From: Alphaproteobacteria bacterium
GTDB lineage: Bacteria; Pseudomonadota; Alphaproteobacteria; SP197
DNA: 64,000 nt
Direction: 5' to 3'
Assembly: GCA_964291415.2 (NCBI GenBank)
Contig: OZ219917.1
Location: 480,001 to 544,000, forward strand
The notes beneath the pieces are model-generated. The model was not told where the DNA came from. It did not search any database and saw nothing but the letters and a program-made list of their open reading frames with translations. Both the position numbers and the translations under genes were made by a program. Of the stretch, positions 1 to 64,000 are shown piece after piece. Every line of letters starts with the position of its first letter. Position 1 is the first letter of the stretch.

Positions 1-2796
<2,796 letters not shown>

Positions 2797-2841
2797 TCAG
2801 GCCGGCGCTAGGCCCAGAGCTGATGTCCCGAAACCGATCAT
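2797..2841 (-). CDS. putative leuA leader peptide MIGFGTSALGLAPA
   Basis: 14-codon ORF with Leu codons CTG and the rare CTA close to the stop, upstream of leuA. Confidence 0.55.
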   Translation of the reverse strand: MIGFGTSALGLAPA

Positions 2842-2848
2842 GGCCTCT

Positions 2849-2877
2849 ACCTAGTGTTGTCGTTCGAAGGAGTCAAG
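2849..2877 (-). promoter_or_regulatory. sigma70-type promoter for the leuA leader
   Basis: CTTGAC-N17-CTAGGT resembles the alphaproteobacterial CTTGAC-N17-CTATAT consensus. Confidence 0.5.
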
Positions 2878-2935
2878 GCGTTGACGCCCACTCCGCGGGC
2901 CTGAACGCACCATCCGTCAACCGGGCCGGACAGGG

Positions 2936-3781
2936 TCAGCGTCGGTCCAGCATGTCCCTGATCTCGTCCATCTGTCGCTGCATGACCTCCATGCGCTGCA
3001 GCAGCGCCTGGACCCCGGCCTCGCTGACGGCATGGAAATCGTCCCGGAGCTCCACGGACTCGGCATGGCTCTGTTCGGTCATGGCATTGACGATCACGGC
3101 GATGAAGAGGTTGATGACGGCGAAGCTGGTCATCAGGATGAAGGGCACGAAGACCATCCAGGCACCCGGGTACTGCTCCATCACCGGACGGACAATGCCC
3201 ATGGACCAGCTTTCCAGGGTCATGATCTGGAACAACGAGTACATGCTGTCGCCGACCGTGCCGAACCAGTCCGGGAACGCCTGGCCGTATAGCTTGGTCA
3301 CCATCACGGCGAAGACGTAGTAGACCAGTGCCAGAAGGGCGAGCACGCTGGAAACGCCGGGAATCGCCGCCATCAGGGCCATGACCACCTTGCGCATCGA
3401 CGGCACGATGGCGACAAGCCGGAGGACGCGCAGGATGCGCAGCGCGCGCAGCACCGAGAGGTTGCCGCTCGCCGGCGCCAGGGCGATGCTGACGACCACG
3501 AAGTCGAAAACGTTCCAGCCGTTCGTGAAGTAGCGCCAGCCGAAGGCGAACAGCTTGGCGAGCAGTTCGATCACGAAGATGGCCAGCACGGCATCGTCGA
3601 GATGCCGCAACAGCGTCCCGGCGTGCTCCATCACGCCGGACGACGTTTCCAGGCCGAGGGTGACGGCGTTGAAGACGATGACCGCGGTGATCGCACGCGT
3701 GACTCCTCGGCTCTCCATGAAGACGCCGACCCTGCGGCGCACCCGGTTGAGCGGCGAATTCGGCGTCGGCAGTGCGGTCAC
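2936..3781 (-). CDS. bacterial voltage-gated sodium channel (BacNav/NaChBac family)
   Basis: Six hydrophobic segments; S3 GWNVFDFVVV; S4 LRALRILRVLRL; filter FQIMTLESWSM; S6 INLFIAVIVN; C-terminal coiled coil. GTG start chosen from the GGAGG RBS. Confidence 0.93.
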   Translation of the reverse strand: MTALPTPNSPLNRVRRRVGVFMESRGVTRAITAVIVFNAVTLGLETSSGVMEHAGTLLRHLDDAVLAIFVIELLAKLFAFGWRYFTNGWNVFDFVVVSIALAPASGNLSVLRALRILRVLRLVAIVPSMRKVVMALMAAIPGVSSVLALLALVYYVFAVMVTKLYGQAFPDWFGTVGDSMYSLFQIMTLESWSMGIVRPVMEQYPGAWMVFVPFILMTSFAVINLFIAVIVNAMTEQSHAESVELRDDFHAVSEAGVQALLQRMEVMQRQMDEIRDMLDRR

Positions 3782-4109
3782 GGCTTGTCCTCCAGAGGAA
3801 GATTGAGTTCGACAGGTGGGGTTGCGGGGTTCGAAAGGCAATCACGCTGCCAGGGCTGCCGGTTTCCGGGCCCGCTCTCCGGCAAAGTCATGTTGATGAC
3901 GTCCGCACGGACCACCGGCGCGTCCGTCAACGGCGCGGTGGCGCATCCGCCAACCGGCCCACGTCCTGATCAGGCTTTCCCGGTTGCATGAATTCCGTGT
4001 TGCGGGACCTTCTGGCTGTCTCGACGACGCAACCGGTCCCGCCAAGACCGGATGGCACGGCTCTCACCGGTCCTCCGCGGACACCGGGGATCCGCCGCGC
4101 GGACCCTGG

Positions 4110-5639
4110 TCATGCATGACACCTGTCGTCCTGCGCTTGCGGCTCAAGACAGTGACGGAATGCGCCGTCGGAGATGGCGGTGGCCACGGCAGCGAGCTCG
4201 CCGGTCATGCTGCGGTCGTCGTCAAGGGGCGGAACGATGAGGCGCAGTGCGTCGCGCAGAGATCCCGCAACGCGGGCATGGCGCGGCGGGTTGCGCAGAT
4301 CGAAGGCCTGGGCGGCCACGATGAGTTCGGCGGCGGCGATGCGGGTGAGATGACAGACGGCGTCCCGCGCCTGGCGGACCGCCACCCAGGTCATCGGCGC
4401 GTGATCCTCGACATTGTAGCTCGAACTGTCCAGCAGACTGGCCGGCGCACCGAGCAGGTGAATCTCCTTCGACAGGGTCTCCGACGTAAGGGACAGGAGG
4501 CCGAGACCGGCCCTCGTGGTGCCGTGGCGCGTCAGCCTGTCGGGCAGTCCGCTGAACTGGTTCTGCAGCAGGCGGCCGATGCGCTGCGCCGCCGTCGTCG
4601 CCGTCTGGGCCATGGCGAGTGTCAGGGCATCGAAGGCGACCGCCATGGCCGGGGTGTGGAAGTTGCCGGTGGACAGGATGTCGCCATCCGCCGCCAGCAC
4701 CAGGGGGTTGTCCCCGGCGCCGTTGAGTTCGACGGTGACGTTGGGTGTCGCGAAATCGATCGCGGCCCTCAGGCTGCCGTGGACATGGCTGACGCAACGC
4801 AGGCTGATCGGGTCCTGGACACGGCGGGGTTCCTCAGGACCGAAGAGCGCCGTTCCCTCGAGCTTGTTGCGCAGGCTCAGCGCCGCCCGCGCCTGACCCG
4901 GGGCGCCGCGGGCCATGACGACGCGGGGGTCGATGGGGCCGGGATTGGCGCGGAAGGCCTCGAAACCGAGAACGACGATCCCGTCCATCAGCTCCAGGAG
5001 ATGTTCCAGGTCGGCAATCACCAGGGCCGCCTGGCCGACGGACACGGCATTCGAGGAACACAGGGCAAGGCCTTCCTTCTCGTGCAGGTCAACCACGTCG
5101 ATGCCGGCGCGCGCCATGGCGTCGGCGCCGTCGAGGAGTGTTCCCCGGAACCAGGCGCGTCCTTCGCCGATGACGGGGAGTGCCATGTTGGCACACAGCG
5201 CCAGGTCCGAGGCGCCGATGGAGCCGATGCCGGGAACAAAGGGATGAACTCCCAATGAGAGCATCGCGCACAGTGTTTCAGCGATGAGCGGGCGTACTCC
5301 GGCCCCTCCCTGGGCCATTCCGGCGGCCCGCGAGAACATGGCGGCCCGCACGGTCTCCGCGGGAAGCGGCTCGCCGGCGCCGCAGGCCCTGGCGAGCACA
5401 ACGACCCGGCTGTAGTCTTCGCGGTCGGCGTGGTCCACCTCGTTCACCACGCGACCGCCAAGGCCTCGGGTGAGGCCGTAGACAGGCCTGTTGGAAGCGC
5501 TGAACCTCTCGACCACGGCACGGCTCTCTTCCATGCGTGATCGCGCCTCGCCGGCGATGCCGACCGGAGCGCCGCCACGGGCCACGGCCACCACGTCGTT
5601 GATTCCGAGAGGGTTCCCGCCCAGCATGATCGTCGTCAT
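4110..5639 (-). CDS. HAL/PAL-superfamily ammonia/amine lyase lacking the ASG MIO motif
   Basis: Motifs VYGLTRGLG, GSIGASDL, KEGLALCSSN, RVQDPISLRC, GDNPLV, STGNFH, NVEDH. Confidence 0.85.
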   Translation of the reverse strand: MTTIMLGGNPLGINDVVAVARGGAPVGIAGEARSRMEESRAVVERFSASNRPVYGLTRGLGGRVVNEVDHADREDYSRVVVLARACGAGEPLPAETVRAAMFSRAAGMAQGGAGVRPLIAETLCAMLSLGVHPFVPGIGSIGASDLALCANMALPVIGEGRAWFRGTLLDGADAMARAGIDVVDLHEKEGLALCSSNAVSVGQAALVIADLEHLLELMDGIVVLGFEAFRANPGPIDPRVVMARGAPGQARAALSLRNKLEGTALFGPEEPRRVQDPISLRCVSHVHGSLRAAIDFATPNVTVELNGAGDNPLVLAADGDILSTGNFHTPAMAVAFDALTLAMAQTATTAAQRIGRLLQNQFSGLPDRLTRHGTTRAGLGLLSLTSETLSKEIHLLGAPASLLDSSSYNVEDHAPMTWVAVRQARDAVCHLTRIAAAELIVAAQAFDLRNPPRHARVAGSLRDALRLIVPPLDDDRSMTGELAAVATAISDGAFRHCLEPQAQDDRCHA

Positions 5640-6034
5640 CGTCCGTTCTCCCGGTCGTGATGGGGCGTGCGCCCTTGAGCAAGGCATTCCGCGATGTCGT
5701 CGAGCGCCCGAGGAAGATCGGCAACGGTGTCGATCACGTGGCGGGCTCCGGTTTCATGGAGCGGCACAGGGCGGCCTTTGTCGATGCGACGATCGAGCCC
5801 GTCGAATTCGGCAGGCTTGATGTCGTGGCCATGAACGTGGCGCCTGGCAGCGGCGATGCGAGGCAGTCGTGCCAGAAACGCAACATGATGGCGCCTTTCG
5901 AGGCCCATGGGCTCCCTTGCCTCGCCTTCGCGAGTGGTGGTGCCACGATCGGTGAAGGCCTCCGCCGGTGCCCTGGAACCGAAGTCGGCCACGGTGCCGG
6001 ACCAGTCGAAGATGACCGCCTTGATCACGCCCAT
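5636..6034 (-). pseudogene. phnX: phosphonoacetaldehyde hydrolase remnant with an in-frame internal deletion
   Basis: N-terminus IKAVIFDWSGTVADFGSRAP...EAREPMG is joined to C-terminus GARHVIDTVADLPRALDDI...LAQGRTP. Only 132 aa, about half the normal length; central HAD motifs are missing. Confidence 0.7.
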
Positions 6035-6167
6035 GTCCTCCGGCCCGCATGCCTCGGGCCAACGTAGCCGGGACCCCGGCTCTCTCCAAGTCCCGGTATC
6101 CGGGCGGCGGGTTGCACAGGACAATCGGGCCGCCTTAGGGTGGTCTGGTTCAGGGGGAACGGCGCCC

Positions 6168-6884
6168 ATGTCGCGCGCGCGCTTTGCCAGTGACGGAAAG
6201 GGTGGTCTGACACGTCACGTGCCGATCAGGACTCCACGTCATGCGGCTCTGCTGGTGGTGGATGTGCAGGTCTACACGGTGACGCCGGGAGATGGCGAGT
6301 TCAGCGACTTCGACCCCTCGTGTATCCCGGATCATCTCGCCTACTACTTTGCCCGCCTTGAAGAGGTGACCCTGCCGGCGATCGCCCGTCTTCAGGAGGC
6401 GTCGAGGCGGATCGGCATGGAGGTGATGTACACCGTCGTCGAGGCCCTGACCGGCGACATGCGGGATCTTGGACTCGACTATCGCATCTCGGGTATCGGC
6501 GTGCCGAAAGGTTCGCCCTGGGCCGCCATTCCCGATGCCATCGCCCGCCGCGACGACGAGATTGTCATCCCGAAGACATCCTCGAATGTCTTCATGTCGA
6601 CGAACATCGACTACGTGCTGCGCGCTCTCGAGATCGAACAGATCGTGATCTGCGGCCTGCTGACCGACCAGTGTGTCGAATCGGCGGTGCGCGATGCCTG
6701 CGATCTCGGTTACCTGGTGACGGTGCCGGAAGATGCCTGCGCGACCATGAGCAGGGACCGGCACGAGCAGTCGCTTGGCATGTATTCGGGGTACTGCCGG
6801 ATCGTGACGAGCGGTGACGTCGTTGCCGAACTCGCCGGATTTCCCGCGACCGGCGAGGCCGGTCCGCGGGACGAGACAGCCTGA
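6168..6884 (+). CDS. isochorismatase-family cysteine hydrolase
   Basis: ALLVVDVQ, IPKTSSNVF, GLLTDQCVESAVRDACDLGY (Asp-Lys-Cys triad). Confidence 0.9.
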   Translation: MSRARFASDGKGGLTRHVPIRTPRHAALLVVDVQVYTVTPGDGEFSDFDPSCIPDHLAYYFARLEEVTLPAIARLQEASRRIGMEVMYTVVEALTGDMRDLGLDYRISGIGVPKGSPWAAIPDAIARRDDEIVIPKTSSNVFMSTNIDYVLRALEIEQIVICGLLTDQCVESAVRDACDLGYLVTVPEDACATMSRDRHEQSLGMYSGYCRIVTSGDVVAELAGFPATGEAGPRDETA

Positions 6885-6894
6885 GGAGACGCCC

Positions 6895-7497
6895 ATGGAA
6901 CGGATCATTGTCCCGCCATCAGAAGGTCGTGCAGTGCGTGTTGCCGCCGGCCAGTCCATCTCCGTCACGACACCGAAGGGCGGACAGGCGGCCGATTTCT
7001 TCGCCTACAACAGCGCCAATGTCGGCGAATGGCTGTCGCCACCGCACACATGGGTGACCACGTTCTCGCTCAAGCCGCGGCCGGGTGATGTCTTCCTGTC
7101 GCGATTCCGCCGGCCCATGCTGACGATGACCGGGGACACGGCCGACGGCGTCCACGACATGCTGCTCGCTGCCTGCGATCAGTTCCGTTACGAGTTCTTC
7201 GGCCATCGGGGTGTGCACGCCAGCTGTTCCGGGAACCTGGAGATCGCCATGCGCCGAGAGGGCTACGAGATCTCGGTCATACCCCAGCCGATCAACTTCT
7301 TCACCAATGTGCCGGTGGACGACGAAGGACGCCTGACGGCCCCGGCCAACCGGGTCAAGCCGGGCGCCGGCGTGACCATGGAGGCGTTGATGGATCTCAT
7401 CTGCGTGGTCTCCTCATGCCCCTTCGACATGCAGGCCGAAGGCTGGGAGATCAACGCCGGCAACCGGCCGACCGAACTCGAGATCGAGGTGACGTGA
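6895..7497 (+). CDS. DUF1989 (urea carboxylase-associated) family protein
   Basis: GGQAADFFAYN, GVHDMLLAACD, SCSGNL, PINFFTNVPV, DLICVVSSCP. Confidence 0.85.
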   Translation: MERIIVPPSEGRAVRVAAGQSISVTTPKGGQAADFFAYNSANVGEWLSPPHTWVTTFSLKPRPGDVFLSRFRRPMLTMTGDTADGVHDMLLAACDQFRYEFFGHRGVHASCSGNLEIAMRREGYEISVIPQPINFFTNVPVDDEGRLTAPANRVKPGAGVTMEALMDLICVVSSCPFDMQAEGWEINAGNRPTELEIEVT

Positions 7498-7509
7498 AAG
7501 CGCCGGTCG

Positions 7510-7974
7510 TCAGCGCTTGGAGAACTGGAAGCTGCGGCGCGCCTTGCGCTTGCCGTACTTCTTGCGCTCCACGACCCGTGGATCGCGCGTCAGGTAGCCG
7601 TTGGACTTGAGGGTCTTGCGCAGAACCGGTTCATGGAGCGCCAGCGCCTTCGAGATGCCATGACGCAGGGCGCCGGCCTGGCCTGACAGCCCGCCACCCT
7701 TCACCGTGCAGAAGACGTCATACTGATCGACGCGATCGGCAACATGGAAGGGGCGGCCAAGGATCAGCCGCCAGGTGCCGCGCGTGAAGTACTCCTCGAC
7801 GCTTCGGCCATTGACGATGATGCGTCCGACACCGGGCTTCAGCCAGACGCGGGCGATGGCGTTCTTGCGCTTGCCGGTGGCATAGGAGCGTCCCAGGGAA
7901 TCAATCTGGGGATCGGGAAGCTGGATCTCGGCTTCGGAAACGGCAGGTTCCTGGGTTTCGGCCACAATCGCCAT
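7510..7974 (-). CDS. rpsI: 30S ribosomal protein S9
   Basis: [28 protein letters not shown]-terminus RRSFQFSKR. Confidence 0.99.
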
Positions 7975-7976
7975 GG

Positions 7977-8441
7977 TCAGGCAGCCCTTCTGTTCTTGGA
8001 ATTGCGCGCTGCCAGGTCGAGAACTTGAGGCTGCTGTGCTTCGTGGGGGTGATGTGGCCCGGCATACACCTTGAGTTTCTTCATGACCTGGCGGCCGAGC
8101 GGATTGCGGGAGATCATGCGCTCGACAGCCTTGATGATGACGCGCTCGGGGAAGGCCCCGTCAAGCCGTTCACCAAGGGTCTGGCCTCTGATGCCGCCCG
8201 GCCACCCGGTATGCCAGTAGAATGACTCTCCGGCCCGCTTGTTGCCCGTCAGGTGGACCTTCTCGGCGTTGATGACAATCACGAAATCCCCGCAGTCGAC
8301 ATGCGGCGAGAAGGTCGGCTTGTGCTTGCCCCGCAGGATATCGGCGATTTCGACAGCCATGCGTCCCAGGACAAGGTCCTCGGCATCAACCAGATACCAC
8401 GTGCGCTCGACTTCGCGCGGTTTGGCAACATACGTCTTCAT
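7977..8441 (-). CDS. rplM: 50S ribosomal protein L13
   Basis: [37 protein letters not shown]. Confidence 0.99.
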
Positions 8442-8501
8442 GCTGGTTCCGAATGGCAGCCGGCCCGGCGCGACCGAGACGGTGCGCCCGAGGGAGCGCG
8501 G

Positions 8502-8530
8502 AACCTAGTCAACATGCCCGGCGGTGTCAA
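8502..8530 (-). promoter_or_regulatory. sigma70 promoter of rplM-rpsI
   Basis: TTGACA-N17-TAGGTT on the minus strand, about 60 nt upstream of rplM. Confidence 0.6.
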
Positions 8531-8598
8531 TGCCCGAATCCGGTTGTCATGGAGGCGCGCCATTGCCGGCGCGCATGCCGCTTGGCTACAGTGCAGCC

Positions 8599-9378
8599 AT
8601 GGACGAACCACTTCTCCTCAGCGCGCAGGACGGCCAGGTCGCGCGCCTGACACTCAATCGCCCGAAGCAGCGCAATGCGCTGAGCGTCGCATTGATGGCA
8701 GGGCTGCAGGACGAACTCGATCGCCTGGCGAGCCGGTCCGATGTGCATGTCGTCGTCATTGCCGCCAGGGGCAAGGCGTTCTGTGCCGGCCATGACCTGA
8801 AGGAGATCCGCGACCATCCGGGAGCCGACAACTACAACCGCCTATTCGATCAGTGCAGTCGTTTGATGTCGACCATCGTCAGGCTGCCCAAGCCGGTGAT
8901 TGCCAGTGTCGGCGGCATTGCGACGGCGGCAGGTTGCCAGCTGGTGGCAAGCTGCGATCTCGCGGTGGCCTCGGTGGAGGCGTCTTTCGCCACGCCTGGC
9001 GTCAACATCGGACTCTTCTGTTCCACGCCCATGGTGGCGCTGTCACGCAACGTGGGGCGCAAGAACGCCATGGAGATGCTGTTGACCGGCGATGTGATCG
9101 ATGCGGTGCGGGCACGGCAGATGGGCCTCGTCAACCGCGTTGTGGCGGCCGGCGATCTCGATTCCGCAACATCGCAGATGGCGCGAGACATCGCCTCGAA
9201 GTCTCCTTTGACCCTGGCTATCGGCAAGGAGGCCTTCTACCGCCAGCTGGAGATGCCGCTGGATGAGGCGTACGCCTACGCCAGCCGGGTGATGACCGAC
9301 AACATGCTCAAGCGGGACGCGAGGGAGGGAATTGACGCGTTCCTCGGCAAGCGCGCTCCCGAGTGGCATGGCGAGTGA
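8599..9378 (+). CDS. enoyl-CoA hydratase (ECHDC3-like)
   Basis: LTLNRPKQRNAL, FCAGHDLKE, ATAAGCQLVASCDL, FATPGVNIGLFCSTP. Confidence 0.92.
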   Translation: MDEPLLLSAQDGQVARLTLNRPKQRNALSVALMAGLQDELDRLASRSDVHVVVIAARGKAFCAGHDLKEIRDHPGADNYNRLFDQCSRLMSTIVRLPKPVIASVGGIATAAGCQLVASCDLAVASVEASFATPGVNIGLFCSTPMVALSRNVGRKNAMEMLLTGDVIDAVRARQMGLVNRVVAAGDLDSATSQMARDIASKSPLTLAIGKEAFYRQLEMPLDEAYAYASRVMTDNMLKRDAREGIDAFLGKRAPEWHGE

Positions 9379-9872
9379 TGGCCGGTCACGACCACTACAG
9401 CGACGAGGCGTTGCGCTCGATTCTTCGCCGCTGTCGCACCATCGCCATGGTTGGCGCCAGCGCGAACTGGGTGCGGCCGAGCTATTTCGCGATGAAATAC
9501 CTCCAGGGCAAGGGATATCGCATCATCCCGGTCAATCCGGTGGCCGCGGGCGAGACAGTGCTGGGTGAAACCGTGCTGGGGTCCCTCGACGAGCTCCAGG
9601 CGCCGGTTCCCATGGTCGACATCTTCCGCAATTCCCAGGCGGCCGGTGGCATTGTCGACGACATCATCAGGCTGCAGAACGACAAGCACATTCAGGTTGT
9701 CTGGATGCAGCTCGGGGTGCGCAACGATGCCGCAGCCCGAAGGGCCGAGGCCGCCGGTCTCGAGGTCGTCATGGACCGTTGTCCGAAGATCGAGTACGGA
9801 CGGCTTACCGGGGAACTCTCGTGGAGCGGCATCAATTCCGGGATCATCACGGCAAAGGTCCTGAGATTGTGA
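9378..9872 (+). CDS. CoA-binding protein (YccU-like)
   Basis: TIAMVGASAN, RIIPVNP, MVDIFRNS, VWMQLG, VVMDRCPKIEY; TGATG coupling to the upstream gene. Confidence 0.9.
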   Translation: MAGHDHYSDEALRSILRRCRTIAMVGASANWVRPSYFAMKYLQGKGYRIIPVNPVAAGETVLGETVLGSLDELQAPVPMVDIFRNSQAAGGIVDDIIRLQNDKHIQVVWMQLGVRNDAAARRAEAAGLEVVMDRCPKIEYGRLTGELSWSGINSGIITAKVLRL

Positions 9873-9930
9873 TCTTCTCCCGTTTCACGCGATGCCAGGG
9901 GGCGGGCGTACCGCACGAAAGGGACGAGGC

Positions 9931-11220
9931 ATGAACGACGGCGACCGCCGCTACGGCATGGAGACCCGTGCCGTTCACGCCGGGGCGCGACCCGACCCGG
10001 CAACCGGGGCAAGGCAGACGCCGGTCTACCAGACGACCAGCTACGTGTTCGACGACATCGACCACGCCGCCTCGCTCTTCAATCTCCAGACGTTCGGCTA
10101 TTTCTATTCGAGGCTGACCAATCCGACGGTGGCGGTCCTCGAGGAAAAGATCGCCAATCTCGAGGACGGCCGCGCCGCCGTCGCGTGCGCTTCGGGACAT
10201 GCGGCGCAGTTTCTTGCCTTCTTCACCCTGCTTGAGCCCGGTTCCCACATCGTTGCGTCACGCTATCTCTACGGCGGTTCCGTGACGCAGTTCACCAAGT
10301 CCTTCGCCCGGCTTGGCTGGCACGCCGACCTCGTCGACCCCAACGATCCGGATGTCGTGGAAGCGGCCATCCGTCGCGAGACCCGCGCCATCTTCGTCGA
10401 GGTGCTGGCCAATCCCGGCGGCATCGTCGTCGACCTCGAACCCCTGGTCGCGATTGCGCGCCGCCACCGGATTCCCCTTGTCGTCGACAACACTATGGCG
10501 ACACCGTGTCTCATCCAGCCCTTTCACTGGGGCGCTGATATCGTCATCCATTCGGCGACCAAGTTCATTGGCGGCCATGGCACGTCGATGGGAGGCGTCG
10601 TCGTCGAGTCGGGAGCGTTCGACTGGTTCGCCAGCGGCAAGTTCCCCGGCATGACGGAACCCGAAGAGGCCTATCACGGTCTCACCTTTGCCGAGACATT
10701 CGGCGATTTCGGATTCACCATGAAGGCGCGTGCCGTGGCTTTGAGGGATTTCGGTCCGTCGCTGTCGCCGGCCAACGCCTTCCATCTCATCACCGGATGC
10801 GAAACCCTGCCCCTTCGCATGCAGCGTCACTGTGACAACGCGCTTGAGGTTGCCCGCCACCTCGAGACCCACCCCAAGGTGGCCTGGGTCTCCTATGCCG
10901 GGTTGGAGTCGAGCCCGTGGCACGGTCTGGCGCGGAAGTACCTGAAGAACGGTTTCGGCAGCGTCTTCACCTTCGGACTGAAGGACGGCTTCGATGCCTG
11001 TACCCGCATGGTCGAGGCATCAGGCCTCTTCAGCCATCTTGCCAACATCGGTGACACGCGGAGCCTCGTCATTCACCCGGCGAGCACGACGCACCGCCAG
11101 CTCACGTCCGAACAGCGCGCCACCGCTGGAGCCGCCGACGATACCATCCGTCTCTCCATCGGAATCGAGACGGTCAGCGATCTGATCCGGGATCTCGACG
11201 AGGCCCTGGAAAAGGCCTGA
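9931..11220 (+). CDS. metY: O-acetylhomoserine aminocarboxypropyltransferase (sulfhydrylase)
   Basis: PVYQTTSYVF, YSRLTNPT, HSATKFIGGHG (PLP Lys), HLANIGDTRSLVIHPASTTH. Confidence 0.9.
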   Translation: MNDGDRRYGMETRAVHAGARPDPATGARQTPVYQTTSYVFDDIDHAASLFNLQTFGYFYSRLTNPTVAVLEEKIANLEDGRAAVACASGHAAQFLAFFTLLEPGSHIVASRYLYGGSVTQFTKSFARLGWHADLVDPNDPDVVEAAIRRETRAIFVEVLANPGGIVVDLEPLVAIARRHRIPLVVDNTMATPCLIQPFHWGADIVIHSATKFIGGHGTSMGGVVVESGAFDWFASGKFPGMTEPEEAYHGLTFAETFGDFGFTMKARAVALRDFGPSLSPANAFHLITGCETLPLRMQRHCDNALEVARHLETHPKVAWVSYAGLESSPWHGLARKYLKNGFGSVFTFGLKDGFDACTRMVEASGLFSHLANIGDTRSLVIHPASTTHRQLTSEQRATAGAADDTIRLSIGIETVSDLIRDLDEALEKA

Positions 11221-11234
11221 CCGTCAGGTTGCAA

Positions 11235-11741
11235 CTACCTGCACATTCCCCGGGATCCTTCGGCGCACACCTTCGCCCCGTCCGTCCACGTGGCTCCGGA
11301 CAGGGTGGCGCCGGTGAAATCGACATCCCTGAGAACGGCTCCGGTCAGGTCGACACCGGTCAGGTCGGCGAAGAGGAACTTGGTGTCGCGGACCTCGACG
11401 TGGCGCATGGAAGCACCCGAAAGGTCCGCCCTGTCGAAGCGTGCGCCGGTCAGCTTGGCACCGTCGAATGTGGCGCCGGAAAGGTCCGATTCGACGAAGC
11501 GCACGCGGTAGCCGTCAATGCGCGAAAAATCGGCATTGCGGAGATTGGCGTTGCTGAGCGATGCGCCGCGCAGGTTGCCACCGGCGACAACGGCTCCGGG
11601 GAAGTCGATTCCGGAGAGGTTGCAGCTGCGCCAGTCGACGTTCTCTTTCGGAAGGTCGTTGCACCCGGCCTCGGCCACACTCCCCCCGACCACCGCCAGA
11701 AGGGCAATGACTGGTATGAGGGAAAGTGTGCGGCCGGCCAT
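11235..11741 (-). CDS. secreted pentapeptide-repeat protein
   Basis: Signal peptide; A(D/N)LxG repeats; C-terminus GATWTDGAKVCAEGSRGMC. Confidence 0.85.
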   Translation of the reverse strand: MAGRTLSLIPVIALLAVVGGSVAEAGCNDLPKENVDWRSCNLSGIDFPGAVVAGGNLRGASLSNANLRNADFSRIDGYRVRFVESDLSGATFDGAKLTGARFDRADLSGASMRHVEVRDTKFLFADLTGVDLTGAVLRDVDFTGATLSGATWTDGAKVCAEGSRGMCR

Positions 11742-11793
11742 CCTGGAACCCGGTCTCCCGGGCACGTCAGACGTGCCCGGGAAGGCCCACTTC

Positions 11794-13206
11794 CTAAATG
11801 CTGTAGTACATGTCGAACTCGATGGGATGGGTGGTGGTTTCGAAGGCCATCACCTCTTCCCACTTGAGCTCGAGATAGCCGTTGATGAGGTCGTCGTTGA
11901 AGACCTCACCCCTCTTGAGGAAGTCGTTGTCCTCCTCGAGGGCGTTCAACGCCTCGCGCAGGCTGCCCGCCACCGTCGGCACGTCCTTCAGTTCCTCGGG
12001 CGGCAGATCGTAGAGATTCTTGTCCATCGCATCACCTGGATGGATGCGGTTCTCGATGCCGTCGAGGCCGGCCATCAGCATGGCCGAAAAGGCAAAATAG
12101 GGATTGGCGGTCGGATCGGGGAAACGAATCTCGACACGCTTGGCCTTCGGTGAGGTGGCGTAGGGAATGCGGCAGGATGCCGAACGGTTCCGCGAACTGT
12201 AGGCGAGCAGCACCGGCGCCTCGTAACCCGGGACCAGTCTCTTGTAGCTGTTGGTCGAGGCATTGGTGAACGCGTTGAGCGCCTTGGCATGGCGGATGAT
12301 GCCACCGATGTAGTAGAGCGCCATGTCGGAGAGATCCGCATACCGGTTACCGGCGAAGAGAGGCTCTCCGTCCATCCAGATGGACTGGTGCACATGCATG
12401 CCGGAGCCGTTGTCGTACATCACCGGCTTGGGCATGAAGGTCGCCGTCTTGCCGTAGCTGTGGGCGACCCGGTGGACGACGTACTTGTAGGCCTGCACGT
12501 GGTCGGCGCAGGTCAGCAACGAACCGAATGTCATGCCGAGTTCGTGCTGTGCCGGCGCCACCTCGTGGTGATGCTTGTCGATGGGAAGGCCCATTTCGGC
12601 CATGGTCGACAACATCTCGGAGCGCATGTCGCTCAGTGAATCGACCGGTGGAACGGGGAAGTAGCCGCCTTTCTGGCGTGGCCGGTGGGCGAGGTTGCCC
12701 GTGCCTTCGTACTCGGTGTTGTCGTTGTAGGGCCCTTCTTCCGAATCGATTTCGTAGCCCATGACGTGGGATTCGGTGGAAAAGCGCACGCTGTCGAAGA
12801 CGAAGAACTCGAGCTCGGGCCCGAAGAAGGCCGTGTCGCCGATGCCGGTGTACTGCAGATAGGCTTCCGCCCGCCTGGCCAGCGAGCGCGGGTCGCGCTC
12901 ATAGTCCTGCCCTGTCGACGGTTCGTGGATGTCACAGTTCAGGATGAGTGTGGGCTGTGACTCGAAGGGATCCAGAACCATGGTGCTCGGATCCGGAATG
13001 AGGGTCATGTCTGATTCGTTGATGGCCTTCCAGCCCGCGATGGAGGAGCCGTCAAACATGACACCGTCGGTGAACATGTCCTCGTCGACCATGCGTCTGG
13101 ACAGCGTAAGATGCTGCCACTTGCCCCTTGGGTCGGTGAACCGGAGGTCGACATAGGGAATGTCGTCATCGTTGATACGCTTGAGAACACTTTCAGCATC
13201 TGACAT
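11794..13206 (-). CDS. glnA: type I glutamine synthetase
   Basis: [45 protein letters not shown], adenylylation site DKNLYDLP. Confidence 0.99.
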
Positions 13207-13250
13207 GTCAGGGTCCTTCCCGGGTGTCTGTTGGAGAGTCGGGCGTGGTT

Positions 13251-13745
<495 letters not shown>

Positions 13746-13792
13746 TCACAGGGAAATCGGAGAAATGGTCCATTCGGACCGGCGGAGGCGAC

Positions 13793-14950
13793 ATGAGACC
13801 AGCCAACACCATCATGGCAAGCCTCGGGACCACGGTGTTCGAGGTCATGTCGCGCCTGGCGATGGAACATGGATCCATCAATCTTGGCCAGGGGTTTCCC
13901 GACGAGGACGGGCCCCGGGACATTCGCCAGGTTGCGGCCGATGCTCTCGTCGAAGGCCCCAACCAGTATCCGCCCATGACCGGTCTCGCCGAACTCCGCC
14001 AGGCCATCGCGGCCCACGCGCGGCGCTTCTACGGTCTCGACTACGACTGGCAGAGCGAGATCGTCGTCACGTCGGGGGCGACGGAGGCGCTGGCCGACTG
14101 CTTCCTTGCCCTGCTCAATCCGGGCGACGAGGTGGTGCTGCTTGAACCTCTCTACGATTCCTATCCGCCGATGATCGAGCGCGCCGGCGCCATCCCCCGG
14201 TATGTCACCCTTGAACCACCGGAGTGGGAACTCGATCCCCGTGCCCTCGAGGCGGCGTTCACGCCGCGAGCACGCATGATCCTTCTCAACTCGCCGATGA
14301 ATCCCGCCGCCCGTGTGCTGACCATGGCCGAACTCGACCTCATCCGGCGTCTGTGCATCGAGCACGACGTCATCTGCCTGTGTGACGAGGTCTATGAACA
14401 TCTGCTCTTCGACGGTCTCGAGCACCGGCCGATCGCGTCACTTGACGGCATGCGAGAGAGAACCCTGCGGATATCGTCTGCCGGCAAGATCTTCTCGCTG
14501 ACAGGCTGGAAGGTGGGGTGGATCGAGGGACCGGCCGAACTCATGGCCGCCGTCATGAAGGCCCACCAGTTTGTCACCTTCACCACGGCTCCCAACCTGC
14601 AGAAGGCCGTGGCCTACGGGCTGGGGAAGGAGACGGCCTACTACACCGATCTCGCGGCCACTCTCCAGAGCAAGCGCGACCGCCTGGCTGGCGGTCTTGT
14701 CAAGGCCGGGTTCCCGGTCCTGCCCTGCCAGGGCACCTATTTCATCAATGCCGACATCACACCCTTCGGCATCGCCGGCGGCGACGAGGCGTTCTGCCGT
14801 CTCATCACCGAGAAGGCAGGTGTCACCGCCGTTCCGGTCAGCGCCTTCATGCGCAAGGGCAGCATCGACACCCTCATCCGCTTCTGCTTCTGCAAGCAGG
14901 ACGACATCCTCGACGCCGCGGCAGACAGGCTGCAGCGCTTCCTTGCCTGA
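13793..14950 (+). CDS. class I PLP aminotransferase (YbdL/DapC-like)
   Basis: INLGQGFPD, VTSGATEAL, DEVYEHL, SAGKIFSLTGWKVG. Confidence 0.9.
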   Translation: MRPANTIMASLGTTVFEVMSRLAMEHGSINLGQGFPDEDGPRDIRQVAADALVEGPNQYPPMTGLAELRQAIAAHARRFYGLDYDWQSEIVVTSGATEALADCFLALLNPGDEVVLLEPLYDSYPPMIERAGAIPRYVTLEPPEWELDPRALEAAFTPRARMILLNSPMNPAARVLTMAELDLIRRLCIEHDVICLCDEVYEHLLFDGLEHRPIASLDGMRERTLRISSAGKIFSLTGWKVGWIEGPAELMAAVMKAHQFVTFTTAPNLQKAVAYGLGKETAYYTDLAATLQSKRDRLAGGLVKAGFPVLPCQGTYFINADITPFGIAGGDEAFCRLITEKAGVTAVPVSAFMRKGSIDTLIRFCFCKQDDILDAAADRLQRFLA

Positions 14951-15157
14951 ACCGGCCCGGCCGCCGCCTCAACGTCGACAGGCACGTAGCGTTGCCTTCG
15001 GCAACTCCCGGCCACAACATCCGCAAGACCGTCGAGGGGCGGTTCCAGCACGTCGATGAACTGTCGGGCCATTCGGCGCCGCCCCCGTTCACGGCGCCGT
15101 TTCGCAGACCGCACGGACAGGCAGGCCGGTCCGACCGCGCGGAGACTGCCGCAGGCG

Positions 15158-16321
15158 TCAGCTGAGATAGTCGCTCATGCGGCGGGCCGATTCGCGGATG
15201 TTCTCCATGGACGCGGCGTAGGAGAGGCGCAGGAATCCTTCGCCCATGGCGCCGAAACTGGTGCCGTGGACCGCGGCCACGCCGCACTCCTCGAGCAGGG
15301 CCTGTCCGAGCTCCCAGGAATTGCGCCCCGTTCCGGCGATGTTGGGGAAGGCATAGAACGCTCCACCGGGCATGACGCAGTGAAATCCCGGGATGGCGTT
15401 CAGCAGATCGACGATCACGCCGCGACGCTCTTCGAAGGCCTGGCGCATGGTCTCGACACTGTCCTGCGGGCCGGTGAGGGCGGCAATGCAGGCCATCTGC
15501 GTTGCCGCATTGGTGCAGGAGTTGGCGTTGACGATCATCTTGTCGATGTAGTCCACGAGGCTCTTCGGCCACACGCCGTAGCCGGCCCGCCAGCCGGTCA
15601 TGGCGTAGGTCTTGGACCAGCCGTCGAGCAGGATGAGGCGGTCGCGGATCGACTCATATCCAAGCAGGCTCCGGTGGGCCTTGTTGTCGAAGACAAGACG
15701 GCAATAGATCTCGTCCGACAGCACGGCCACCTCGGGGAAGTCCTCGAGACCGGCAACGAGGCGGTCGAGTTCATCGTCGTCGATGACGCCGCCGGTTGGA
15801 TTGCCCGGGCTGTTGATGATGACCAGCCGCGTGCGATCCGACAGCTTCGACAGCACTTCGTCGGCGCTGAAGGAAAACAGCCTGTCCTCATGAAGCTCGA
15901 TTGCAACGGGCGTGGCGCCCGTATAGCGGATCATGGATTCGTAGATCGGAAAACCCGGATTGGGGTAGAGAATCTCGTGGCCCGGCTGACCGAACATGAG
16001 GATGGCGAAGAACATCGTCATCTTGCCTCCCGGAACCACCATGACCTGTTCCGGAGACACCTCGACGCCACGATGTTTCAGGATGTCGGCCGCCACCGCT
16101 TCGCGCAGGGGCATCATGCCCGGAGCCGGGGTATACCCGTGATGGCCGTCGCGCAGGGCCTTGACCGCCGCCTCGACGATATGATCCGGCGTGCGGAAGT
16201 CCGGCTGGCCGATTCCCAGATTGATGATGTCGCGCCCTTCGGCGGCAAGCTGGTTGGCGCGGGCGAGAACGGCGAACGCGGTCTCAGAGCCCATGTTCTG
16301 GAGATTGTCGGCAGGAATCAT
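15158..16321 (-). CDS. class I PLP aminotransferase (aspartate aminotransferase-like)
   Basis: INLGIGQPDF, NSPGNPTGG, SDEIY, DGWSKTYAMTGWRAG, PGGAFYAF. Confidence 0.9.
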   Translation of the reverse strand: MIPADNLQNMGSETAFAVLARANQLAAEGRDIINLGIGQPDFRTPDHIVEAAVKALRDGHHGYTPAPGMMPLREAVAADILKHRGVEVSPEQVMVVPGGKMTMFFAILMFGQPGHEILYPNPGFPIYESMIRYTGATPVAIELHEDRLFSFSADEVLSKLSDRTRLVIINSPGNPTGGVIDDDELDRLVAGLEDFPEVAVLSDEIYCRLVFDNKAHRSLLGYESIRDRLILLDGWSKTYAMTGWRAGYGVWPKSLVDYIDKMIVNANSCTNAATQMACIAALTGPQDSVETMRQAFEERRGVIVDLLNAIPGFHCVMPGGAFYAFPNIAGTGRNSWELGQALLEECGVAAVHGTSFGAMGEGFLRLSYAASMENIRESARRMSDYLS

Positions 16322-16386
16322 GTCGGGTCCGGCGTGTCGGGTTGACCAGGAGACGGCTGGCGTCGTAGAGAACGGCAGGTCGCTGT

Positions 16387-16463
16387 GGTGGCTATAGCTC
16401 AGTTGGTCAGAGCGCCTGGTTGTGGTCCAGGAGGCCGTCGGTTCGAATCCGACTAGCCACCCC
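16387..16463 (+). tRNA. tRNA-His(GTG)
   Basis: Cloverleaf with acceptor (G)GTGGCTA/TAGCCAC(C), anticodon arm CCTGG-TTGTGGT-CCAGG and T-loop TTCGAAT. G-1 and C73 are present; CCA is not encoded. Confidence 0.95.
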
Positions 16464-16543
16464 GAACCATGCACCGAATGCCGGTCGGCATTTGCGTGAT
16501 TGCGACATTCCCTTTCCGGAACACGACATCGAATCGGTCGACG

Positions 16544-17467
16544 TCACGACGCTCCGACGGTCGCCGGCTCGGCGTCGCCGAGTTCCGGAATGGGCCCCGG
16601 GTAGTAGGGAAGACGGTCGCGCCGTGGCGTCCAGGAGCCGCTTTCCTCGAGGTGCCGGACATGGGAGGCGATGTCCTCGAGGGTGGCGAACCAGACATCG
16701 CCCTTCTCATGCATATGGCGGATGAGATTCCTCATCTCCCTGGCCCGGGCAAGGCGTCCGCTGAGGAAGGGATGCCACACCGAAACCCACAGGCCGCCGT
16801 ACTCCCAGGCGGCATCGAACTCCTCGCGGAAGACCCTGTGCGCCTCTGCCGCCGACTTGATTGGCATCAGGGTTCCGAACTCCCGGGAGAACTGGAAGTG
16901 GGGCCAGTCGTCGAGGCCGTAGTGGCTCGGCAGTTCGACAACCGATCCACGGTCATTCTCCAGGACATAGGGCACATCGTCACCGAAGAGCGAGGCGTCG
17001 TAGTGGATGCCCGCATCGACGAGGATGTCGAGGGTGTTTCGCGAGAAACGGTAGGCGGCGGCGCGGTAGCCGGCCGGCCGCTGGCCCGTTGCCTGGACGA
17101 TGGCATTGACGCTGCGCTCGAACCAGGAGCGCTCTTCGGCCGCCGACATCTCGTTGGCATGTTCATGGAGGTAGTGGTGGTGGCCGATCTCGTGGCCCCC
17201 CTCGAGGATCCTGTCCACCGCCGCCGGATACCGCTCGATGCACCATGCCGGAAGGAAGAATGTCTGGCGCATGGAGAATTCCGCGTAGAGGTCGACGAGC
17301 CGCGGCACGGCGACCTCGGGTCCGTAGCGCAGGGCAGACAGTGCGGCCACCCTGGTGTCGGCCGTGCGGTGGAAATCGAGATGAAGGATGGAATCGGCAT
17401 CCATGTCGAACGTGAAGGCGACGGCGCAGCGGGCGCCACCGGGCCATGGCGGAGGATTGGCGATCAT
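16544..17467 (-). CDS. polysaccharide deacetylase family (PuuE/PgdA-like)
   Basis: CAVAFTFDMD, TFFLPAW, GHEIGHHHYLHE, YDASLFGDDVPY, WHPFLSGR. Confidence 0.88.
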   Translation of the reverse strand: MIANPPPWPGGARCAVAFTFDMDADSILHLDFHRTADTRVAALSALRYGPEVAVPRLVDLYAEFSMRQTFFLPAWCIERYPAAVDRILEGGHEIGHHHYLHEHANEMSAAEERSWFERSVNAIVQATGQRPAGYRAAAYRFSRNTLDILVDAGIHYDASLFGDDVPYVLENDRGSVVELPSHYGLDDWPHFQFSREFGTLMPIKSAAEAHRVFREEFDAAWEYGGLWVSVWHPFLSGRLARAREMRNLIRHMHEKGDVWFATLEDIASHVRHLEESGSWTPRRDRLPYYPGPIPELGDAEPATVGAS

Positions 17468-18270
17468 GCCTGCGGCTCCTCGTCGGCCTTGTCGTGATGG
17501 AGTTCGGCAAAGAACAGGTTCAGCGCTGTCACGACGAAGCACATCATCACGATGTTGACGATCATGTTCACATAGTTCACGACCAGCCCGACCAAGCCAC
17601 CGAAACCACGCTCGACAAACATGCCGCTCAGGTGGATCAGGACGATGCTGACGACCACCAACGGCAGGCACACAAGGATCAGCGTTGCCGATATCTGGGC
17701 TCCGTGGCCCCGGGTGACCTGCCAGCTGCGAATGAGGTCCGCCCCCTGGCCCAGGGCAATGGACGGAAGAACGAGGGACGACCGGGCGACGATGAGAATG
17801 GCTGGCACCATGCCGATCAGAAAGGCGAAGATCTGCCCCAGCGGACCGGAGACGCCGAAAGTGGCAGCCAGAAGAGCGGCCACCATGCCGGTCACCACGT
17901 AGAGGCCCATGAACACGATGATGGCGAGGAAGACGGCAATGATGCCGTAGAGAAACTCGCGGAACCCGAATCGGATGTAGATGCGCATCCTCGAGGGGTC
18001 GAACCCGGCCAGCATGGTGCGGTGCCACGCCACGGCGATCATGGCCTGCACCATGAGACCGGCAATGGCGAGGACGGCAAGGCGCAGAATGCCGTCGGGC
18101 GGCATGCCGGTCTCCCCGGTGACGGGTGTGCCAGGGGTCAGGAGGTGGACCGCCACGGCAACAAGCAGGACCGGGAACCAGGACAGACGCAGAATGGAAT
18201 CGATGCCTGCCCAGGTCTTCCTGAAGGCACCAAACGCAAAATGCAGAGGGTGAATCCTGATGTCCCTCAT
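17464..18270 (-). CDS. hypothetical integral membrane protein
   Basis: Several hydrophobic segments; AVAWHR and RSWQVTRG motifs; stop overlaps the next gene's start. Confidence 0.75.
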   Translation of the reverse strand: MRDIRIHPLHFAFGAFRKTWAGIDSILRLSWFPVLLVAVAVHLLTPGTPVTGETGMPPDGILRLAVLAIAGLMVQAMIAVAWHRTMLAGFDPSRMRIYIRFGFREFLYGIIAVFLAIIVFMGLYVVTGMVAALLAATFGVSGPLGQIFAFLIGMVPAILIVARSSLVLPSIALGQGADLIRSWQVTRGHGAQISATLILVCLPLVVVSIVLIHLSGMFVERGFGGLVGLVVNYVNMIVNIVMMCFVVTALNLFFAELHHDKADEEPQA

Positions 18271-18323
18271 AACCGGCTCCGGACGCGATTGACGCTCACC
18301 CTAACAGAACGCGCCGACACTGA

Positions 18324-20420
<2,097 letters not shown>

Positions 20421-20430
20421 CTGCAGGCCC

Positions 20431-20985
20431 ATGAGACGCCTGGCAGCGATGGGGCTTGTCCTCGCTCTCCTGGGATGCGCCGGCGACGGATCGCGGACAC
20501 TCGTGACCCATGTCAGTCAGGAGCCGCTCTTCTCGCCCGGGCTCATGCACTGGATCGCGTCGTCGCCACAGGGATTCGTCATGCGGGTGGCTGCGGCCGA
20601 CGGGGATGCCCGGTGGGCTGACGAAGCCAAGGCGGCGCTGGAGACTATCGCCTGGATGCCCTTCGACGCCCTGACCATCGATCATTCAGGTTCGCACGAT
20701 TCCGTGTTCCACCTCGCTCTCGTGGTTCACGCACTGTCCACCGTGCCGGCGGACGGCGCCTGCAGCGGTGACATGACGCCGATCTCCGGCCACGGCGATG
20801 TCGTGATCGCCCTGTGCCACGGTGGACGGGCTGTCGCCACGGCGCGGGCCACGGCTGCGGCGCCGCTCGTGCCCGGCTCTTCCTCATTCCACGAGGCTGT
20901 GAGGGCTGCCGCCATCGCCGCCTTCCCGCGTCGCGATCCGGACGAACCCGATTTCGACCCCGTCATTCTTCTGCCCGTGGTCTGA
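20431..20985 (+). CDS. hypothetical lipoprotein
   Basis: MRRLAAMGLVLALLGC lipobox; fills the gap after parE. Confidence 0.6.
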   Translation: MRRLAAMGLVLALLGCAGDGSRTLVTHVSQEPLFSPGLMHWIASSPQGFVMRVAAADGDARWADEAKAALETIAWMPFDALTIDHSGSHDSVFHLALVVHALSTVPADGACSGDMTPISGHGDVVIALCHGGRAVATARATAAAPLVPGSSSFHEAVRAAAIAAFPRRDPDEPDFDPVILLPVV

Positions 20986-21086
20986 GGACGCTGGTTGACC
21001 TCGACCGCATCAACGGAGTATCCGCCTCGCAGCGGCCGTTGCGTTGTCTCCATCACGGCTACATTCGACCAGGAACACGGACAGGC

Positions 21087-22469
21087 ATGAAATTCGAAGA
21101 CCTGGGACTTGGTCCTGAAGTCCTGGAGGCCATCGCGAAGGCCGGTTACCACGAAGCCACGCCAATCCAGCAGCAAGCCATCCCGGTGGCGCTGCAGGGC
21201 CGCGATCTCCTCGGCTGTGCGCAGACCGGGACCGGCAAGACAGCGGCTTTCGTGCTGCCGCTGATCGACATTCTCATGGGGAGCAGGGCGCGCATGCGCA
21301 TGCCGCGGGCGCTCATCATCTCGCCGACCCGCGAGTTGGCGCAACAGACCATGGAGAACTTCCGCATCTACGCCAGCCTGACCGAACTCGAGGCGGCGCT
21401 GCTTGTCGGAGGCAACGACATGAAGGCCCAGGAACAGGCGCTGACCGGTCATGTGGATTTCCTGATCGCCACACCCGGGCGTCTGCTCGACATGATCGAG
21501 CGCGGAAAGGTTCTGATGATGGGTGTCAAACACCTCGTCATTGACGAGGCCGACAGGATGCTGGACATGGGGTTCATTCCCGATGTCGAGCGCATCTGCA
21601 CCATGTTGCCGCCGCTTCGCCACACGCTGATGTTCTCGGCCACCATGCCCGCCGAGATCCGCAAGCTGGCAGAGAAGTTTCTCCACAATCCCAGGGAAGT
21701 GGCAGTGGCGCCTCCGGACTCCCCGGCCGATACCGTGGATCAGTCCCTTGTCATCGTCGAGGATGGTCGTGAGAAGAAACGGGCCTTGCGCCGCCTGCTG
21801 GACATGCAGGAGGTGACGAGCTCCATGATCTTCGTCAACCGCAAGCGGGATGTCGATTCCCTCCATGGGTCCCTGGTTCGCCGCGGAATCGACGCCGTGC
21901 GCATGCAGGGCGACATGTCACAGCACGACCGGGAGACCGCGCTTGCCGCCTTCAAGAATGGCGAGTCCCGAACCATGGTGTGTACCGACGTGGCCGGCCG
22001 CGGCATCGACATCTTCGGTGTCAGCCATGTCATCTGCTACGACGTACCCGTCCATGCCGAGGACTATGTCCACCGCATCGGCCGAACAGGCCGCGCCGGC
22101 ATGAGGGGCTGTTCCTACATGCTGGCGACGCCTGAAGATCGCGATGCGCTCGACGCCATTGCCAGACTCATTTCCCGTCAGGTGCCGATGGTCGAGATCG
22201 AGGGCATCCGCCACGCCGACCTCACGTGCGCGCCGGACCGGCCCCAGGGCCGCCGCCGCCGAGACCGGCGGAGTTGGGAAAAGGATGATGCGACGGCGCG
22301 CCGTCGCGAGGCCGCCCGGGGCGAGGCCCAGGAGAAAGAGATGGAAGACGCCGGCGCCGTTCCCTTCGGCGAGGGGCCGTTCGTGCCGGCATTCCTGATG
22401 CGACCGGTTGCAACCGGCAACACCAGGGGAACACGGACCCGGGGAGACAGCGACCGTGCCGACAGGTGA
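21087..22469 (+). CDS. DEAD-box RNA helicase (RhlE-like)
   Basis: Q motif, AQTGTGKT, PTRELA, TPGRL, DEAD, SAT, HRIGRTGR. Confidence 0.95.
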   Translation: MKFEDLGLGPEVLEAIAKAGYHEATPIQQQAIPVALQGRDLLGCAQTGTGKTAAFVLPLIDILMGSRARMRMPRALIISPTRELAQQTMENFRIYASLTELEAALLVGGNDMKAQEQALTGHVDFLIATPGRLLDMIERGKVLMMGVKHLVIDEADRMLDMGFIPDVERICTMLPPLRHTLMFSATMPAEIRKLAEKFLHNPREVAVAPPDSPADTVDQSLVIVEDGREKKRALRRLLDMQEVTSSMIFVNRKRDVDSLHGSLVRRGIDAVRMQGDMSQHDRETALAAFKNGESRTMVCTDVAGRGIDIFGVSHVICYDVPVHAEDYVHRIGRTGRAGMRGCSYMLATPEDRDALDAIARLISRQVPMVEIEGIRHADLTCAPDRPQGRRRRDRRSWEKDDATARRREAARGEAQEKEMEDAGAVPFGEGPFVPAFLMRPVATGNTRGTRTRGDSDRADR

Positions 22470-23229
22470 TCTCATTCGCAATGCCATGAAGGAGGGCGCG
22501 AAGCAGCTCGGAGCGTGGGTGAACATGGAGAGCCCGATCGCGACCGAAATCATGGCCGGCGCCGGATTCGACTTCATCATGATTGACCAGGAACACGGTC
22601 CGGGCGACGCCCTTTCCGCCATCACGCAGCTGCAAGCCATCCGTTCGGGTGGCACAGGGACGGCCATGATGCGGGTGAGGGACAACGACACCCAGTTCAT
22701 CAAGAAGGCCCTTGATACCGGCATCGACGGCATCATGGTGCCACTCGTCGAGACCGCCGAAGCGGCATCCCAGGTGGTGGCGGCCTGCAGGTTGCCACCG
22801 CTCGGGGTGCGCGGAGTCGCTCCCGGCAACGTCCGGGCCGCGCGCTACGGCTACGACAAGGATGCCTTCATCCGCAATCGCGGTGAGGATGTCCTTGTGC
22901 TGAGCCAGGTCGAGACCGAGGAGACTGTCGGCAATCTTCCCGACATCGGCGCCATCGAGGGTATCGACGTTCTCTTCATCGGCCGCAACGACCTTTCAAG
23001 CAGTATCGACCGGCTTCATGATCAGGCCTCTCCGGAAGCCCGCGAACTGCTGGACGAGGCGGAGCGCCGCATCAGGGAATCGGGACGTCTGCTCGGCGGC
23101 ATTCCGGCGCCCTTCGACGGTCCTGTGGCCATGTTCGAGAGAGGTTACGACTTGGTGCTCGCAGTCGCCGATCATGCGTTGCTGCGGGATGCTGCTGTCG
23201 CTGCGGTGGCGTCGTTCAGGCCTGCCTGA
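22456..23229 (+). CDS. HpcH/HpaI class II aldolase
   Basis: GFDFIMIDQEHG, KKALDTG, PPLGVRG, QVET, LFIGRNDLS; GTG start assumed. Confidence 0.88.
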   Translation: MPTGDLIRNAMKEGAKQLGAWVNMESPIATEIMAGAGFDFIMIDQEHGPGDALSAITQLQAIRSGGTGTAMMRVRDNDTQFIKKALDTGIDGIMVPLVETAEAASQVVAACRLPPLGVRGVAPGNVRAARYGYDKDAFIRNRGEDVLVLSQVETEETVGNLPDIGAIEGIDVLFIGRNDLSSSIDRLHDQASPEARELLDEAERRIRESGRLLGGIPAPFDGPVAMFERGYDLVLAVADHALLRDAAVAAVASFRPA

Positions 23230-23900
23230 TGGTGGTCCCGTTCGGACCCCTTCTCGAGCGGGCGACGAATCGCTCTGGTGGACACCGGAATCTCCAGGCC
23301 CGGCTCCCCCAGCCGAAGTCGGAGGCGGACCTTGCCGCCACTGGCGACGATCGTTACCTCTCGATGATGTCGCTGCGCATCTTTCGCGCCGGTCTCAAGC
23401 ATGCTCTCGTCGATTCGAAGTGGCCGGCCTTCGAAGATGCCTTCCACGGTTTCACGCCGAAGAGGGTGGCCATGATGAGCGACGAGGACCTTGACGAGAT
23501 GATGGCGAACAGGGCGCTCATCCGCCACTGGACCAAGATTTCGGCGGTTCGCAGCAACGCCACGTCCATGGTTGCCAAGTCCGCGGAGCACGGCGGATTC
23601 GGGTCGTGGATCGCCGGTTGGCCAGGCAGCGACATCGTCGGGTTGTGGATGGCGCTGGCAAAGGAATTCAGGCAGCTCGGCGGCAATTCGGGTCCTTCCT
23701 TTCTGAGAATGGCGGGAAAGGACACCTTCGTGCTGACCGGCGATGTGGTCGGGGCGCTGATCGACAACGGCATCGTCGCCCGCCCGCCCACGGGCAAGGC
23801 CGCGAAGCGCCAGGTCGCGGCCGCCTTCAATGCGTGGGCCGAGGAGACCGGCTTGCCGTTGTGTCATCTTTCCATGATCCTGGCTCTCTCCCGAGAGTGA
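23229..23900 (+). CDS. DNA-3-methyladenine glycosylase I (Tag)-like protein
   Basis: DDRYLSMMSLRIFRAG, KWPAFEDAFHGF, LIRHWTKI, LGGNSGPSFLR. Confidence 0.75.
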   Translation: MVVPFGPLLERATNRSGGHRNLQARLPQPKSEADLAATGDDRYLSMMSLRIFRAGLKHALVDSKWPAFEDAFHGFTPKRVAMMSDEDLDEMMANRALIRHWTKISAVRSNATSMVAKSAEHGGFGSWIAGWPGSDIVGLWMALAKEFRQLGGNSGPSFLRMAGKDTFVLTGDVVGALIDNGIVARPPTGKAAKRQVAAAFNAWAEETGLPLCHLSMILALSRE

Positions 23901-23914
23901 TCCGGCCCCCATCG

Positions 23915-26344
23915 ATGGCTGCCGCCATCCCCGAGACCGCACGCATCGTCATTGTCGGCGGCGGCATCATGGGAACCGGTCTTGCCCACGGGCTGGTCGC
24001 CGAGGGTTGCCGGGACGTGGTTCTCCTGGAGAAGGCCGAACTCACATCGGGCTCGACGTGGCACGCGGCCGGACAGATCACGCACTCGACATCAAGCCTC
24101 ACGCTGGGAAAGTGCGTCGACTACAACATCCGCCTCTATTCGGGCGGCCTCGAACAGGAGTCGGGACAGCCGGTGACCTGGCACGGATGCGGTTCGCTGC
24201 GCCTCGCCTACAGGGAAGACGAGATGGACTGGCTGCGCCACACCCTTGGGGTGGGCACGTCCCTGGGATTCGCCATGGAACTTGTCGGTCCGGAACGCAT
24301 TCGTGCCCTTCATCCCTTCTACAATCTCGACGGGGTGCGGGGTGCTCTCCATACCCCGGACGACGGCCACGTCGACCCCTCCGGTGTCGTCCAGGCCTTT
24401 GCCACGGTGGTGCGCCGTGAAGGCGTGAAGATTGTGCGCCGCTGCCGTGTGACCGGCATCGCCCGAACCTCGCAGGACGAATGGAAGGTGACGACGGACA
24501 GGGGTGTCATCACGTGCGAGCACGTGGTCAATGCCGCCGGCGCTCATGCGAGGCAGATCGGCGCCTGGAACGGGATCGACATTCCGGCCACCTCGATGAC
24601 CCACCACTACCTCGTCACCGATACCGTTCCCCAGTTTCTCGATCTCGATCGGGAACTTCCCGTGGTGCGTGACGACCACCTGGTCTCCGGTTACGTCAGG
24701 ATGGAGCAGAAATCGGGGCTCATCGGAATCTACGAGAAGCGCAACCCCAACGCGGTGTGGGTCGAGCACTGCCCCTGGGAGGCGGAAAACGAACTCTTCG
24801 AACCCGACTTCGAACGCATCATGCCGTGGTTGCAGAACGCCATGGAGCGGATGCCGGTCCTGAGCGAGGTCGGCATTCGCCGCACCGTGCACGGGGCCAT
24901 TTCCCATCCCCCCGACGGCAATCCGCTGATCGGTCCGGTCCCCGGCGTGAGAAACTACTGGTGCTGCTGTGGCACACAGATCGGCATCGGGTGGGGCCCC
25001 GGCCTTGCCAGGGAGCTGGCGCGATGGATCGTCCATGGCACCGCGGATCTCTCCATGAACGCCTTCGATCCGCGACGCTACGGATCGTGGGCGACGAGAG
25101 ATTGGCAGGTGATCAAGGCCAGGGAAGACTACTGCCTGCGCCACGAAGTTCCCTTTCCCGACCTCAACAGATACGCCGGACGCCCGGTCAGGCCCTCGCC
25201 GGTCCACGACCGGAATGCCGATGCCGGAGCCGTCTTCGAGGATGTCTGCGGTCACGAAAGGCCACGCTGGTTTGCTGCCGCAGGCGCGGCCGCGGAAGAA
25301 CAGCATTCCTTTCGTCGCACCATCGTTGACGACTTCGTGGCTGGAGAGGTGCGGACGGTCACCTCCCGGGCGGGGCTCATGGACATCACCGCCTTCACAA
25401 GGATCGAGGTGGCGGGTCGCCAGGCGCCTCGCCTGCTCGACGGGCTGGTTGCCAACCGCCTGCCAGGCAGGGACGGCGGCACCGTCCTTGCCCACATGCT
25501 GAATGCGGCCGGTCGCATCGAGATTGAACTCGTCATCGTCAGGATGACGGCGGAGCGCTTCCTGCTCATTGCATCGGCAGCTCTCGAACAGCGCCTGCTT
25601 GACCACCTGCCAGCCGGCCAGGGCATCACGGTCACCAACCGATCGGCTGCATGGGCGGGACTCTCCCTCCAGGGGCCACGGTCGCGCGACATCCTGGCCG
25701 CGGTCACCGACAGTGCGCTCGACAACGCCTCCTTTCCCTGGATGACGGCGCAACGCATAGCCATCGCCAGCCACCCGGTATGGGCCTTGCGCCTTTCCTA
25801 TGTCGGGGAACTGGGCTGGGAGCTCCACTGTCACCGCAACGCCCTGCCAGAGGTGCACGACGCACTCGTCGATGCCGGGGCGCCACACGGCATGGGACGC
25901 TACGGATCCTTTGCCATGAATGCGATGCGCCTGGAGAAGGCCTTTCGGGGAGGGGCTGAACTCACCAACGAGGTCACCATGCCGGAAGCCGGCATGATGC
26001 GTTTCGTCAAGCTCGACAAGGGCGCCTTTGTTGGTCGCCAGGCGACCTTCGAGTGTCTCTCCGGGCCCCTGAAGTGGGCCTGTGCCTATCTCGAGGTGGA
26101 AGACGGCGATGACTGCGACGGCCACGCCGGCGAGGCGGTCCTTATGGAGGGGAGGCGTGTAGGCGCCGTCAGTTCAATCGCCCGGGGGAACCGGACGGGA
26201 AGAATTCTGGGCTTTGCCTGGGTGACGCCGGAGGCTGCCCGGCCGGACACGTCGCTTGACGTCATGGTCCTCGGCAGGCCGCGGCCCGCGCGGGTTCTTG
26301 GCGAGGCAGCCTGGGATCCCCGGAACCTGCGTCCCCGGTCGTGA
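23915..26344 (+). CDS. GcvT-family FAD oxidoreductase (dimethylglycine/sarcosine dehydrogenase-like)
   Basis: IVIVGGGIMG, ELTSGSTWHAAG, DGHVDP, PDGNPLIG; C-terminal folate domain SYVGELGWELH, RLEKAF. Confidence 0.9.
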   Translation: MAAAIPETARIVIVGGGIMGTGLAHGLVAEGCRDVVLLEKAELTSGSTWHAAGQITHSTSSLTLGKCVDYNIRLYSGGLEQESGQPVTWHGCGSLRLAYREDEMDWLRHTLGVGTSLGFAMELVGPERIRALHPFYNLDGVRGALHTPDDGHVDPSGVVQAFATVVRREGVKIVRRCRVTGIARTSQDEWKVTTDRGVITCEHVVNAAGAHARQIGAWNGIDIPATSMTHHYLVTDTVPQFLDLDRELPVVRDDHLVSGYVRMEQKSGLIGIYEKRNPNAVWVEHCPWEAENELFEPDFERIMPWLQNAMERMPVLSEVGIRRTVHGAISHPPDGNPLIGPVPGVRNYWCCCGTQIGIGWGPGLARELARWIVHGTADLSMNAFDPRRYGSWATRDWQVIKAREDYCLRHEVPFPDLNRYAGRPVRPSPVHDRNADAGAVFEDVCGHERPRWFAAAGAAAEEQHSFRRTIVDDFVAGEVRTVTSRAGLMDITAFTRIEVAGRQAPRLLDGLVANRLPGRDGGTVLAHMLNAAGRIEIELVIVRMTAERFLLIASAALEQRLLDHLPAGQGITVTNRSAAWAGLSLQGPRSRDILAAVTDSALDNASFPWMTAQRIAIASHPVWALRLSYVGELGWELHCHRNALPEVHDALVDAGAPHGMGRYGSFAMNAMRLEKAFRGGAELTNEVTMPEAGMMRFVKLDKGAFVGRQATFECLSGPLKWACAYLEVEDGDDCDGHAGEAVLMEGRRVGAVSSIARGNRTGRILGFAWVTPEAARPDTSLDVMVLGRPRPARVLGEAAWDPRNLRPRS

Positions 26345-26355
26345 CGACGGGATTG

Positions 26356-27186
26356 TCACTTGCGCACGCTGTAGACGTAGACGAACCAGTAGACGAGACC
26401 GACAAGGACACCGCCTCCGACAATGTTCCCGAGAATCACCGGCACGAGATTGTTGATGGCGCCCGAGACACTGACAGCCGCGTCGGCAGTGCCCAGATCA
26501 TTGATCAGCAGTGCAAGCGTGAAGAAGTAGATGTTGGCGATGGAATGCTCGAAACCGGCGGCAACGAACGTGGCAACGGGAAGCAGAATGGCGAGGATCT
26601 TGTCCGTCGTCGACGCGGCGCCGTAGCAAAGATAGACCGCCAGGCACACCAGGGCATTGCACAGCACGCCGAGGAAGAAGGCCTGCATGAAGGGAAGTTC
26701 GGCCTTGGCTGCGGCGATACGCACGGCGACGCGGCCGGCCTCGCCGTTGTCGAGATGGTGGTGTCCGGCGAGGAACACCAGCACGGCAACCGCCACGGCT
26801 CCGATCGTGTTCCCGACGAAGACGAAGCTCCACGCCCGCAACAGAGTGCGGAGTTTCATGCGGCCGCTTGCGATCGACATGATCATCAGCACGTTGCCGG
26901 TAAAGAGCTCCACGCCTCCCAGGACAACCAGAATCAGCCCCAGGGTGAAACCGAGCCCGCCTGCCATGCGCATGAGGCCGAATGGAACGGGGTCGAGTCC
27001 TGTCCATATGGTGATGGCGGCCATGGCGCCCAGGCCGATGAAGGCGCCCCCCATGATGGCAAGGACAACGAGACGGGCAGGCGCCATGCGCGCCTTCATG
27101 AGGCCCACGTCCTCGGCCTTCATGGCAACGTCCTTCGGCAGAAGGATGGTCTCGTTGCCGAGACCCCCGCCTGTTCGGGCCATCAC
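26356..27186 (-). CDS. formate/nitrite transporter (FNT)
   Basis: ELFTGN, GVLCNALVCLAV, FVAAGFEHSIAN, LGNIVGG. Confidence 0.93.
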   Translation of the reverse strand: MMARTGGGLGNETILLPKDVAMKAEDVGLMKARMAPARLVVLAIMGGAFIGLGAMAAITIWTGLDPVPFGLMRMAGGLGFTLGLILVVLGGVELFTGNVLMIMSIASGRMKLRTLLRAWSFVFVGNTIGAVAVAVLVFLAGHHHLDNGEAGRVAVRIAAAKAELPFMQAFFLGVLCNALVCLAVYLCYGAASTTDKILAILLPVATFVAAGFEHSIANIYFFTLALLINDLGTADAAVSVSGAINNLVPVILGNIVGGGVLVGLVYWFVYVYSVRK

Positions 27187-27290
27187 TCCCGCTCCGGTGC
27201 CTGTTCGTCTATATTGTGTCCGACCAGTTCCGTATGCAACAGACCGGCGCTAGACAGCCGCCCCTACCTCGATCGACAACGGACGACAGG

Positions 27291-28103
27291 ATGCAGAACC
27301 GAAGCCGAGACGTTCAGACTGCCGGTGCTGTCCACGAGCACCTCGACCTCGGACGCTATCCCCTTGATCAACCCCGGCGCTGCCAGTCTCTGATCGACCG
27401 GTGTCGCGAGGAACTGGCGACGCTGGGACTGTGCAGCCTGCCGGGATTCGTCAGGCCGGCGACGATCACCAGAGCGGCGGAGGAACTCCTGCCCCTCGTG
27501 CGCGAGCAGTCCTTCTATCATTCCCGGCGCCACAACATCTACTTCACGGACACACCCCCATCCGTTGCCCCTGACCACCCGGCGCTGGCACTCCAGGAGA
27601 CCTCCGGCCGGACGGTGTGCGATGACCAGATCACCTGGAGTTTCATCCATGATCTCTACGAGTGGCCGCCACTCAGGGACTTCCTGGCCCGGATCATGGG
27701 AAAGCCCCGCCTTCATCTCATGGAAGACCCGCTCGCCAGGGTCAATGTCATGGGTTACCGGGCGGGCGAGGGTCTGGGATGGCATTTCGACCGCTCGGAG
27801 TTCACCACCACCCTTCTCATCCAGGCACCGCAGGACGGCGGACACCTCGAGTACCGGCCGGGTCTTGCCCAGGACGATCTCGAAGGCATAGCCAGCCTTC
27901 TCGGAGGCACGGATGCGGCAAAGCACATGCATGTGCAGCAGGCGGGGACCCTCTCTGTCTTCCGGGGCCGGAACACGGCCCATCGCGTGACACCGGTGGT
28001 CGGCGAGATCGATCGCCTGATTGCCGTCTTCTCCTACTTTGATCGTCCTGGCGTCCTGTTCAGCACCGAAGAGCGCCAGGGCTTCTACGGGCGGGCAGCC
28101 TGA
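27291..28103 (+). CDS. Fe(II)/2-oxoglutarate oxygenase, BesD/HalD-like fold, HxD hydroxylase type
   Basis: LGWHFD (HxD), FRGRNTAHRVT (distal His), RLIAVFSY. Confidence 0.75.
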   Translation: MQNRSRDVQTAGAVHEHLDLGRYPLDQPRRCQSLIDRCREELATLGLCSLPGFVRPATITRAAEELLPLVREQSFYHSRRHNIYFTDTPPSVAPDHPALALQETSGRTVCDDQITWSFIHDLYEWPPLRDFLARIMGKPRLHLMEDPLARVNVMGYRAGEGLGWHFDRSEFTTTLLIQAPQDGGHLEYRPGLAQDDLEGIASLLGGTDAAKHMHVQQAGTLSVFRGRNTAHRVTPVVGEIDRLIAVFSYFDRPGVLFSTEERQGFYGRAA

Positions 28104-29026
28104 TGCAGGGTTTTGTCGCCGTCAGGGACATCTGCTCCTTCAGCGAGGTCCGCGCACTCTCCAGGCGTTCGGATGTCAAGGGTCTGCTCCAGCTTGCCTC
28201 CCACCTTGGCGCGATCGCCGCCGCCTCAGGCCTGGTCTGGCTGGCATCGGGGACGTGGTGGCTCCTGGTTCCGGCCCAGGTCGTCCTCGGCATCCTGCTC
28301 ACCTTTCTCTTCTGTCCTCTCCACGAGACCATTCACCGCACGGCCTTTCGCTCGCGATGGCTCAACGACGCGGTGGCCTGGATCACCGGGTTCGTCGTCT
28401 TCCTGCCCTCGACCTGGTTCCGGTACTTTCACTTCGAACATCATCGCTTCACGCACATCGAGGGTGCCGATCCAGAACTCGACACGCCGAAGCCGGCGAC
28501 GCGCCTTTCCTTCCTTTTCTATCTGTCCGGCCTCGAGTCCTTCTGGTGGAATGCCTTGAAGACCCTGGCGCGCCATGCGTGTGGCCGGGTGACGGACCGC
28601 TTCGTGCCCGATGATGCGGCTCGCCGGGCCTGCATCCTCCAGGCGCGCCTCTATCTTGCGGGTTACATCGCGATCCTCGCCGCAGCCGTCTGGGCGACCG
28701 ATCCGGCGCCGCTTCTCTACTGGATCATTCCCCTGGCCCTTTCGGCCTGGTCACTCAGGCTCTACCTCATGGCCGAGCACACGCTGCTTGCCCTCGACGC
28801 CAACATGCTCGACAACACACGCACCATGAGGACCAACGCCGCGGTGCGCTGGCTCGCCTGGCAGATGCCCTATCACACCGAGCACCACGTCTTCCCGTCC
28901 ATTCCCTTCCACGCCCTTCACGAGGCTTTCGACCGCATCGCCCCGCGCCACGGCCATGTCATTGCGGGCTACCTGGCCTTTGCGCGCCAGTACTGGGCGA
29001 GCGTCTCACCGGAGCGCCGGCGATGA
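28103..29026 (+). CDS. membrane di-iron fatty acid desaturase family (MocD-like)
   Basis: His boxes HETIH, HFEHH, AEH, HTEHH. Confidence 0.88.
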   Translation: MQGFVAVRDICSFSEVRALSRRSDVKGLLQLASHLGAIAAASGLVWLASGTWWLLVPAQVVLGILLTFLFCPLHETIHRTAFRSRWLNDAVAWITGFVVFLPSTWFRYFHFEHHRFTHIEGADPELDTPKPATRLSFLFYLSGLESFWWNALKTLARHACGRVTDRFVPDDAARRACILQARLYLAGYIAILAAAVWATDPAPLLYWIIPLALSAWSLRLYLMAEHTLLALDANMLDNTRTMRTNAAVRWLAWQMPYHTEHHVFPSIPFHALHEAFDRIAPRHGHVIAGYLAFARQYWASVSPERRR

Positions 29027-30501
29027 CCTTTCGCGTGCTGACGGCCCAGTTCATGCACGAGACCAACACCTTTGCCTGCCTTGCCACCGACCTTGCCGCC
29101 TTCGAACGTCTGGTGCTGGCCCGTGGCACCGACGAGATCGCGTCGCGTCTCGAGAACACCAATACCGAGACCGCAGGCTACATGGATGCTGCCCGGGACC
29201 ACGGCTGGGAGCTCGTCTTCACCGTTGCCGCCATGGCCAATCCGCTGGGCAGGGTGACGGACGACGCCTTCGAACACGTTGTCGGCCTCATCACCGAAGG
29301 CCTGAAGCAGTCACGGCCCGTCGATGGCATCGCTCTGGCCCTTCACGGCGCCATGGTCAGCGACGCCCATGAGGATGCCGAGGGCGAAGTGGTCCGCCGC
29401 CTGCGCGAGATCACGCACGTTCCCATCTGCTGCACGCTCGATCTCCACGCGAACGTGGCCCCGGCATTCGCTGAACGGGTGGACATTCTCTGCAGCTATC
29501 TCACCTATCCCCACATCGACATGAGAGCGCGGGCGCGACGGGCCGGCGACCTCCTGCACCGGGCGATGACGGGTGACATCGCGCCACGGGTCTTCTTCAG
29601 CCGGCGTGCCATGCTCCAGGGCGCCGATGGCGGGCGCACCGATGTCGAGCCGATGATTGCGCTCCAGGCCAAGGCTGCCCGGCTCATGGCGAGCGATGCG
29701 AGAGTCCTCGACATCTCCATCAATGCCGGGTTCAGCCAGGCCGACATCCATGATGTCGGGCCGAGCGTGACGGTGACTGGTGACGGTGACGACCCGGTGT
29801 TCCAGGAGATGGCGGACGATCTCATGGCGGACATCTGGGAGACCCGGGACGTCGTCAACAACCGCTACCTTGACGTCGCGGAGGCCGCCGACATTGCCCG
29901 GCGCTTCAATCACACGGGCAAGCCGCTCGTCATTGCCGACTATGCCGACAACCCGGGCGCCGGCGCCTACGGTGATGCGACGAATCTGCTGAAGGCCATG
30001 CTCGACGCCGGCCTGGATGAGGCCTGCTTCGGCGCCCTCCACGATCCAGCCGCCGCCGCAACGCTTGTGGCGGCCGGTGCCGGTGCTCTCATGACCCTGC
30101 CGCTCGGCGGCAAGACCGACCCCTCCTTCGGTGGTCCGCCGCTCGATCTCTCCGGCGAGGTGGTCGCAACGAGCGATGGTGTCACGGTCCTTGACGGCCC
30201 GATGTTTGCAGGCATGACCAAGAGCTTCGGGCCGACGGCAGTGTTCCGCACCGGCGACATCGACGTGCTGGTGGTCTCCAATCTCATGCAGATCATCGAT
30301 CTCCAGCAGTTCCTCGCCCATGGCATCGATCCCCGCAGGAAGAAGACGGTTGCCCTGAAGTCCATGCAGCACTTCAGGGCGGCCTACGAGCCCATGGCCG
30401 AGAGGGTGATCGTCTGCGATTCGGGCGCCCTGGCGACGCCGGATCTCTCGCGCTTCACCTATCGCCACGTCCGCCGTCCGCTCTACCCTCTCGACCCATG
30501 A
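29023..30501 (+). CDS. M81 metallopeptidase (MlrC-like)
   Basis: HETNTF, LHGAMV, DLHAN, TYPHIDM, DNPGAGAYGD, KSMQHF. Confidence 0.9.
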   Translation: MTFRVLTAQFMHETNTFACLATDLAAFERLVLARGTDEIASRLENTNTETAGYMDAARDHGWELVFTVAAMANPLGRVTDDAFEHVVGLITEGLKQSRPVDGIALALHGAMVSDAHEDAEGEVVRRLREITHVPICCTLDLHANVAPAFAERVDILCSYLTYPHIDMRARARRAGDLLHRAMTGDIAPRVFFSRRAMLQGADGGRTDVEPMIALQAKAARLMASDARVLDISINAGFSQADIHDVGPSVTVTGDGDDPVFQEMADDLMADIWETRDVVNNRYLDVAEAADIARRFNHTGKPLVIADYADNPGAGAYGDATNLLKAMLDAGLDEACFGALHDPAAAATLVAAGAGALMTLPLGGKTDPSFGGPPLDLSGEVVATSDGVTVLDGPMFAGMTKSFGPTAVFRTGDIDVLVVSNLMQIIDLQQFLAHGIDPRRKKTVALKSMQHFRAAYEPMAERVIVCDSGALATPDLSRFTYRHVRRPLYPLDP

Positions 30502-31172
30502 GCGAACGTTTCGAAATTACCCGCGAAACCCTGATGGATGACCGGGTCTCACCTCCCATGCAGAAAGCGGTCGATGCGGGCCTCGTCACGCCCACGCCGG
30601 AAGACGAGCGGGAGCAAAACAGGCGGGACCACCTTCGCCGCCATCCCCGATCCGAAGACCTCTACGTCTTCGGTTTCGGCTCGCTGATGTGGAATCCCGC
30701 CTTCGAGGTCGCCGGCTCGCATCCGGCCCTGGTAAGGGGCTGGCACCGGCGCTTCAGTCTGTGGCTCGCCATCGGCAGGGGAACACCCGACTTTCCGGGT
30801 CTCTCGCTCGGTCTCGAGCCGGGCGGTTCGGTCAGGGGCATCGCGTTGCGCATCGCTGCCGACAGGATCGACAGCGAGACCCGCCTCCTGTGGCGCCGCG
30901 AGATGTTCGCCGGCGCCTACCGTCCGATCTGGGTCATGGCAGATCTCGGGGATCGCGTGGTGCCGGCCACCAGCTTTGCCATCAACCGTGCCTACGAGCG
31001 CTACGGGCACGCCATCCCCCTTGCCGTCCAGGCGCGCCACATCGCCCTCGCCGAAGGTCCGCTCGGCCCCTGCATCGATTATCTCGAGAACACCGTCCGC
31101 ATTCTCAACGCCATCGGCCAGACCTCCGGCTCCATGCACACGCTTCTCGACGCCGCCCGCGCATTGCGATGA
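30498..31172 (+). CDS. ChaC-like gamma-glutamylcyclotransferase
   Basis: VFGFGSLMWNP, GWHRRF, RGTPDFPGL, LWRREM, GPCIDYLENT. Confidence 0.88.
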   Translation: MSERFEITRETLMDDRVSPPMQKAVDAGLVTPTPEDEREQNRRDHLRRHPRSEDLYVFGFGSLMWNPAFEVAGSHPALVRGWHRRFSLWLAIGRGTPDFPGLSLGLEPGGSVRGIALRIAADRIDSETRLLWRREMFAGAYRPIWVMADLGDRVVPATSFAINRAYERYGHAIPLAVQARHIALAEGPLGPCIDYLENTVRILNAIGQTSGSMHTLLDAARALR

Positions 31173-31554
31173 CGGCACACGGCGAATTCGATCGCAGCAC
31201 CACATCCAGAAGCACGCCCAGACCACGTTCGCGCCCTCGGTGTCCGCATGCACGTGGGCCGCGTGCCGGCTCGGAGACAAGGGACTGCGACAGCCGTGCC
31301 CGGGCGACAAGCTTGGTCATGCGTTCCACGACATGGTGCGGGGTTCCACCTGAATGGCGGACCGGGCGTTGCCGGCCGGTATTCGCCGTCTGCGTGCCTG
31401 CCCTCCCGGCCAGCGATGAAGGCTGAGCAAATGCGCTGCTGCGGCGAGGACGGCACCGTCTCCTGTCGGGGGACGGATCAGTCTTTGCAAAGTGTGTTCA
31501 TGGGCCTTTCCGTCACGTAGTGTTGGTCGTGCGAAATGCAGGGGAGGTGCCGGG

Positions 31555-31962
31555 ATGCGGGGATCGTGTCAGTGCGGGGCGGTGAGATACGAGGTGACCG
31601 GCAAGGTGGATCATGTGAGCCACTGTCACTGCTCGATGTGCCGGAAACTGCATGGAGCGCTCTTCGTGAGCTTCGGTGGCGTTGCCCGCGACGACCTGAA
31701 GATTGAGGGCGGGGAGTTCCTGCGCGAGTACCGCAGTTCGGACGCGATCAGCCGCCGGTTCTGCGCGACCTGCGGCGGACAGGTGTTCGCCGAGACCCCC
31801 GGAGACGGCGACACGGTTTTCCTGTGCCTTGGCAACCTCGATCAGGGCGAGACGCCGGACCACGATCAGGCAAGCGAACGGCACATCTTCTGGGAATCGC
31901 GGGTGACCTGGCATGATCCTGGCGATGGCGCGGCGCGTGTCGAGGGCTACGGGGAGGCGTGA
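31555..31962 (+). CDS. GFA/CENP-V family protein, copy 1
   Basis: GSCQCGAVRY, HCHCSMCRK, RRFCATCG. Confidence 0.9.
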   Translation: MRGSCQCGAVRYEVTGKVDHVSHCHCSMCRKLHGALFVSFGGVARDDLKIEGGEFLREYRSSDAISRRFCATCGGQVFAETPGDGDTVFLCLGNLDQGETPDHDQASERHIFWESRVTWHDPGDGAARVEGYGEA

Positions 31963-32366
31963 CGATGACGACGGGAGGATGCCTGTGCGGCGCCGTGCGC
32001 TACGAGCTGACGGGAGAGATTCATGACTTCTATCACTGCCACTGCTCGATCTGCCGCAAGTGCCAGGGCGCGGTCTACCTCACCTATGCCAGCGTTGACC
32101 GCTCGGGCTTCCGCCTGTTGGCAGGGGAGGAATCGCTGTCGACCTACCGGACATCGCCGGCCTTGAGGCGACGGTTTTGCCGTCACTGCGGGTGCCATGT
32201 CTTCGGCGAGATGGGAGACGAGATCTCCCTCTCGGTGGGCACGCTCGATGACGGCGCCGATCCCGGGGGCCGCGAGGGCAGGGAACGGCACATCTTCTGG
32301 GAGTCCCGGTGCGGCTGGTACGAACCCGACGACGCCTTCGAGAAGGCGACGGAGTTCGGATCATGA
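31959..32366 (+). CDS. GFA/CENP-V family protein, copy 2
   Basis: GGCLCGAVRY, HCHCSICRK, RRFCRHCG; GTGA overlap. Confidence 0.9.
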   Translation: MTMTTGGCLCGAVRYELTGEIHDFYHCHCSICRKCQGAVYLTYASVDRSGFRLLAGEESLSTYRTSPALRRRFCRHCGCHVFGEMGDEISLSVGTLDDGADPGGREGRERHIFWESRCGWYEPDDAFEKATEFGS

Positions 32367-32764
32367 TGCGGGGTGGCTGTCTGTGCGGCGCCGTGCGCTT
32401 CGAGGTCGGCGCACCGGCGTCGGACCTCTACCACTGTCACTGCTCCATGTGCCGCAGGGTCCATGGCACGGCGTTTGCCACCTATGCGGTGGTGGCGCGT
32501 TCGGCCATGACGCTGACGAAGGGCGAGGACATGCTCTCACGCTATGAGTCATCTCCTGGCGTCACGAGATCGTTCTGCCGGCGGTGCGGTTGCCAGATCG
32601 CCATCGACGTTGCCTATCAGCCGGATGACCGCTGGTTCATGCCGGCGATCCTCGATGATCCGGTTCACCCCGGGGCCGGCAGCCGGGAGCGCCACATTTT
32701 CGTCTCTTCGAAGCTGCCGTGGCTTCACCTTGACGACGTCCTCCCACAATCGGAGGAGGCCTGA
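32363..32764 (+). CDS. GFA/CENP-V family protein, copy 3
   Basis: GGCLCGAVRF, HCHCSMCRR, RSFCRRCG; ATGA overlap. Confidence 0.9.
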   Translation: MMRGGCLCGAVRFEVGAPASDLYHCHCSMCRRVHGTAFATYAVVARSAMTLTKGEDMLSRYESSPGVTRSFCRRCGCQIAIDVAYQPDDRWFMPAILDDPVHPGAGSRERHIFVSSKLPWLHLDDVLPQSEEA

Positions 32765-32964
32765 GGGCCTGGCCCGGGGCATCACGAACCTGCTTCGATG
32801 AGACCGGCGTACCCGGCCTCACGGACATGGTTGCGACCGCCCGCGTGTTCGCCGGGACACTTCGACCTGGGGGAGCGGACACGGGTGCCGTCCGTCGGGC
32901 TGTTGCTTGAGGCGCATGGGGGTTACCATTCCGGGATGCGTGCCGAGCTGGGACAGCTGCTGCC

Positions 32965-33591
32965 ATGAAGCCTGTCAAAGCGAGTTTCGTTGCCCTTGCG
33001 GTGACCCTGCTGATGGCAGGATGCGCCACCACTCCGCCCTCGCAGCAGGAAAATGTGTGCGCGATCTTCGAGCAGTATCCCGACTGGTACGACTACGCTC
33101 GCCTCTCGGCGAGCAAGTGGGGCACGCCGGTGGACATCCAGATGGCTTTCGTGCGCCACGAGTCAAGCTTCCAGTCCGACGCGCGCCCGCCGCGCGAGTG
33201 GCTCCTGTGGGTCATCCCCTGGGGGCGCGTTTCCTCGGCGAAGGGCTACGCACAGGCTCAGGACCCGGTGTGGTCGGAGTACGAGGCAGAGCGTGGCTGG
33301 CTGTTTCGAAGCCGTTCCGACATGGAGGACGCGCTCGACTTCATCGGATGGTACAACTACAAGACCTGGCGCGAACTGGACATTCCCCGCACCGACGCGT
33401 ACCGACTCTATCTCGCCTATCACGAAGGCCGGGGCGGCTACAGACGCGGCAGCTGGGAATCGAAGCCGGATGTGCAGCGCACCGCCGAGCGGGTCAGGGA
33501 TACGGCCCGCACCTACAAGTCGCAGCTCGCACAGTGCGAGGATCGCTATCGCTGCGATTCCTGGTATCAGGTCTGGCCCTTCTGCAGTTGA
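32965..33591 (+). CDS. lipoprotein with SLT/lysozyme-like domain
   Basis: Lipobox LMAGC; RHESSF, SSAKGYAQA, LYLAYHEG. Confidence 0.8.
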   Translation: MKPVKASFVALAVTLLMAGCATTPPSQQENVCAIFEQYPDWYDYARLSASKWGTPVDIQMAFVRHESSFQSDARPPREWLLWVIPWGRVSSAKGYAQAQDPVWSEYEAERGWLFRSRSDMEDALDFIGWYNYKTWRELDIPRTDAYRLYLAYHEGRGGYRRGSWESKPDVQRTAERVRDTARTYKSQLAQCEDRYRCDSWYQVWPFCS

Positions 33592-33860
33592 CGGAACGCC
33601 TCCAGGTTCGCAGCATTGCCCATCGCGCTGACGGGTTGAGGCGTCGATGCACCGCCCGAATGGAGCGGACCACCGGGACGCAGGCGAGGAATGGCACGCC
33701 GCTGACACCCCGTCCCCGCGGATCGCGTTGAAGACCTCGCGAGGGCCGGTGCGGCGTCGACGGCAACGGGGGAACACCGCACCCTCGGGGAGACCACTCA
33801 CATTCCGGATCAGGCCCTGGGACCCCTGACAGCGCGCTGCCGTTTCCGCAGCACGTGCGA

Positions 33861-34865
33861 TCATGCGGTCTGTGGCAGGCCCCGCATACGGTGCGTGTGC
33901 TTGATGGAGTCCTCGAAAGCCTTGAGGCGTTTGTAGATCGAGATGAGCTCGACGATGATTCCCCATGAGTTCACGAGGAACTGGAAGGACGATTCAACGC
34001 GATCGAAGGCCCGCAGGATCTGCTGCAGGACGCCCAGCGTGATGATGCCGGCCACGATGGTGGGTCCCATCATGATGTAGGGCACGATCACCGAGAACTG
34101 GAGGTAGGACCACTTCGCGATGTCGAAGTAGAGGTAGTGCTTGAACAGGCGGAAGTAGTTCTTGCGCACGTTGGCAAAGAGCTCCACGACGGATTCCGGC
34201 TGCGCCCTGTCTTCGTGGTCCTCGCCGAACACCAGCTCCTTGCGGTAGGCGGCCTCCACCTTCTGGTTGTTGAATTCAAGACCGGGAAGCTTGATGCCGA
34301 CGATGGCGAGAAGAACGGTGCCGGCCGCCGCCGAAACGATGGCAAGCCAGACGAGCGAATGATCGACGGCGCCGATCCAGGGGAGTTCGGTGACGTGTTC
34401 GCTCAGCGACCACAGCAGCGGCAGGAAGGCAACGAGCGTCATCACCGAGCGCATGAAGGCCACGCCCAGACCCTCGACGATGCGGGCAAACCGCATGGTG
34501 TCCTCCTGGACACGCTGCGCCGCTCCTTCGATGTGCCGCACCTCGTGCCAGTAGGACATGTAGTAGTCGTTCATCGCCGTCCGCCAGCGGAACACGAAGT
34601 GACGCACGAAGAACTCGAGAAGCACGGCGACGACGATGTAGATGCCGGCAATTTCGGCGAAGGTGAAACACTTTCCGAGAAAGTCGGAGAACTCGATGGC
34701 CCCCGGTTCGGTCAGCGCGATCTGCAGGGTGTCGTAGAAGTCGCCGAACCACTCGTTGATCTTGACATCGAGCTGGACCTTGTACCAGGTGACGGCGAGA
34801 ATCGTGACGCTGCCGAGGATCGACCAGTGCAGCCAGCGCCGATTGGCAAAGAATGACCGGAACAT
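33861..34865 (-). CDS. sbmA: SbmA/BacA-like peptide transporter
   Basis: MFRSFF, VKINEWFGDFYD, FRWRTAMN, IEGAAQRVQEDT, EAAYRKELV. Confidence 0.9.
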   Translation of the reverse strand: MFRSFFANRRWLHWSILGSVTILAVTWYKVQLDVKINEWFGDFYDTLQIALTEPGAIEFSDFLGKCFTFAEIAGIYIVVAVLLEFFVRHFVFRWRTAMNDYYMSYWHEVRHIEGAAQRVQEDTMRFARIVEGLGVAFMRSVMTLVAFLPLLWSLSEHVTELPWIGAVDHSLVWLAIVSAAAGTVLLAIVGIKLPGLEFNNQKVEAAYRKELVFGEDHEDRAQPESVVELFANVRKNYFRLFKHYLYFDIAKWSYLQFSVIVPYIMMGPTIVAGIITLGVLQQILRAFDRVESSFQFLVNSWGIIVELISIYKRLKAFEDSIKHTHRMRGLPQTA

Positions 34866-34905
34866 GCATCGTCCCCTTCGCGTTCGTGTCGGGCGGGGAG
34901 ATACC

Positions 34906-36576
34906 ATGATCAGGCGAGACGGCACACGGATGGATGGACCCTGGCCCATCGACATGTTCACGCCGCCGGCGGATCGCCGGCCCTGCCGCCATCCCTTCAA
35001 CGGCGTCCTCGCCATCGACGGATCTGCGCTGGCGGCCAGCGACGCCTCGGCGCACGCCGACTTTGCCCTGGGTGGCGGCGTGACCCGGTTTCCTGGCGTC
35101 AGTCTCGCATTCCGGACGGACGGCAATGACCTCCTGCCGGTGCACAGGGTGCTGCACCGCCGGCCCGATCCGCAGAGTTACTGGGACATCATGGTTGGCG
35201 AGGGGTGTATCTGGAGGGGTGACGGTCCCTGCGATGTCGCATCGTTTCCTTTCCAGCTTTCGTGCGAGAGAGAGAACGACAGCCACCACGGGGTCGCCCG
35301 ATTCGCCTGGGACGGGGAGAGGGTGCGCGATCTTGTTGTTCAGGTGGTGACCGAAACACTCCCCGATCACGTTCCCGAACGTCTCGATCTGTGGGGTGTG
35401 GCAGAGGCGTCGTTCATCGAGGCGGCAAGGCCGCTGGCCGCTCCGGACCGCCACCATCCGATGCCAATTCACGACATTGCCGAGATCGCGCCTGCGGACA
35501 TGCTCGAGGCGCTGCTGGACGATCCGATGCGCGAGAGCGAGATTACCAGCGGCCTCGTGATCGACGGGCACATCTACACGACGGGGTTCGCCACGCGGCG
35601 CGGGCCCTACCCGTTTCCCCACGCGATGCGCTTTGGCATCTGGTCGGCCACCAAGGCGGCATTCGCCACCACCGCTCTCATGCGCCTGGCCCATCACCTT
35701 GGTCCCGGAGTTGCCGAGACCCGCATCGTCGATGTCCTCGACGTCACGGCGGATCACGACGGCTGGCGCGATGTCACGATCCGTCACTGTCTTTCCATGG
35801 CGACCGGTATCGGCACCGCGGGCGAAACCGGCGACATCCACGCCGACAATCTCACCGGACCGGAGTACGCCTCGGCAGACGGACCGGACGGCGCCTGTTA
35901 CCGCGCCTATCAGAGCTGGTACGCCGCCCGCAGCCGCGCGGACAAGCTCCGCGAGGCGTTCCGTGTGCCGTCCTATCCCTGGGGACCGGGCGTCGTGGCG
36001 CGCTACCGGGATCAGGACCTCTTCGTTGCCGGCGCGGCCATGGATGCGGTGTGGAAGCACAACCGTGGTCCGGATGCCGATCTCTTCGCCATGGTCGAGC
36101 ACGAGGTGCTGCGCCCCATTGGATGTGGTCCGGTGGACATCAACCGCACCCTCGAGGAGGACGGCGCCAGAAGTGTACCGGTCACCGCCTTCGGCCTCTT
36201 CCTCGGCCTTGACGACGTGGGGCGGCTGGGACGGTTGCTGTCGAATGGCGGACGTCACGAGGGGACGCAACTGCTGGAACCGTCCCTGGTGCGCGAATGT
36301 CTCGACGGCGCCATGACGAAAGGGTTGCCGACGGGGACGCTCACCGCCGACGGGAACGACATCACCTATCACCTTGCCTGGTGGCAGCTGCCGCTCGTCA
36401 CCCGGTCCGGTCGGACCATGAGAATCGCCACCATGCGGGGCTTTGGCGGTCAGATCATCCAGCCCCTGGCCAACGGCATCACCTGTTTCCGCTTCGCCCA
36501 CGACAGCGCGGCCAGCCAGGAGCGCTACGACGCCCTGATGCTGCCGCGTCTCGCCGACGCCCTGCGCGGGCTGTGA
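34906..36576 (+). CDS. serine hydrolase, beta-lactamase/AmpC-like fold with an N-terminal extension
   Basis: SxxK (WSATK), TIRHCLSMATG, RYRDQD, MRGFGGQ. Confidence 0.75.
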   Translation: MIRRDGTRMDGPWPIDMFTPPADRRPCRHPFNGVLAIDGSALAASDASAHADFALGGGVTRFPGVSLAFRTDGNDLLPVHRVLHRRPDPQSYWDIMVGEGCIWRGDGPCDVASFPFQLSCERENDSHHGVARFAWDGERVRDLVVQVVTETLPDHVPERLDLWGVAEASFIEAARPLAAPDRHHPMPIHDIAEIAPADMLEALLDDPMRESEITSGLVIDGHIYTTGFATRRGPYPFPHAMRFGIWSATKAAFATTALMRLAHHLGPGVAETRIVDVLDVTADHDGWRDVTIRHCLSMATGIGTAGETGDIHADNLTGPEYASADGPDGACYRAYQSWYAARSRADKLREAFRVPSYPWGPGVVARYRDQDLFVAGAAMDAVWKHNRGPDADLFAMVEHEVLRPIGCGPVDINRTLEEDGARSVPVTAFGLFLGLDDVGRLGRLLSNGGRHEGTQLLEPSLVRECLDGAMTKGLPTGTLTADGNDITYHLAWWQLPLVTRSGRTMRIATMRGFGGQIIQPLANGITCFRFAHDSAASQERYDALMLPRLADALRGL

Positions 36577-36585
36577 CGCGAGGGA

Positions 36586-37404
36586 TCAGGGTCGGGCGTT
36601 GGGAAAGAAGAGCTGCCTTCCGTCGATGCGGTAGGAGGCGATTGAAGCCTGGCCCGACGGCGAAACGAGCCAGTCGACGAAAAGGCGTGCCTCCTCTTCG
36701 CGGACATGGGGAAAGCGCTCCGGATTCACCACTGTCACGCCGTACTGGTTGAAGAGATTCTCGTCGCCCTCGACAAGAAGGGCGAGATCGCCGCGGTTCT
36801 GGAAGGCGATCCATGTGGCCCGGTCCGTCAGGGTGTAGGCGCCGACGTTGGCGGCCACGTTGAGAGTGGCGCCCATGCCCGAGCCGGTCTCGAGATACCA
36901 CGAACCGCTGTGCGCCGTGGGGTCGAAACCCGCGGTGCGCCACAACGCCATTTCCTTCTTGTGGGTGCCGGAGTCGTCGCCACGGGAGGCGAAGGGAAGG
37001 CCCTCGCGTGCGATCTCCATGAACGCGGCGCCGGCGTCGGCGACGCCGGCCACACCCGCCGGATCGGAAGCGGGGCCGACAATCACGAAATCGTTGTACA
37101 TCAGGTCGAACCGCTCGACGCCGTAGCCGCCGGCGACGAACTCCTCCTCGGCATCGCGGGCATGCACGAGCAGGACATCGCCGTCCCCGTTCATGGAGTT
37201 GCGGATGGCCTGTCCGGTGCCTACGGCCACGACCTTGACGAGGATGCCCGTCGCATCGCTGAATTCGGGAAGGATGTGATCGAAGAGACCGGAATTCTGG
37301 GTCGAGGTCGTCGACTGGACGATGATGGACCTGTCGTCAGCGGTCACGCTGCCGGTGATGAGGCCGAGGACGGCCACGGCACATGCGAAGAACCTTGACA
37401 TCAT
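36586..37404 (-). CDS. tupA: tungstate ABC transporter substrate-binding protein
   Basis: STTSTQNSGL, VAVGTGQA, GDVLLVH, FASRGDDSGTHKKE, YTLTDRATW. Confidence 0.92.
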   Translation of the reverse strand: MMSRFFACAVAVLGLITGSVTADDRSIIVQSTTSTQNSGLFDHILPEFSDATGILVKVVAVGTGQAIRNSMNGDGDVLLVHARDAEEEFVAGGYGVERFDLMYNDFVIVGPASDPAGVAGVADAGAAFMEIAREGLPFASRGDDSGTHKKEMALWRTAGFDPTAHSGSWYLETGSGMGATLNVAANVGAYTLTDRATWIAFQNRGDLALLVEGDENLFNQYGVTVVNPERFPHVREEEARLFVDWLVSPSGQASIASYRIDGRQLFFPNARP

Positions 37405-37430
37405 CACGGGATCCTTCCGGCTCGGCAGAT

Positions 37431-38141
37431 TCAGGCGACCAGGCGACCCTCGACAAAGGCCTGGGCCCGTTTCGTGGGGGGATTGGAAAAGAAGAGCGGG
37501 GCGTCGCTGTCCGCCTCGAGAATTCCGCCGTGAAGGTAGAGGATGCGGTCGGCCAGGCGGCGCGCCTGGGCAAGGTCGTGGGTCACGAGGAGAATGGGCG
37601 TGCCGTCGTCCCGTGCCTTGTGCACCAGATCCTCGATCGCCAGGCTCGAACCCGGATCGAGGTTGGCGGTTGCCTCGTCGAGCAGCAGGGCGTCCGGGGA
37701 TGTCGCCATGGCGCGGACAAGTGCGAGCCTCTGCTGTTCCCCTCCCGAGAGTGCCTGGGCCGGGGTCCGCGACCTTGCCTCGAGCCCGGCCGTCACCAGC
37801 GCTTCCATGGCGCGCTGGCGCTGCTCCCGGCGGGGTACGCCGGCGGCCTGGAGGGCAAAGCGGATATTGGCCAGCGCCGTGCGGTTCAGCATGACCGGGT
37901 GATGGAAGACAACACCGAGCCTGACGGCCCGCGGGCGGTCCGGTGGACGACCGTTCCACGTTACATCGCCGCGGTCCGGTTCGACGAGACCCGCCAGCAT
38001 GCGCACCAGGAGGCTCTTGCCGGCGCCATTGGGCCCCAGCAACACCGCGATTTCAGGTCGGGAGATGGTGACGCTGACATCATCGACAACCGGCCGCGTC
38101 CCCCGCATGAGACAGAGGTTCCGGCCAACCAGCGGCAGCAC
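37431..38141 (-). CDS. tupC: tungstate ABC transporter ATPase
   Basis: GPNGAGKS, LSGGEQQR, LLLDEATANLDP; start codon uncertain. Confidence 0.85.
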   Translation of the reverse strand: MLPLVGRNLCLMRGTRPVVDDVSVTISRPEIAVLLGPNGAGKSLLVRMLAGLVEPDRGDVTWNGRPPDRPRAVRLGVVFHHPVMLNRTALANIRFALQAAGVPRREQRQRAMEALVTAGLEARSRTPAQALSGGEQQRLALVRAMATSPDALLLDEATANLDPGSSLAIEDLVHKARDDGTPILLVTHDLAQARRLADRILYLHGGILEADSDAPLFFSNPPTKRAQAFVEGRLVA

Positions 38142-38157
38142 CTTTCCATCTCTTCGG

Positions 38158-38865
38158 TCATGCAAGGCGCGGGTTCCTCGCGAACGTGTTGAGCAGTCCG
38201 GCAAGACCGTTGATGATGAGGATGATCGTCAGCAACACGATCCCCAGGCCCAGGGCGAGGTCGAGAGCGCCGCGCGAGGTTTCCAGAGTGATGGTCGTGG
38301 TCATCACCCGGGTGACATGATTGATGTTGCCGCCGACCATGATGACGGCGCCAACCTCTGCGATGGCCCTGCCGAACCCGGCAAGCACCACGGTGACGAG
38401 ACTGAATCGCGCCTCCCACAGCAAGGTGAAGGCGGTCGTACCCCTGCCCAGGCCGAAGGCGCGGAACTGTTCGTCATAGCGACGATGAAGGTCCTCGATG
38501 ACCTGGCGGGTCAGGGCGGCGACGATGGGCGTGACGAGCACCGTCTGGGCGATGATCATGGCCTCGGGCGTATAGAGCAGACCCCAGTCGCCCAGGGGCC
38601 CGGCCCTCGACAGCAGAAGATAGATGGCCAGGCCGGCAACCACGGGCGGCAGGCCCATGAAGGCATTCATCACGGTGATGAGGGCGCCGCGCCCCGGGAA
38701 TCGCGAGATGGCCGTTGTCGCGCCGACCGGAAGACCGATCAGCATGGCGAAGAACACTGCGAAGAGACTGACCCGCAGCGACATGAGGATGATCTCGACG
38801 AGATCGCGGTCGAGGGTCGTGATCAGGCGAAGGGCTTCCGTGAAGGCGTCGCTGGTATCCTGCAT
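38158..38865 (-). CDS. tupB: tungstate ABC transporter permease
   Basis: NAFMGLPPVVAGL, AGFGRAIAEVGAVIMVGGNI, TRVMTT. Confidence 0.92.
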   Translation of the reverse strand: MQDTSDAFTEALRLITTLDRDLVEIILMSLRVSLFAVFFAMLIGLPVGATTAISRFPGRGALITVMNAFMGLPPVVAGLAIYLLLSRAGPLGDWGLLYTPEAMIIAQTVLVTPIVAALTRQVIEDLHRRYDEQFRAFGLGRGTTAFTLLWEARFSLVTVVLAGFGRAIAEVGAVIMVGGNINHVTRVMTTTITLETSRGALDLALGLGIVLLTIILIINGLAGLLNTFARNPRLA

Positions 38866-38932
38866 GGTGATGGTTCGCACGGTGTATCGGTGAGGCAGGG
38901 CGTGTCCGGTGGGACGACCTGCAAGAAGGGTG

Positions 38933-39006
38933 TGGTTGGGGCGCCAGGATTCGAACCTGGGGTCACGGGACCAAAACCCGTTGCCTTACCGCTTGGCCAC
39001 GCCCCA
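38933..39006 (-). tRNA. tRNA-Gln(TTG)
   Basis: TGGGGCG...ACGGG-TTTTGGT-CCCGT...CCAGGTTCGAATCCTGG-CGCCCCA-A-CCA. Confidence 0.96.
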
Positions 39007-39070
39007 GCCGGCTTCCTATAAACCGGAAAGCACAGGAGTGCGCAACCGCGGGCCGGGAACAAGGGCCCGG

Positions 39071-40405
39071 TCAGGCGAGGACAATTCTCTCGCGGTTGCG
39101 GCGAACAGCTCGGGTCGCATTGCGCGTATCGACCACCAGCGGCACGGCCGCCACGAGGGCATCGTAGTCGATGCAGTCGTGGTCGGTGACGATCAACGCC
39201 GCGTCGTGGATGCCTTCCGCGACGTCGGTCCACGCCAGACTCCGCCGCCCGGCCAGCCCGGCGTGGGCGCGCGTGGCGGGAATGGTGCCGATGAAGGGAT
39301 CGAAGAAGGACACCGCAGCTCCCCTTGACTCAAGCAGTGCCATCAGCGTCAGGCCAGGACTCTCGCGGCTGTCATCGACGTTCTTCTTGTAGGCCATGCC
39401 GACGATGAGAATTGCCGCGCCATTGAGACCGCGGTGAAACCGGTGATCGATCTCGCCGGCGAGCCTGGAGACGATGTGGTGCGGCATCGAGGTGTTGATC
39501 TCTCCCGCAAGCTCGATGAACCGGGTGGGTACGCCGTACTCCCGCGCCTTCCAGGCGAGGTAAAACGGGTCGATGGGGATGCAGTGTCCGCCTAGCCCCG
39601 GGCCGGGCCAGAAGGGCATGTAGCCAAAGGGCTTTGTGCTGGCGGCCTCGATCACGTCCCAGACACTGATACCCATGGCATCGAAGATCACCTTGAGTTC
39701 GTTGACGAGGGCGATGTTGACGGAGCGATAGATGTTCTCGGTGAGCTTGATGGCTTCAGCGGTTCTCGTGTCCGGAACGACAACGGTTCCGGCGGGAATG
39801 AAGGATTCGTAAAAGGCCGCGGCGGCCGCCCGCGCCAGGTCTTGATCACCGCCGACGATCTTGGGCACTGTTCCGAGGCGATGGGTCGTGTTCCCCGGAT
39901 CGTCGCGTTCGGGTGAGTAGGCGAGAAGAAAGTCCACTCCCGACACCAGGCCACCGTCCTCGAGAATTGGTCGCACCAGCTCATCGGTCGTTCCGGGCCA
40001 GGTGGTCGATTCAAGAATGACGAGATGTCCGGGAGCCAGGATCGACGCGACGCTGTGAGAAGTGTCCTCCACATGGCGCATGTCCGGTTGCCGGTGGCGG
40101 TCCAGGGGTGTGGGAACGCAGATGACAATGATGTCGGCAGCGCCGAGATCGCTCACGGTGCTGGTGCCGAGGAATCGCGGAGACGCAGCAAGTTCGCTGA
40201 CCGCGACGGCATCGATGTAGTTGATGTAGCTCGTGCCGGCGGCGAGGTGCGTGATCTTGGCGGGATCCGTGTCGAAGCCGGTGACGCGAAACCCGCTCCC
40301 ATGGGCGGCCAGGGCGAGGGGAAGACCGACATAGCCCAGGCCGATGACAGCGACATGGGCATCGCGTGCGGCGATGCGCGCGGTGAGGTCTGCGACGGGG
40401 TTCAT
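39071..40405 (-). CDS. UDP-N-acetylhexosamine dehydrogenase (WbpA/WecC family)
   Basis: IGLGYVGLP, ICVPTP, LESTTWPG, YSPER, KLTEN, GLGGHCIPIDP, YKKNVDDSRESP. Confidence 0.93.
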   Translation of the reverse strand: MNPVADLTARIAARDAHVAVIGLGYVGLPLALAAHGSGFRVTGFDTDPAKITHLAAGTSYINYIDAVAVSELAASPRFLGTSTVSDLGAADIIVICVPTPLDRHRQPDMRHVEDTSHSVASILAPGHLVILESTTWPGTTDELVRPILEDGGLVSGVDFLLAYSPERDDPGNTTHRLGTVPKIVGGDQDLARAAAAAFYESFIPAGTVVVPDTRTAEAIKLTENIYRSVNIALVNELKVIFDAMGISVWDVIEAASTKPFGYMPFWPGPGLGGHCIPIDPFYLAWKAREYGVPTRFIELAGEINTSMPHHIVSRLAGEIDHRFHRGLNGAAILIVGMAYKKNVDDSRESPGLTLMALLESRGAAVSFFDPFIGTIPATRAHAGLAGRRSLAWTDVAEGIHDAALIVTDHDCIDYDALVAAVPLVVDTRNATRAVRRNRERIVLA

Positions 40406-41265
40406 GGCCCCTCCCGGGGCTGCGTGAGGATGGTCGTGGTCTCGATCCACCAATCGGGGTGGTGACGCCGCAGCAGGCTCGCCGCGCGATCGGCCTGCTG
40501 CAGGGTGTCGGCGAGGCCGAAACATGTGGCGCCGGTGCCGGTCATGCGGGCGAGAGCTACTCCCGGGGTGGCGCGCAGTGCGTCGATGACGTCGGATATC
40601 CCGGGGTCGGCGCGGCAGGCCGCGGGTTCGAGATCGTTCCGTCGTGTCGCCAGCTCCCGAACCAGGTCATCAAAGTTCTCCGGCGTACGGGTCAGGGGCC
40701 GGGGCGCCGACAGGGGCTCCTCGAAACCGGCGAAGACCCTTGCCGTGGAGAGCGCAGTCCCGGGATTGACGAGAACGAGGGCGCACGCGGGAAGTGGTTC
40801 CATGGGCGTGACGACGTCGCCGGTCCCTGCAGTCATGACCGTGCCGTCATGAAGACAGGAAGGAACGTCGGCGCCGAGCGTTGCCGCGATGGCCGGAAGA
40901 TTGTCGGTCAGGCCCGAGACTGCCCGCAGCGTGGCGGCGGCGTCGGCCGAACCTCCTCCCAGGCCCGAGGCGACAGGAATGTTCTTTTCCAGAACGATGC
41001 GGAATGCCCTTGTCGGCGCGACGGCCGCGACCGCCCGCGTCACCAGGTTCCGAGATCCGTCCAGGTCCTTCAAGGCTGCGGAAAAGCGTCCGGTCACCTT
41101 GAGCGCCGTGGACTCTGCCGGAGTGAACCACAGGCGGTCGGCCAGAGAGGTGCGCACATGCAGGCTGTCCAGACTGTGGTAACCGTTGGCCAGGCGCCCG
41201 GTCACGTGAAGCCACAGGTTGACCTTGGCATGGGCCGGGACCGCCCTTTCACTGACCATCGTCAT
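40402..41265 (-). CDS. ispE: 4-diphosphocytidyl-2C-methyl-D-erythritol kinase
   Basis: AKVNLWLHV, GYHSLDSL, KNIPVASGLGGGSADAA, LGADVP, RNDLE. Confidence 0.95.
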   Translation of the reverse strand: MTMVSERAVPAHAKVNLWLHVTGRLANGYHSLDSLHVRTSLADRLWFTPAESTALKVTGRFSAALKDLDGSRNLVTRAVAAVAPTRAFRIVLEKNIPVASGLGGGSADAAATLRAVSGLTDNLPAIAATLGADVPSCLHDGTVMTAGTGDVVTPMEPLPACALVLVNPGTALSTARVFAGFEEPLSAPRPLTRTPENFDDLVRELATRRNDLEPAACRADPGISDVIDALRATPGVALARMTGTGATCFGLADTLQQADRAASLLRRHHPDWWIETTTILTQPREGP

Positions 41266-42955
41266 CGAGTCCCGCCTCGAGCTTGCGGCGCACGGCGTCG
41301 ACAAGGTCCTCGTCGTCCGGCGCCAGCGTCAGCACGTGGCGCCACTGGAATCGTGCCTCGTAGTATCGCCCGGTTTTCCAGTAGGCATCGCCCAGGTGGT
41401 CGATGATCACGGCTTCGGCCGGTGCCAGGCCGACGGCGCGTTCCAGTTCGACGACGGCTTCGTCGTAGCGGCCGAGCCGGTAGAGCACCCATCCCAGGCT
41501 GTCGATCACCATGCCGTCATTGGGTGTCCGCTCAAGGGCGCGTTCGATGAGATCAAGAGCTTCGTCGAGGTTCTCGTTCCTGTCGGCCCACGAGTACCCG
41601 AGGTAGTTGAGGAGCCAGGGATCGTCCGGCCGCGATTCCAGGGATTCGAGAAAGGCCTTTTCGGCGCGCTCCCATTGCCCCGTCATCTCCAGCACCGCCC
41701 CCAGATCGAAGAGGAGCTCCGGCCGGCGGTACGATCTTTCATCAAGCAGGTGGAGCGCTTCATCGTAGGCTTCTACCGCCTCGTCCCATCTGCGGTGCGA
41801 ACGCATGATGTCGCCGATGGCCATGAAGGGATCGGCGCTCTCCGGCCGCTCCCGCGAGAGGACGCGTCCCAGTGTGACGGCGTCTTCGGTGAAACCCGCA
41901 TCGTTGAGGCTGCGAACACGGCGAAGCCGGGCATTCCAGGCAAGGGGAGAGTCGGGCGCCACACGGCCGTAGGCCGCCGCCGAGGCGTCGTCGCGCCGCA
42001 ATCGGGAGAGCACGTCCCCGGTCATGAAGTGAATGCGGTCGTCCGAGGGTTGGAGCCAGGCTGCGTGATTGAGCAGTGCAAGGGCCGCAGTTCCCCGGCG
42101 TTCGCCGAGCAACTGGCGTGCGGTTTCCGCAAGGGTGTCGGTGATCGCCTGAAACGCGTCGGGTCGCTCGGGCGGCGCTCCGCCGGCAAGCGCCCGTAGA
42201 GCGGCCTCCTCGAACCACGGACTCTCCGGGTTGATCTCCATGAACCGGCGGTAGAGGCCGGCGGCGTCCTCGCCCCGTCCGAGGCGCTCCAGAAAACCGC
42301 CGTAGGCTCGCGTTGTTTCCCAGGTGACGGTTTCTCCGGCTTCCATGGCCTCGCCGAAGGCCGTCTCGGCCACCCCGGACTCTCCCGCGGCGTCGCTGAG
42401 AAGGGCGACGTGATAGGCGATGAGGGGGTCACTGCCTGGCGCGGTGGTATCGAGGATTTCGAGGGCGCGCGCAGGATCACCCCCATGTGCCGCCGCCCAG
42501 GCGCGCGCGATGACGGCGAACGTGCCGAGCGGGCCTTCGGAGCTGAACCGGGCAAGGGCGTCGCCCGTGGCACCCTCATCACCTTCCGTCAGGGCGTCGA
42601 GAAGAAGCGTGACAGGGGAGATCTCAGTGATGACGTTCACGTCGGCGAGGTGTCGGGCCAGTTCGAGCGCCTGGTCAATCCGGCCGGCAGACACCATGGC
42701 CTTGTACGTCTGGCCGAGGAGCGTCACGTCCCCCGGACGGTGTTCAAGCGCCTGCGAAAGGAAGTCGGCCCTCGCCTCCATGTCACCCTGGTAAGCGGCG
42801 GCCCTCGACGCAAGGTAGGCACCGCTCATCGAGTCGAGATCGGTGACAGCACGGGCGCCCGGCACCATCGCCAGGCCCAGCAGCACAACGACCGTGCAGA
42901 CGAGGCCGTGGCACGCCCTGGACGTACCCTCGATCCTGAACGAAAAATCAACCAT
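41249..42955 (-). CDS. exported TPR-repeat protein (conserved ispE neighbour)
   Basis: SGAYLA; TPR helices; LNYLGYSW, IDSLGWVLY, DHLGDAYW, EARFQW; start uncertain. Confidence 0.88.
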   Translation of the reverse strand: MVDFSFRIEGTSRACHGLVCTVVVLLGLAMVPGARAVTDLDSMSGAYLASRAAAYQGDMEARADFLSQALEHRPGDVTLLGQTYKAMVSAGRIDQALELARHLADVNVITEISPVTLLLDALTEGDEGATGDALARFSSEGPLGTFAVIARAWAAAHGGDPARALEILDTTAPGSDPLIAYHVALLSDAAGESGVAETAFGEAMEAGETVTWETTRAYGGFLERLGRGEDAAGLYRRFMEINPESPWFEEAALRALAGGAPPERPDAFQAITDTLAETARQLLGERRGTAALALLNHAAWLQPSDDRIHFMTGDVLSRLRRDDASAAAYGRVAPDSPLAWNARLRRVRSLNDAGFTEDAVTLGRVLSRERPESADPFMAIGDIMRSHRRWDEAVEAYDEALHLLDERSYRRPELLFDLGAVLEMTGQWERAEKAFLESLESRPDDPWLLNYLGYSWADRNENLDEALDLIERALERTPNDGMVIDSLGWVLYRLGRYDEAVVELERAVGLAPAEAVIIDHLGDAYWKTGRYYEARFQWRHVLTLAPDDEDLVDAVRRKLEAGLDDDGQ

Positions 42956-42957
42956 CT

Positions 42958-42976
42958 GAAACAACACGGTTGTCTC
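42958..42976 (+). repeat. att-like direct repeat, left
   Basis: GAAACAACACGGTTGTCTC; 17/19 identical to 49967-49985. Confidence 0.7.
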
Positions 42977-43052
42977 TCTCACAGTTTCGTGCCTGAGGCA
43001 CCGAAACAAGACGTTTCCGTGTTCCCGATGCAACAGGGAAGGGAGAGAAACC

Positions 43053-43450
43053 ATGGCGACCAGCCGCCTTGCGCAACGTCATGTCGATATCCTCAAGCCA
43101 GGCAGGAAAGTTCGTGACATCCGCGTCAGGAAACTCAAGGGCCCTTCGGCATCCGGATCCTGCCTTCAGGTCGCAAGTGTCATTTTCTCCACAGCCAGGT
43201 CGACGGTCAACGTGTCTGTCATGCCATCGGTGACGCCGTGGACATCACCCTGGCGTGCGCACGTTCAAGGTCAGTCTCCGATGCCACCGGAACCAGAGCC
43301 AGCCCAGGTTCAAGGGCGGGACGATGGCCGACATGACGTGGGCCGATGTCCGGAAGTGCTTTGCCTCACTCCTTGAGACACCGGCAGTCGTGGATCGTTC
43401 GACACCGTTTCTCGCGGTCATCCTCAGACAGTCCGAGATCTTCCCGGTTT
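43053..43450 (+). pseudogene. frameshifted, truncated tyrosine integrase (arm-binding and core-binding fragments)
   Basis: MATSRLAQRHVDILKPGRKVRDI...LKG, frameshift, FGIRILPSGRKCHFLHSQVDGQRVCHAIGD, then MADMTWADVRKCFASL...DRSTPFLAVILRQ. No catalytic domain. Confidence 0.7.
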
Positions 43451-43759
43451 CACGTCCGGCCGTCTATCGGACACTGAACATGCGGCGGACCGCCTGGAGT
43501 GTCATTTCGCACTGGGCCGAGATTGACCCGCACACTGGCACTCAAGGCCTCGGGCAGGACTGCGGTTTCGAAGTTCAGCAAGAACGGCGCGAAAGTCGAT
43601 CTGAAGAGGTCAGACACACGGCCGGCGAGAGGCGCCTCATTGCGCTTCGTCCTGCCGTCTCGCACCAGTCAGCAGGCACGGAACTTCGTCGCGGAGGAAA
43701 GGATGAGCGTGAAATCAGACCATGCTGATACGCTGTCGTTCGGTCAAGTGTTGGCACCG

Positions 43760-44773
43760 CTATCCCTGCATTTTCCGCATCCTGAACAACAACAGGAACA
43801 CGAAGGTAGAACCGATCGAAGTGGTCACGATCCCGACCGGCAATTCCTGTGGTGCAAGGATAAGCCGGCTCAGCATATCCGAGACGGTGAGCAATACGGC
43901 GCCCACGATGGCCGCCGTTGGCACAAGCTGGCGGTGCAGCGGCCCCACAATTCCGCGCGCCAGGTGCGGCACCATCAAGCCCACAAAGCCGATCACGCCA
44001 GCGACAGACACAAACACGGCCGTGGCCAGTGCGGCCACGAAGAACATGCTGAAACGCAACCCCTGCACCGGCACACCAAGGGTCGACGCTGTGCGGTCTC
44101 CGGTCAGGAGCGCGTCCATCCATCGGTTGCGATAAAGGGAGTAGGCCAGGATCAGCACCAGTCCGGTGCAGACCAGCGGGAAGGTTCCCCATCGGGCCAG
44201 ACCAAGGCCGCCCAGCATCCAGAAAATCACCGAATGCGCGGCACGGCTGTCGCCCGCGAAAATGAGATAGTTGGTAATCGCCGCAAAGAGGAAGGACACT
44301 GCCAGTCCGGCGAGGATCAGCTTCTCTGGCGCGCTGGTGCGCAGACCGTGGACAAGCCCCAGCACAATGCCGGAGGCCACGAGACCACCGCAGAACGCCG
44401 CCAGCGGAAGCGTCCAGATGCCCAGAATGTCGCCCGTCACCGTGATGACAAAAACAGCGCCCGCAGCCGCGCCCGATGACAACCCGAACAGGAACGGATC
44501 GGCCAGGTCGTTGCGTGTGGTTGTTTGCAAAACCACACCGACGATGCCCAGTCCGGCGCCGATCACCGCCGCAAAGAGCGCGCGCGGCAAGCGCAGGTCG
44601 AACACGATCAGATGCAACGGAGATACATCGCCCTCGACAATCCCGCTGTTCAGGGCCATCGCCTCGACAACGTCGGAAAGCGCAATTGGTGTCGTACCGT
44701 AGAGGGTCGACGCCAGAAAAAGGGCGGCCAGAACGACCGCCCCCACAAGATTGACCAGACCCAATCGGAGCAA
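43760..44773 (-). CDS. FecCD/BtuC-family ABC permease
   Basis: DLRLPRAL, RNDLADPFLFGLSSGA, GVIGFVGLMVPH, ELPVG. Confidence 0.92.
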   Translation of the reverse strand: MLRLGLVNLVGAVVLAALFLASTLYGTTPIALSDVVEAMALNSGIVEGDVSPLHLIVFDLRLPRALFAAVIGAGLGIVGVVLQTTTRNDLADPFLFGLSSGAAAGAVFVITVTGDILGIWTLPLAAFCGGLVASGIVLGLVHGLRTSAPEKLILAGLAVSFLFAAITNYLIFAGDSRAAHSVIFWMLGGLGLARWGTFPLVCTGLVLILAYSLYRNRWMDALLTGDRTASTLGVPVQGLRFSMFFVAALATAVFVSVAGVIGFVGLMVPHLARGIVGPLHRQLVPTAAIVGAVLLTVSDMLSRLILAPQELPVGIVTTSIGSTFVFLLLFRMRKMQG

Positions 44774-44774
44774 G

Positions 44775-45725
44775 TCAGTTCAACCCTGGGTGCATGGCCT
44801 GCGCCATTCTTGCGATCGCGCGGATGTTTGCCGGGCCAGGTGTCAACTCTTCGTACCGCAAGCCGATCCAGCGTTCGTTCCTGACCGCGTCCGTCTGAGA
44901 CATCAACGGGTGCTCTTGCAGGAACTTGAACGTGTCGGCCGCGCCGTTTCCTGTCTGATAGTCGAGCAGCACCAGAAACTCCGGATTGGCGGCAGCCACC
45001 GCCTCCCAGGAAGCGCGGCCCCAGCTTGTATCGAGATCATGGGTGATGTTCGCGCCGCCCGCAGATGCGATCATCGCATCGGGAATGGCGAACTTGCCCG
45101 CGGTGAAGGGCGCATCGGCCGGGCCATCCAGGAGGAAGACGCGGGGTCTTTCCAGGTCGGCGGTCTGCGTTTCGATGGCGGCGAGTTCCGCTTTCCAGTC
45201 AGCCACAAGCTTTTCGGCCCTGTCTTCAACTTGCATGACCTCGCCAAGGCGCAGAACGTCGTCAAACAGCAGGTCCATGCTGGCGGCGGGGCGATCCTTG
45301 TCGAGATGCACACAGCTTTCGGTCAGAACCATGGTCTTGATGCCGAAGGGCGCAAGCGTGTCGGGTGTGACATCGCCGCCGGGGCGCATGCCATAGTACC
45401 AACCGGCAAAGAACAGATCCGGTTCCACCGAAATGAGGTTTTCGATTGTTGGGTACTTTGGTGCCAGCTCGGGTATGTCGCCGCGCAGCTCATCAAAATC
45501 AGGACTTGTCTTGTACCATCCGGTGATACCTGTCAGGCCGACAATCTTGTCCTGCAGTTCCAGTGCAAAGGCCATGTCGGTCATGTTCATGTCATGCACC
45601 ACAATCCGCTCGGGCGCGGTATCGAAGACCAGCGGTTCACCGCAATTGTCGACAGTGATGCCGTCGGCGGCGGCGGCGCTGGCAAGGGCGGCAGCCGCAC
45701 TTGCCAGCAAGAGGTATCGAATCAC
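44775..45725 (-). CDS. metal-chelate (BtuF/FepB-class) substrate-binding protein
   Basis: Signal peptide, ITVDNCG, PERIVV, EPDLFFAGW, AGGANI, SWEAV. Confidence 0.88.
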   Translation of the reverse strand: MIRYLLLASAAAALASAAAADGITVDNCGEPLVFDTAPERIVVHDMNMTDMAFALELQDKIVGLTGITGWYKTSPDFDELRGDIPELAPKYPTIENLISVEPDLFFAGWYYGMRPGGDVTPDTLAPFGIKTMVLTESCVHLDKDRPAASMDLLFDDVLRLGEVMQVEDRAEKLVADWKAELAAIETQTADLERPRVFLLDGPADAPFTAGKFAIPDAMIASAGGANITHDLDTSWGRASWEAVAAANPEFLVLLDYQTGNGAADTFKFLQEHPLMSQTDAVRNERWIGLRYEELTPGPANIRAIARMAQAMHPGLN

Positions 45726-46522
45726 GTGTTGTTCCTTTCCATCGAGAGTTCAGTTTTTCGGATATCCAGCGCGGGGATCAGGCGACCTTGATGTGCAAAC
45801 TGCAGGTAGGTGACGCCGAAAATGTCCTGCACACGGTCGGGCGTCAGCACTTCGTTGACGGGGCCAAACCCGGTCAGCCGGGCTGTGTTGATCAGGGCGA
45901 CATGGCTGGCGAACTCGGGGATCATCACCAGATCGTGAACGGTCATGACCACGGTGATACCCAGTTCGGTCACCAACGACAGCATGCGGCCCTTGGCGTC
46001 CGGATCGAGGTGGTTGGTGGGCTCGTCCAGAAACAAGAGCGACGGATTCTGCGCCAGGGCCCGGGCAATATGCGCCCGTTGTCGTTCGCCACCCGACAGG
46101 ACGGCCATCCGCTTTTCGGCCAGGTCAGTGAGGCTTGTGAGACGCAGAATTCGCTCCATGTCTTCCGCATGCGCCTGGCTTGATCGGTCAGCCTGGATTG
46201 GTATCTGCCCGAGGGCCACGTAATCGCGCAGGAAGAGCCGCCCATCGGGCAACTCTTGCTGGCTGACCACAGCGATCATGCGGGCGCGCTCCGTGGCGGA
46301 AAGCAGTTTCAGATTGCGCCCGCTGATCAGCACATCACCGCCTGTTGGCGCTTCGGCGCCACTCAGAAGGCGAAGGAGTGTGGTTTTCCCGGCGCCGTTC
46401 GGCCCGGCGATGGCAAGAATGGTCCCGCCGTCCACGCTGAAGGACATGTCCTCTACCAGCGTGGTGCCGTTGGCCGCATCGTAACGCAGATCTTCGGCGA
46501 CAAGGAACGACTGGCCGGTCAT
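45722..46522 (-). CDS. metal-chelate ABC transporter ATPase
   Basis: GPNGAGKTT, LSGGERQR, LDEPTNHLD. Confidence 0.92.
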   Translation of the reverse strand: MTGQSFLVAEDLRYDAANGTTLVEDMSFSVDGGTILAIAGPNGAGKTTLLRLLSGAEAPTGGDVLISGRNLKLLSATERARMIAVVSQQELPDGRLFLRDYVALGQIPIQADRSSQAHAEDMERILRLTSLTDLAEKRMAVLSGGERQRAHIARALAQNPSLLFLDEPTNHLDPDAKGRMLSLVTELGITVVMTVHDLVMIPEFASHVALINTARLTGFGPVNEVLTPDRVQDIFGVTYLQFAHQGRLIPALDIRKTELSMERNNT

Positions 46523-46658
46523 GTGCCTATCGTCCGCGTTGCGGACAAGGCGTCCGTTATCTGCGGGGACGCCGTCTGCGGGCTCTGGATTGACTCGAGG
46601 CGGGCAAGGTTTTTCGGGAGCAGGACCTCCATTGTCCAGCCGCGCCGCAGCGTTGCAT

Positions 46659-47089
46659 TCAGGTTCGAACGGAGCACGCAGATGTCGCTTCAAGCAGGGT
46701 GACGAGATCGGATGAACGTCCGGGCGGGGGCAAGCGCCCCAGAGTCCGCGCACGCAGGGCTGCCGGTCGCGCCCTGCGTCGCGGAAACCCCTCCGGCGCA
46801 GCAAGATGGAGAGGAATCAAGTCCTTGAGCGCCTCGACATGACTCGGATCGGCAGGGTCCAGGTCGCCAAACATGTATGAGAAGCGCCCGCTGGAACTGA
46901 GTGACACGACACATGGGCGTTCGCACTGGCTCATGCACCGCACACCCAGCACCTCGAACCCTTGATGCGGCGCAGTTCCACCGTGCAACAAGAACGCTTG
47001 GGCAAGACGCGTACCTCACGGACATCCCTCTGGACGGCCTGAAGCCCGTCCAGGTGGGTCATGCAGAACGAAAAGAGCGGCTTGGTCAT
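46659..47089 (-). pseudogene. DUF1636 family metal-binding protein, apparently frameshifted
   Basis: C-terminal part VRCMSQCERPCVVSL...YMFGDLDP...GRLPP. The N-terminus MTKPLFSFCMT is in another frame and joins near 47017 if one base is restored. Confidence 0.65.
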
Positions 47090-47106
47090 GGTCCACGTCG
47101 ATCATA

Positions 47107-47126
47107 TGTAATGTTATAACGTTGCG
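47107..47126. promoter_or_regulatory. putative Zur box in the divergent promoter
   Basis: TGTAATGTTATAACGTTGCG, an AT-rich dyad like the alphaproteobacterial Zur site, between the ABC arm and the Fur-family gene. Confidence 0.7.
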
Positions 47127-47181
47127 TCCACTATCTTCATCTGCTAACCTCGTCAAGAGCGCTGACGACACGGAGGCAAAG

Positions 47182-47586
47182 GTGCCGCGGGGACGAATTC
47201 GCCTGACACATGCTGACAGGGTGCTCGAGGTTCTAAGGCGTCAGGAGTGCCCGCTCTCTGCCTACGAGATTCTGGAAGCTCTCCGCGAAGACGGCGTGTC
47301 CGCGGCGACGACCGTCTACAGGGCACTGGACAAGTTGCTTGAGGCCGGCCACGTGCACCGGATCGAGTCCCTGAACGCTTGGACAGCGTGCCGCGAACCG
47401 CATCATTCCGAGACTCCGGTCTTCGAGATCTGCGATGGCTGCGGCAGTGTCACGGAGCATGTGACTTCTCACCTTGCCCGCGACATCGCGGCCCTGTCCA
47501 CGGACTCAGGATTCGCGCCCGATCGCTCGGTCATCGAGATCCACGGGCGCTGCAGCGATTGCGGTGCAACCGCACCAAACACTTGA
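47182..47586 (+). CDS. Fur-family regulator, Zur-like
   Basis: [49 protein letters not shown]. Confidence 0.88.
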
Positions 47587-47605
47587 CACTCGAAAAGGAC
47601 GAGAG

Positions 47606-48577
47606 ATGGACAATCCCGCACAAGTTCCCGTCACCGTGCTCACCGGCTTCCTCGGCGCCGGCAAGACAACGCTTCTGAATCGCATCCTCACTGAGCGCCA
47701 TGGCAAGCGCTATGCGGTCATCGTCAACGAGTTTGGCGAGGAAGGCATCGACAACGATCTTGTTGTAGATGCAGACGAGGAAGTGTTCGAAATGAACAAC
47801 GGCTGCATATGCTGCACCGTCCGCGGCGATCTGATCCGGATCCTCGGCGGCTTGATGAAGCGCGGCGACCAGTTTGCCGCCATTATTGTCGAAACCACCG
47901 GTCTTGCCGATCCGGCACCCGTGGCACAGACCTTCTTCGTCGACCAGGATGTCGCTGACCGCACGCGGCTTGATGCCATTGTGACCGTGGCGGATGCCGT
48001 CCATCTCGACGCGCAGCTCGGCGAGCATCACGAAGCGGAGGAACAAGTGGCGTTTGCCGATGTTGTGCTGCTCAACAAGACCGATCTCGTGGAAGCCGAT
48101 GGACTTGAGCGGGTCGAGGCGCGGATCCGCAAGATCAATCCCTATGCGAAGATCATCCGCACCGCGCATTGCGCGGCACCGCTGGGTGAGGTTCTTGGGC
48201 TGAATGCGTTCAGCCTCGATCGCGTCCTGGAGGTGGAACCCGACTTTTTGACCTCCGATCACGATCACGACCACGACGATGACGTCACAAGCCTCTCACT
48301 TGTCTCGGAAACGCCGCTTGATCTCGACAGGTTCCAGAAGTGGTTCGGTCAGCTCCTGCAGCAGCGCGGACAAGACATACTGCGCTCGAAGGGTATCCTG
48401 GACTTTTCCGGTCATGACGACCGTTACGTCTTCCAGGGGGTGCACATGCTGATGGACGGGTCGCCAATGGGGCCGTGGCCAGAGGACAAGCCCCGCGTGT
48501 CGCGTGTGGTGTTCATCGGTCGCGATCTCGAAAACATGGGACTGAAGGAAGGGTTTGAGGCTTGTCGGGCGGCGTGA
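47606..48577 (+). CDS. COG0523/CobW-family metallochaperone GTPase
   Basis: [39 protein letters not shown], His-rich linker HDHDH. Confidence 0.95.
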
Positions 48578-49641
48578 CGCCGGACCTGCAGAGGCATGTC
48601 AATCGGCGGCGCGGCTTCCCGGAATCCGAGTTGGAGAAGCGCGGCCTGAAGCTTGAGATCGGTGCTCCGGTCACGGGTGCCATTGCCGTAGGCAACGCCG
48701 TCGTCGTGGCTTCTGGTGATGGAACCCTTCACTTTTTCCGCCCTGAAACGGACCCCACCGTGACGAAGGCCCATGATGGTGCCGTCCTCTGCCTGGTCGC
48801 GGATGCCGATCACGTGCTGACCGGGGGCGATGATGGACGTTGTCTCCGCATAGCGCTCGATGGCCAGGTCGAAGAGATCGCCAGTTTCGGCTCGCGCTGG
48901 GTCGATTGTGTTGCCGCTGGTCATGGGCAATGGGCGTGTTCCTCCGGACGGACCGTGAATGTCTGGCGCAAGGGAGAAACCTCGGCGACATCGCTCGAGC
49001 ACGTCAGCACCATCGGGGGTCTCGCTTTCGACGCGAAGGGCAAGCGCCTGGCCGCCGCCCACTATGGCGGCGCGACGGTCTGGGAGCGCGGGGAGCGGCG
49101 GTGGAAGCGCTCGAAGCTTGTCTGGAAAGGATCCCATGGTGCCGTGACCTTCAGTCCGGACGGCAAGTATCTGGTCACGGCCATGCAGGAAAATGCGCTT
49201 CACTGCTGGCGCCTCCGCGACAAGGGCGACATGGCCATGCAGGGATACCCGGCCAAGATCAAGAGCTTCGCGTGGGTAGGCGATGCCCCTCACCTGGCTA
49301 CATCCGGCGCGGATGAAGCGATCTGTTGGCCCTTCAACGGGAAGGACGGACCCATGGGCCTGGCGCCACTTTGCGTCGCCCGTGGGGGCAAGCATCTGGC
49401 AACGTGCGTACAGTCCCTGAGCGAGGAGAATGCTGTCTTTGCCGGATTTCAGGACGGTGCCGTTCTCTTGGCCGAGCTTGATGAAGCCAAGGAGTCGATA
49501 GTCATTCGAGGTTCTGCGGGCGCCGAAGTGACAGCCATTGCCGTCACCAAGTCCCTGTCGCATGTGTTGATTGGCGATGCGAAGGGCAGTGTTCTCTGGG
49601 CGACACTGTGGGCAGGAGACACGCATGCGCGGACTGTTTGA
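48574..49641 (+). CDS. WD40-repeat protein (COG0523 partner)
   Basis: [39 protein letters not shown]; GTGA overlap with the GTPase. Confidence 0.85.
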
Positions 49642-49885
49642 TCCCAAACGCCCCGATCCGAAGGCCGTGCGTCGGATCAAGATGCTCATAGCGGAGCGCT
49701 TCGATCTGCCTGAGAGCACGACACTCGCTGTGGCGGAACTGCGCTGCCATGAGCCGGATTGTCCACCGGTCGAGACAGTCATCACGGCACGGCAAGCCGA
49801 TGGGTCCATGCGGGACTGGCGGGTCGCCAAGCCTCTGAACGATGTTGAGCGCGCCGACATCGACATGCTGCACCACCAACCGTGA
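49625..49885 (+). CDS. small hypothetical protein with ELxCxEPxCPPxET motif
   Basis: VAELRCHEPDCPPVETVI; overlaps the end of the WD40 gene. Confidence 0.7.
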   Translation: MRGLFDPKRPDPKAVRRIKMLIAERFDLPESTTLAVAELRCHEPDCPPVETVITARQADGSMRDWRVAKPLNDVERADIDMLHHQP

Positions 49886-49966
49886 TCAGCCCGCCCCCAG
49901 ACACTGGGTGGTCGCTGCGGCGGACCAGTTACCACGGCGGAGCCTGAACTCCCAATACCACGCGGG

Positions 49967-49985
49967 GAAACAAAACGGTTGACTC
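49967..49985 (+). repeat. att-like direct repeat, right
   Basis: GAAACAAAACGGTTGACTC. Confidence 0.7.
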
Positions 49986-50191
49986 CGGAATCCAGCCATG
50001 GCGTCTCGACATCGGGTGTCGAAAGGCACGACTGTGCCGTAGTCGTGTGAGAGCACTCTGGAGCCATTCGGAGGGTATGCCTCTCGCAGGCGGCTTCAGT
50101 CTTCGATTTTGGGTTTGTACCAACGTTGGGATGGCAGCCAGATCCGACACCCTATGGGAGCGCGGCCCGGATTTCAGGAGAGAGCAAGGCG

Positions 50192-50893
50192 ATGACGGAC
50201 AAGGTGGCAATGATCTCGGCGGGCGGCAGCGGCATGGGCGCCGCCACGGCCGAACGGTTGGCAGCTGACGGCTATCGCATCGCCATTCTTTCCTCGTCCG
50301 GCAAGGGCGAGGCGCTGGCCGGGACACTGGGTGGAATCGGCGTCACGGGCTCCAACCGCTCCAACGACGATATCCGGCGCCTCGTCGACCTCGCGATGGA
50401 ACGCTGGGACCGCATCGACGTCCTGGTCAACAGCGCCGGCCACGGGCCACGCGGGCCCGTGATGGAACTCACGGACGATGACTGGCACACCGGCATGGAG
50501 GTCTATTTCCTCTCGGCCGTGCGTCCGACCCGCGCCGTGCTGCCGGCCATGGAGGCCCAGGGATCGGGCGCCATCGTCAACATCTCGACCTTCGCCGCCT
50601 TCGAGCCCGATCCGGTGTTCCCCACCTCCGGCGTCTTCCGCGCCGGGCTGGCTGCCTGGTGCAAGCTCTTCGCCGACCGCTACGCCGCCGCCGGCATTCG
50701 CATGAACAATGTGCTGCCGGGCTTCATCGACAGCCTGCCGGAGAATCCGGACTTCAAGGCCCGCATCCCCATGGCGCGCTACGGCACGGTGGCGGAGATC
50801 GCCGCCACCGTCGCCTTCCTGGCTTCCGACGGCGCCGGCTACATCACCGGCCAGAACCTGCGCGCCGACGGCGGCATCACGCGCGCGGTGTGA
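50192..50893 (+). CDS. short-chain dehydrogenase/reductase
   Basis: SAGGSGMG, DVLVNSAG, IVNIS, NNVLPG, YITGQ. Confidence 0.9.
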   Translation: MTDKVAMISAGGSGMGAATAERLAADGYRIAILSSSGKGEALAGTLGGIGVTGSNRSNDDIRRLVDLAMERWDRIDVLVNSAGHGPRGPVMELTDDDWHTGMEVYFLSAVRPTRAVLPAMEAQGSGAIVNISTFAAFEPDPVFPTSGVFRAGLAAWCKLFADRYAAAGIRMNNVLPGFIDSLPENPDFKARIPMARYGTVAEIAATVAFLASDGAGYITGQNLRADGGITRAV

Positions 50894-51067
50894 GAACGCC
50901 GCCGTCGCGGGGGGCGCCGGTCGCGGGAGTTGGCGAAGTCGCGCTGAAAACGGGTGAGTCCCCGGACGGCAGCACCACGGACATGGCGGACTCCGGATGC
51001 GCGAGAATGCCGTTGAAGCCGTCGGCCCTGGAACTGTTCATCCAGGTTTTCTCGCCAGGGCAATCCG

Positions 51068-52708
51068 TCACATGTTGGGGTAGTTCGGGCCGCCGCCGCC
51101 TTCCGGCGTCACCCAGACGATGTTCTGTGTCGGATCCTTGATGTCGCATGTCTTGCAGTGCACGCAGTTCTGCGCGTTGATCTGCAGCCTTGCCCCGTCG
51201 TCATCCTCGATGATCTCGTAGACTCCGGCCGGACAGTAGCGTTGTTCGGGGGCATCGTAGAGGGCGAGATTGATGTCGACCGGCACGCTGGCATCCTTGA
51301 GGGTGAGATGGACGGGCTGGTCCTCCTCGTGGTTCGTCGATGACAGGTACACCGAACTCGCACGATCGAAAGTGATCTCGCCGTCGGGCGGGGGATAGTC
51401 GATCGCCTGGCAGGCATTCTTCGGCTTGAGGGATTCGTGATCCGGACGATGCCGGAACGTCCAGGGCGCCCGTCCCCTCAGGATCACCGTGTCGATGGCG
51501 GAATAGAGGAAACCCTGGACGAAACCGCCGTGAAAGCTCGGCCTGATGTTGCGCACGCGGTAGAGTTCGTCCCACAGCCAGGTCTGGCGCAGGCGTTCGC
51601 CATAGGCGAGGACTTCAGCACCTCCTTCTGTCTCGCCGGCGAGACAGTCGAACACCGCCTCGGCTGCGGTCATGCCACTCTTCATGGCCGTGTGGCTGCC
51701 CTTGATCTTCGGCACGTTGAGAAAGCCGGCCGCACAGCCGATCAGCATGCCACCGGGGAAGGTGAGGCGTGGAATCGACTGGAAGCCGCCCTCGTTGATG
51801 GCGCGGGCGCCATAGGCAATGCGTTTGCCACCCTCGAAGAAGGGGCGGATCGCCGGGTGTGTCTTGAACCGCTGGAATTCGTCGAAGGGCGAGAGCCAGG
51901 GGTTCTCGTAGTCGAGGCCGACGACGAAGCCGACGGCGATCTGGTTGTCGTCGAGGTGATAGAGAAAGGATCCGCCGTAGGTCCTGCCATCCATGGGCCA
52001 GCCGGCGGTATGGATGACCGTGCCCGGCTCGTGCCTTTCCGGGTCGACCTCCCACAACTCCTTGATTCCGATTCCGTATGTCTGCGGCTGGACGCCCTCA
52101 CGCAGGCCGAAGCGATCCATCAGCTGTCGGGAGAGGTGCCCGCGGCACCCCTCGGCAAAGAGAACCTGCCTGGCATGAAGTTCGATACCGGGCTCGTACG
52201 TGTCCTTCGGCTTGCCGTCGCGGCCGATCCCCATGTCGCCGGTTGCCACACCCTTCACGGAGCCGTCATCGTGGAACAGGACCTCGGCGGCGGCAAAGCC
52301 GGGGAAGATCGCCACGCCCAGGGCTTCCGCCTCGCCGGCCAGCCAGCGGCAGACATTGCCAAGCGAGATGATGTAGTTGCCGTGGTTCGCCATCTGCGGG
52401 GGTGTCGGCAGGCGAACCGCGCGCTTTTCGGTGAGATAGAGGAACCGGTCCTTCTTCACCGGTGTCAGCAGAGGTGCCCCGCGTTCCTTCCAGTCGGGAA
52501 TGAGCTCGTTGATCGCCCGCGGCTCCATGACCGCGCCCGACAGGATGTGCGCACCGACTTCGGATCCCTTCTCGAGAACGCAGACCGAGACGTCCTCTCC
52601 CGCTTCTTCGGCCAGCTGTGCAAGGCGGATGGCTGCGGCCAGACCTGCAGGTCCGGCGCCCACGATCACGACATCGAACTCCATGCTCTCGCGTTCGCGC
52701 TGTTCCAT
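51068..52708 (-). CDS. electron transfer flavoprotein-ubiquinone oxidoreductase
   Basis: [52 protein letters not shown]. Confidence 0.97.
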
Positions 52709-52797
52709 TTCGTCCTTCAGTGCGCTGTCATTCCAGTTCTCTTAACCGACGGTGATATTCGTTACAATGCCGCCGGACGTTCGACGAGCGGAGCGCC

Positions 52798-53595
52798 ATG
52801 GATCGCGAGGAAGCCCGCAGATTGCTGAACTGGTATGTCGCAATAGGCGTCGACGAAGCGACCACCGCGGTGGCGGTCGACCGCTTCGTTGTTCCTCCGG
52901 CGCCGGCTCCCGTCCGAACGGCACCCGCGAGAGGACCGCAGGTCCCGACCCGACCGGCTGCTGCCCCCGAGGACGCCAGGACCCTGGCGGCCAGCGCCTC
53001 CAGTCTTGAGGAACTGGTCGGAATCATCAACGCGTTCGATGGATGCCCGCTCAAGCGCACGGCCACCACGACCTGCATCGCCGACGGCAATGCGCAAGCG
53101 TCCATCATGATCATCGGTGAAGCCCCCGGGGCCGAAGAGGACCGCCAGGGCAAACCCTTCGTCGGCCCGGCCGGAAAGCTCCTTGACCGGATGCTGGCCG
53201 CGATCGGCCTCGACAGAACCCATGTCTACATCACCAACACCCTCTACTGGCGCCCGCCCGGAAACCGCACGCCCACGCCTGCGGAGATTGCGGTGTGCCT
53301 CCCCTTTCTCGAAAGGCAGGTGGAGCTCCTGGCGCCCAGACTTCTCGTCTACGCCGGAGGGACAGCGGTGCGGGCCATGTTCGATACGGCTCCAGGCGAA
53401 GGCATCACACGGCTTCGCGGACGCTGGCTGCGCCTCGAGCGCGAAGGCAGGGAGCCTGTGCCGGCCATCGCCATGTTCCACCCGGCCTATCTGTTGCGCC
53501 AGCCCCTCAAGAAGCGCGAGAGCTGGCGCGACCTTCTCGCCATACGAGAGCGCATGGACGAACTCGGGATCGCACCCGGAATGCCGAAGGCCTGA
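52798..53595 (+). CDS. uracil-DNA glycosylase family 4
   Basis: IIGEAPGAEED, PFVGPAG, WRPPGNRTP, FHPAYLLR. Confidence 0.93.
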   Translation: MDREEARRLLNWYVAIGVDEATTAVAVDRFVVPPAPAPVRTAPARGPQVPTRPAAAPEDARTLAASASSLEELVGIINAFDGCPLKRTATTTCIADGNAQASIMIIGEAPGAEEDRQGKPFVGPAGKLLDRMLAAIGLDRTHVYITNTLYWRPPGNRTPTPAEIAVCLPFLERQVELLAPRLLVYAGGTAVRAMFDTAPGEGITRLRGRWLRLEREGREPVPAIAMFHPAYLLRQPLKKRESWRDLLAIRERMDELGIAPGMPKA

Positions 53596-53608
53596 CGGCA
53601 TCTGACCG

Positions 53609-55447
53609 ATGGCGAAATCCCGTCTCCACGCCGGAGTATCCGGCGCCCTGCGCCTGCTCGTGGCGGGTGTCGTGATCGTGTGGGCTCACGGCGCATCGGC
53701 CCTTGACCTGCCTCCCCTGCCCTCCCTCAAGCCGGTCCCGCCGGTCAACGTCAGCGCGGTACCCCTGCCGGGTGTGCGGCCGGAGGCCCCCGAACGTGAC
53801 CCCTGGCGGATTCTCGACGATGTGGACCAGGAGATCTATCGCCGCATCTTTGCTGTCCAGGAAAGCGCCGACTGGAGAGAAGCCGACCGGCTGATCACCC
53901 GCTTGAGGGATCCGGTCCTGATGGGCCACGTTCTCGCCCAGCGCTATCTCCATCCGACAGGATGGATCTCGACCTTCGACGAATTGCGAACCTGGCTCGA
54001 ATCCTGGGCCGACCATCCGGACGCCCGGCGCATCCACGCCCTGGCGTTGAGACGCCAGCCGGCAGGAGCGGCGCCCCCCGCGGCTCCCGCCGCGAGGTGG
54101 GGGGATCCGGATATCGCAACCGTGACCATCGCGACCGGCTCGGCCGCCCTTTTGTCAACGGACCCCGATGACGGGCTCACCTCCGGTGAAAGCGACTTCC
54201 TGAAGCAGATACGCCGCGATGTCCGGAATGGTCGCCTCGGGGTTGCATGGTCGCGGCTGAGCGATACCGAGGCTCTTGCCGGCGCCGGATTGCTCGCCAT
54301 CGACATGGCGGCGGCGGAGATCGCCTTCGGTTACTTCATTCATGGCGATGACGCCCTTGCTCTCGATATCGCCACCACGGCCCTTCATCGATCGGGACAC
54401 CTGGTTCCCCTGGCCGGCTGGACCGCAGGACTGGCTGCCTGGCGCTCCGGTCGTCCGCACACGGCGCGCTCGATGATGCTGGTGGCCTCCCAGGGAGATC
54501 CTGCCAACCCGTTGGTGACCGCCAGTGCCTGGTGGGCGGCAAGACTGTCCCTGCTGACGGGGGAGCCGGGCGATATCGGCTATCTTCTCGGCATTGCGGC
54601 GCACCGGCCCTACACGCTCTACGGACTTCTCGCCCGGCATGCCCTGGGAATGGACGAAGATCTCGTCAACGATCCCCTTCCGCTGGTGTCTGACGACGGA
54701 GTGACGGCACTGTTGAAGAAACCCGCCATGCGCCGGGCCCTGGCGCTTGCCGAGGTGGGTCAGCACCACCGGGGAGACCGGGAACTGCGGGGACTCGGCG
54801 TCCGTCGTCACCCGGCTGCGGCCTCCGCCATCCTGGCCATGGCGGAGCGCATGCCGTTTCCGGCGACGCGGTACCGGCTGTCCCGGGAGTTCCTGATGCT
54901 CCACGCCGCACGACTCGATGACGCCCTCTTCCCGCTTCCGCCTTGGGAACCCGAGGAAGGATTCACCGTCGAGCCGGCACTGATGTATGCCCTCATGCGC
55001 CAGGAGTCGCGTTTTCGGGCCCGCACGGTCAGCCGTGCCGGAGCCCGGGGGATCCTGCAGATCATGCCGGCCACGGCAGCCTGGATTGCCGGTGATTCCG
55101 GCCTTGCGGGCGCCGGGAGGTATCGTCTCGATGATCCTGGAGTCTCCGTCGACCTGGGGGAGAGATATGTCCGCTACCTGCTCGATCTGCCGGATATCGA
55201 CGGCAGTCTCTTCCTCGTGCTTGCCGCCTACAACGGAGGTCCGGCGAGACTGGCGAGACGGTTGAATGACGTAAGCCCGCTGGCCGATCCTCTTCTTTTC
55301 GTGGAGTCCTATCCCTCTCGCGAGACCCGTTCCTTTCTCAGGAGCGTGATGGCAGACTACTGGATCTACACCAGGAGACTGGGATACGAACCGGCGTCGC
55401 TGGCCGCGCTGGCGGCCGGAGACTGGCCCCTCTATGGAGATTCCTGA
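53609..55447 (+). CDS. soluble lytic transglycosylase
   Basis: Signal peptide; RQESRF, GARGILQIMP, AAYNGG, ETRSF. Confidence 0.9.
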   Translation: MAKSRLHAGVSGALRLLVAGVVIVWAHGASALDLPPLPSLKPVPPVNVSAVPLPGVRPEAPERDPWRILDDVDQEIYRRIFAVQESADWREADRLITRLRDPVLMGHVLAQRYLHPTGWISTFDELRTWLESWADHPDARRIHALALRRQPAGAAPPAAPAARWGDPDIATVTIATGSAALLSTDPDDGLTSGESDFLKQIRRDVRNGRLGVAWSRLSDTEALAGAGLLAIDMAAAEIAFGYFIHGDDALALDIATTALHRSGHLVPLAGWTAGLAAWRSGRPHTARSMMLVASQGDPANPLVTASAWWAARLSLLTGEPGDIGYLLGIAAHRPYTLYGLLARHALGMDEDLVNDPLPLVSDDGVTALLKKPAMRRALALAEVGQHHRGDRELRGLGVRRHPAAASAILAMAERMPFPATRYRLSREFLMLHAARLDDALFPLPPWEPEEGFTVEPALMYALMRQESRFRARTVSRAGARGILQIMPATAAWIAGDSGLAGAGRYRLDDPGVSVDLGERYVRYLLDLPDIDGSLFLVLAAYNGGPARLARRLNDVSPLADPLLFVESYPSRETRSFLRSVMADYWIYTRRLGYEPASLAALAAGDWPLYGDS

Positions 55448-55448
55448 C

Positions 55449-56003
55449 ATGCCCGGAATCGACGACAGCAAGCCGTTCCTCGCGGTCCGGATCGCCGTCC
55501 TGACGGTCTCCGACAGCCGTTCCCTCGATGACGACCGGTCGGGCGCCGTTCTCGTCGAACGCGTCGAGGCGGCGGGTCACGAGGTGGCCGACCGCCGCAT
55601 TGTCACCGACGATGTGGCCTCGATCGTCGAAATCCTCCGGTCGTGGATCGACGATTCCGGCGTCGACGTCGTGATCGCCACGGGAGGCACCGGGGTCACC
55701 GGCCGCGACGTCACCCCCGAAGCCTTCGACGAGGTCTGCGAGAAGGCGATTCCCGGATTTGGCGAGCTCTTCCGCTGGCTCTCGTTCCACAAGATCGGCA
55801 CCTCGACGATCCAGTCCCGGGCTACGGCCGGCGTCGCTGGCGGCACCTATCTCTTTGCCCTGCCGGGTTCGCCCGGCGCCTGCAGGGACGCGTGGGACGA
55901 CATCCTGGTCCACCAGCTCGACTACCGCTTCGGCCCCTGCAACTTCGTCGAACTCATGCCCCGCCTGCTCGAGACAGGCCGCGCCGCGGCGAGAGGCTCC
56001 TGA
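55449..56003 (+). CDS. moaB: molybdenum cofactor biosynthesis protein B
   Basis: [44 protein letters not shown]. Confidence 0.95.
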
Positions 56004-56059
56004 AAGACCCTGCGGCCGGCGGGCGTCCTTGTCCATATCCCGCACGGGCCGGGCGTGAC

Positions 56060-56138
56060 TCGACACGCCGCCCGATCCGGCGTGGAACAATGCGTGCGGC
56101 GCGCCACGCGCGATGGAACACGCCATGGCTGAGGCTGA
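56060..56138 (+). pseudogene. 3' remnant of a duplicated phyH-like gene
   Basis: TCGACACGCCGCCCGATCCGGCGTGGAACAATGCG...GAGGCTGA matches the 3' end of 57825-58703. Confidence 0.7.
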
Positions 56139-56203
56139 CCTGAACAGCCGAGCCGGCTACAATGAATCCGATGAGAGCAACAACTGAAGAGAGGGAGGTT
56201 CCA

Positions 56204-57370
56204 ATGACATTGAAGCCATTGATGGAGACGACCCGTTTCCACGACCTGTTGTGCGAAGGCAAACTCAACCGCCGTGATGCCCACCGCGTCATGGCGAGCT
56301 TCGGTATCGGCACTCTGACCGCCCACTCCCTGGGAGGAAGCGCGCTCGCCCAGGAAGCCGACGAGGACCATCCCATATTCTTCACCTGGGGCGGCTATGA
56401 CGAGCCGGAATTCATGGTCCATTACACCGCGAAGTACGGCCGCGAGCCGAACTACCACTTCTTCTCCGACGAAGACGACGCCTTTGCCAAGATGAGGGGC
56501 GGCTACAATCCGCACGTGACCTATCCGTGCGGCCCCTCGCTCAAGCGCTGGTACGATGCGGGCTTTCTGGCGCCGATCGAGACCGACCGGCTTTCCAACT
56601 GGCCCGACGTCATGCAGGTCTTCAAGGACGTGCCCCACTCGGTGGTGGACGGCGTCAGGGTCTATGTGCCGGAGGACTGGGGCCAGACCTCGATGGTCAT
56701 CCGCACCGACGTCGCGCCGGAGTATGCTGATCCCGAGAACCAGACATGGAAAGCGTTGTGGGACGAGAATTATGCCGGCCGCGTCTCGATCTCCAACTCT
56801 TCCTACGAGGCTTTCGCCATCGCGGCCCTCGTCCTGGGTATCAGCCCCTGGAACATGAACGAGGCCGAACGCATCCAGTGCGAGGATCTCCTGCGCAAAC
56901 AGATTCCGCTCAACCGTGTGATCGGGGCCTCGTTCACGGAGCGTGTGCAGGCGGTGGCAGCGGGTGAAGTCGTGATATCGACGAACGACAACGGTGCCGT
57001 TGCGGAGCTTGCGACGCATGCCGAAGGCGGCAGCTTCGAATTCACGTGGGCCACGCCCAAAGAAGGTGCGATCACGTGGCATTGCGGCCTGTGCATCCAT
57101 CCCGCCGCGATCACCGACGGCTTCTACGAGAAGGCGCACGACATCATCGACTCCTTCATTTCGCCCGAAGCCGGCGCCTACGAGATCGGCAACTGGTACT
57201 ACGGGCACTCCAACGTGAAGTCCTACGATGGGTTCGATGAGGAGTTCCTCAACTCGATCGGTCAGACCAAGTACGTCGAGGAGTTTCTCGCAACCGCCCA
57301 GTTCCAGCAGACGATGAACGAGCCGGACGTGCTTGCCACCCGTTGGGAAGAGCTGAAGGCCGGGTTCTGA
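56204..57370 (+). CDS. PotD/PotF-like ABC substrate-binding protein, copy 1 (Tat-like signal)
   Basis: NRRDA signal, FFTWGGYD, PEDWG, PKEGAITW; GGGAGG RBS. Confidence 0.85.
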   Translation: MTLKPLMETTRFHDLLCEGKLNRRDAHRVMASFGIGTLTAHSLGGSALAQEADEDHPIFFTWGGYDEPEFMVHYTAKYGREPNYHFFSDEDDAFAKMRGGYNPHVTYPCGPSLKRWYDAGFLAPIETDRLSNWPDVMQVFKDVPHSVVDGVRVYVPEDWGQTSMVIRTDVAPEYADPENQTWKALWDENYAGRVSISNSSYEAFAIAALVLGISPWNMNEAERIQCEDLLRKQIPLNRVIGASFTERVQAVAAGEVVISTNDNGAVAELATHAEGGSFEFTWATPKEGAITWHCGLCIHPAAITDGFYEKAHDIIDSFISPEAGAYEIGNWYYGHSNVKSYDGFDEEFLNSIGQTKYVEEFLATAQFQQTMNEPDVLATRWEELKAGF

Positions 57371-57394
57371 GCCGCCCGTTCGCGGATGACTGCA

Positions 57395-57425
57395 ATCGGC
57401 CCGGCACCGGTGATGCCGGGCCGAT
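57395..57425 (+). other. 12-bp stem-loop after SBP copy 1
   Basis: ATCGGCCCGGCA-CCGGTGA-TGCCGGGCCGAT; no U-tract; conserved after copy 2. Confidence 0.6.
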
Positions 57426-57824
57426 AGCCTTGTTGTCCTGCCGGCTGTCATGCGGTGCGTGCATGACCGCGCCATGTTCAATGAAGATCGATCACGGCAT
57501 CGCCACCTGAGCCTGCGGTGCGGCGGGTGCGCCATTCGAAGACACCGAGGACGACGGATCCTCTCACCCCTGCAACCTGAGCGGCCAGTGGGCCTCGCCG
57601 GCTCTTCGGTTCGCACGCGCCTCCGCGACATGACGCAGACCGGGAGCAAGGCAGTGCTCGAGTCCGGCATCGGGCACTGGTGACGGCCGTTGTGACGATG
57701 CCGCGCAATGAGGCTGGGTCTCGAACGCTCGAGGGTTGACGAATTTGGCGATTGTCCGCCAAGGGTCCGGATTGGTATGCTTTCGGCCTGCACGTCACCA
57801 CAGGCAGTGAGTTACGGAGAGTCG

Positions 57825-58703
57825 ATGCCGCTGAGTTACTTCGATCGATCCGCCGACCCCGAGGCCATCAAGATGACCCTCAGCCGCGACGGCGTGGTGG
57901 CCGTGACGAACCTGGTCGACCAGGAACTGGCCGATGCCGTGGCCGCCGAACTGCGGCCAGAACTCGATGCCAGAGGTCTTGAGACGGCCAGTGCCTTCAA
58001 CGGTGATCTGACCAATCGCTACGGCGGTGTGCTGCGGACAGCGCCAAGTGCTGCCGCGCTGGTCGAGCATGACCTGGTGATCGACATCGCTAACCACGTC
58101 TTCCTGCCCCATGCCGCGACATACCGGATCAGCAGCCTGACGGCGATCGAGGTCATGCCCGGCGAAACCCACCAGGCGCTTCATCGCGACGATACGGTCT
58201 ATCCGATCGATATCGCCGGCATGGAAATGACCCTGGGCGTGATGTGGTCACTGAGTGATTTCACCGAACAGAACGGTGGCACGCGGGTGGTCCCCAACAG
58301 CCATCGCCTGCTGCGCTCGTGGCACATTCCGGATTTGTCGAACTGGGAGTCCACGGTGATGCCGAAGGGATCGGCGGTCTTCTACCTCGGTTCGACCTGG
58401 CATGGCGCCGGAGCCAACCGAAGCGATACGCCACGCCTGGGTCTGGTCAACAGCTACTGCCTGGGATGGTTGCGCCCGGAGGTCAATCAGTACCTGATCA
58501 CGCCGCCCGAGGTGGCGGTGCAGTACAGTTCCCGCGTACGCGCGCTGCTCGGCTACATGGCGCACGACTCGGGCGACGACCGGTGCGGCAGTCACCGCGG
58601 CGACTGCCCGGCCTGGGTCGACACGCCGCCTGAGCCGGCCTGGAACAATGCGCGTGGCACGGTGGGCACGATGGATGACGCCAGGGCGCAGGGCGGAGGC
58701 TGA
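57825..58703 (+). CDS. phytanoyl-CoA dioxygenase (PhyH) family Fe/2OG oxygenase
   Basis: QALHRDD, DFTEQNGGTRVVPNSH, WHGAGAN, GWLRPE. Confidence 0.9.
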   Translation: MPLSYFDRSADPEAIKMTLSRDGVVAVTNLVDQELADAVAAELRPELDARGLETASAFNGDLTNRYGGVLRTAPSAAALVEHDLVIDIANHVFLPHAATYRISSLTAIEVMPGETHQALHRDDTVYPIDIAGMEMTLGVMWSLSDFTEQNGGTRVVPNSHRLLRSWHIPDLSNWESTVMPKGSAVFYLGSTWHGAGANRSDTPRLGLVNSYCLGWLRPEVNQYLITPPEVAVQYSSRVRALLGYMAHDSGDDRCGSHRGDCPAWVDTPPEPAWNNARGTVGTMDDARAQGGG

Positions 58704-58768
58704 CCTGATCAGCCGCGCCAACCATGATGAACCCGTTGAGACCAACTAATGAGAAAGGGGAGGTTCTT

Positions 58769-59935
58769 ATGACGTTGAAGCCACTGATGGAGACGACCCG
58801 TTTCCACGACCTGTTGTGCGAAGGCAAACTCAACCGACGTGATGCCCACCGTGTCATGGCGACCTTCGGTATCGGCACTGTGACCGCGCACACCCTGGGA
58901 GGGGGTGCGCTGGCCCAGGAAGCCGACGAGGATCACCCGATCTTCTTCACCTGGGGAGGCTATGACGAACCGGAGTTCATGGTTCACTACACCGCGAAGT
59001 ACGGCCGCGAGCCGAACTACCATTTGTTCGCCTCCGAGGACGAGGCCTTTGCCAAGATGTGGGGCGGCTTCGAGCCACACGTAACCTACCCGTGCGGTCC
59101 CTCGCTCGCGCTCTGGTACGACGCGGGCCTTCTCGCGCCGATCGAAACCGACCGGCTTTCCAACTGGCCCGACGTCATGCAGGTCTTCAAGGATGTGGCC
59201 GACTCGGTGGTGGACGGCGTCAGGGTCTATGTGCCGGAGGACTGGGGCCAGACCTCGATGGTCATCCGCACCGACCTCGCACCGGAGTACGCTGATCCCG
59301 CAAACCAGACATGGGAAGCGTTGTGGAACGAGAAGTATGCAGGCCGCCTCTCGATCTCCAACCACTCCTACGAAGCCTTCGCGATCGCGGCTCTCGTCCT
59401 GGGTATCAGCCCCTGGGACATGAACGAGGCCGAACGCATCCAGTGCGAGGATCTCCTGCGCAAGCAGATGCCGCTCAACCGCGGGCTCGAGTCCTCGTCC
59501 ACGGAGCGTAGCCAGGCAGTGGCAGCGGGCGAACTCGTGATATCGACGAACGACAACGGAATCGTCGCACAGCTCGCGGCGCATGCCGAAGATACCCCGA
59601 TGGAGTTCGCCTGGGCCACGCCCAGGGAGGGTGCACTCACGTGGCATTGCGGCCTGTGCATCCATCCCGCCGCGATCAGGGACGGCTTCTACGAGAAGGC
59701 GCACGAGATCATCGACTCCTTCATTTCGCCCGAAGCCGGCGCCTACGAGATCGGCAACTGGTACTACGGGCATTCCAACGTGAAGTCCTACGAGGGGTTC
59801 ACCGAGGAGTTCCTCAATTCGATCGGTCAGACCAAGCGCGTCGAGGAGTTCCTCGCGACCGCCCAGTTCCAGCAGACGATGAACGAGCCGGAGGTGCTCG
59901 CCAATCGTTGGGAAGAGCTGAAGGCCGGGTTCTGA
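58769..59935 (+). CDS. PotD/PotF-like ABC substrate-binding protein, copy 2
   Basis: Colinear with copy 1; about 49 substitutions in 388 aa by manual count. Confidence 0.85.
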   Translation: MTLKPLMETTRFHDLLCEGKLNRRDAHRVMATFGIGTVTAHTLGGGALAQEADEDHPIFFTWGGYDEPEFMVHYTAKYGREPNYHLFASEDEAFAKMWGGFEPHVTYPCGPSLALWYDAGLLAPIETDRLSNWPDVMQVFKDVADSVVDGVRVYVPEDWGQTSMVIRTDLAPEYADPANQTWEALWNEKYAGRLSISNHSYEAFAIAALVLGISPWDMNEAERIQCEDLLRKQMPLNRGLESSSTERSQAVAAGELVISTNDNGIVAQLAAHAEDTPMEFAWATPREGALTWHCGLCIHPAAIRDGFYEKAHEIIDSFISPEAGAYEIGNWYYGHSNVKSYEGFTEEFLNSIGQTKRVEEFLATAQFQQTMNEPEVLANRWEELKAGF

Positions 59936-59974
59936 TCTTTCGGCTCGCTTGACCGACCCTGAGGTGCGCAGTCA

Positions 59975-59999
59975 GGCCCGGCACCGGTGGTGCCGGGCC
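59975..59999 (+). other. 11-bp stem-loop after SBP copy 2
   Basis: GGCCCGGCACC-GGT-GGTGCCGGGCC. Confidence 0.6.
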
Positions 60000-60338
60000 G
60001 ATGGCTCCCTGCCTTGGGGCGAGATCCGTCCCCTGTCTGCCGCCATGCGGCGCGAACTTCGCCACGCCTGATCCTGCGTGTTGAGCGAAAACGTCGGGAA
60101 AGACGGATCCTCTCACCGCACGACCGGAACAGCGAGTGTGCCTCACCGGTTCCTCGGCTCGCGGATACGCCGTGCGATGGCATGGATCGGATGGCAGGCA
60201 GGACGTCGTCGCCTTCGAGTCCGGCGCCGGGAACCGGTGATCGGCGATGTGATGACGATGCGCAAGGCGGCAGGGCCCCGGCCGACAACGCCCGGTGGCT
60301 TCCTTTGGGAATTGTATACGAAACTTGACAGAATAGAC

Positions 60339-60367
60339 TTGACATCCAGTGGTGTTATCGATATGAA
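60339..60367 (+). promoter_or_regulatory. putative sigma70 promoter for tnpB
   Basis: TTGACA-N17-TATGAA in the AT-rich left end. Confidence 0.5.
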
Positions 60368-60408
60368 TTCGTTTGTTAAATCAGTGTTCTCAACACCGGA
60401 GTCCCCGC

Positions 60409-61608
60409 ATGTCGTCCTCTGTCACCTATCGACAGATCACCTTTCGCCTGCTGCCCGAGAAACGCAGCACCTGGCGGCGGCTGGAGGCCATGCTCGACGC
60501 TGAGCGCTGTCTCTACAACGCGGCGCTGGAAGAACGGATCGACTGCTACCGGAAGACCGGCAAGTCACTCACCTACTTCGATCAGGCGAAGTCCCTGACC
60601 GTGTGCCGCAAGACCCTGCCGGACATGGCGGCGGTGCCGGTGGCCATTCAGCGTGGGACGCTCAAGCGCCTCGATCATGCCTTCAAGGGTTTCTTCCAGC
60701 GGGTGAAGCAGGGTGGGGCCGGGTTCCCCCGGTTCCAGGGACGCCGGCACTTCAACAGCCTTTCCGTGGTCTCCGGCGTCAGGGTCGAGGGCAATCGCCT
60801 GCGCATCCCCGGCCTGGGCTGGCTGACCATCCGCCGCCGGGGCGGCAATCCCTGGCCGCAGGGCACGCCGGTGAGTGCGGTCCTCAAGCGCGAGGAGGGA
60901 CGCTGGAAGGCGGTGGTATGCCATGCGGTGTCGCTGCCGGAATCCGACGACAACGGCCATGCGGTCGGCGTGGACATGAATGCGGGCCAGGTGGCGACCT
61001 CGGACGGGGAGATCCTGCGCCTGGAGAGGAGCCGTCGTCTCAAGGCTCGCGCCCGGCGCTACGCCAAGCAACTGGCGCGGCAGCGCCGTGGCAGCAGGCG
61101 GCGGGAGAAGACGCGGCGGCGTCTGGCGAAGACCACCCGGCACATGGCCATGAAGCGCCATGACTGGCAGCACCACGTCAGCCGCCGGTTGGCGGATGCG
61201 GCGGGGACGGTGGTGGTCGAGGATCTGAAGGTCCGCAACATGACCCGCAGCGCCGGGGGCACGAAGGAGGAGCCGGGACGCCACGTGCGCTCCAAGGCGG
61301 GTCTCAACCGCGTCATCCTGGAGACGGGCTGGTCGTCGTTCCGGAGAATGCTGGACTACAAGGCTTGCCGCGTCATCGCGGTGAACCCGGCCTACAGCAG
61401 TCAAACCTGTGCAGCGTGCGGCGTCACAAGCGCCCAATCACGCAGGACGCGGGACCTGTTTCAATGCGTGGCGTGCGGCCATGCGGATCACGCCGACCTC
61501 AATGCAGCGGCGAACATTCTGGCCTCGGGGACTGAGGCATCTGCGCGGGGAGGTTGCCGGGTTGCCGGGCCTGCGAACCGCGAAATCGATCGGAAGATGG
61601 CAGCATGA
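60409..61608 (+). CDS. tnpB: RNA-guided endonuclease TnpB
   Basis: N-terminal YNAAL/GFPRF; RuvC-I GVDMN, RuvC-II VVEDL, Zn finger CAACG...CVACG, RuvC-III HADLNAA. The D-E-D triad is intact. Confidence 0.95.
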   Translation: MSSSVTYRQITFRLLPEKRSTWRRLEAMLDAERCLYNAALEERIDCYRKTGKSLTYFDQAKSLTVCRKTLPDMAAVPVAIQRGTLKRLDHAFKGFFQRVKQGGAGFPRFQGRRHFNSLSVVSGVRVEGNRLRIPGLGWLTIRRRGGNPWPQGTPVSAVLKREEGRWKAVVCHAVSLPESDDNGHAVGVDMNAGQVATSDGEILRLERSRRLKARARRYAKQLARQRRGSRRREKTRRRLAKTTRHMAMKRHDWQHHVSRRLADAAGTVVVEDLKVRNMTRSAGGTKEEPGRHVRSKAGLNRVILETGWSSFRRMLDYKACRVIAVNPAYSSQTCAACGVTSAQSRRTRDLFQCVACGHADHADLNAAANILASGTEASARGGCRVAGPANREIDRKMAA

Positions 61609-61655
61609 CGCTGTCAACTTCTCGATATAAGTCCCCTTCCTTTCCTGTACCCGTG
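61522..61655 (+). ncRNA. predicted omegaRNA (reRNA) scaffold plus guide, overlapping the tnpB 3' end
   Basis: Stem GCCTCG/TGAGGC with loop GGGAC complementary to the terminal GTCCC (61631-61635); stems CGCGG/CCGCG and ATCGA..GAAG.TGGCAGC/GCTGTCA.CTTC.TCGAT; guide would start at 61636. 5' end uncertain. Confidence 0.7.
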
Positions 61656-61729
61656 CGGGATGAACCACACGGACACATCGGATCCGACATGGCATTGGAA
61701 CTGACACGTCCTGTGCCGGAGCGCACACG

Positions 61730-62122
61730 GTGACGGCCAGACGCCCGGCCCGCGAGCTGGCTGCCGAGCTCTGGCGCCTGTTCGATGCCGGGCGATTTCG
61801 CGACGCCCTGCCGTTGCTCGCGGAGGACTTCGAAGCGCACTGGCCCAATACCCGGGAGCGCATCCGCGGCCGGGAGAACTTCATCGCCCTGAACGAGAAC
61901 TACCCGGGTCACTCGCGCTGCACGGTCCGGCGGATCGAGGAATGCGCGGATGGCGTGGTGACGGTGACCGAAATCAGCACCCAAGTCGGCGATGACCGGT
62001 TCACGTTGTTCGCGGTGTCGTTCTTCCATGTGCGGGATGGTCGAATCGCTGCCGCCGAGGAGTACTTCAGCGAAAACGGGCCGCCGCCGTTCGACCGCTC
62101 CGCCTGGGCGGAACGCTACTGA
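61730..62122 (+). CDS. SnoaL/NTF2-like protein
   Basis: LLAEDFEAHWPNTRERIRGRENF, NENYPG, SFFHVRDGRI, EYF. Confidence 0.85.
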   Translation: MTARRPARELAAELWRLFDAGRFRDALPLLAEDFEAHWPNTRERIRGRENFIALNENYPGHSRCTVRRIEECADGVVTVTEISTQVGDDRFTLFAVSFFHVRDGRIAAAEEYFSENGPPPFDRSAWAERY

Positions 62123-62279
62123 GTCACCGTCGAAAGACCGGGTATCCGTGTCTCGCTTCCGCCATCAGCGGCGGTGCGCGCACGAACCGCGGCACATTCA
62201 GGGTGTGGGTGTCGAGTGCACGTGAGCCGAGCGGTTTTCTGCAATCCGAGAAATCAGCCATGACCACTGCGAGCACCCT

Positions 62280-62860
62280 CGAGTTTCGGCGCAGATTCGG
62301 CCTGCGCAGAGTTCGTTGTTCAGCATGTTCCAGGTTTCCTCGGCCTCGTGGATGTCCGTTCGGTAGAACTTCGAGGAAAGACCGAATTCGGTGATGGCCA
62401 TACAGGCATTGCCATCGATCACGGTGCCGTTCATGGAATGAAGGGCCGGAACATGTTGTCCCTGCAGTTGATGTCCGACGTGTCCGACTGCTGGATCACA
62501 ACGGCGCCATGCCAGTGCGGAACATCGTCCGCACAAGGATGGGCGAGGTCGCCGGTAACCCCGGTCCGGATCTTCTGAATCTCGCCCTCGGCGGAGACAC
62601 AGATCGACCAGTCGGTCAAGTTCCCTTGCTTCTCGATGAAGGGCAGCGAAGTTCCGGAACATCACAGGCCGACCATGTGAAGTAGAGAACCATGTCGCCT
62701 TGGGCTGCGTGGACCGCTGACATCATTGGCAATGCGACCGGAAGAAGACCGGTGGGTGCAGCCGCGCCCAACAACTCTCGGCGTCCGATCTCGCTGTTGA
62801 TCAGCTTGCGCAAGAAAACCTCGATTCGCGGTTTCCTCCACTATCTGCGTCGTTTGTCAC
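62280..62860 (-). pseudogene. decayed PotD-like substrate-binding protein
   Basis: Fragments in three frames: GRRELL signal and YFTWS; QKIRTG..DLAHPC..HW; FGLSSKFYRTDI..EETWNML. Boundaries approximate. Confidence 0.6.
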
Positions 62861-62994
62861 TTCCCGAGTTGATGTGTCGGTTGCGGGGAGAAAACACGTC
62901 CTTCAATCCATCGGCCCCCAACCTGAACATCGCGCGGCACCGTGCCGATTGCGACCGAGATGCCGACTCAACTGCCCTCATGACGAGTCGAACA

Positions 62995-63504
62995 TCACAG
63001 GTAGCCTTCAGGGGGCGCCTCGCCCTTGAGCGTGTAGATGGGGATCTCCTTGGACGACAACTTGACTCGTTTCAGGGTGATGTAACCGGCATAACGCAGG
63101 ATGCCGGGGTCCGCCACGAGCAGGCGATCCATGCTCTCTCGGAAAGCGTTGGTATCGCGGCACAGAAACTTGACAATGTAGTCGAACCCTCCGTTGACCC
63201 GATGGCAATCGAGAACCTCCGGCATCTGCAGGACAAACTTCTCGAAGCGCTCGAAATCTTCCGGACGCTGGTCCTTGAGCGTGATTTCGACATAGACCGT
63301 GATATTGGCTCCGAGTTTGTCGACATCGATGTAGGCACCGTAGCCCATGATAACCCGTTGTGTCTCAAGACGCTTTACTCTCTCGAGACAGGCACTCGGC
63401 GACAGCCCGACGGTCCTTGCCAGCTGCACGTTGGTCATACGGCCGTCCTTCTGCAATGTGCCGAGAATGCGCACATCCAGAGGATCGAGCTTGTCTCCTT
63501 TCAT
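62995..63504 (-). CDS. Lrp/AsnC transcriptional regulator
   Basis: LDPLDVRILGTLQKDGRMTNVQLARTVGLSPSACLERVKRLE, EVLDCHRVNGGFDY. Confidence 0.93.
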   Translation of the reverse strand: MKGDKLDPLDVRILGTLQKDGRMTNVQLARTVGLSPSACLERVKRLETQRVIMGYGAYIDVDKLGANITVYVEITLKDQRPEDFERFEKFVLQMPEVLDCHRVNGGFDYIVKFLCRDTNAFRESMDRLLVADPGILRYAGYITLKRVKLSSKEIPIYTLKGEAPPEGYL

Positions 63505-64000
63505 GTCGCGAGCCTCCCCGTTTCCCGAAACTGACCCAGAGACCATCGATATCCGGCACCATGCCCGAAGAACCGATGAAGACCACTGGCACCCGGAAAC
63601 CAGAAACACTCCCCACAGACACACATACCCGGCCTCGGCGATCTTATGAACTCATTGGCAGTCCCCGTGTCGGATTGCAGGGCTTGACCAACATGTTGGC
63701 GAAGTTCTCCGAATTACATTCGACGAACTTACGAAAATCAGGGTACATGTCCGGCAATGGAATGCAAAATACACAGGTTGTTCGCCTATTGTCATGGTAT
63801 AAGGATCTGAGTGTCCAGGGTCCGTATCTGCCCGATTCCAAGCGGTCTTTCGAAGGGAGGCGAAGGATTCGATGGGACGCCAAAGCAAACACATCGCACC
63901 GACTCGCCCGGACAATCCGCTGTACTTCGTCTGCATGTGCCGGACCGTGCTGCTGCTTGCCAAGGCCGTAGACGCCATTGATCCGGCCGCATGACCGGCA

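Follow-up and report, generated by a model that had tools for sequence, protein, structure and literature searches.

The window, the whole stretch of 64,000 nucleotides that was analysed, contained a 1329-bp element at positions 60307-61635, with tnpB as its sole gene and 25-nt inverted ends that agreed at 18/25 positions. The features of the element and its flanks were assigned as follows.

60298, + strand: candidate TAM, the G directly 5' of the left duplication and at -9 from the left tip (site counts against controls)
60299-60306, no strand: left copy of the 8-bp target-site duplication CTTCCTTT (direct reading; single copy of the region at the empty site of relatives)
60307-60331, + strand: left terminal inverted repeat GGGAATTGTATACGAAACTTGACAG (IS1595/ISNwi1-like tip GGGAATT.TAT; homology among genomic copies begins exactly here)
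60332-60408, + strand: leader from the left repeat to the tnpB start (conserved among copies)
60409-61608, + strand: tnpB, 399 aa (Pfam; alignment; PDB chain matches; dN/dS)
61521-61635, + strand: putative omegaRNA scaffold, overlapping the last 29 tnpB codons (RNAalifold, per-sequence folds, arm stability, dS)
61611-61635, - strand: right terminal inverted repeat CTGTCAACTTCTCGATATAAGTCCC (homology among copies ends exactly here)
61636-61643, no strand: right copy of the 8-bp target-site duplication CTTCCTTT (direct reading; genomic copies)
61636-61655, + strand: predicted guide-encoding flank, the duplication together with about 12 nt of the right flank (drawn from TnpB biology and from where the conserved G stands; applies if omegaRNA read-out continues past the right tip)

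The duplication CTTCCTTT was exact over 8 bp and abutted both element tips. The repeat search of the window recovered the inverted ends as a 25-nt pair with 72% complementarity, a figure which alone was no better than that of many chance pairs there. On the basis of the tip-to-tip homology of genomic copies, the element boundaries were not due to chance. Four further full-length copies (92-97% identity) were detected in the same genome, and all aligned from tip to tip (query bases 9 to 1337/1338) and no further. Three of the four were flanked by duplications that differed from one another, AAAAAATG, ATCGACAA and AATCGGA(G) (7 or 8 bp), and the copy at C4:1339554 had none. The empty allele was present in two congeneric genomes, in which the flanks were joined without the element and one diverged copy of the 8-mer region stood ahead of CCTGTACCCGTGC. 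Sequencing-run data were taken throughout from Logan contigs, in which uncovered parts and small shares are uninformative; contigs from other runs diverged exactly past the right tip at 61635, and a contig of run X1 joined 60305 to 61639 with 13 other letters in between. An earlier note on this DNA had described imperfect inverted ends (18/25) beside an exact 8-bp direct repeat, and this was confirmed by the sequence, the repeat search and the copy boundaries; the further copies with other duplications and the empty allele, which it had named as checks, were both found. Short matches to the right end elsewhere in this genome (G000) and in G004, G012 and G019 were considered as mini-cassettes and rejected, as they were 5'-truncated remnants or a different MITE, without both ends. 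The motif TTGACA occurred in the left repeat (60325-60330) and again in the leader (60339-60344); despite these two motifs, the strict sigma-70/terminator scan of 60250-61750 returned neither a promoter nor a terminator.

The frame at 60409-61608 was the only long ORF in the element with a Pfam identification (Cas12f1-like_TNB, PF07282, 5.8e-19; OrfB_IS605, PF01385, 5.3e-14). In an alignment with seven relatives of 39-100% identity, the RuvC residues D189, E271 and D363 and the C4 zinc finger (C334, C337, C353 and C356) were invariant, and the dN/dS of tnpB was about 0.2-0.5. The D-E-D triad, the C4 zinc finger, the length of approximately 400 aa and the OrfB_IS605/TNB domains, by which a TnpB/OMEGA nuclease is recognised, were thus all present. 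The PDB TnpB chains 8h1j and 8bf8 matched residues 8-374 (E about 2e-32), and the closest natural solved structures were chains 8h1j and 8bf8/8exa, which we take to be ISDra2 TnpB. These features indicated that the catalytic site of TnpB is intact and that its gene evolves under purifying selection, and the ORFs, Pfam and alignment agreed with the earlier description of tnpB as the only gene, with an intact RuvC D-E-D and zinc finger. A role of TnpB as the transposase or as a TldR-like dead regulator was rejected, since the catalytic triad was intact and the element was multi-copy and mobile.

Across genomes, ends of this type bounded 88 of 104 homologous loci; the right tip lay 10-35 nt past the tnpB stop and, in most copies, 24-31 nt past it. 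The end-finder accepted only pairs tipped GG/CC whose right tip lay close to the stop; a version without tip constraints gave many spurious pairs. Among the 88 loci, a duplication of at least 7/8 was found at 54 (46 unique sites, from about 21 assemblies) and was decayed or mis-called at 34, while the tnpB frame was open at 77. The TnpB lineage of the sampled loci ranged over 39-100% identity in MAGs labelled as several phyla and was solo throughout. Homologues down to about 40% identity kept the same tips, so that boundaries lying elsewhere, which the earlier note would have counted against its reading, were not the pattern.

The tips of the cassettes and of their partner elements presumably belong to the ISNwi1-like group, with the tip consensus ggnnatTAT. 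The GG(G) tips and the 8-bp duplications were shared with the IS1595 family, as was a partner transposase with Zn_ribbon_IS1595 and DDE_Tnp_IS1595 domains. In this family 8-bp duplications and many members with passenger genes are described (PMC8101967, part covered). The cassette differed from the family in having no internal transposase and in the right end being co-opted, as predicted below, into an RNA hairpin; the transposase was encoded by a separate element elsewhere in this genome. The cassette is therefore considered an IS1595 derivative and not an insertion sequence proper, because it encodes TnpB alone.

The separate element, G000:C2:46358-49518, was autonomous, 3161 bp long and bounded by ends that agreed with each other at 23/25, and its 327-aa protein matched DDE_Tnp_IS1595 (1.2e-36) and Zn_ribbon_IS1595 (2.5e-6). 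The ends of this partner agreed with cassette left ends at 20-23/25; the left end of the window cassette reached 20/25, and the best single match, 23/25 as counted by eye, was between the right end of the partner and the left end of the copy at C2:1201494. In the scripted comparison of 36 distinct left ends, agreement with autonomous IS1595 ends was 15-22/25, and the cassette end variants followed the variants of the autonomous elements. Counting against this, the right end of the window cassette agreed with the nearest autonomous end at 18/25 only. Ends of IS1595 transposase loci were located by a tip-motif scan over wide flanks; flanks of 1.5 kb were too short. Most IS1595 transposase loci carried passenger genes.

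The alternative that the locus is an ordinary tnpB-only element of the IS200/IS605 type (IS1341 group) or a relative of IS607, with an HUH or serine TnpA to move it and with ends and a duplication that are incidental, was weighed against these data. It draws on the close match to the natural structures 8h1j and 8bf8/8exa (E about 2e-32) and on the abundance of tnpB-only elements in that family (PMC3627910, part covered). Members such as ISDra2 and the Geobacillus ISs also share the nuclease family of about 400 aa, and their structured RNA, which lies at the tnpB 3' end and reaches the right end, has a putative counterpart in the cassette. However, IS200/IS605 and IS607 elements have neither inverted ends nor duplications, as stated in the part of a 2026 review covered here (PMC13565253), and IS200/IS605 elements are moved by HUH TnpA, whereas the cassettes have tips that match IS1595 elements, and distinct 7-8-bp duplications at three of the four other own-genome copies and at 46 unique sites elsewhere. 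Y1/HUH TnpA (PF01797) was not found in the 100% complete own genome, while control genomes gave matches. Membership of the IS1341 group was rejected on the inverted ends, the variable duplications and the missing PF01797, IS607 membership is contradicted by the ends and duplications, and the alternative as a whole is regarded as very improbable. The earlier note had named linkage to an HUH TnpA as a refuting finding, and none appeared; an autonomous element with similar ends, for which it proposed to search, was located. Given the copies with varied duplications, the near-matching ends of the partner and the lack of an HUH TnpA, mobilisation of the cassette in trans by a DDE transposase is well supported, although inferred, and the earlier proposal of an IS1595-type non-autonomous DDE cassette gains support to the same extent. 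Together with the mechanism proposed below, the locus is very probably a non-autonomous IS1595 mobile insertion cassette, the cargo of which would be the TnpB gene and a guide-RNA scaffold in its 3' end.

Mobile insertion cassettes and MITEs, for example MIC231 of Bacillus cereus, are likewise transposase-less, bear the ends of a resident IS family and duplications, and are moved in trans. The present cassettes differ from these in their cargo, a conserved and selected nuclease-RNA module, and in belonging to an old and diversified lineage instead of being short-lived deletion derivatives.

Within the sampled loci, tnpB and an IS1595 transposase never occurred in one element: no transposase was matched beside tnpB at 110 tnpB loci, and no tnpB was matched within IS1595 elements in three IS1595 locus sets. 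At the genome level, the IS1595 transposase was present in 11/13 genomes with this TnpB versus 13/48 without it, in a set of kin genomes that are therefore not independent. At E<=1e-30, no IS1595 transposase was found in the cassette-bearing genomes G013 (one contig, 100% complete) and G016. It could be argued from the missing partner in G013 that the cassettes are decaying relics of autonomous IS1595 elements that once carried both tnpB and the transposase, with TnpB as a functionless passenger; some copies were truncated, interrupted or with stops, and DDE elements with tnpB in cis were described by Altae-Tran et al. 2023 (PMC10691335, part covered). The cis-linked form was absent from the 110 tnpB loci and the IS1595 locus sets, however, and the 77/88 open frames, the invariant catalytic residues and the dN/dS of about 0.2-0.5 do not fit a functionless passenger. 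The lineage had moreover diversified to about 40% identity while still solo and multi-copy, and the relic explanation is considered improbable.

An arrangement of this kind has been reported before. In the part of Altae-Tran et al. 2023 (PNAS) covered here, DDE-associated TnpB branches DDE-1 to DDE-6 with inverted ends were described, together with solo TnpBs with the same ends that were interpreted as trans-mobilised (PMC10691335). Shared with those branches are the flanking of TnpB by inverted terminal repeats, the closeness of the tnpB 3' end to the transposon end, and solo tnpB between ends resembling those of transposase-bearing elements. The novelty implied by the earlier note is thus not upheld for the kind. 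Those branches include tnpB and transposase in cis, whereas the sampled cassettes never do, and the IS1595 elements that partner the cassettes lack TnpB and carry other passenger genes. IS1595 and ISXO2 had no occurrence in the main text of PMC10691335 as far as covered, where IS630 was the sole family named; ISL2, IS630 and IS1031 are listed as TnpB-associated DDE families in the covered part of the 2026 review (PMC13565253). A literature search for TnpB with IS1595 or ISXO2 returned no paper on such cassettes, as judged from listings and abstracts.

The 3' end of tnpB was examined as an RNA. The putative omegaRNA has predicted stems at 61521-61538 and between 61544-61548 and 61578-61582, followed by a predicted terminal hairpin at 61585-61626, with the stop codon (61606-61608) in its loop, and by a single-stranded tip at 61627-61635. 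The right inverted repeat begins 2 nt past the stop and supplies the 3' arm of this hairpin. Across 37 relatives, RNAalifold predicted 20 pairs, of which 8 showed compensatory changes, and the terminal hairpin recurred in the per-sequence folds. With cognate arms it was the more stable, at -17.9 kcal/mol against -11.8 kcal/mol with non-cognate arms, and the cognate pairing was favoured in 32/40; dS was reduced in tnpB codons 331-399 among divergent pairs. Folded alone, the 3'-terminal 140 nt of the window copy were not more stable than shuffles (z -1.47), and Rfam gave no match at E<=1 for the 3' RNA region. An RNA-library contig crossed the right tip, which is weak evidence, and run X4 covered 24/30 bins of the element, in contigs that cannot prove a transcript, its ends or its strand. 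The covariation suggests that the right inverted end also serves as the 3' hairpin of a putative RNA; the hairpin could alternatively be a subterminal repeat at the DNA level, in a region that is also coding.

The insertion sites showed a further signature. A G at -9 from the left tip was found at 43/46 unique insertion sites of related cassettes, compared to 21/66 ends of 33 TnpB-less IS1595 elements (Fisher 2e-11); these controls were of other subfamilies, only 33 elements, and chosen by perfect or near-perfect duplications. By end, the control counts were 7/33 and 14/33, with no bias to either end, and the mirror C at +9 occurred at 22/46 cassette sites only. The AT-rich edges of the duplication were common to the controls and are therefore attributed to the transposase, whereas the G was absent from the pattern of the controls and is not. 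If the guide consists of the duplication and the right flank, the G at -9 sits at the TAM position, and it may be a candidate recognition motif of the nuclease. A conserved G beside a variable 8-bp duplication had no mention in PMC10691335 as far as covered.

A different origin of the G was considered, in which the cassette is as described but the G reflects a target preference of transposition, with the role of TnpB unrelated or unknown. The right end differs from the left, and with the 3'-OH of the right tip attacking the top strand just 3' of the G, an asymmetric transpososome could favour G; in line with this, cassette ends were less symmetric (14-24/25) than autonomous ends of relatives (22-25/25). 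The C at the mirror position was in mild excess (22/46 vs about 30% background), and both ends had G in 5/22 metagenome controls, a sign that the enzyme may have a weak palindromic preference for G-N8-C. Yet the autonomous elements, presumably using the same transposases, had G at only 21/66 ends and without end bias, and the G was nearly fixed across subfamilies with very different right ends, including the 24/25 repeats of L092 and L098. Its position, moreover, is precisely the one required of a TAM if the guide derives from the flank. A target preference is accordingly judged unlikely, though it is the most serious of the rival explanations.

The mechanism proposed for the cassette has four steps. 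A resident IS1595 DDE transposase would bind the cassette ends and move the cassette in trans to AT-edged 8-bp targets. The tnpB transcript would then yield an omegaRNA whose last stem-loop is built of the final codons and the right inverted repeat and whose guide is read from the adjoining duplication and right flank. The TnpB-omegaRNA complex would recognise its own site when free of the element (left flank, one duplication copy, right flank), and the G that immediately precedes the duplication would act as a minimal TAM; an occupied site would escape cutting, because the right tip always places C at the TAM position. Finally, a cut of the empty or re-sealed donor site would lead to repair from the occupied sister copy, and G-adjacent cassettes would therefore be retained or copied and others lost. 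Such retention and copying would select the near-universal, left-only G. A cut-and-paste break already invites repair from the sister copy (PMC13565253, part covered), and the benefit of TnpB is arguable for this reason.

In IS200/IS605 elements restorative homing by TnpB-omegaRNA has the same proposed purpose, the cutting of the element-free site, but the 4-5-nt TAM there is the target site of the transposase, whereas in the cassette the duplication is variable and the candidate one-G TAM lies outside it. Fanzors in eukaryotic DDE transposons (Mariner/Tc1, hAT, MuDR and others) are likewise TnpB-family nucleases in transposons with TIRs and TSDs. The TAM of Fanzor elements includes the 5' duplication, and their scaffold contains the 3' one (PMC13565253, part covered); unlike these, the cassette duplication would have to join the guide, because it consists of 8 variable bases. 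In the strongest reading, which is put forward tentatively and as a serious possibility, this TnpB clade would reconcile RNA-guided homing with a near-untargeted DDE transposase, the duplication being the first part of the guide, a one-G TAM lying outside it and the right tip giving the protecting C. The clade would in that case be a hyperparasite of IS1595 elements, long-lived and obligately without a transposase, that pays its way by restoring or copying itself at G-adjacent sites, and the 399-aa protein a natural compact nuclease with a near-minimal TAM.

TnpB was for a long time associated with HUH and serine-recombinase transposons, which excise without a scar and so leave the nuclease a target, and the reason for which TnpB rides a cut-and-paste DDE element is still debated (PMC13565253, part covered). 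The present work adds a lineage that is solo in the sampled loci, with 39-100% identity and in MAGs labelled as several phyla, a right end that is predicted to form an RNA hairpin, and a G signature on the left only. If the one-letter TAM is true, such 399-aa enzymes are of interest for genome editing; if it is false, the finding is another example of the arrangement reported in 2023. The G at -9, on the left only and absent in TnpB-less relatives, makes the question of homing and TAM directly testable, and the lineage offers a clean natural test case, with many young copies at readable insertion sites and partner transposases in the same genomes.

The cassette was read in the window sequence, where an exact 8-bp duplication, imperfect 25-nt inverted ends and a tnpB gene between them were all found as the earlier note had described:

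60299-60306 and 61636-61643, target-site duplication CTTCCTTT, exact on both sides (window sequence)
60307-60331 and 61611-61635, 25-nt inverted ends, 18/25 complementary (repeat search of the window)
60409-61608, tnpB, 399 aa, the single ORF with a family assignment between the ends (Pfam)

The protein encoded at 60409-61608 was matched by Pfam to Cas12f1-like TNB (5.8e-19) and OrfB_IS605 (5.3e-14). Taken alone, the 72% inverted repeat of the ends scored no better than other chance pairs found in the window, so the test of the boundaries had to rest on other copies. By DNA search, four further full-length copies with 92-97% identity, one of them split by an insertion, were detected in the window's own genome (4.44 Mb, 5 contigs, among them C2, C4 and C1, on which the window occupies 480001-544000), as well as a left-end fragment of 399 bp and some shorter matches. 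The full-length matches spanned query base 9 to 1337 or 1338, thus the homology was bounded by the proposed tips and the 8-mer lay outside it. The copies were as follows:

C2:285595-286923, duplication AAAAAATG on either side
C2:84502-87624 (locus L019 2620-3744), duplication ATCGACAA on either side, interrupted
C2:1200166-1201494, duplication AATCGGA(G), 7 or 8 bp
C4:1339554-1340883, no duplication (left AATGCATG, right CATGAATA), 97% identity, open tnpB

The interruption was caused by a ~1.8-kb element near element position 1200, which carried an IS110-family transposase (Pfam DEDD_Tnp_IS110, Transposase_20). Three of the four other copies had their own duplication, and these distinct duplications, which the earlier note had suggested looking for, are the signature of staggered-cut insertion. 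The copy lacking a duplication may have arisen when two copies recombined. Additionally, a second TnpB outside the window (C1:387838-389019, homologue L041) was 40% identical and had the same tip type (22/25) with no recognisable duplication, which indicated that the tip type spans a deep TnpB clade. With a 3.3-kb query across the insertion, the two flanks were found to adjoin in several congeners. In two of them (G019 and G006) the left-flank homologue led directly to CCTGTACCCGTGC, and the site had a single diverged 8-mer region and lacked the element, in agreement with the expectation that an empty site should hold one 8-mer copy and not two. In a contig of sequencing run X1, 60305 was likewise linked to 61639 through 13 letters of other sequence. 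The intergenic DNA at the empty site was diverged, so a letter-perfect empty allele was not obtained.

The left repeat was then searched in the same genome with at most 7 mismatches, and 10 matches were obtained, two of which formed an inverted pair (C2:46358 and C2:49518) bounding a partner element of 3161 bp, whose own ends were 23/25 identical to each other. The partner ends matched the cassette left ends at 20-23/25 overall; the partner right end matched the copy at C2:1201494 at 23/25 (counted by eye), and the left end of the window copy matched the partner ends at 20/25. Judging from the tip consensus of that group, we take the partner and cassette ends to be ISNwi1-like. One protein of the partner, 327 aa long, matched DDE_Tnp_IS1595 (1.2e-36, profile 3-153 of 153) and Zn_ribbon_IS1595 (2.5e-6); the other product, a 464-aa passenger whose N-terminus is lipoprotein-like, matched nothing in Pfam. 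These two domains and 8-bp duplications are described for the IS1595 family (PMC8101967). A second IS1595 element (2468 bp) lay 9 bp from the partner and its transposase was 55% identical (locus L018, C2:46358-50580); in tblastn these two neighbours held the only IS1595 transposase genes of the genome. The Pfam search for Y1_Tnp (PF01797) was negative in this assembly, which is 100% complete, and positive in 6 of 14 control genomes. Given the matching partner ends, the only two IS1595 transposases and the lack of Y1_Tnp, the sole visible enzyme fitting the cassette ends is a DDE transposase of the IS1595 family supplied in trans, and the cassette has probably been moved by it. In this way, the earlier reading of a DDE-type cassette moved in trans gained support, as an inference, from the partner ends, the duplications and the lack of Y1_Tnp, and the autonomous element with matching ends that it called for was located at C2:46358-49518.

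The lineage was followed through 61 genomes (the window's own and 60 relatives) at E<=1e-40. TnpB matches were present in 13 of them, namely the window's own genome, 11 of the 22 other same-genus genomes, and G059, which belongs to a different family within the class. When species-representative genomes were scanned, 326 relatives were revealed, of which the best 80 loci belonged to MAGs labelled Alphaproteobacteria, Thalassobaculaceae, Paracoccaceae, Gammaproteobacteria, Pseudomonadales and Rhodothermales. GG...CC inverted ends (at least 14/25, right tip 10-35 nt past the tnpB stop) were identified in 88 of 104 evaluable loci; among these 88, the tnpB frame was open in 77, and a duplication of at least 7/8 was seen in 54, corresponding to 46 unique sites, spread over about 21 assemblies as judged by record names. 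The cassette left ends were 15-22/25 identical to ends of autonomous IS1595 elements, and the variant end blocks ...CTTGACTGAA..., ...ACAAAGAAAGGTTGACA... and ...AAAGTCAC... recurred in both alike. The IS1595 transposase was detected in 24 of the 61 genomes, 11/13 with TnpB versus 13/48 without, the counts coming from kin genomes and not being independent. No IS1595 transposase was found at E<=1e-30 in G013 (complete, one contig; three TnpB matches) and G016 (five matches), which either speaks against strict dependence or reflects stranded copies or a more distant partner. There was no transposase within 1.5-4 kb of any of 110 tnpB loci, and no tnpB in three sets of IS1595 loci (30, 24 and 80 records, the first two overlapping). 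In the samples examined, the TnpB lineage is always solo.

The 46 unique cassette sites were aligned in element orientation and counted as separate insertion events. At position -9 counted from the left tip (window 60298), which directly precedes the left copy of the duplication, G was present in 43/46 sites (C in 1, T in 2); the corresponding base beyond the right copy was C in just 22/46. Within the duplication, base 1 was never G, base 2 was A/T in all sites and base 7 was A/T in 41/46. Loci failing the duplication filter mostly had G at -9 too (by eye). As controls, 33 TnpB-less IS1595 elements with clear ends were used. Eleven were taken from relatives, with ends matching at 22/25 or more and a duplication of 6/8 or better, and 22 from metagenome contigs, with ends at 14/20 or more and a full 8/8 duplication (23/80 loci passed and one was dropped for a short flank). 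Their 66 ends, read towards the tip, had G at -8 in 5 and a non-A/T base at -7 in 7, giving AT-rich edges as in the cassettes, and G at -9 in 21 (left 7/33, right 14/33). Fisher tests gave 2e-11 for 43/46 versus 21/66 and 2e-6 for the left versus the right side of the cassettes, values which overstate independence as the elements are related. A tnpB-less MITE with IS1595 tips had G at -9 in 1/4 ends. Since the edges were common to the controls and the G bias was confined to the cassettes, the AT-rich edges belong to the transposase and the G to the TnpB-carrying elements, on one side only. With this insertion-site signature, the question of what TnpB does inside a DDE transposon can be put to the test.

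In IS200/IS605 elements, the sequence past the right end serves as the guide and the transposase target site ahead of the left end as the target-adjacent motif (TAM), and excision brings the two side by side (PMC13565253). For an element making 8-bp duplications, the element-free site would consist of the left flank, one duplication copy and the right flank. Were the guide read from the right tip, it would comprise the duplication and the right flank, so the TAM would have to lie directly 5' of the duplication, at position -9, where the G sits. In the occupied site the guide sequence would be preceded by the final C of the tip, by which self could be told from target. A one-letter TAM (G), possibly with context, would permit cleavage of empty or re-sealed sites, in a restorative or homing manner; cassettes next to G would be retained or copied on moving and others lost, and G would become enriched among standing insertions. 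This TAM and homing reading is tentative, falling slightly short of an even chance. The main rival, in which transposition itself prefers its targets asymmetrically and so accounts for the G, is rather unlikely, because autonomous IS1595 elements had no G bias and cassettes with nearly perfect inverted repeats still had it. In Fanzors, the TAM includes the 5' duplication and the scaffold includes the 3' duplication (PMC13565253), a geometry which differs from that proposed here and is unworkable with the eight variable bases of the cassette.

For the nuclease, D189, E271, D363 and four cysteines were invariant in seven sequences with 39-100% identity, and the top natural PDB matches were the TnpB chains 8h1j and 8bf8/8ex9/8exa (E about 2e-32, residues 8-374), presumably ISDra2 TnpB. 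The dN/dS was 0.17-0.50 in codons 1-330 (36 pairs of close copies). In more divergent pairs dS was lower in codons 331-399 (for example 0.11 versus 0.29 in L020/L024), as expected if an RNA overlaps the tnpB 3' end. The last ~130 nt of the element were strongly conserved in DNA across subfamilies, and RNAalifold on 37 sequences predicted 20 pairs; compensatory double changes were seen at 8 pairs, including one in the stem 61521-61538 (9/37 sequences), two in the stem 61544-61548/61578-61582 (6 and 2 sequences) and three in the inner stem (17, 8 and 16 sequences). Rfam gave no match for this 3' region, and the fold of the window copy had z = -1.47. In most subfamilies the final ~45 nt folded into a hairpin with the last codons as 5' arm, the stop codon in the loop and the right inverted repeat as 3' arm, leaving ~9 tip bases single-stranded. 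Arms of the same element averaged -17.9 kcal/mol versus -11.8 for 892 non-cognate pairs from different subfamilies, and cognate arms beat the non-cognate mean in 32/40; the hairpin could equally be a subterminal repeat at the DNA level and not an RNA feature. Contigs of the RNA-library (metatranscriptome) run X4 covered 24/30 bins, although contigs are no proof of a transcript and DNA was possibly in the library. A 523-nt contig of this run started at 61258, crossed the tip at 61635 and continued for 145 nt into the flank of another copy, a flank starting AAAAGGAG; this would fit read-through into that copy's guide region.

TnpB-only elements have long been described without inverted ends or duplications, as in passages of PMC3627910. 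Altae-Tran et al. 2023 reported six large DDE-associated TnpB branches, all with inverted terminal repeats and with the tnpB 3' end usually at most 250 bp from the element end, and IS630 is the only family named in its main text (PMC10691335); 'IS1595' and 'ISXO2' are absent from that main text (PNAS 2023), and the branch lists in its supplements may name the family. Solo TnpBs bounded by matching ends are interpreted in that paper as mobilised in trans. ISL2, IS630 and IS1031 are named in a 2026 review (PMC13565253). Our full-text literature search returned nothing on TnpB with IS1595 (judged by title/abstract) or with ISXO2. The tnpB cassette is thus confirmed, its kind is already known, and the case is a further well-documented member, which stands out by a partner in the same genome, the lack of a cis-linked form in the samples, a right end that may double as an RNA hairpin, and the G signature at its insertion sites.

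Also observed in this genome, outside the window, was a family of MITEs whose tips are of the IS1595 type and whose 8-bp duplications are imperfect:

C4:1169275-1169572 and C2:344481-344778, 298-bp copies
C4:883416-883589 and C4:560976-561142, ~174-bp copies, without a 69-bp stretch

In the 298-bp copies, the 69-bp stretch lay between a 17-nt direct repeat and was 90-93% identical to window 61521-61588, the structured 3' RNA region. At 61521 and 61584, RNA-library contigs had loose ends, and these corresponded to the sequence of this IS1595-tipped MITE. The 298-bp MITE could be a solo carrier of the omegaRNA core or a chimera.

Follow-up and report, generated by a model that had tools for sequence, protein, structure and literature searches.

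A tnpB element with IS1595-type ends whose right inverted repeat probably doubles as part of an omegaRNA scaffold

TnpB is known mainly from elements whose transposases excise without a scar and insert beside a fixed motif that doubles as the TAM. What service TnpB could render to a DDE transposon with variable target-site duplications (TSDs) is an open question in recent reviews (available text of PMC13565253). The locus described here raises this question. It is a mobile element of 1329 bp at positions 60307-61635 of the window (the whole 64,000-nt stretch analysed), its sole gene is an intact tnpB, and it ends in terminal inverted repeats (TIRs) flanked by an 8-bp TSD. It is probably a non-autonomous transposon with IS1595-type ends, in which the right TIR is part of the omegaRNA, the guide would be taken from the flank, and TnpB would cut the element-free site.

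Element boundaries, copies and partner transposases

The features that delimit the element are as follows.

60299-60306, no strand: left copy of the 8-bp TSD, CTTCCTTT, exactly equal to 61636-61643
60307-60331, + strand: left TIR, complementary to 61611-61635 at 18 of 25 positions; the start of all copies in the same genome
60339-60367, + strand: possible tnpB promoter, TTGACA-17 nt-TATGAA, a faint resemblance noted by eye
60409-61608, + strand: tnpB, from ATG at 60409 through 399 codons to TGA at 61606-61608
61611-61635, + strand: right TIR; every copy ends in ...AAGTCCC, with unrelated sequence after it

The element's own genome (4.44 Mb) contains four full copies at 94-100% identity, the window copy included (94-97% for the other three), as well as one copy split by a 1805-bp insertion and one truncated copy. 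These copies share the ends at 60307 and 61635 exactly, diverge completely past 61635, and lie in unrelated flanks. TSDs in the five complete copies of this genome match at 8 of 8 positions in three, over 7 bp in one, and over 4 bp in one. The 8-bp sequence differs between copies, and 30 distinct insertions across relatives have a TSD matching at 6/8 positions at least. Insertion targets are AT-rich, and the TSD pattern is roughly symmetric.

Within a single sequence the TIR is no better than chance: 188 pairs of inverted repeats of comparable quality occur region-wide, among which this one ranks third by length. The same is true of the 5-nt complement between an upstream hairpin loop and the element terminus, described below. 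Both are taken as real because of the repeated copies with TSDs and the comparative data. Specifically, the right TIR is a transposon end because of its TSDs, its many copies, and the ends that it has in common with IS1595 transposase elements of the same genome. BLAST comparison of seven loci found no clean empty site; the right flank occurs without the element in 5/5 related genomes, and the left flank is unalignable. A consensus scan of 60200-61800 called 0 promoters and 0 terminators, so the long 3' hairpin described below (stem 4) is no terminator by the rule of that scan.

The element contains no IS1595 transposase, and its only long open reading frame matching a protein family is tnpB. 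Its own genome holds an IS1595-type element of 3.16 kb (G000 C2:46358-49518) with the left-TIR type at both ends, each differing from the left TIR of the tnpB element by 4-6 mismatches in 25. The transposase gene at C2:48464-49444 encodes DDE_Tnp_IS1595 and Zn_ribbon_IS1595 domains, and a second such gene adjoins it. IS1595-type transposases are present in 18 of the 23 genomes of the genus. Among 21 loci examined there, 12 more transposase-bearing elements were delimited, with TIRs matching at 12-16 of 16 positions and TSDs at 7-8 of 8. None of these 13 transposase-bearing elements carries tnpB, and the tnpB element is therefore best read as moved in trans, probably as a non-autonomous member of the IS1595 family.

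The tnpB element resembles the transposase-bearing IS1595-family elements of the genus in its GGGGATTATATAC-type ends, its AT-rich targets, and its TSDs, which are 8 bp long in both. It differs from them in lacking a transposase gene and in having a right TIR that has diverged from the left (18/25) and carries RNA structure. Its ends probably resemble the end consensus of the ISNwi1 group. Elements of the IS200/IS605 family (IS1341 group) have no TIRs, no TSD, and a fixed insertion motif; this element has TIRs and variable 8-bp TSDs.

TnpBs associated with DDE transposases have inverted terminal repeats, and solo TnpBs have been proposed to move in trans (Altae-Tran et al. 2023, available text of PMC10691335). 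The present element is like those branches in that the 3' end of tnpB lies near the transposon end (27 nt here) and in that solo TnpBs share the ends of transposase elements; unlike here, the available text of that study describes no RNA structure or TIR overlap. IS630 alone is named in its main text, and a 2026 review lists ISL2, IS630, and IS1031 for TnpB with no mention of IS1595 in the portions available (PMC13565253). A search of the available literature for TnpB with IS1595-type ends or for omegaRNA helices encoded in TIRs found none, and the supplements on the DDE branches may already tabulate the association.

The TnpB protein and its relatives

The protein scores 209.1 bits against the NCBIfam guided_TnpB model (cutoff 100), which places it in the TnpB family. 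It scores 68.4 against Pfam Cas12f1-like_TNB (26.3) and 52.9 against OrfB_IS605 (30.5), and falls below the NCBIfam cutoffs of IS200_TnpB (165.3 against 425) and IS607_TnpB (96.7 against 350). Residues 8-374 align to ISDra2 TnpB (chains 8h1j and 8bf8) with E near 2e-32, and the RuvC motifs line up. The motifs GVDMN, VEDL, and HADLNAA align with the matching RuvC motifs of a solved TnpB-like chain and are taken here to hold the D, E, and D catalytic residues of RuvC. By these residues, tnpB is predicted to be catalytically intact.

Loci encoding relatives were collected as the best 80 of 405 matching stretches. Among these 80, the sequence ...TATA(A/T)N(N)TCCC, soon past the stop codon, closes the elements of the nearest relatives (identity down to about 37%), and more distant ones have the canonical ...GGAGGATGTCAA end. 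TIR-type left ends with 8-bp TSDs occur in records of Alphaproteobacteria, Gammaproteobacteria, Dehalococcoidia, and Thermodesulfobacteriota. A quick maximum-likelihood tree, built from 70 proteins and rooted at the midpoint, places 27 TIR-type TnpBs in one clade (SH-aLRT 100), and the divergent TIR-type members L047 and L074 adjoin it together with three untyped rows. As judged from this tree and these records, the TIR-end tnpB arrangement is old and widespread. The first-pass annotation had argued for a stable integrated system rather than a chance nested insertion, and the coherence of the clade with these ends across several phyla bears this out.

A metagenome pattern scan for the RNA core matched 119 stretches; 7 of the 80 loci listed are real, and the rest are mostly chance matches in GC-rich genes. 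All seven (L114, L139, L146, L147, L148, L158, and L179) have the canonical ...GATGTCAA end, and the scan therefore added no TIR-type sequences.

The predicted omegaRNA fold and its overlap with the right TIR

The predicted RNA structure comprises the following elements.

61522-61538, + strand: stem 1, GCCTC(G)/(T)GAGGC, 99.5% paired across 42 sequences; its loop is the 5' strand of the pseudoknot
61544-61582, + strand: stem 2, CGCGG (61544-61548) with CCGCG (61578-61582), long-range, 99% paired, enclosing a variable stem 3
61589-61626, + strand: stem 4, a long hairpin with the stop codon in its loop (61605-61609); its 3' strand, 61610-61626, is right-TIR sequence
61631-61635, + strand: 3' strand of the pseudoknot, GTCCC, which is also the outermost TIR bases; its partner is the stem-1 loop GGGAC (61528-61532)

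The last 120 nt of 25 elements were first aligned with MAFFT, which revealed invariant blocks. RNAalifold on this alignment predicts stem 1, the long-range stem 2, and the lower part of a long hairpin at the end, and 9 of its 22 pairs are changed on both sides among the 25 elements. On the plain MAFFT alignment, the structure together with the pseudoknot has 93.2% of cells paired; displacing the 3' partners by 1-3 columns lowers this to 36-42%. A covariance model built without the pseudoknot was then searched in 33 genomes of the order. It matched in 13 of these genomes, all of one genus, with 93 matches (84 distinct). The final set consists of the 44 matches (42 distinct) preceded by an open frame of 350 codons or more, and their alignment was fitted to the stems and not to the pseudoknot.

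Across these 42 sequences, the whole structure including the pseudoknot is 92.3% paired, compared with 33-43% for the slid versions, and its covariation score is 0.301 compared with at most 0.076; none of 500 shuffles reaches that score. One pair of stem 1 is GC in 31 sequences and CG in 11. In stem 2, 33 sequences have AU and 9 have GC at the second pair, and 40 have CG and 2 have GC at the first; the stem reads CGCGG/CCGCG in the window lineage, most other lineages have CACGG/CCGTG, and a second family in the element's own genome has GACGG/CCGTC. The stop codon lies at -54, -29/-28, -26, -19, or -7 from the element end in different lineages while the fold is kept, which argues that the fold is no by-product of coding. 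The homologue 3' ends thus show covariation of the stems over 42 distinct sequences and, to a modest degree, of the pseudoknot, as expected if the scaffold has co-evolved with the TIR, which the first-pass annotation had proposed.

The minimum-free-energy fold of the window's own sequence (61516-61635) contains stem 4 only, with stems 1 and 2 missing. The solved ISDra2 RNA likewise departed from its own predicted fold (available text of PMC10097598). A search of 59900-62200 against Rfam gave four matches at E values up to 10, all far below the gathering scores.

Stem 4 links the RNA to the transposon end. It pairs 61589-61604 with 61610-61626 in both the window's minimum-free-energy fold and the comparative fold, so that 16 of the 25 TIR bases lie in its 3' strand, and separate minimum-free-energy folds give the hairpin in 25 of 25 lineage sequences. 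Tested alone, stem 4 is 89.5% paired, compared with 34-48% when slid; 59 cells are changed on both sides, and its covariation score of 0.434 is reached by 0/500 shuffles. A long stem involving the TIR strand had been recognised in the first-pass annotation, with 61585-61604 as the 5' side; the stem is present, and its register is corrected to 61589-61604/61610-61626. The outer pairing of ATCGA (61585-89) with TCGAT is an alternative register, allowed by the ATCGATCG repeat. The TGA at 61606-61608 does fall within the loop at 61605-61609, as had been remarked, but this placement is lineage-specific.

The left and right TIRs are 25-nt imperfect repeats that mismatch at positions 5, 8, 12, 13, 14, 15, and 18. 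The earlier proposal that these mismatches concentrate where the right end must pair had omitted position 8 and finds no backing: 5-6 of the 7 are at paired positions, compared with 5.3 expected by chance because 19 of the 25 TIR positions are paired. Moreover, the left and right TIRs are nearly identical at positions 10-25 in L026, L034, L039, and L239 (14-16 of 16), so the fold does not require the right end to diverge. The inner TIR varies between families, and within a family the left and right ends agree at 7-16 of 16 positions. Given this sharing and the stem-4 pairing, the two TIRs and the 5' strand of stem 4 vary in concert.

The pseudoknot joins the stem-1 loop to the element terminus. 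The first-pass annotation had drawn attention to the hairpin GCCTCG-GGGAC-TGAGGC, and its loop is indeed the exact complement of the terminal GTCCC. Tested alone, this helix is 91.4% paired, compared with 67% when slid by -1 and 55% when slid by +1. Seven cells, in two of the five pairs, are changed on both sides; a single shuffle in 500 reaches that count. The helix has a covariation score of 0.159, compared with 0.125 for the best slid version. By eye, the compensatory form GGGAT/ATCCC occurs in three separate lineages (L027, L047, and L239), and wobble forms occur elsewhere (GGGAC/GTTCC, GGGAT/GTCCC, and GGGGC/GTTCC). Ends in GCCCC may pair with GGGG of the loop in a shifted register, also by eye. 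Misfits with at most 4 pairs are found in L026 and L030 (GGGAT/TTCCC), L039 (GGGAG/ATCCC), L041, L257, and the L238 family (4 bp). The pseudoknot is likely real, on the strength of this pairing, and is less firmly shown than stem 4. Conservation is high in both of its strands, the 3' one being under further constraint as the tip of the TIR.

In canonical relatives, the same loop pairs by eye with NGTC of the ...GATGTCAA end, as GGGCA or GGACA with TGTC. Changes on both sides appear there too, with GGGCT/AGTC in L084 and GGACG/CGTC in L179. It therefore seems that exchange of the end was accompanied by new pairing of the loop, now with the TIR tip.

This fold has a close counterpart in the ISDra2 (IS200/IS605) TnpB-omegaRNA, whose bases -5 to -3 pair with -103 to -105 in the stem-1 loop of a 116-nt scaffold (available text of PMC10097598). 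The two systems share a homologous protein, a 5' hairpin with a loop that pairs to the bases immediately preceding the guide, a scaffold of about 115 nt, a long-range stem 2, a final hairpin, and overlap with both the tnpB 3' end and the right element end. In the tnpB element the loop occupies -108 to -104 and stem 1 begins at -114. ISDra2 targets TTGAT, makes no TSD, and carries subterminal hairpins, whereas the present element has inverted repeats, an 8-bp TSD, and no fixed motif. It also has no Y1 TnpA, a longer stem 4, a pseudoknot at -5 to -1, and a single G as candidate TAM. As far as the alignments can tell, the ISDra2-type omegaRNA architecture is present and conserved with covariation, the pseudoknot having few double-sided changes. 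The proposal that the right TIR is dual-coded, as transposon end and omegaRNA scaffold, is thus supported: stem-4 covariation with TIR bases is strong, the pseudoknot fits in register 0 only, and the geometry is ISDra2-like.

Guide start, competing readings and significance

Two further features concern the putative guide and its target.

60298, + strand: candidate TAM base G, directly 5' of the left TSD; 28 of 30 distinct tnpB-element insertions have G here
61636-61655, + strand: predicted guide, comprising the right TSD copy (61636-61643) and flank, placed from the pseudoknot position and the G at -1; its length is assumed from characterised TnpBs

In the proposed mechanism, IS1595 transposases encoded elsewhere in the genome would mobilise the tnpB element. 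The 3' end of the tnpB transcript would give rise to an omegaRNA, bound by TnpB, with a scaffold from about 61522 to 61635 in the order stem 1, pseudoknot GGGAC/GTCCC, long-range stem 2, variable stem 3, and long stem 4. The guide would be read from the flank, its first bases being the TSD at 61636. The complex would then recognise and cut the element-free insertion site, which reads G, then TSD, then right flank, and such cutting would favour keeping or copying the element. Cut-and-paste excision leaves a break anyway, a counterpoint to the benefit of homing.

The G at -1 is an asymmetry that is new here relative to the first-pass annotation. It was counted in the 30 insertions with a TSD of at least 6/8, 29 of which are independent (L268 and L270 are the same site); as background, G makes up about 30% at positions -12 to -2. 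G is also found at -1 in L004 and L020, outside this table. If the guide starts at the TSD, this base occupies the place of the TAM in the empty site, which supports a scaffold boundary at 61635/61636. The G thus looks like a minimal TAM for a guide that would start at the TSD. A one-base TAM would be unusual.

The strongest competing reading accepts the fold but takes the G as target choice by the transposase, with TnpB serving some role other than empty-site cutting. It would fit the AT-rich, roughly symmetric TSDs, and part of the G signal could indeed be such a preference because C is somewhat overrepresented directly after the right TSD (14 of 30 insertions). However, the asymmetry between 28 of 30 and 14 of 30 is strong, and no bias is seen in the 12 transposase-bearing elements, where 8 of 24 ends have the G-equivalent base; this control is small, and its transposases are only 52-63% identical to one another. 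This reading is unlikely, though it deserves more weight than the two that follow.

A second possibility puts the end of the omegaRNA scaffold within the element, perhaps at TCAA (61617), with the last 18 nt serving as a transposase site only and the loop complementarity as a by-product. Relatives with the same RNA core do end in ...GGAGGATGTCAA, the window has GCTGTCAA at 61610-61617, and the pseudoknot covariation is modest. Against this, TCAA is missing at that place in the TIR-type lineages L026, L027, L030, and L041, which makes it an unlikely boundary, and stem-4 covariation extends to 61626. Only in register 0 does the loop pair with the terminus, with a GGGAT/ATCCC counterpart in three lineages, whereas with GTC at 61613-61615 it would gain just 3 pairs, in a clash with stem 4. 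A fixed internal guide would also leave the G 5' of the left TSD unexplained. An internal scaffold end is accordingly quite improbable.

Least credible, and very improbable, is the view that the right-end inverted repeats are DNA-level features (subterminal transposase-binding repeats or a DNA hairpin) without RNA structure: the inner TIR is found at both ends and its third inverted copy upstream could be an extra binding site, but G·U far exceeds A·C (118 to 8 in stem 4, 194 to 26 in the whole fold), a sense-strand asymmetry that indicates selection as for RNA, unlike double-stranded protein sites, while stems 1 and 2 covary outside the TIR and 13 transposase-bearing elements have near-perfect TIRs without tnpB.

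The preferred reading, a trans-mobilised element whose right TIR serves the omegaRNA, has a parallel in Fanzor systems, in which the TAM is in some cases consistent with the insertion site (Jiang et al. 2023, available text of PMC10530073). Both have a guide RNA, called fRNA in Fanzors, that overlaps the right inverted repeat of a transposon. Unlike here, Fanzors are eukaryotic or viral proteins, and in the present element the variable TSD would lie within the guide. A review notes a tendency for TAMs to match TSDs that are sequence-specific, TA or TTAA for example (available text of PMC13565253).

A broader generalisation, a tentative one held with less than even confidence, is that a cross-phylum clade of active TnpBs resides in non-autonomous IS1595-type cut-and-paste elements, with the right TIR, a transposase-binding site, recruited as pseudoknot and stem 4, the TSD forming the first 8 nt of every guide, and a single G before the left TSD as minimal TAM. 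If this holds, RNA-guided cutting of the empty site would support a bacterial DDE transposon without a sequence-specific target, as a bacterial counterpart of Fanzor biology. The clade would provide a concrete, testable case in which the guide begins with the TSD and the TAM shrinks to about one base. It would also offer a natural experiment in overlapping DNA and RNA codes, since one 25-nt stretch must suit both transposase and RNA fold, and would supply compact nucleases with a possibly very relaxed TAM.

Copies from related strains also occur in sponge metatranscriptome contigs of four RNA-library runs; these contigs indicate presence only, with DNA carry-over possible. In run X1 one contig spans 61258-61635 and a further 145 nt of another flank; in run X3 two contigs likewise read across the right end, from 61598.

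A second tnpB family and damaged copies

The window's own genome (G000, with contigs C1, C2 and C4) holds a second, divergent tnpB element with inverted-repeat ends, and a solo right-end remnant.

C1:386626-387906, minus strand, outside the window: divergent TIR-type tnpB element (loci L014 and L227)
C1:829080-829121: solo right-end remnant (locus L019)

The divergent element has an open frame of 403 codons, is flanked by the target-site duplication AAACACT(T/C), and carries G at -1, the candidate TAM position just 5' of the left duplication. Its stem 2 is GACGG/CCGTC, and its loop GGGAT lies opposite GTCCC. The remnant retains the stem-4 hairpin and the ...GTCAGTCCC end, while stems 1 and 2 and tnpB are absent upstream. 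One of the copies of the window's tnpB element is interrupted by an 1805-bp insertion (C2:85682-87486), with the split point close to the position that corresponds to window 61499.

Window DNA upstream of the element

56162-57370, plus strand: ORF of 402 aa
58724-59935, plus strand: similar ORF of 403 aa

The two similar ORFs, with a 331-aa ORF between them, look like a local duplication immediately upstream of the tnpB element. A weak RsmV match at 59912-60048 (minus strand) scored 18.5 bits, where the gathering score is 100, and is regarded as chance.

Adjoining IS1595-family elements

C2:46358-49518: IS1595-family transposase element
about C2:49528-51995: neighboring IS1595-family transposase element

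These two elements (loci L018 and L339) are neighbors outside the window, and the insertion point of the second is the first one's edge. Passenger ORFs are present in each; a 464-aa ORF in the pair has no Pfam match.

The omegaRNA 5' core in another repeat

C2:344593-344689, minus strand: repeat copy with omegaRNA 5' core
C4:1169364-1169460: repeat copy with omegaRNA 5' core

This repeat contains only omegaRNA stems 1-3, joined to unrelated 3' sequence. These junctions can also be seen in contigs of the sponge metatranscriptome run X1, where they form loose ends at window 61521 and 61584.
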